24,009 nt of DNA from Octopus sinensis (GCF_006345805.1 NW_021836513.1:1-24009); one strand, 5' to 3'. Counted from the first letter of the stretch, positions 1 to 24,009 are shown. The notes: a model not told the origin generated them from the sequence alone. Translations and numbers: made by a program.

Positions 1-135
1 CCAAATCCACTCACAAGGCTTTTGGTTGGCCAAGGCTATAGTTGTAGATACTTGCCCAGGTCCTCGCAGTGGGACTGAACCCAGAGCTATGTGGTTGGTA
101 AGCAAGCTACTTACCACACAGCCACTCCTGTGCCT
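1..135 (-). mobile_element. tRNA-derived SINE, working family A (head part, cut by window edge)
   Basis: The reverse complement reads GTGGCTGTGTGGTAAGTAGCTTGCTTACCAACCAC...GGTTCAGTCCCACTGCG...CCTGGGCAAGTATCT...CCAAAAGCCTTGTGAGTGGATTTGG. The same sequence recurs at 3979, 4865, 5029, 9505 and 22718. A-box and B-box-like motifs are present. Confidence 0.85.
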
Positions 136-136
136 A

Positions 137-171
<35 letters not shown>

Positions 172-172
<1 letters not shown>

Positions 173-217
173 CAGTTCACTGCTTGGAATCGAACTTGCA
201 ATCTTGGGGTTAGTAGC
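172..217 (-). mobile_element. short repeat fragment with a tRNA-like B-box next to an (ATT)n tract
   Basis: The minus strand reads GCTACTAACCCCAAGATTGCAAGTTCGATTCCAAGCAGTGAACTGA and runs into (TAA)n at 137-172. Single copy in this window. Confidence 0.4.
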
Positions 218-423
218 AAACAAGATGAGGACAAATATCCATCAAATGTAAATAATGTACATAATTCCTCATCTCTAAAATATAGAACTGCATTTGTTCC
301 AATTGTTTTCAAATTTGGCAAATGGATTAAGTTTTTATCTACTAATTACGAAAATGGATATCATTTTTTCTCTAAATTTATAATTAAAAAATATTTAGAC
401 TATAAAATTTGCAAAATTTGGGT

Positions 424-680
424 ATTTTAGCCAATCAGAAGTGAGTATTTTACACATCACCATGAAGTTCTGTTACCATAGTGAGCAAAGAACTCTATTT
501 CCATGGTAACGAAGGAGCGTAATCACCACATGTTCCATAATTGTTTTCATAACAGTAGGAATTCGATCTGAGAAGATATAGAGATTTTGACATGCCAGCG
601 CTTCCCACTCTCCGTTTCTCACTTCTGTGACAAATAATGGAAGAGGCAGCGAACCTGCTGTTTTCTGATTGGCTGAAAAT
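424..680. repeat. nested inverted repeats with CCAAT and RFX-like motifs (MITE-like remnant or regulatory element)
   Basis: ATTTTAGCCAATCAGAA (424-440) is inverted against TTCTGATTGGCTGAAAAT (663-680) with one indel. An inner pair, GTTACCATAG (472-481) / CCATGGTAAC (501-510), has one mismatch. Confidence 0.45.
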
Positions 681-785
681 TCTGAAGATCATCAGACTTT
701 GAACACTTGGAACATTTGCGCAAATTTTTTCTGGAATAAATGAATAACAATTTCGGATTCAGCGTCACAAATGACATTCTTTTAT

Positions 786-845
786 TCTTTTACTTGCTTC
801 AGTCATTTGACCGTGGTCATGCTGGAGCACCGCCTTTAATCGAAC
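786..845 (-). mobile_element. SINE family A 3' tail fragment
   Basis: The reverse complement matches the tail AAAGGCGGTGCTCCAGCATG.CC.C.GTCAAATGACTGAA.CAAGTAAAAGA seen at 3898-3942 and 5315-5359. Confidence 0.75.
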
Positions 846-945
846 CAGATGGCTGCACTAGGCTCCAATCCAATCTGGCAAGGTTTCTACAGCTGGATGC
901 CTTTCCAAATGCCAACCACTCCGAAAGTGTAATGGGTACTTTTTA
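846..945 (-). mobile_element. retroposon (SINE-like), working family D, internal fragment
   Basis: Near-identical to 6447-6550 and 6985-7082 (GGCTGCAC.AGGCTCCAATC..ATCTGGCAAGGTTTCTACAGCTGGATGCC.TTCC.AA.GCCAACCACTCCGA.AGTGTA.TGGGT). Confidence 0.75.
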
Positions 946-970
946 TATTATCAAATATATATATATATAT

Positions 971-1277
971 GTGGAGGCGCAATGGCCCAGTGGTTAGGGC
1001 AGCGGACTCACAGTCGTAGGATCGCGGTTTCGATTCCCAGACTGGGCGTTGTGAGTGTTTATTGAGCGAAAACACCTGAAGCTCCACGAGGCTCTGGCAG
1101 GGGGTGGTGATCCCTGCTGTACTCTTTCGCCACAACTTTCTCTCACTCTTTCTTCTGTTGGGCCTGCTCGCTTAGCCATCGGGGTGGCGTCATTTGAAGG
1201 CTAAAACAATGCGAAGCGCATTGTGACCAGTGATGTGTAGCAACATCTGATAGCCTGGTCGGTCACGGTGACGGTGA
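971..1277 (+). mobile_element. apparently full-length tRNA-derived SINE, working family C
   Basis: A-box TGGCCCAGTGG at 983-993 and B-box GGTTTCGATTCC at 1026-1037. The 3' end is (ACGGTG)2 and both flanks are (TA)n. Segment 1059-1150 is shared in antisense with 14660-14756. Confidence 0.85.
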
Positions 1278-1289
1278 TATATATATATA

Positions 1290-1428
1290 CACGATGGGCT
1301 TCCACTCAGTTTCTACCTACCTGGTCAGTCTGGAGCTGACCAATACCTTGTGCATATGTGACCAGTGGTTATAGCAGAAGAAAGATACTTGCCCAAGGTT
1401 TCATGCTGTTGCACTGAATCCCAAACCT
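1290..1428 (-). mobile_element. degraded SINE family A
   Basis: GATGGGCTT..CAGTTTCTACCTAC...TATAGCAGAAG..ATACTTGCCCAAGG...ACTGAA.CCC resembles the other minus-strand family A copies, with indels. Confidence 0.6.
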
Positions 1429-1821
1429 CACCGATCTTGTGTTGTTTTTCGGTGGTGGGCATCACCAATATATTGATGAATGGTACTCCAAGCACACCCC
1501 ACTTAACCTGTGAGTGGTGGTGGCCACCAATATATATATATATATATATTTATAACACTTCAATAATTTCTTCTTGGAAAGCAACTTTGCCAAGAGAAAA
1601 ATTGGGCAATTTTTTAAATTTGTTTCGTTGTTGTTGTTGTTATTATTGCTATTGTTGTCATTGCTGTTTTTGTTGTTGTTGTTGTTGTTGTTGCTATTAT
1701 TATTTCGGAAGAGAATAGCCCCCACCCCACCCCACCCCACCCCACAAAAACCAAATAACATTTTGGCTTCCTTTTCCTTTGGTTTATATTCTATTACTGA
1801 AATATGAAAGAAAAACTGTTT

Positions 1822-1838
1822 TTATTGCTATTATTATT

Positions 1839-1870
<32 letters not shown>

Positions 1871-1890
1871 TATTATTATTATTATTATCA

Positions 1891-1927
<37 letters not shown>

Positions 1928-2024
1928 TATTATCATTATATTATTATATTATTATTATTATTTATATTAATTAATTTATTATTATTATTATATTATTATT
2001 TTATTATTATTAATATTATTATTA

Positions 2025-2056
<32 letters not shown>

Positions 2057-2069
2057 TATTATTAATTTA

Positions 2070-2118
<49 letters not shown>

Positions 2119-2155
2119 TTCATATTATATCATTATTATTATATTATTATTATTA

Positions 2156-2190
<35 letters not shown>

Positions 2191-2268
2191 TTATTATTAT
2201 TATTATCAATTTATTATTGTTAGTATTATGGATTATTATTATTGTTGTTATTGTCGTTGTTGTTATTG
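1822..2268. repeat. imperfect (ATT)n/(ATC)n microsatellite
   Basis: Direct reading. Confidence 0.95.
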
Positions 2269-2303
2269 TAAGGCAATGTTCTTACTTTATTCATTATTGG
2301 ATA

Positions 2304-2305
<2 letters not shown>

Positions 2306-2341
<36 letters not shown>

Positions 2342-2427
2342 TGTCTGTCTGTCTTTGGCAAACCGATGAAGTAAAAAAACAATATCGAAATATAGCAGAA
2401 TACACACACACACACATTAACATCATC

Positions 2428-2461
<34 letters not shown>

Positions 2462-2572
2462 CACACATACACACACATATATGGATGCGTGTATGCATGT
2501 GTGTGCGTATATGTAATATATATGTGTGCGGTGTGAGTATACATGTGTTTGAGTATATATAAATATATATAT

Positions 2573-2648
<76 letters not shown>

Positions 2649-3030
2649 CTAGATAGATACATAAACAGATAGATATAGATAGTTTCCTACATACATACAT
2701 AGATACGTATGTGTATGTCTGTATGTGTGTATGTATGTATATATATATATATGTGTGTGTGTGCATGTTTATATATATATGTGTGTGTATGTATATGTAA
2801 ATATATGCATCTATATATTTATATAAATGTACGTTGTATGTATAATATATAGATATATATATATATATATGTATGTATGCATAATGATATATGTGTGTGT
2901 ATGTGTATGTATACGTGTGAGTTTGAATACATTCCTGCACATATATATATATATATATACATGCATGGACATGGCTGCATATGTGTATATGCATCCCATG
3001 TGTTGCAAAGAGAGAGAGAGAGAGAGAGAG
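2306..3030. repeat. compound (GT)n/(CAT)n/(TA)n/(TATG)n/(GA)n microsatellite field
   Basis: Direct reading. Confidence 0.95.
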
Positions 3031-3111
3031 GAACAATACTGCCAGCTCCGTTAAATCTATTGACATCTGGCACAACTTCTTTGCTTGAAGTACACATCAA
3101 TCTGCTGCACT

Positions 3112-3465
3112 CATCATCATTGTCATCATCATCGTCATCACCATCACCATCACCACCATCATCATCATCTTCATCATAACCATCACTACCACCACCACCA
3201 TCACCATCATCATCATCATCATAACCATCACCACCACCACCATCACCACCATCATCGTCACCACCACCACCACCATCACCACCACCACCATCATCACCAC
3301 CATCACCATCATCATCACCACCACCACCACCATCATCATCATCTTCATCATAACCATCACCACCACCACCATCACCATCACCACCATCATCATCATCGTC
3401 ATCACCACCACCACCATCACCATCACCACCATCATCATCTTCATCATAACCATCATCACCACCAC

Positions 3466-3509
<44 letters not shown>

Positions 3510-3570
3510 TCATCAACATCACCATCATCATCCCCCCACCACCACCACCACCATCATCATCATCATTATT
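3112..3570. repeat. (CAT/CAC)n trinucleotide array with higher-order repeats
   Basis: The marker CATCTTCATCATAACCATCA recurs at 3166, 3340 and 3436. Confidence 0.9.
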
Positions 3571-3942
3571 GTGGCAAGCTGGCAGAATCGTTAGCATGGC
3601 AGACAAAATGCTTAGTGGTATTTCGGCCACCGCTACATTCTGAGTTCAAATTGTAGTCTTGGGTCAACCAAAGCCTTGTGAGTGGATTTGGTAGACGGAA
3701 ACTGAAAGAAGCCCATCATATATATATGTGTGTGTGTGCATGTGTATATGTTTGTGTCTGTGTTTGTCACCCCACCATCACTTGACAGCCAATGTTGGTG
3801 TGTCTGCATCCCTGTAACTTAGCAGTTCAGCAAAAGAAGAAACTGATAGAATAAGCACTAAGCTTACAAAGAATAAGTCCTGGGGTCAGTTTACTCAGTG
3901 CTCCAGCATGGCCGCAGTCAAATAACTGAAACAAGTAAAAGA
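3571..3942 (+). mobile_element. chimeric SINE: family B head joined to family A body and tail
   Basis: 3571-3652 matches the head of 15699-15929 up to the B-box GAGTTCAAATT. From ~3654 it matches family A (CCAAAGCCTTGTGAGTGGATTTGGTAGACGGAAACTGAAAGAAGCCC, internal TA/TG tract, CCAGCATGGCCGCAGTC tail). Confidence 0.8.
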
Positions 3943-3978
3943 ATATATATAGATATATATATATATATATAAATATAT

Positions 3979-4135
3979 GACAGGCTTCTTTCAGTTTCCT
4001 TCTACCAAATCCACTCACAAGGCTTTGGCTGGCCTGTGGCTATAGTATAAGACACTTGTCCGAGGTGCCATGCAGTGGGACTGAACCTAGAACCATGTGG
4101 TTGGGTAGCAAGCTTCTTACCGCACAGCTATGCTT
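3979..4135 (-). mobile_element. SINE family A, 5' half
   Basis: Reverse complement of 5029-5192 and 9505-9693. Confidence 0.85.
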
Positions 4136-4440
4136 ATGCTTATACTATTAATTAAGTTTAATTAGTTATACCATCATCAAAGAGATATAAACCTTGTTTC
4201 ATTGGTTAAGAATACTTAAGATACAAGAAAGACTAAAACAAAAGCAAAAAAGAACCCCCCAAAAAAAGAAAAACAAAAGCAAGGGACATAACTCAAAATA
4301 ACACTGGTGATTATTTATTTAAAGTAGTTACTGCAACAGTGATCCAATTTAATTAAAATTAATTAAAATTTAATTAAAACTGATTAAAACAAAGGTAATA
4401 TTTCATTTTTAGACATAATTTCTGTAGAAAATTAATAAGG

Positions 4441-4495
4441 TAGCGGTGCCCCAGCATGGCCACAGTTCATGAGCTGAAACTAGATAAAATAAAAA
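4441..4495 (+). mobile_element. SINE family A-type 3' tail fragment
   Basis: GCGGTGCCCCAGCATGGCCACAG...CTGAAAC followed by an A-rich end. Inverted copies of this motif occur at 4652-4687 and 6250-6291. Confidence 0.65.
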
Positions 4496-4759
4496 AAAAA
4501 AAAAATAAAGGTATTCTTGGCCAAAACTGGAAGATAAAAATACCTGCACAGGTGACTGCTAATGTAGGTAAAGTGGCTCAGTGGTAAAAGGTGTGCATTG
4601 GGGGTTCAAATCCACCCTAAAGGCAGGTTGTTGAGGGATTGTTATTTTGCTGGTTTCAGTCATTGGACTGTGGCCATGCTGGGGCATTTCTTCCATGGTT
4701 TATATACTTACTTTTTCTTTGCTTTGTCAATTAAGGATATTGGCAAGGTGAATCTGTAA

Positions 4760-4818
4760 TGTCTTCTATTATAGCCCTGGGCCAACCAAAGCCTTATAGT
4801 TGGATATGGTAGCTGGGA

Positions 4819-4851
<33 letters not shown>

Positions 4852-5359
4852 TGTATATATATATAGGTGCAGGTGTGGCTATGTGGTAAGAAGCTTACTT
4901 CCCAACTACATGGTTCGGGTTCAGTCCACTGCATGGCACCTTGATCAAGTGTCTTCTGCTATAGCCTTGGGCCAACCAAAGCATTACGTTAGCTGGGAAT
5001 GTATGTATGTATGTATGTATGTATATATAGGTGCAGTTGTGGCTGTGTGGTAAGTAGCTTGCTTCCCAACCACATGGTCCCAGGTTCAGTTCCACTGCAT
5101 GGCACCCTGGACAAGTGTCTTCTATTATAACCTTGGGCCACCCAAAGCCTTGTGAATGGATTTGTAGATAGAAACTGAAAGAAGCCCATCATGTATATAT
5201 GTGTGTGTGTGTGTCTGTGTGGTGGTGTGTGTATGTGTGTGTATGTGATTGTCCCCACTATTAGAATAAGTACTAGGCTTGCAAAGAATGAGTCCTGGGG
5301 TTGATTTACTCGACTAAAGGTGGTGCTCCAGCATGGTCATAGTCAAATGACTGAAACAA
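4760..5359 (+). mobile_element. head-to-tail array of SINE family A segments ending in a near-complete copy
   Basis: Heads TAGGTGCAG.TGTGGCT.TGTGGTAAG at 4864 and 5028. The junction TAGCTGGGAAT+(TATG)n is identical at 4810 and 4990. The tail runs to 5359. Confidence 0.85.
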
Positions 5360-5519
5360 CCGGTGTTAGTTTGTTTATGTCCCATAAATAGATAGATAGA
5401 TATAGATAGATATACATACACACGCACATACCTCTCTCTCTCTCTCAGTGTATACATATATAAAATTAAATATTCACACACACACACAGACACACCCATA
5501 TTACTAAACTATTCTATTT

Positions 5520-5672
5520 AAATCTTTGTATATGTGTGTGTATATATGTTTATATATCTATATATACATATGTATGTATGTATGTATATATCTATATATA
5601 CATACGTATGTATGTATATATATATATATACATACATACATACGTATGTGTATATATTATAATATATAGATG

Positions 5673-5730
<58 letters not shown>

Positions 5731-5731
5731 T

Positions 5732-5765
<34 letters not shown>

Positions 5766-5835
5766 ATATATATATATACATACATACATATATATATACA
5801 TATGTGTATATATGTATGTATGTATATATATATGT
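5520..5835. repeat. (TA)n/(TATG)n microsatellite
   Basis: Direct reading. Confidence 0.95.
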
Positions 5836-6363
5836 TGTACTGTGTTAGTCAGTCCTGGTCTCACGTCTTGCAGATACCGACTTCTAAATTTATCTTGTGG
5901 CTGCAAACCGTGTTTGCTTGAATACAAAGAGGCATTGTGGGAAATATTCAACAGATAATGAAAGAATACTAATGTTGTTGTTGTTGTTGTTGGCTTTGAG
6001 GGGTGGCGGTGGAGATGAAACACCCTGTGGTATTCGTCAAAGTCATATCATGCTCTGAGTCCAATCTCCAGGCGATTCCACCTTACTCTTCCCCGTCTTT
6101 GGTGCCGAGACAGGGTGTGGAGGTCGGGATGCGAAGTCAGTCTGAAGTGTACCGGTAATTAACTGGGCTCCGATTCGATCAACTTGTTTGCTGTCGTGTT
6201 GAAATATGTGGCCTTGGGCTAAAATTGCACACAGCAATTGTCTTTCGATTGCTTCAGTTATTAGACTGTGGCCATGCTGGGGCACCACCTTGAGGGGGTT
6301 TAGCAGAACAAATCAAAGCCTGATTCTTATTTTATTCCTCGTGAAAAATTATATATATATATA

Positions 6364-6651
6364 TCATCATCATCATCATCATCATCTTTTAATGTCCGCT
6401 TTCCATGCTGACATGGGTTGGACAGTTTGATTGAGGACTAGCAAACCCGATGGCTGCACCAGGCTCCAATCCGATCTGGCAAGGTTTCTATAGCTTGATG
6501 CCCTTCCTAACACCAACTACTCTGAAAGTGTAGTGGGTGCTCTTTACATGCAACCAGCATGGGAACCAGTCAGGCGGCAGTGGCATCAACTACCCTCGGA
6601 TGGTACGTTTTATGTGCCACTAGCACTGGAGCCAGTCAGACAATACTGGCA
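6364..6651 (-). mobile_element. retroposon family D, 3' part with (GAT)n tail
   Basis: The minus strand ends ...AACCCATGTCAGCATGGAAAGCGGACATTAAAAGATGATGATG and contains GTTGGTGTTAGGAAGGGCATC. Homologous to 846-945 and 6911-7093. Confidence 0.8.
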
Positions 6652-6910
6652 TATATATCTCTTATGATAAAAGGCAGATTTTCTCTGCCTCTGACATAGT
6701 TTGTTTTTAATACAATTGTACAATATAGAATTTCTTCAACTGGAATTTACCTATGATTTTTCGAAGTAGATTCGATTGGGTCATGGCATATACATATTTT
6801 TCAATTTCATCCCCAATTAAGCAAAAATTCGAGAAAACTCAATATTTTACGATTTGCCTCTCTCATTTCAAATGCTTTACTCCTGCTATTACCACACTTT
6901 ATATATATAT

Positions 6911-7093
6911 CATCATTATCACCATCATCATCATCCTCATCTTCATTCAGCATTTGTTTTCCATGCTGGCATGGGTTAGACAGAGAGCTGCACCAGGTTC
7001 CAGTCTGATTTGGAATGGTTTCTACAGCTGGAAGCCCTTCATAATGGCCACCACTCCAAGAGTGTAATGGGTGCATTTTATGTACCACCGGCA
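6911..7093 (-). mobile_element. retroposon family D, 3' part with degenerate (GAT)n tail
   Basis: TTTCCATGCTGGCATGGGTT.GACAG...GCTGCACCAGG.TCCA aligns with 6400-6560. Confidence 0.75.
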
Positions 7094-7182
7094 TAGTGAT
7101 CAAACATTTGATCACTATGAAACAAATCTATGTAGTTGTTCTGCAAGAAAACACCGAAATCTTCATCCATCGTCTAATGAAA

Positions 7183-7267
7183 GGTGAATCGTTAACACGC
7201 TGGGCGAAATGTCTAGCAGTATTTTGTCTGCCATTACGTTCTGAGTTCAAATTTCACCAAGGTCAAC

Positions 7268-7269
<2 letters not shown>
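7183..7269 (+). mobile_element. SINE family B head fragment
   Basis: GAATCGTTAACACGCTGGGCGAAATG...TACGTTCTGAGTTCAAATT matches 15714-15797. Confidence 0.75.
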
Positions 7270-7298
<29 letters not shown>

Positions 7299-7787
7299 CA
7301 TACAAATATATACACACACACGCACACACATACGACTGGAGGTAAATACATACCTATGTGGTGAGTGCGTCTGTGTGCTTATATATATGTATATATGTGT
7401 GTGTATAAGTGTTTATGTATGTGTTTGAGTGAGTGAATCCATGTGCATACATGTATGTGTGTGCAATATGTGTGTATGCGTGTGAATATGTGTACGTTTG
7501 TGTGTGTTTGTGGGTACATACCGAGTACATGTACATGAATGCATAGTGCATATTTAGGATGTGTGTATATATATGCGTGTATATATATGCATATATATAT
7601 ATTATATATATTAAAGCATAAGAGTGTGTTAGCATATTCTTATGTGTATGTATGACAGGGAGTGTATATGAGTGTGCGCATATATTCATACTGATTACAT
7701 GTATTAATTTGAAGTGTGTGTATGTGTGTATACACACACACACATATTTATATATATATACACACACACACACACATATTTATATAT

Positions 7788-7833
<46 letters not shown>

Positions 7834-7960
7834 CTGTGATGTATGTGCGTATCTGATATGGATGGGAGTATGTTTGGGTATGTGTGTGTGTTTGTGTGTA
7901 TATGTTTGTATGTGTATGTGTGAGTGCATGTAAACTTGTGTGTGTGTGTGTGTGTGTGTG
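7270..7960. repeat. compound (TACA)/(TG)/(TA)/(CA) microsatellite field
   Basis: Direct reading. Confidence 0.9.
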
Positions 7961-8159
7961 TAGGAAGGGACGGTGTGTGGATGGACGGTAGGGGTGGATT
8001 ACCAAATTAGAAAACTTGTCTAAATACAGCTCTTGTTTATCAGGGTAGAAAATATGGTTGCCAAAAATGGAACAAAGAACAACAACAAAAATAAAGGAGG
8101 AAAAAGAAAAAGAAAAAAGAACATATGTAAAGCAAAAAGTAAACAACTTTCTAACAAAA

Positions 8160-8620
8160 ACATCATCATCATCAGCAGCAATATCAACAACAACAATCAT
8201 CGTTATCATCGTCACCACAACCTCATTCAGGAAAAACTTCATCGCCACCACCACCAGCACCACCACCACCACAATCAGCATCATTATAATCATCACCACT
8301 ACCACAGCCACCACCATCATCATCATCATCATCGTCACCATCATCACCACAACCATCGCCAGGAAGAACTTCATCGCCACCACCACCACCACCACCATCA
8401 GCATCATCATTATAATCATCACCGCTACCACAGCCACCACCATCATCATCATCATCATCGTCACCATCATCACCACAACCATCGCCAGGAAAAACTTCAT
8501 CGCCACCATCACCACCACCACCATCATCATCATCATCGCCACCACCACCATCATCATCATCACCATCATCACCACTACCACAGCCATCACCATCATCATC
8601 ATCATCATCATCATCAACGA
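8160..8620. repeat. (CAT/CAC)n array organised as three ~126-132 bp units
   Basis: CAGGAARAACTTCATCGCCACCA at 8228, 8360 and 8486. Confidence 0.9.
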
Positions 8621-8956
8621 CAACAGCAAAATTCTTCCAAATAAATCAGCTGATCGTCTGTCTGTGTGTCGTCTGCTTGTCAGGTCGTCTGCCCCAGTCA
8701 ATCACGGATCTGTTGGGTTTTTTTATTTCATTTTTTTTTTGCTTGTTGTTCTTTTGTTTTGCTTTGTTTTGTTTTGTTTTCTTTCGTAAATATTTAGAGA
8801 TTCTTTTTTCTGTTTTTTTTTTTAAAAAAAAATAATCTATTAACTCCATTTACTTGTTCCTTGTGGAATGGTTGTGGTCAAAAATGGTCTTGAAGAAGAA
8901 AAGAGGCATTGAAATGGAGAAGTTGGTTGGAGATACACGTAACACTCAGTTCCTAG

Positions 8957-9400
8957 TCTCTCTCTCTCTGTCTCTCTCTCTCTCTCCCTCTCTCCCTCTC
9001 TGTCTCTATCACTCTCTCTTCTCTCTCTCTGTGCCTCTTTCTTGATTTCTGTCTTTCTATCGCTTCATCTCTCTCTCTCTCTGCCTCTCTCTCTCTCTCT
9101 CTCTCTCTCTTACTCTGTTTCTATCGCTTCATCTCTCTCTCTCTCTCTCTCTCCTCTCTCTCCTCTCTCTCCCTCTCTTACTCTCTGTCTCTATCACTCT
9201 CTCTTCTCTCTCTGTGCCTCTTTCTTGATTTCTGTCTTTCTATCGCTTCATCTCTCTCTCTCTGTCTCACTCTTTTTTATTGTATCTCTCTCTCTCTCAC
9301 CCTCTCTCCCGTTTTCCATCTCACTTTCTCCATCACTTTCTCTCACTCTCTCTCTCTCTCTCGTAATTTCTTTCTCTGTCTTTCTCCCTCTCTTCTCCTG
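8957..9400. repeat. (CT)n-rich polypyrimidine tract with an internal ~185-bp-offset duplication
   Basis: TGTCTCTATCACTCTCTCTT...GTGCCTCTTTCTTGATTTCTGTCTTTCTATCGCTTCATC begins at both 9001 and 9186. Confidence 0.9.
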
Positions 9401-9504
9401 ACATACACGCACACACATATACCCATACACACACATACCCTTATATATATAAAGCACCCAGAAACCAATACACACACATTCAAACATATAAGCATATACA
9501 TATA

Positions 9505-9736
9505 TGTGTGGTAAGAAGCTTGCTTCCCAACCACATGGTTCCAGGTTCAGTCCCACTGCGTGGTACCTTTGGTAAGTGTCTTTTACAATAAACTCGGGCT
9601 GACCAAAGACTTGTGAGTGGATTTGGCAGTCGGAAACTAAAAGAAGTCTATCGTGAGTGGGCTTGGTAGATAGAAACTGAAAGAAGCCCGTCCTATATAT
9701 ATATATATATTATATATATATTATATATATAATATA

Positions 9737-9774
<38 letters not shown>

Positions 9775-9940
9775 TGTATTATGTATGTATGCGTGTGTCT
9801 CCCCAAAATCATTTGACAACCGATGTTGGTGTGTTTACGTCCCCGTACCATTAGTGGTTCGGCAAAAGAAATCGATAGAATAAGGCTTACAAAGAATATG
9901 TCCTGGGGTCGATTTGCTCGACTAAAGGCAGTAAAAAGAG
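9505..9940 (+). mobile_element. near-complete SINE family A with an internal 40-bp duplication and an expanded internal (TA)n
   Basis: Head TGTGTGGTAAGAAGCTTGCTTCCCAACC and B-box GGTTCAGTCCC. GTGAGTGG... repeats at 9613 and 9653. The 3' half TTGACAACCGATGTTGGTGTGTTTACGTCCCC matches 22433-22600 in antisense. Confidence 0.85.
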
Positions 9941-9977
9941 TATATATATATATATATATAGATATATATATATATGT

Positions 9978-10172
9978 GACCTCGTGTGTACTGTTGGCGT
10001 TTTTTTCCCTCTGTCTTCCCTTCTTGGATCTTTCCTCCTCCTATGTTTCCGACGAAGAGCTCGCTCGAAACGTTAAATCCTCCTCTCTTTCCCCTCCTTC
10101 CTGAGTGTCCAATAATACTATATTTGTTCCACGTCCTCGCGTTGTTGTTGTGTTTTCATGTTTGGATTAACT
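9978..10172 (+). mobile_element. short hammerhead-carrying element (Penelope-like solo pseudo-LTR) in (TA)n
   Basis: A unique ~195-bp island flanked by (TA)n. It shares GAAGAGC..GCTCGAAACGT...TTCCTGAGYG...AATAC...TTGTT with 13523-13695. Confidence 0.65.
10045..10078 (+). ncRNA. minimal type I hammerhead ribozyme motif (U4C core variant)
   Basis: GTTT-CCGACGA-A-GAG(CTCG)CTC-GAAA-CG-T-T-AAAT. Stem I is GTTT/AAAT and stem III is reduced to the palindrome ACGT. Confidence 0.6.
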
Positions 10173-10184
10173 AAATATATATAT

Positions 10185-11280
10185 ATATTTACCTAATACA
10201 CAAACGCACACATAAACATATTATTCTGATGTACACATGCACACACATTACCAGGTAGTCATGCACATACATACAATACGTGAACTCATACATACATTCA
10301 TAGACTCATACATTCCATACATATCTATTTACACATAAACTGATACACTCATATGTATGCCTACATCGGAGCTCATATAAGCGTACACACATAAAAGAAA
10401 ACACACGCGCACGCACACACACATATATATCTACACATAAGCATTATACTTAACTGCACACGGAAATGCACACATACTCACATATACATACACAAGCACA
10501 TACACACACACATTCATACACAGAGAAACTCACTCACATATACACATACTAACATATACACACACACGCACACACACATATTCACATACACACTCACCTG
10601 TATACACACAAAAACACATACACGCATACACACACATACTCACCTATATACATACACGCATACGTATTCACACACCACACGCGCACTTATACACACAAAT
10701 ACACTCACGCATACATACACACACGCACATACACACTCACCACACACATACACACTCACACACTCGCATACACACTCACACACATATTCACCTATAAGCA
10801 CATAAATAAACACACACACAGACACGCATACACACTCACACACACATATACACACTCACACACACGCATACACACTCACACACACTTACTCACACACACG
10901 CATACACTCACACACACACATACATACTCACACACACGCATACACACTCACAAACACGCATACACACTCACACACACACATACATACTCACACACACGCA
11001 TACACACACTCACACACACGCATATACACTCACACACACTCACTCACACACACGCAGACACACTCACGCACACATTCACCTATATGCACACAAATAAACA
11101 CACACACACACATATATACACACAAATGCACATGCATACACTGATGCACACACCTATATACACACAAACAGGCACACACTCACTCACACACGCAGACACA
11201 CTCACGTACACACTCACCTATATACACACAAACAGACTCACACACACTCGTACACACACACACATACACACACACACCAA
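10185..11280. repeat. ~1.1 kb degenerate (CA)n/(CACT)/(CATA) microsatellite
   Basis: Direct reading. Confidence 0.95.
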
Positions 11281-11488
11281 CCTGAAGGAATACGGTTGTG
11301 GCATCGTTTCTGTCTGTGTCCACAAGATGTTAGTCTGTAACATTTTCTAAAGATCATCCAGAAGCGATGACCTTTTTACAAACAAACCTGTTATCTCGCC
11401 ACCAAATATTTCTTCTTAACTCCTTACACACACACACACACACACACACAATCTCTGATCTTTGCCGCAGCTTTAAAGGAATTTCAAT

Positions 11489-11489
<1 letters not shown>

Positions 11490-11525
<36 letters not shown>

Positions 11526-11536
11526 CATTATTATTA

Positions 11537-11586
<50 letters not shown>

Positions 11587-11625
11587 TATTATTGTTATTA
11601 TTATTATTATTATATTATTATTATA

Positions 11626-11672
<47 letters not shown>

Positions 11673-11860
11673 TATTATTATTATTTTATTATTATATTAT
11701 GATTATATTATTATTATTAATTATTATTATTCTTATTATATTGTTATTTTATTATTATATATTATTATTATTATATTATTATTATTATTATTATATTATT
11801 ATTATTATATTATTTTATTATTATTATTATTATATTATATTATATTATTTTTATTATAGT
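11490..11860. repeat. imperfect (ATT)n array
   Basis: Direct reading. It abuts the presumed 3' end of the minus-strand element at 11884-12096. Confidence 0.95.
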
Positions 11861-11883
11861 GTAGTAGTAAGTAGTAGTAGAAT

Positions 11884-12096
11884 AGAGTGAGAGAGGAGCG
11901 CATGCAATCAAAATGACACTCAGGTAAAATATACAAAGCCCAGTATACCCACCATGACAACCCGTCTGATAAGGGTACACTAGGCACATGCATCACAACC
12001 ATATGTGCGCTGGTGATCTCATATCAAGATAAACAGTGGATGACCTTGCCGGTAGGGCCCAGTTGGAATTTTATTCAGGTCGAGTAGCCCATCCTC
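11884..12096 (-). mobile_element. probable retroposon 3' fragment (working family E) with an (AAT)n-type tail
   Basis: A GC-richer island whose minus strand ends ...GTGTCATTTTGATTGCATGCGCTCCTCTCTCACTCT and runs into ACT/AAT repeats. Single copy here, so the assignment is an inference. Confidence 0.5.
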
Positions 12097-12453
12097 GAGT
12101 GCTTAGATAAATTTCCTGGGTGTGTCCATTATTACGTAGGTGTTACCGCTTTTAAATTTATGACCATAATACATAACCACATTCATTCTTTTAAATACTA
12201 AAGAAAACTACTATTTGTTGGCCAAGTTCATGTGAGGCCTCAAAGGGACGAATAAAGACTAATCCATTTTGTCTATCCTATGTACTGCTGTTCCTTGCAG
12301 AGAGGGTGATAATAGCTGTGATTTGTGCTCAGTTGAGGCACTGGAAATTCTCAATTGCAAATCCAATTTAATAAACGTAACAAGTTATTACTTCGCTGTT
12401 CACACTTATTAAATAAAACCTTAAAATTTCAACACAAAAATCCTAGGCCTTAA
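12097..12453 (+). mobile_element. decayed Penelope-like element, GIY-YIG endonuclease C-terminal remnant
   Basis: Manual translation through stops and two frameshifts gives ECLDKFPGCVHYYVGVTAFKFMTIIHNHIHSFKY*RK / LLAKFM*GLKGTNKD*SILSILCTAVPCREGDNSCDLCSVEALEILNCKSNLIN / LLLRCSHLLNKTLKFQHKNPRP*. This fits the Penelope pattern YIGxT..F..R..NH..SF...LSKxIWxLK...WSIL..A..Y....CxLCxxE...I...LN...C.H. Confidence 0.8.
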
Positions 12454-12646
12454 ATTAATGCCTGCGTTCCCTTTGTTGGGGGGATTATCCCACCTCCTTT
12501 AATTATCTGTTTTGTAACATACCAAATACTCATTTCTTAATTAGTGTGTAATCTAATCCTTAACTAGAGCATATAATTTCATTTAATTTCATTCAGTTCC
12601 ATTTGACTGCGGTCAGCGTATTATTTCTTGAATGGATTGTAGAGTT

Positions 12647-12921
12647 CGGTTATAGAAAATTTCGCCGTAAACATTTTTGCCGTAGGAAAATTCATGTATG
12701 AAATCTAATTTTAAATGACCTTATCACATTTTTCTAATGTTTGACGTTGAATAAAGACTTGCCTGTTTAATACTTTTATAAAAACTTTAATCATTCTTCT
12801 TCATTATTAAAAACAAAATGGTGATATAATACGCTTACTGCCAATAAGTCTTCTGACAAACTTTTTTACAGCAAATTTCCCTATACGTCGAAATTTTTTG
12901 AGGCGAATTTTCCAGGCACGG
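12647..12921. mobile_element. MITE/foldback-like DNA element with inverted subterminal repeats
   Basis: The left end has tandem AAAATTTCGCCGTA-like units (12656-12693). The right end has their degenerate reverse complements (TACAGCAAATTT, ACGTCGAAATTT, AGGCGAATTTTCC; 12867-12913). The interior is AT-rich and no convincing TSD was found. Confidence 0.5.
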
Positions 12922-13263
12922 CAGAGGCGGGCATTTAACTCATAATTTTTACACGCATTTATAATTATACCTAGCTGAATTTCCTTGTTCTTTCTTCTTA
13001 AATCAACATAGTAAATATCGAGTAATAATTTCCTTTTCTATATTCTCTCTGGCTTAACGTACTTTTATACTTACTGACATCTTGACCTCCACGGACTGTA
13101 AATTTAGCAAGTTTATAATAAATCGAAGACGCCGATTTGATACGTCAGTTATGTCTATATTTATAGATGTGCAATTCTCTATATTTAGAGCTCTAGGCCA
13201 ATGCAACCCACTCCCCCCCCCCAAGGATATATGTTTGTCGGAAACTCTGAAAAAGCTACCATA

Positions 13264-13401
13264 ATAACTTTACGGTCTGACGAGAATGGTTGACGGTTAA
13301 CTTCCATTGATTAATTGATTAATTATGCATACAAACCAGTGTAAAGGGAAGAACCAGTTCCTCCAGTCATTTGAAACGATCGTATTCTTGAATAAAGTTA
13401 T
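13264..13401 (+). ncRNA. type I hammerhead ribozyme motif with intact core and 71-nt stem II insert
   Basis: CTGACGA at 13277-13283. Stem II is GAATGGTTG (13284-13292) / CAGTCATTT (13364-13372). GAAAC-GATC-GTA at 13373-13384. Distal stem I is ATAACTTTA (13264-13272) / TAAAGTTAT (13393-13401). AATAAA at 13391-13396. Confidence 0.75.
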
Positions 13402-13522
13402 GTAACAACTTTATTTATATTTATATTTATATTTATATTTATGTAGGTATATACATATGTATGTATGTATGTGTGTATGTATGTATGTATGTATGTATGT
13501 ATGTATGTATGTATATATGTAT

Positions 13523-13695
13523 CGTTAGCCACTACACACATTTTTTCTCTCCTTGTTTTTTCTGTGCATCTTACTGTAGAAGAGCGTAGGCTCGAAACGT
13601 AAAAGACTTTTTCTATTCCTGAGCGTTATACTAATACAATTGTTTGTTTTCTACACCACCTGTCTTCGTCTTTTGTTTTTTTCGTAAACTCTCCT
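13523..13695 (+). mobile_element. short hammerhead-carrying element (Penelope-like solo pseudo-LTR) between (TATG)n and (TA)n
   Basis: A ~170-bp island with the same layout as 9978-10172. Confidence 0.65.
13569..13606 (+). ncRNA. minimal type I hammerhead motif (A6U core variant)
   Basis: TCTTA-CTGTAGA-A-GAGC(GTAG)GCTC-GAAA-CG-T-A-AAAGA. Stem I is TCTT/AAGA with a proximal A-A mismatch. Confidence 0.55.
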
Positions 13696-13709
13696 TATAT
13701 ATGTATATA

Positions 13710-13774
<65 letters not shown>

Positions 13775-13825
13775 ATGTCTCTATATATATACACACCACA
13801 TTCTCTAGGTGAGATCTAGAGAAAG

Positions 13826-13986
13826 ATTTTCCTCCCTGACGAAGGAGGCCGGTATTACAGTAATGTTTATATGCATCCTGTGCCGGTTGCATATCCTTGA
13901 ATTCTGGCGCACGCCATCTACCAATTATGAACATTACAAATATTACGTAATTCCGATCGCATAGAAACAGTTGTCGGGTTTAAAAT
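13826..13986 (+). ncRNA. degenerate type I hammerhead motif with ~120-nt stem II insert
   Basis: CC-CTGACGA (core 13836-13842) ... GAAAC-AGTT-GTC (13964-13975)-GGG, with a distal ATTTT/AAAAT. The stem II closing pair is not evident. Confidence 0.45.
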
Positions 13987-14458
13987 ACCACGCTTTCTTC
14001 CCTTAGCTTTCAGTATTTTTTGTACTCCGTGTACATTTATTTATTTCGTAAATATATAAATATCTTTATGCTTATACCTGGGTTTTCATCTGAATATTTT
14101 CAATTTGTGCTTCTTCTTATATATATTCCCCTATATATATTTACATGTGTATATGTATGTATCTATATTTTATATACCAAGCCCAAGCGCGTTTATCTGT
14201 ATCTCTCTCTCTCTTTCCCTATATATGTATATTTACTCACACCCATGTATGTAATGGTAAGATCCTTAGATCTAAGTATAGGAAGTTTGTAAGCTTTGAG
14301 TAGTCTGCGGTAGGTATAAAAAACAACGTTCAGGAACAATAATTTACTAGTGGGTCTCATGAATATTTCCTGGAATCAATGGTAAACTTATGGTAAACTC
14401 TATCCAAAATACCTGGAAGCATTGCTTGTGTTGTGTCTGTATCAAAAGATGGATATAT

Positions 14459-14756
14459 GGATGGAAGCACTCCGTCGGTTACGACGATGAGGGTTGCGGT
14501 TGATCCGAATCAACGGAACAGCCTGCTCGTGAAATTAACTTATAAGTGGCTGAGCACTCCACAGACACGTGTACCCTTAACGTAGTTCTCGGGGATATTC
14601 AGCGTGACACAGAGAGTGACAAGGCCGGCCCTTTGAAATACAGGTACAACAGAAACAGGAAGTAAGAGTGAGAGAAAGCTGTGGTGAAAGAGTACAGCAG
14701 GGATCACCACCATCCCCTGCCAAAGCCTCGTGGAGCTTTAGGTGTTTTCGCTCAAT
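14459..14756 (-). mobile_element. 5'-truncated SINE (family C central domain, different 3' tail) with 13-bp TSD
   Basis: AAGATGGATATAT at 14446-14458 and 14757-14769. 14660-14756 is the reverse complement of 1059-1150. The tail ends ...CGTAACCGACGGAGTGCTTCCATCC. Confidence 0.85.
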
Positions 14757-14968
14757 AAGATGGATATATATACGCGCTTCGATGGGCATATGAATAAATA
14801 TGTATTTGTCTGCATCTATATTTATCAGTTTCTCTACTCTTAGAGTCTAACTATTCTTGGAAATACTCTCAAAACGTATTGTTAATTACTGACATATTTT
14901 TGCGACCTACCAGTTATTTTCTCAGTTTTTACTAAACCCTTATATCTCTCTCTTCCATCTCTTTGCAG

Positions 14969-15198
14969 CTCTGTTTGGCGTTTTGTTCATGGATCGACAG
15001 GAGGCTGCATTCGCGTCTTACCGCATGTTCCACGCCACTGGTTGCGCCATAGCGTTCGGTTACAGCTACTTCTTGTGTGTGGTGACCAAAGTCTACATCC
15101 TCGCTGGCGCAATGGGCGTCTCACTGCTGGCGTACGGCGTCATTGAATTACGGCTGAGGTTACAGCAGCAAGACACCAAAGACATTGTTGCTCTGTAG
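14969..15198 (+). CDS. UNC93A: terminal coding exon of an UNC-93 homolog A-like MFS membrane protein
   Basis: A polypyrimidine tract and TTTGCAG acceptor (AG at 14967-14968, phase 1) precede (A)LFGVLFMDRQEAAFASYRMFHATGCAIAFGYSYFLCVVTKVYILAGAMGVSLLAYGVIELRLRLQQQDTKDIVAL*, with TAG at 15196-15198. This matches the UNC-93 family C-terminal signature ALYGVLF....EAAFANYRLW...GF..AFGYS.FLC...K.YIL. The exact paralogue is uncertain. Confidence 0.9.
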
Positions 15199-15698
15199 AG
15201 CAGAGCAGAGCAGATCCGAGTAGGAACTGGCACAAATGGACACACAGACAGACTGACAGGCAAATAGAAAGACTGGAAGGACAGACGGACAGACAGACTG
15301 ACAAAAAGACTGATCAACTAAAAGACCAGAAATGATATGGACAGACAGATAAACTTTACTTTCACTTTCCATTGTAACCCATCGTAGTACTGCCAAATTT
15401 CCACCGCTACTACACACTCCTCCCCACCGCCAATCACCATGACCATACATACCATCTGCACCATCAACAACAGTGATAACACCACTGGCAATAACAACGG
15501 CACCAGAACCAGCGACAGTGGCACCAATACCAGGGCAGTCACCTTACCACAAATCACCTTTCGGGCCATTATCGCTCGTGTCATCCGCCATTTTATTATC
15601 AATGTATGTATATAATTGTATTCGTGCTTGTGTCTATATTTATGTGTGTGCGTGTGTGCATGTGCGTGCATGTATATATATATATACATACATATTAG

Positions 15699-15929
15699 GG
15701 CGGCGAACTGGCAGAATCGTTAGCACGTCGGGCGAAATGCTTAGCGGTATTTCATCTGCCGCTACGTTCTGAGTTCAAATTCCGCCGAGGTCGACTTTGC
15801 CTTTCATCCTTTCAGGGTCGATAAATAAAGTACCAGTTACGCACTGGGATCGATGTAATCGACTTAATCCCTTTGTCTGTCCTTGTTTGTCCCCTCTATG
15901 TTTAGCCCCTTGTGGGTAGTAAAGAAATA
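15699..15929 (+). mobile_element. full-length tRNA-derived SINE, working family B
   Basis: GGCGGCGAACTGGCAGAATCGTTAGC...GAGTTCAAATTCCGCCGAGGTCGACTTTGCCTTTCATCCTTTC...CCCCTTGTGGG..AAAGAAATA. Highly similar copies at 17924 (+) and 21309 (-). Confidence 0.9.
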
Positions 15930-16120
15930 TATATATATATATATATACATACATACATATATGAATAAGAACATAGTCAACTTTTCAATTGTGATACGTG
16001 CGGCATCCGAACGACTATTTATTTGTTTTGTGTGTGTGTGTGTATGTAGATTTTTGTATGAATACATATGTGTGTGCGTATGTATGTATCTGTATGTATA
16101 TATATGTGTATATATATATA

Positions 16121-16170
<50 letters not shown>

Positions 16171-16319
16171 CATACATATATGAATAAGGACATAGTCAAC
16201 TTTTCAATTGTGATACGTGCGGCATCCGAACGACTATTTATTTGTTTTGTGTGTGTGTGTGTATGTAGATTTTTGTATGAATACATATGTGTGTGCGTAT
16301 GTATGTATCTGTATGTATA

Positions 16320-16375
<56 letters not shown>

Positions 16376-16379
16376 ATAT

Positions 16380-16385
<6 letters not shown>
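15930..16385. repeat. 219-bp-period tandem duplication bounded by (TA)n
   Basis: The unique core TGAATAAG(A/G)ACATAGTCAACTTTTCAATTGTGATACGTGCGGCATCCGAACGAC... occurs at 15962 and 16181. One substitution was seen (A15970 / G16189). Confidence 0.9.
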
Positions 16386-16441
<56 letters not shown>

Positions 16442-16519
16442 ACATACACATATGAATTGTATTCGGTATACCAGTAATGTTTGCGTTGATGTAATATTAT
16501 TTGTTCAACTTTACGATTG

Positions 16520-16800
16520 GTATCGTCATCATCATCACCACCATCATCATCATCATCATCATCACCACCATCATCATCATCATCATCGTTGTCGTCATCG
16601 TCATCATTATAACTATAACCATGATCATTGTCATCAACATTGTCATCGTTGCTGTCGTAATCGCACCATCCTCCTCAGCATCACGATCATCCTCATCATC
16701 ATCATCTCCGTCGTCATTATCATTGTCACCACTACCACGAACAGCATCATCATCATCATCATCATCATCACCGTTATCGTCCTCATAATCCTCATCATTT
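16520..16800. repeat. degenerate (CAT)n array
   Basis: Direct reading. Confidence 0.9.
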
Positions 16801-17527
16801 ACATCTGTTTATCATCCATTGTTACATGGACGGGGGGAGAATGTTTTTTTTTTCCTTCCTCTTCTGTATCCGACCTCTTCACCACTTCTCACGTCTTCCT
16901 CAGTCTTCCTCCAACACAAGCTCCCTCTGTACAGGGTTGCATGGCAACTTCTTCACTCGAACTCCCTTCCCGTCATCCTCCGTGTGCATCACGTGATCAT
17001 ATCAGTGCAATCTCTGTTGCACATTTACAGCGGATTCTTTTTGTTTTTTGTTTTTTGTTTTTTTTTTACATCTGTTTTTTTTTCTTCTCTCCTCAAATCT
17101 GCGCTGTCGTTTAATGCACGCCAGTATTTACGCAACCCCGCGGAGCATGCTTAGCTCAACTCTAATTCAAGCCTTCGCCCCGCACATCCTCTGCACAATT
17201 AATGCCAAATGCGTCCGACTGTGAAACCGTAACATGCATGGAAACATAGAAAACACCAAAAAAGAAAAGAACAAAAGAAAAAGAAAAAGAAGAAACGAAA
17301 AACAAAAATCAAGTGTAAGAAAAACTGCAAAATAGAAACGAAGAAAACCCAACAATCACTCTTATAGTAAATGGCGTTGTGTATTTATATATTTCATGTC
17401 ACACCAAAGGAAATAACCTCAGTATGTTATTGATACATCGATTATCTCCCTTCGTTATGTGACACTCAGTAGAACCACACATATATATATATATACACAT
17501 ACATACATACATAATACATACATACAT

Positions 17528-17573
<46 letters not shown>

Positions 17574-17802
17574 TGTATAATATATATGTATATATATATA
17601 TAATGTATATATATATATCTATATATATATATAGAGAGGAGAGAGAGAGAGAGAGAGTGACAGACAGAGGTGTACTTGCATAGCAAGTGACCTGATTTGA
17701 GATCGTGTGCTGGAACGAAACCAATTGCAGCGTGGAAGGTGTTTATAAGCCGTTTAAGAAACACACAAAAACCGTTAGATTCACTTCAACATTTAAATTT
17801 AA

Positions 17803-17853
17803 TTTGCCAAACTATTTTCGTCCCCTTCAGACCGTGACCTGTTCACTGACAAA
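17803..17853 (-). ncRNA. type I hammerhead motif with G3:C8 core swap
   Basis: The minus strand reads TTTGTCA-GTGAACA-G-GTCAC(GGTCTGAAG)GGGAC-GAAA-ATAG-T-T-TGGCAAA. Stem I TTTGTCA/TGGCAAA has 7 bp including one G-U. Confidence 0.6.
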
Positions 17854-17872
17854 CTTATGTGCAGCACGGGGT

Positions 17873-17923
17873 TTTGTCAGTGAAGAGGTCGCGGTCTCAA
17901 AACGACGGAAATATTTTGGCAAA
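17873..17923 (+). ncRNA. mutated copy of the same hammerhead motif
   Basis: TTTGTCA-GTGAAGA-G-GTCGC(GGTCTCAAA)ACGAC-GGAA-ATAT-T-T-TGGCAAA. The core has two apparent lesions (unpaired G3/G8; GGAA for GAAA). Confidence 0.5.
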
Positions 17924-18110
17924 AGGCGACGAGCTGGCAGAAGCGTTAGCACGTCGGGCGAAATGCTTAGCAGAATTTCGTCTGCCGTTACGTTCTGAGT
18001 TCAAATTCCGCCGAGGTCAGCTTTGCCCTTCATCCTTTCGGGGTCGATATAATCGAATTAATCCGTTTGTCCCCTCTATGTTTAGCCCCTTGTGGGCAAT
18101 GCAGAAATAA
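17924..18110 (+). mobile_element. SINE family B with 17-bp TSD
   Basis: GGAAATATTTTGGCAAA at 17907-17923 and 18111-18127. The body matches 15699-15929 with internal deletions. Confidence 0.9.
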
Positions 18111-18236
18111 GGAAATATTTTGGCAAATTAAATTTAAATGTTGAAGTGAATCTAACGGTTTTTGTGTGTTTTTAAATGGCCTATAAACACCTTCTACGCT
18201 GTAATTGTATATATATATATATATAAATATAAAAGG

Positions 18237-18322
18237 AAACGAAGAAAATGCTGACAAAATAATTTAAGTAATTTTCACCTAATTAAATTACTTAAATTAT
18301 TTTGTCAGCATTTTCTTCGTTT
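18237..18322. repeat. perfect 38-bp inverted repeat with a 10-nt loop
   Basis: AAACGAAGAAAATGCTGACAAAATAATTTAAGTAATTT (18237-18274) is the exact reverse complement of 18285-18322. Confidence 0.95.
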
Positions 18323-18357
18323 ACTTTTTTATATATCACAACTCGTGTTCCACATCT

Positions 18358-18403
<46 letters not shown>

Positions 18404-18962
18404 GTATGTATAATGTGTGTGTGTGTATGTATAAAATAATTTAAACCTGCATGTAGAAATTAAATGCAAATGAGGGAATCTTTTAAACAAAACGGAATTG
18501 TCCTTTGAGTTTGTAGTAAGTGAAGAATTACCGAATAATTAGCTGCGAAACCTCTTCTTGCTCAGCATTGTCGTGTAACCATTTTCCTTGTTCTCCTTAG
18601 CGAAATTTCCAGTTTTGTGCACTTGTAAAAAAAACAAAAAAACACAAAAAACAAATATCGAACTATAAAAGGAATTTTGTTTGTGTTTTTTTTTCTGTTT
18701 ATTTTTTTGTTTTGGTTTTTTTTTTACGACTCTTCAATGCAAAGTCTGTTACTGTAAATAACTTGTATTTAAAAAAAAAAGGAAAAAAACCCCAAATAAA
18801 CGTAGTTTTCTATATTTTAACTTTCTTTTATTATCATTGTGTGTGTGTGTGTGTGTGTGTATGTGTGTGGTCAGACAAATAGTGAGAGCGAGAGAGAGAG
18901 AAAGAGAGAGAGAGAGAGAAGATATGAAGCAGGATTGCATAGTGAGATTTTAAGCATTCAAT

Positions 18963-19186
18963 ATTGATGATGATGATGATGATGATTATAACAATGATGA
19001 CGACGCCGATAATTATGATGATGAAGATGGGTATGATTTTGATGATAATGATGACAATGGTGGTAATGGTTGTTGATAGGGATGCTGCTGCTGATGATGA
19101 TGATGACGACGACGATGATGATGGTGATGATGAGTATGTGGATAACGATGATGATGCGTATGATGATGGTGATGATGATGATGATG

Positions 19187-19243
<57 letters not shown>

Positions 19244-19395
19244 CGACGACCTCAACGATGATGGTGACGATAGTGATGATGATGATGATGATAATGAAAA
19301 CGATGATGACTACGGTGATGGCGATGATGCTGCTGATGATGTTTGTGACGATTGAAGATGGTGATGATGATAATCTGTATATTTGCGATAAATGA
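18963..19395. repeat. degenerate (GAT)n array
   Basis: Direct reading. Confidence 0.95.
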
Positions 19396-19833
19396 TAGCG
19401 GTTATTGCTATTTCTGGTAACAGTGGTGGTGTTGAAGGTGGTAGTCATGGACATGGAGTGGTGGTGGTATATATTTGTTGGTCGGTGGTCAACTGAACCG
19501 ATGCGATGTCTTTACCAAGAACGGCTTGTCCAAAGAATTCTCCGAAGTAGCAAAGAATATGCCATTGTGACTGTGATTACGAATTGTTTGATTCTTGCCG
19601 TTGGTTAATACCTTTTTTGTTAAATATCATTCCATTCGTCCCTTCATTATACACCCGGTTGTGTTTTACCTCACATTTACACTCTACACACAATGAATAT
19701 GCATATATATATATATATATATAGATATATATATATATATATTATATATATATATTATATATATATATATAATATTATATATATATATAGATATATAATA
19801 TATATATATAGATATATATATATATATATATAT

Positions 19834-20062
19834 TACATTAGAGATAAAACCACCAAATCAAACAATGAAAAACATAAGCCAATACATAAAATTAATTAAT
19901 TTATATTATTTTAAATATATATCAAAAGTATTAAAAGTTTAATAAAAGATATTGAGTAAAACACTACGATCGTTTCATGGCTGTCCAATTCGTAATAATT
20001 CTAGTTATGGTTACAGTCAATCTTCAGGTAATTGAAATATTTATCTTAGCGAGGTTTAACAA
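19834..20062 (-). mobile_element. short hammerhead-carrying element (Penelope-like solo pseudo-LTR) flanked by (TA)n
   Basis: A ~230-bp AT-rich island between two (TA)n tracts, containing the motif at 19946-20047. Confidence 0.6.
19946..20047 (-). ncRNA. type I hammerhead ribozyme motif with intact core
   Basis: The minus strand reads TAC-CTGAAGA (20027-20021)-T-TGACTGT...ACAGCCA-T-GAAAC-GATC-GTA (19976-19965)-GTG. Distal stem I is AAGATA/TATCTT. The stem II proximal pair is T-T. Confidence 0.7.
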
Positions 20063-20536
20063 TATATATATATATATATATATAGGGATGCATAGATATA
20101 AAAGTAAAATATGTAATTGTGAATACACTCACGCATGTACATACATAAATAAATATATATACACACACATGAAGTATTCAATGTTTCTATTGAAGCTACA
20201 GAACAAAACATTGGGAACTTGCGAATAAAAGAAGCCGTCTAATTAACAAGACCAACCCACGTAGCTGATTGGCTATTACAGCAACGGTATATTGTGCACG
20301 CAAATCAGTCTTTTATATACACAAACTATAGAACAGGGAAGTCAAGTCACAATAAGACCCCTCCTGGGAAGTCTGCTACAGAGACATTGAGTATGCTTTG
20401 ACAAGCTTATGGTGATGAGGCAATGGGTCGCAATGTTTTGAGTAATACAGGCGCTTCAAAAGCGGAAGAACGTTCCTGAAAGTTTTTCCGTGTTTAGCAT
20501 GTATGTACATATGTGCACAGGTAGATATCTGTATGC

Positions 20537-20584
<48 letters not shown>

Positions 20585-21013
20585 TGAGTTCGTATCTAAT
20601 GACAGAAGAAAAACCAAACCATGGCATCTGAAGACATTCCAAGAATCTACAAATTCTGAAACGTGACAAGAAAGAAAGAATGAAAGAAGCAGGAAGTTAA
20701 GAGAAGAAGAAATTAAACGCCAAAATAGCGAACCACAAACACAAATACCCTCCCCCCCCCACACAAAAAAGACTAACAATACAAACTGTTCGCCGAAGAA
20801 AAACAGCACAAATGCGGTTAATGAGTGCAACCGATTATTTTTCAAAATTTATTGTTCATGTTTATGTTGTTGTTTTTTTGTTATTATTGTTGGCAATTGA
20901 TTTTTGTTTTAATGTTTTTTTAATAAACAATAATTATAAAAGATGATGATGATGATGATGATGATGAAGAAGAGGATGAGAATGATGAGGATAATAATAA
21001 GGATGATAATGAC

Positions 21014-21246
21014 AATCCTTTCTACTATAAGAACAAGGCCTGAAATTTTGGGGGAGGGGAGGGGAGGGCAGTCGATTAGATCGACTCGAGTATGCATCTG
21101 GTACTTAATTTATCGACCCCCCACCCATCCCCGAAAGAATGTGAGGCAAAGTCGACCTCAACGGAATTTGAACTCAGAACGTAAGACGGACTAAATACCG
21201 CTGAGCATTTACTCCAGCGTGCTAGCGATTCTGCCAGGCCGCCACC
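21014..21246 (-). mobile_element. SINE family B with an alternative 3' tail and a (CAT/TAT)n end
   Basis: The head and central domain match family B. After ATCGACT the minus strand continues CCCTCCCCCAAAATTTCAGGCCTTGT...TAGTAGAAAGGATT instead of the TAATCCCTTTG... tail. Confidence 0.8.
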
Positions 21247-21308
21247 TAACAACAACAACAACAACAATACTACTACTACTACTACTAATAATAATAATAA
21301 TAATAATA

Positions 21309-21539
21309 TATTTCTTTATTACCCACAAGGGGCTAAATATAGAGGGGACAAACAAGGACAGACAAAGGGATTAAGTCGATCATATCGACCCCAGTGCGAA
21401 ACTGGTACTTTATTTATCGACCCCGAAAGGATGAAAGGCAAAATCGACCTCGGCGGAATTTGAACTCAGAACGTAACGGCAGATGAAATACTGCTAAGTA
21501 TTTCGCCCGGCGCGCTAACGTTTCTGCCAGCTCGCCGCC
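21309..21539 (-). mobile_element. full-length SINE family B
   Basis: Reverse complement of 15699-15929 with few differences. Confidence 0.9.
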
Positions 21540-21540
21540 T

Positions 21541-22050
21541 AAGCTAATAAACCGGTTATTATTCTAAAAGATCAGACAAAAAGGACGTGTTTATTAATAT
21601 ATTATATAACGGTGTTTATTAATTGACATGAGTATTCCTTGCGATCACAATATAGCGGCGAAAGAATTTGACAAGATCAGTAAATATAACGACTTGCTAA
21701 TAGAAATTGAAAAAATGTGGCGACTACAGTACCAGTGATTGTAGGATCTCTAGGAATGGTAAAAAAAAAGGTACTGAAACCTATTTGAAAATGATACCAG
21801 GCTTACCATCCCAACAGGAAGTGCAAAAAATCGTGTTAACTGGAACGGCTCATGTACTGAGAAGAGCATTATCGCTGTGAAAACACCATCCATTTATGAA
21901 TATATTAATTTATTTAAATACATATTTTACCTGTGAATTTGCGTGTGTAATCTGGAAATGCATACAATGAGTTTCTCTGTCCTAGGTGTACGGAAAAACA
22001 CTCGGCAAGAAACGGAAGAAAATTTGAAGAAAGAAGGAATAATAATAATA

Positions 22051-22094
<44 letters not shown>

Positions 22095-22095
22095 T
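21541..22095 (+). mobile_element. 5'-truncated R4/Dong-clade non-LTR retrotransposon (restriction-like endonuclease remnant, 3' UTR, (TAA)n tail)
   Basis: ANKPVIILKDQTKRTCLLI / CLLIDMSIPCDHNIAAKEFDKISKYNDLLIEIEKMWRL / TVPVIVGSLGMVKK / GTETYLKMIPGLPSQQEVQKIVLTGTAHVLRRALSL* (TGA 21878-21880), followed by (AAT)n from 22037. Confidence 0.85.
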
Positions 22096-22105
22096 AATTG
22101 TATAA

Positions 22106-22186
22106 TTGTCTAAGACTATTTGTTTGAGGAGTGAAAGGAGAACGCTTGCCGAGTATTTGATAAATAGTAACGAAGATCTGCTGCAA
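22106..22186 (+). mobile_element. possible further R4/Dong ORF fragment (post-RT region)
   Basis: LSKTICLRSERRTLAEYLINSNEDLLQ resembles, from memory, the segment after the GGRGL motif of R4/Dong ORFs. It starts directly after a (TAA)n tract. Confidence 0.35.
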
Positions 22187-22432
22187 GATACCGGGACCCA
22201 TATTATTATTGATAATTTTAAATGCTGTAGGTAGAACGATGGTGGTAAAGATAATCTCTGTGGTTATGGAGGGACACAGGTTTATATGTTTATGTACATA
22301 CAAGGAAAGGAAAAAGGTCAATAAATACTGGCCATTACATTTTTAATCAACCAAATATGAACCATTTTGTTGCACAATGCATCTCCGTCTTTGCTGTAAC
22401 TTGAAAATACCCTCTTCCCAGAATTGAGGCGA

Positions 22433-22632
22433 TTGTTTCAATCATGTGCTGGAGCACCGCCTTCGGTCGAGCAAGTCGACTCCAGGACTTATTCTTTGTA
22501 AGCCTAGTACCTATTCTATTGGTCTCTTTTGCTGAACCACTAAGTGATGGGGACGTAAACACACCAACATCGGTTGTCAAGCGATGGTGAGGGGACAAAC
22601 ACAGACACACAAACATTTACACATACATACAT

Positions 22633-22663
<31 letters not shown>

Positions 22664-22666
22664 CAT

Positions 22667-22715
<49 letters not shown>

Positions 22716-22873
22716 TACAACGGGCTTCTTCCAGTTTCCGCCTACCTAATCCACTCACAAGGCTTTGGTCGGCCTGAGGCTATAGTAGAAAACACTTGCC
22801 CACGCAGTGGGACTGAACCCGGAACCATGTGGTTGATAAGCAAGCTACTTACCACACAGTCACCCCTACACCT
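22433..22873 (-). mobile_element. near-complete SINE family A with an internal TA/TG microsatellite
   Basis: Reverse complement of 9505-9940 and 5029-5359, including head, internal microsatellite and tail. Confidence 0.88.
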
Positions 22874-22899
22874 CTGTATGTACACAAACATATATCCCT

Positions 22900-23765
22900 G
22901 AGACAACTCATCAGTGGCTGAGAAACTCAAGACTGAAAGCAAAGACTACAGGTTTCATATTAGTGGTACAAGACCAAAGCTTGCTTACCAAAAACTACCA
23001 GGCTAGTGTTCTTCAAAACGGTTCTGACCCTAAATGTAGATTCTGCGATGCATTTGGTGAAACGATAGACTACCTCGTCTCGGAACGTCCTGTGCTGACA
23101 TCAAACGAATGCAACAATCGCCACAATCAGGTAGGAGAGTATTTACATTGAAAACCAGGTAAACGCTACAAAATCAACACTCCTGCTTACTAGTATGAAC
23201 ATCATCCTGAGCCAGTCGTTGAAGGTAATAATGTCACTATCGTCTGGGATTTTCCAGTCAACATCGACAGGCTAATCGACCAGACATAGTCATTAAAGAC
23301 ATGGAAGAAAATACTTGTAGATAAATTGATATAAGTGTTCCCACTGATAAAAATATATCTGTAAAGGAATTTGAAAAATTAAATAAATATAACGACCTGG
23401 AAATTGAAATACAAAAGACGTGGCATCTTAAAGCGAGAACTGTTCCTGTTACTGTGGTTGCGCTAGGTATGATGAGAAAGAGATGTCAAAAACATCTAGA
23501 TGATATCCCAGGATAACCATGTCTCAGAGAAATCCAAGAGATTGTGTTAACAAGTATTGCACATACCCTTAGAAAAAACCTTATCAATTTAAATGTCTGT
23601 GTTGTATTAGATGCAGATATTTCGCTACTGCCCCTGCCATTTCCCCGCCCCAAGCTTCTATTTCAGTCATACTGTAACATCTCTTAACCTTCACTCGCCC
23701 TAGGACGTTGGGTGTGTTTCGGCAAGTGATTGTAACAATCATGCAAATTAGAAATAAATAAATAA

Positions 23766-23817
<52 letters not shown>

Positions 23818-23820
23818 TAA
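22900..23820 (+). mobile_element. 5'-truncated R4/Dong-clade LINE (decayed CCHC knuckle plus PD-(D/E)xK endonuclease, 3' UTR, (TAA)n tail)
   Basis: THQWLRNSRLKAKTTGFILVVQDQSLLTKNY...DPKCRFCDAFGETIDYLVSERP...RHNQVGEYLH*...YEHHPEPVVEGNNVTIVWDFPVNIDR / ANRPDIVIKD...IDISVPTDKNISVKEFEKLNKYNDLEIEIQKTWHLK..VPVTVVALGMMRK...LREIQEIVLTSIAHTLRK. Multiple stops; ends at TAA 23590-23592; (TAA)n at 23767-23820. Confidence 0.92.
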
Positions 23821-23975
23821 GGGTGGCGCACTTGCAGAAAACAGCACTGCTTGGAACCGCTCGAATACTCCTGAAGGTACTCGAAAAATAAGATGTGTTA
23901 CCTTAGTTCATCGGTAGTGAACAGCTGTCACCTTAGTACACCTCCAGCGTTAGAAGCTGTGCAAAGACAGTAATG

Positions 23976-24009
<34 letters not shown>
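23821..24009 (+). mobile_element. short 3' end of a different R4/Dong subfamily inserted in the preceding (TAA)n tail
   Basis: VAHLQKTALLGTARILLKVLEK* (TAA 23889-23891), an ~80-nt 3' UTR and (TAA)n from 23971. Confidence 0.8.

What the first reader, a model, noticed from the sequence alone, without database searches (positions are those of the whole stretch)
9978..20062. Seven hammerhead-ribozyme motifs in ~10 kb, carried by short (TA)n-embedded non-coding units
Seen: type I hammerhead layouts (stem I, CUGANGA or a variant, stem II, GAAA, palindromic stem III, UH, stem I') at 10045(+), 13264(+), 13569(+), 13826(+), 17803(-), 17873(+) and 19946(-). Most lie in 170-250 bp islands flanked by TA-type microsatellites and they fall into several dissimilar sequence types. 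Established: Penelope-like element pseudo-LTRs and metazoan retrozymes carry minimal type I hammerheads with palindromic stem III that are thought to act as dimers. Inference: this is a diverse population of non-autonomous, (TA)n-associated ribozyme elements mobilised by Penelope-like enzymes, supported by the GIY-YIG remnant at 12097-12453. The general class is known; these particular families and their density may not be catalogued.
Basis: partly seen in the sequence, partly recalled or inferred. Interest (0 to 1): 0.8.

Follow-up and report, generated by a model that had tools for sequence, protein, structure and literature searches.

The report
Penelope retrotransposon ends carrying hammerhead ribozymes
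The seven motifs are hammerhead-ribozyme shapes in six short, mostly decayed pieces of Penelope-like jumping genes that occur in hundreds to tens of thousands of copies in this animal genome; this is a known arrangement, but one family carries a swapped active-site base pair that is predicted to cut only weakly.

Summary
The seven type I hammerhead layouts are real. They belong to six insertions from six dispersed families, because the motifs at 17803(-) and 17873(+) are the two arms of one head-to-head element. Most are not stand-alone ribozyme elements. Four families (F1, F2, F3, F7) are pseudo-LTR ends of protein-coding Penelope-like elements (PLEs): other copies sit downstream of RT and/or GIY-YIG sequence on the same strand, and intact pLTR-ORF-pLTR Neptune-type elements carry F3-like ends. 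The window's F7 copy has lost an ~898-nt GT-AG intron that ends 13 nt before the core. F5/6 behaves as a true short non-coding PLE, with a hard 5' end, optional tail and frequent 5' inversion; no ORF was found. Its core has the C3-G8 pair swapped to G3-C8 (97 of 100 listed; 2,296 exact matches). F1 has U4C and F3 has A6U. F4 is unlinked. A genome-wide pattern gives 27,250 F1/F3-type motifs; local enrichment is not shown. No retrozyme-type tandem arrays were seen. Cleavage is untested. Verdict: new members of a known class, with one possibly unreported core variant.

The parts
9978..10175 (+). F1: 5'-truncated 3' pLTR of a Neptune-type PLE. Minimal hammerhead: core CCGACGA (U4C), extra A before a 4-bp stem II, stem III ACGT, H17=U, predicted cut after 10074
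   Evidence: 3,101 first-look candidates, 40 scored; C4 in 27 of 29 other copies; one copy lies downstream of RT and GIY-YIG frames on the same strand (L003/L186)
12123..12440 (+). Decayed C-terminal GIY-YIG remnant of a Penelope/Poseidon-type PLE; body of the F2 element
   Evidence: + strand frames; homologous loci hit a PLE endonuclease at E 2e-6 to 2.5e-5, and one holds RT upstream; collinear with F2
13005..13152 (+). 3' UTR piece of the F2 element, shared with other copies between the endonuclease and the pLTR
13228..13410 (+). F2: 3' pLTR of the old element above. Canonical core CTGACGA, long stem II, stem III ACGATCGT; stem I broken in this copy
   Evidence: 56 candidates at 69-93% identity, most in the 70s; column counts support stems I-III in relatives; HHR downstream of the endonuclease on the same strand in 7 of 19 endonuclease loci
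13522..13697 (+). F3: 5'-truncated 3' pLTR of a Neptune-type PLE. Core CTGTAGA (A6U), stem III ACGT, predicted cut after 13601; first stem I pair broken in this copy
   Evidence: 801 candidates; U6 in 24 of 24 other copies; F3-like unit downstream in 29 of 30 Neptune-type endonuclease loci; on both sides of intact 835-aa and 949-aa frames
13826..14045 (+). F4: old family. Canonical core CTGACGA, ~120-nt stem II region, stem III ACAGCTGT in relatives; no ORF link found
   Evidence: 298 candidates at 73-82% identity; alignment and column counts; no ORF
17663..17860 (-). F5: left arm of a head-to-head F5/6 element, with the optional ~60-nt tail. Core GTGAACA (G3-C8 swap), 7-bp stem I in the family, stem III AATATT in the family
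17864..17922 (+). F6: right arm of the same element. Core GTGAAGA (G3-G8 mismatch) and GGAA, so decayed
17923..18110 (+). SINE-like insertion in the right arm, 16-bp target duplication at 17907-17922 and 18111-18126
   Evidence: the SINE label is recalled, not tested
18111..18209 (+). Remainder of the F6 arm, ending at the short (tail-less) 3' end before (TA)n
19835..20062 (-). F7: intron-less (spliced-form) pLTR copy of a Penelope/Poseidon-type PLE. Exon junction at 20041/20040, core CTGAAGA, U-U at the base of stem II, stem III ACGATCGT, predicted cut after 19965
   Evidence: 225 exact pattern matches; 18 spliced, 8 unspliced and 4 other of 30 loci; full 879-899-nt GT-AG intron in 9 of 30 intron-bearing loci; GIY-YIG C-terminus upstream in one locus, L337, E 0.002

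Best explanation
The islands are pseudo-LTR (pLTR) pieces of Penelope-like retrotransposons that carry hammerhead motifs, most likely pasted into AT-rich and (TA)n DNA by the PLE reverse transcriptase-endonuclease from RNA that the ribozyme had not cut. Shown: family membership, linkage of F1, F2, F3 and F7 to PLE coding sequence, the F7 intron, the hard 5' end of F5/6, optional 3' tails, 5' inversions and core variants. Inferred: the GIY-YIG domain nicks the target, and RT starts inside the RNA at one of two sites, giving the tail or no tail. It then either stops early (F1, F2, F3, probably F4) or runs off the 5' end of a short or spliced pLTR transcript (F7, F5/6), often leaving an inverted second copy. 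The hammerheads are predicted to be unable to fold stem III as monomers and to cut weakly, if at all, as dimers or with protein help. That would let variant cores (U4C, A6U, G3-C8) spread.
For: All six islands are dispersed repeats. Stems co-vary between families while the layout stays fixed: five different stem I pairings, and palindromic stem III ACGT, ACGATCGT, ACAGCTGT and AATATT. These palindromes do not fold alone but pair as dimers at -1.7, -10.0, -11.1 and -0.2 kcal/mol. An F3-like unit lies downstream in 29 of 30 Neptune-type endonuclease loci. Two full pLTR-ORF-pLTR elements exist with RVT_1 above cut-off, GIY-YIG at E 0.006 and a C-X4-CxxC linker. F1 follows RT and endonuclease in L186. 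F2 follows the endonuclease in 7 of 19 loci. F7 has an intron ending 13 nt before the core, as in D. virilis Penelope, where the intron end maps to helix I (PMC4209133). Tails and inversions are PLE hallmarks (PMC8557442). In an anole PLE, uncut RNA is the main substrate, the tail marks two RT starts, the ribozyme needs protein, and C3G/G8C partly rescues cleavage (PMC11167929). The aligned copies keep the sequence 5' of the cut site, as expected from uncut RNA. A sister family with canonical C3-G8 (622 matches) shares stems I/II and the tail with F5/6; the tail alignment beat all 300 shuffles in 5 of 6 loci.
Against: No cleavage, transcription or circle was measured. No coding partner was found for F5/6 (loci) or F4. 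The F7 and F1 coding links each rest on one locus. The full-length elements carry ends only ~77% identical to the window's F3; closer ends (88-94%) follow the endonuclease in 4 loci. The window's GIY-YIG remnant is not significant alone. F2 and F4 are not (TA)n-flanked above background to any clear degree. Two F2 loci (L065, L081) had the upstream match in the wrong order or strand. The sister family's own ORF link is uncertain.
Confidence: 0.85

Rival explanations
1. All islands are non-autonomous retrozyme-like elements that are cut out of tandem transcripts, circularised and reinserted by PLE enzymes.
For: Short size, hammerheads, high copy number; F5/6 and most F7 copies have a fixed 5' end and no ORF. 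Vertebrate non-LTR retrozymes are proposed to derive from PLE pLTRs (bioRxiv 10.64898/2026.07.22.740005).
Against: Four families link to PLE ORFs. No arrays: only occasional second copies within 1.5 kb (F1 4 of 30 loci), and F7 and F5/6 pairs are head-to-head. Fixed 5' ends lie upstream of the core, not at the cut site, which does not fit a cleaved circular monomer.
Confidence: 0.06
2. The hammerhead folds in the variant-core families (F1 U4C, F3 A6U, F5/6 G3-C8) no longer cut at all. They persist as a structure for binding the PLE protein or for dimerising the RNA, or as neutral relics. This concerns function only and is compatible with the PLE origin.
For: In the first 100 listed F1/F3-type matches, 51 have U6, 30 have C4 and 19 are canonical. 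A6C and U4C lower activity in vitro (PMC3088659). HHR mutants do not affect PLE insertion in vitro. The F5/6 stem III dimer is very weak.
Against: The G3-C8 double change keeps the 3-8 pair (97 of 100; singly changed forms 3 of 100), which suggests selection on active-site geometry. N7 varies while U6, G8, A9 and GAAA stay.
Confidence: 0.3
3. F5/6 is a foldback or MITE-type DNA element, and its hammerhead look is chance.
For: The window copy and the 24 other best hits are long palindromes.
Against: That set was biased by the query. In 30 position-ordered loci only 16 have an inverted self-copy, with variable junctions. The two ends are unequal (tail on one side). Stems I-III and GAAA flank the core, and a sister family has the canonical core.
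Confidence: 0.04

Closest known systems
Minimal type I hammerheads in PLE pLTRs (Cervera & de la Pena 2014, PMC4209133; parts 1-2 of 4 of the text read)
   Same: Short stem I, extra nucleotide between A9 and 10.1, palindromic stem III, thousands of solo motifs from truncated PLEs, opposite-strand pairs, intron end beside helix I.
   Different: That paper reports U3-A8 as the natural 3-8 covariation. Here one family has G3-C8 and two have U4C or A6U at family level. F2, F4 and F7 have long stem II inserts.
Neptune-clade PLEs (Craig et al. 2021, PMC8557442; passages)
   Same: RT, CX2-5CxxC linker, C-terminal GIY-YIG, pLTRs, microsatellite bias: matches the parents of F3 and F1.
   Different: No tree was built; Nematis also has the linker. 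Clade assignment rests on motifs and partly on recall.
Penelope/Poseidon PLEs: D. virilis Penelope and anole PAc (Frangieh et al. 2024, PMC11167929; passages and second half of main text)
   Same: Optional 3' tail, AT-rich targets, 5' UTR intron, uncut RNA as template: fits F2, F7 and F5/6.
   Different: The F7 intron is ~898 nt against 75 nt in Penelope. The C3G/G8C form was engineered in PAc but is natural here.
Metazoan non-LTR retrozymes (Cervera & de la Pena 2020, PMC7229834, passages; Li et al. bioRxiv 10.64898/2026.07.22.740005, part 1 of 5)
   Same: Short non-coding units with type I hammerheads, related to PLE pLTRs.
   Different: Retrozymes are head-to-tail arrays with mostly canonical hammerheads and circular RNAs. 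These units are solo or head-to-head and carry minimal motifs.

Membership tests
PLE pLTR hammerhead | Type I core layout with palindromic minimal stem III | tested here: met
PLE pLTR hammerhead | Lies in the repeat downstream of, or flanking, an RT + GIY-YIG ORF | tested here: met
   F3; F1; F2; F7 endonuclease end only, one locus
PLE pLTR hammerhead | ORF linkage for F4 and F5/6 | tested here: inconclusive
   None found in the loci; samples are small against the family sizes
PLE pLTR hammerhead | Optional 3' tail and inverted 5' copy | tested here: met
   F5/6 tail in 12 of 30 and inversion in 16 of 30 loci, some of them duplicates; F7
PLE pLTR hammerhead | Spliceosomal intron in the pLTR / 5' UTR | tested here: met
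   F7 only:
PLE pLTR hammerhead | Self-cleavage as dimer or with protein | not testable with these tools
   Needs an in vitro assay
Neptune clade (F1, F3 parents) | CX2-5CxxC linker between RT and C-terminal GIY-YIG | tested here: met
   Seen in L482 and L483 for F3-like elements; not checked in the F1 parent
Neptune clade (F1, F3 parents) | RT phylogeny with named Neptune elements | not tested
   No named reference sequences held
Non-LTR retrozyme | Head-to-tail tandem arrays with an HHR in each unit | tested here: not met
   None in the window; solo copies, occasional pairs or head-to-head pairs in the loci held
Non-LTR retrozyme | Circular RNA monomers | not testable with these tools
   Only contigs of guessed RNA runs were offered
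MITE / foldback DNA transposon (F5/6) | Fixed terminal inverted repeats on every copy | tested here: not met
   14 of 30 loci have no inverted arm; junctions vary; ends are unequal

The most novel reading that the evidence does not exclude
F5/6 is a SINE-like, ~210-nt non-autonomous Penelope derivative whose hammerhead carries the first natural G3-C8 active-site pair. It is fixed across more than 2,000 copies and still cleaves as a dimer or with PLE protein. Together with the U4C and A6U families (tens of thousands of copies) and the spliced versus unspliced F7 forms, this genome would show PLEs tuning their ribozymes down so that uncut RNA can be copied.
Probability: 0.3. Interest if true: 0.62.

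Novelty: new member of a known kind. Interest (0 to 1): 0.38.

Why it matters
Why PLEs keep hammerheads is open, since cleavage is weak and not needed for insertion in vitro. This genome holds recently active PLEs with intact ORFs and natural core variants at family scale (U4C, A6U, G3-C8), plus spliced and unspliced forms of one pLTR. These give ready-made constructs for testing that question. A rough scale-up (about 11 motifs above shuffle per 400 kb) suggests some 75,000 near-intact motifs. A recent octopus repeat annotation lists Penelope families but contains neither 'ribozyme' nor 'hammerhead' in its main text (PMC13282606). The window itself is ordinary repeat debris.

Tried and rejected
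Rfam found no hammerhead model hit. I first read the GIY-YIG remnant on the minus strand; homologue searches showed it is on the plus strand. The ORF 1 kb downstream of the F7 copy in L036/L188 looked like the F7 parent, but that ORF family has a different 3' end and no F7 match in its 30 loci, so it was rejected as a neighbour. The pattern with canonical C3-G8 in F5/6 context retrieved a sister family rather than F5/6; its ORF link is seen at one duplicated locus and is not shared with the main group, so it is left open. Searches for an F4 ORF and an F5/6 upstream extension found nothing. Pfam missed isolated PLE fragments and the 717-aa ORF. Expression: no RNA holder listed. Contigs of four guessed-RNA runs show the 898-nt GT-AG joint in one run, but spliced copies exist as DNA, so this is no evidence of RNA splicing. 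Single-strand MFE folds give stems I and II in part of the F5/6 copies and do not form stem III; they were not used as support. Earlier findings of this scan: nothing returned. Literature on natural G3-C8: two searches showed only the engineered double mutant in the passages read; the G17 paper PMC3884650, listed with one hit for the term, was seen as a listing only. Lunse et al. 2016, the main survey of PLE hammerhead variants, is not held (only its reference line and a citing passage were seen). No supplements were read; those of PMC4209133 and Lunse et al. may already list these cores.
Full report
Setting. The window is a whole 24-kb contig of G000, a 2.72-Gb animal assembly. It is rich in microsatellites. 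The repeats resemble those of octopus (recalled, not tested). I label the sites F1 (10045+), F2 (13264+), F3 (13569+), F4 (13826+), F5 and F6 (17803-, 17873+) and F7 (19946-).

Observation. All seven motifs are present; exact positions are. Rfam finds none. A strict descriptor recovers F2's perfect core and F1 with one mismatch, against 0 and 0-1 hits in ten shuffles. The others are damaged in this copy or fall outside the descriptor, and are established from their families. Each island is a dispersed repeat: first-look candidates number 3,101, 56, 801, 298, 1,834 and 1,524 for F1, F2, F3, F4, F5/6 and F7, with 40 scored each. Exact patterns give 27,250 F1/F3-type motifs, 2,296 F5/6 and 225 F7, with 0 for the reversed-pattern controls. 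Across families the stems change and the layout does not. Stem III is a palindrome in each family that cannot fold alone but can pair between two copies. This is the minimal PLE hammerhead of PMC4209133 (parts 1-2 of 4 read), including the extra nucleotide after A9 in F1, F3, F4 and F5/6.

F1 and F3. Both have variable 5' ends, and some copies extend into a shared upstream sequence. That sequence leads to a GIY-YIG frame in one of two F1 copies examined and one of four F3 copies examined, and then to RT. Searching with that endonuclease gave 14,696 candidates; 29 of the 30 loci fetched have an F3-like unit downstream on the same strand at 74-94% identity. Two loci are complete pLTR-ORF-pLTR elements with 835-aa and 949-aa open frames. 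Pfam gives RVT_1 above cut-off and GIY-YIG at E 0.006 for the first, and the linker holds C-X4-CxxC, the Neptune/Nematis mark in PMC8557442 (passages). Their ends are ~77% identical to the window's F3. So F1 and F3 are truncated 3' ends of coding elements. Their cores are variant at family level: C4 in 27 of 29 F1 copies and U6 in 24 of 24 F3 copies. Among the first 100 listed genome-wide matches, 51 have U6, 30 have C4 and 19 are canonical. Part of the canonical group could come from CpG decay of C4 (inference).

F2 and the GIY-YIG remnant. The remnant is on the + strand. Alone it is not significant (E 1.3), but homologous copies hit a PLE endonuclease at E 2e-6 to 2.5e-5 and one holds RT upstream. 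Endonuclease, UTR pieces and hammerhead are collinear in independent loci. The hammerhead follows on the same strand in 7 of 19 endonuclease loci, and 10 of 29 F2 loci hold the endonuclease or UTR upstream; two more matched in the wrong order. Window 12123-13410 is therefore one old, broken PLE 3' end.

F7. The best hits share one 5' end, often preceded by an inverted self-copy, and some carry an ~85-nt 3' tail. A position-ordered sample of 30 loci (three pairs are two arms of one site) splits into 18 with a short leader joined to the core region, 8 with a different AT-rich upstream ending in AG, and 4 truncated. Longer copies show the leader followed by GT, an 898-nt stretch and AG, ending 13 nt before the core. 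Nine of 30 intron-bearing loci hold the whole 879-899-nt intron. One long copy has a GIY-YIG C-terminus 1.4 kb upstream (E 0.002). The window copy is the joined form, so it is most likely a cDNA of a spliced pLTR transcript. This matches the Penelope intron beside helix I and in the 5' UTR.

F5/6. The two motifs are arms of one head-to-head element; a SINE-like insert with a 16-bp duplication splits the right arm. The left arm ends in a ~60-nt tail and the right arm does not. In 30 position-ordered loci, 16 have an inverted self-copy with variable junctions and 12 have the tail; seven of these loci are duplicates of two sites. In 30 loci chosen for a complete 5' end, none continues into shared sequence other than its own inversion, and no ORF is linked. 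The unit is ~210 nt with a hard 5' end 24 nt before the core. The core reads GUGAACA: 97 of the first 100 matches are G3-C8, 2 are G3-G8, 1 is C3-C8 and none is C3-G8. A sister family has the canonical core (622 matches). It also shows the 3' half of stem II and GAAA, which the pattern did not ask for, and a homologous tail in 5 of 6 loci tested. C3G/G8C partly restores cleavage in engineered ribozymes (PMC11167929; PMC8495972, passages). The natural 3-8 variant in the papers read is U3-A8 (PMC3088659 section 8; PMC4209133). I found no natural G3-C8 in two searches, but could not read Lunse et al. 2016 or any supplement.

F4. This is an old family with a canonical core, a ~120-nt stem II region and a short shared upstream sequence. 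No ORF was found in 3 extended and 9 further loci. It is probably another PLE end (inference).

Targets and density. (TA)5 lies within 40 nt of the 3' end in 26/29 F1, 15/24 F3 and 18/29 F7 copies, but 4/29 F2 and 1/24 F4, against 6.9% background. Forty fixed-grid 10-kb stretches hold 14 hits to the six families, at most 2 per stretch. That comparison favours the window because the probes came from it. A family-independent descriptor gives 13 in 400 kb (shuffled 1, 2, 3) and 1 in the finding region. Exceptional density is therefore not shown.

Mechanism. Shown: the points above. Inferred from PMC11167929 and PMC8557442: the PLE protein nicks AT-rich DNA and starts reverse transcription inside its RNA at one of two sites, which yields tailed or tail-less ends. 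It then truncates, or reaches the 5' end of a short or spliced leader, and often leaves an inverted copy. The aligned copies keep the sequence 5' of the cut site, so their templates were uncut. This agrees with the in vitro result that uncut RNA is the main substrate and would explain why weakened cores spread. Whether these cores cleave as dimers or with protein is untested.

Comparison and verdict. The elements work like, and by the tests met belong to, the pLTR hammerheads of endonuclease-bearing PLEs. They fail the tandem-array test for non-LTR retrozymes (PMC7229834, passages; bioRxiv 10.64898/2026.07.22.740005, part 1 of 5). The families are likely uncatalogued as ribozymes: one search found 5 papers holding all its terms (4 listed) and one search found 2 (1 listed), none titled as a survey of hammerheads in this group, and PMC13282606 does not mention ribozymes. 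They are new members of a known class. The G3-C8 family and the spliced versus unspliced F7 pair are the parts worth follow-up.

Noticed in passing
window 14969-15198 (+): Probable last coding exon of an UNC-93-like membrane protein (Pfam PF05978 E 0.022, below cut-off). F1-F4 lie upstream on the same strand and may be intronic.
   Followed up: partly
window 15699-15932 (+), 17923-18110 (+), 21306-21539 (-): Three copies of one SINE-like repeat, 91-94% alike; the SINE label is recalled.
   Followed up: no
window 15927-16398: 219-bp tandem duplication, 2.2 copies, 98% matches.
   Followed up: no
window 11890-12095, 14462-14755, 21560-21880, 22890-23600: Pieces that look like LINE or SINE 3' ends and RTE-type coding remnants (recalled resemblance). 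The first one cuts off the F2 element's 5' side.
   Followed up: no
window 12630-13005: Stretch inside the F2 element that its relatives do not share; probably a separate insertion.
   Followed up: no
L252-L276, L373-L402: Sister family of F5/6 with a canonical core, 622 exact matches, at least 0.9 kb of shared upstream sequence in some copies; ORF link unclear.
   Followed up: partly
L192-L221; L484:2296-4446: A very abundant young Penelope/Poseidon-type family (18,518 candidates, 717-aa open frame) whose 3' end holds another hammerhead with a U4C core and an ~80-nt optional tail.
   Followed up: partly
L417, L431 and others of L412-L451: Fixed-grid stretches hold at least six further hammerhead types, including candidates with a U3-A8 core.
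   Followed up: no
L290, L296 (F5/6 copies): The fixed 5' end of F5/6 is complementary to the last bases of the tail; a 5'-3' closing stem appeared in one of five folds. It could be a protein-recognition or template-switch site.
   Followed up: partly
L337:6950-7030: The 5' end of spliced F7 copies falls on an initiator-like TCATT motif (consensus recalled), which suggests a Pol II start site.
   Followed up: no
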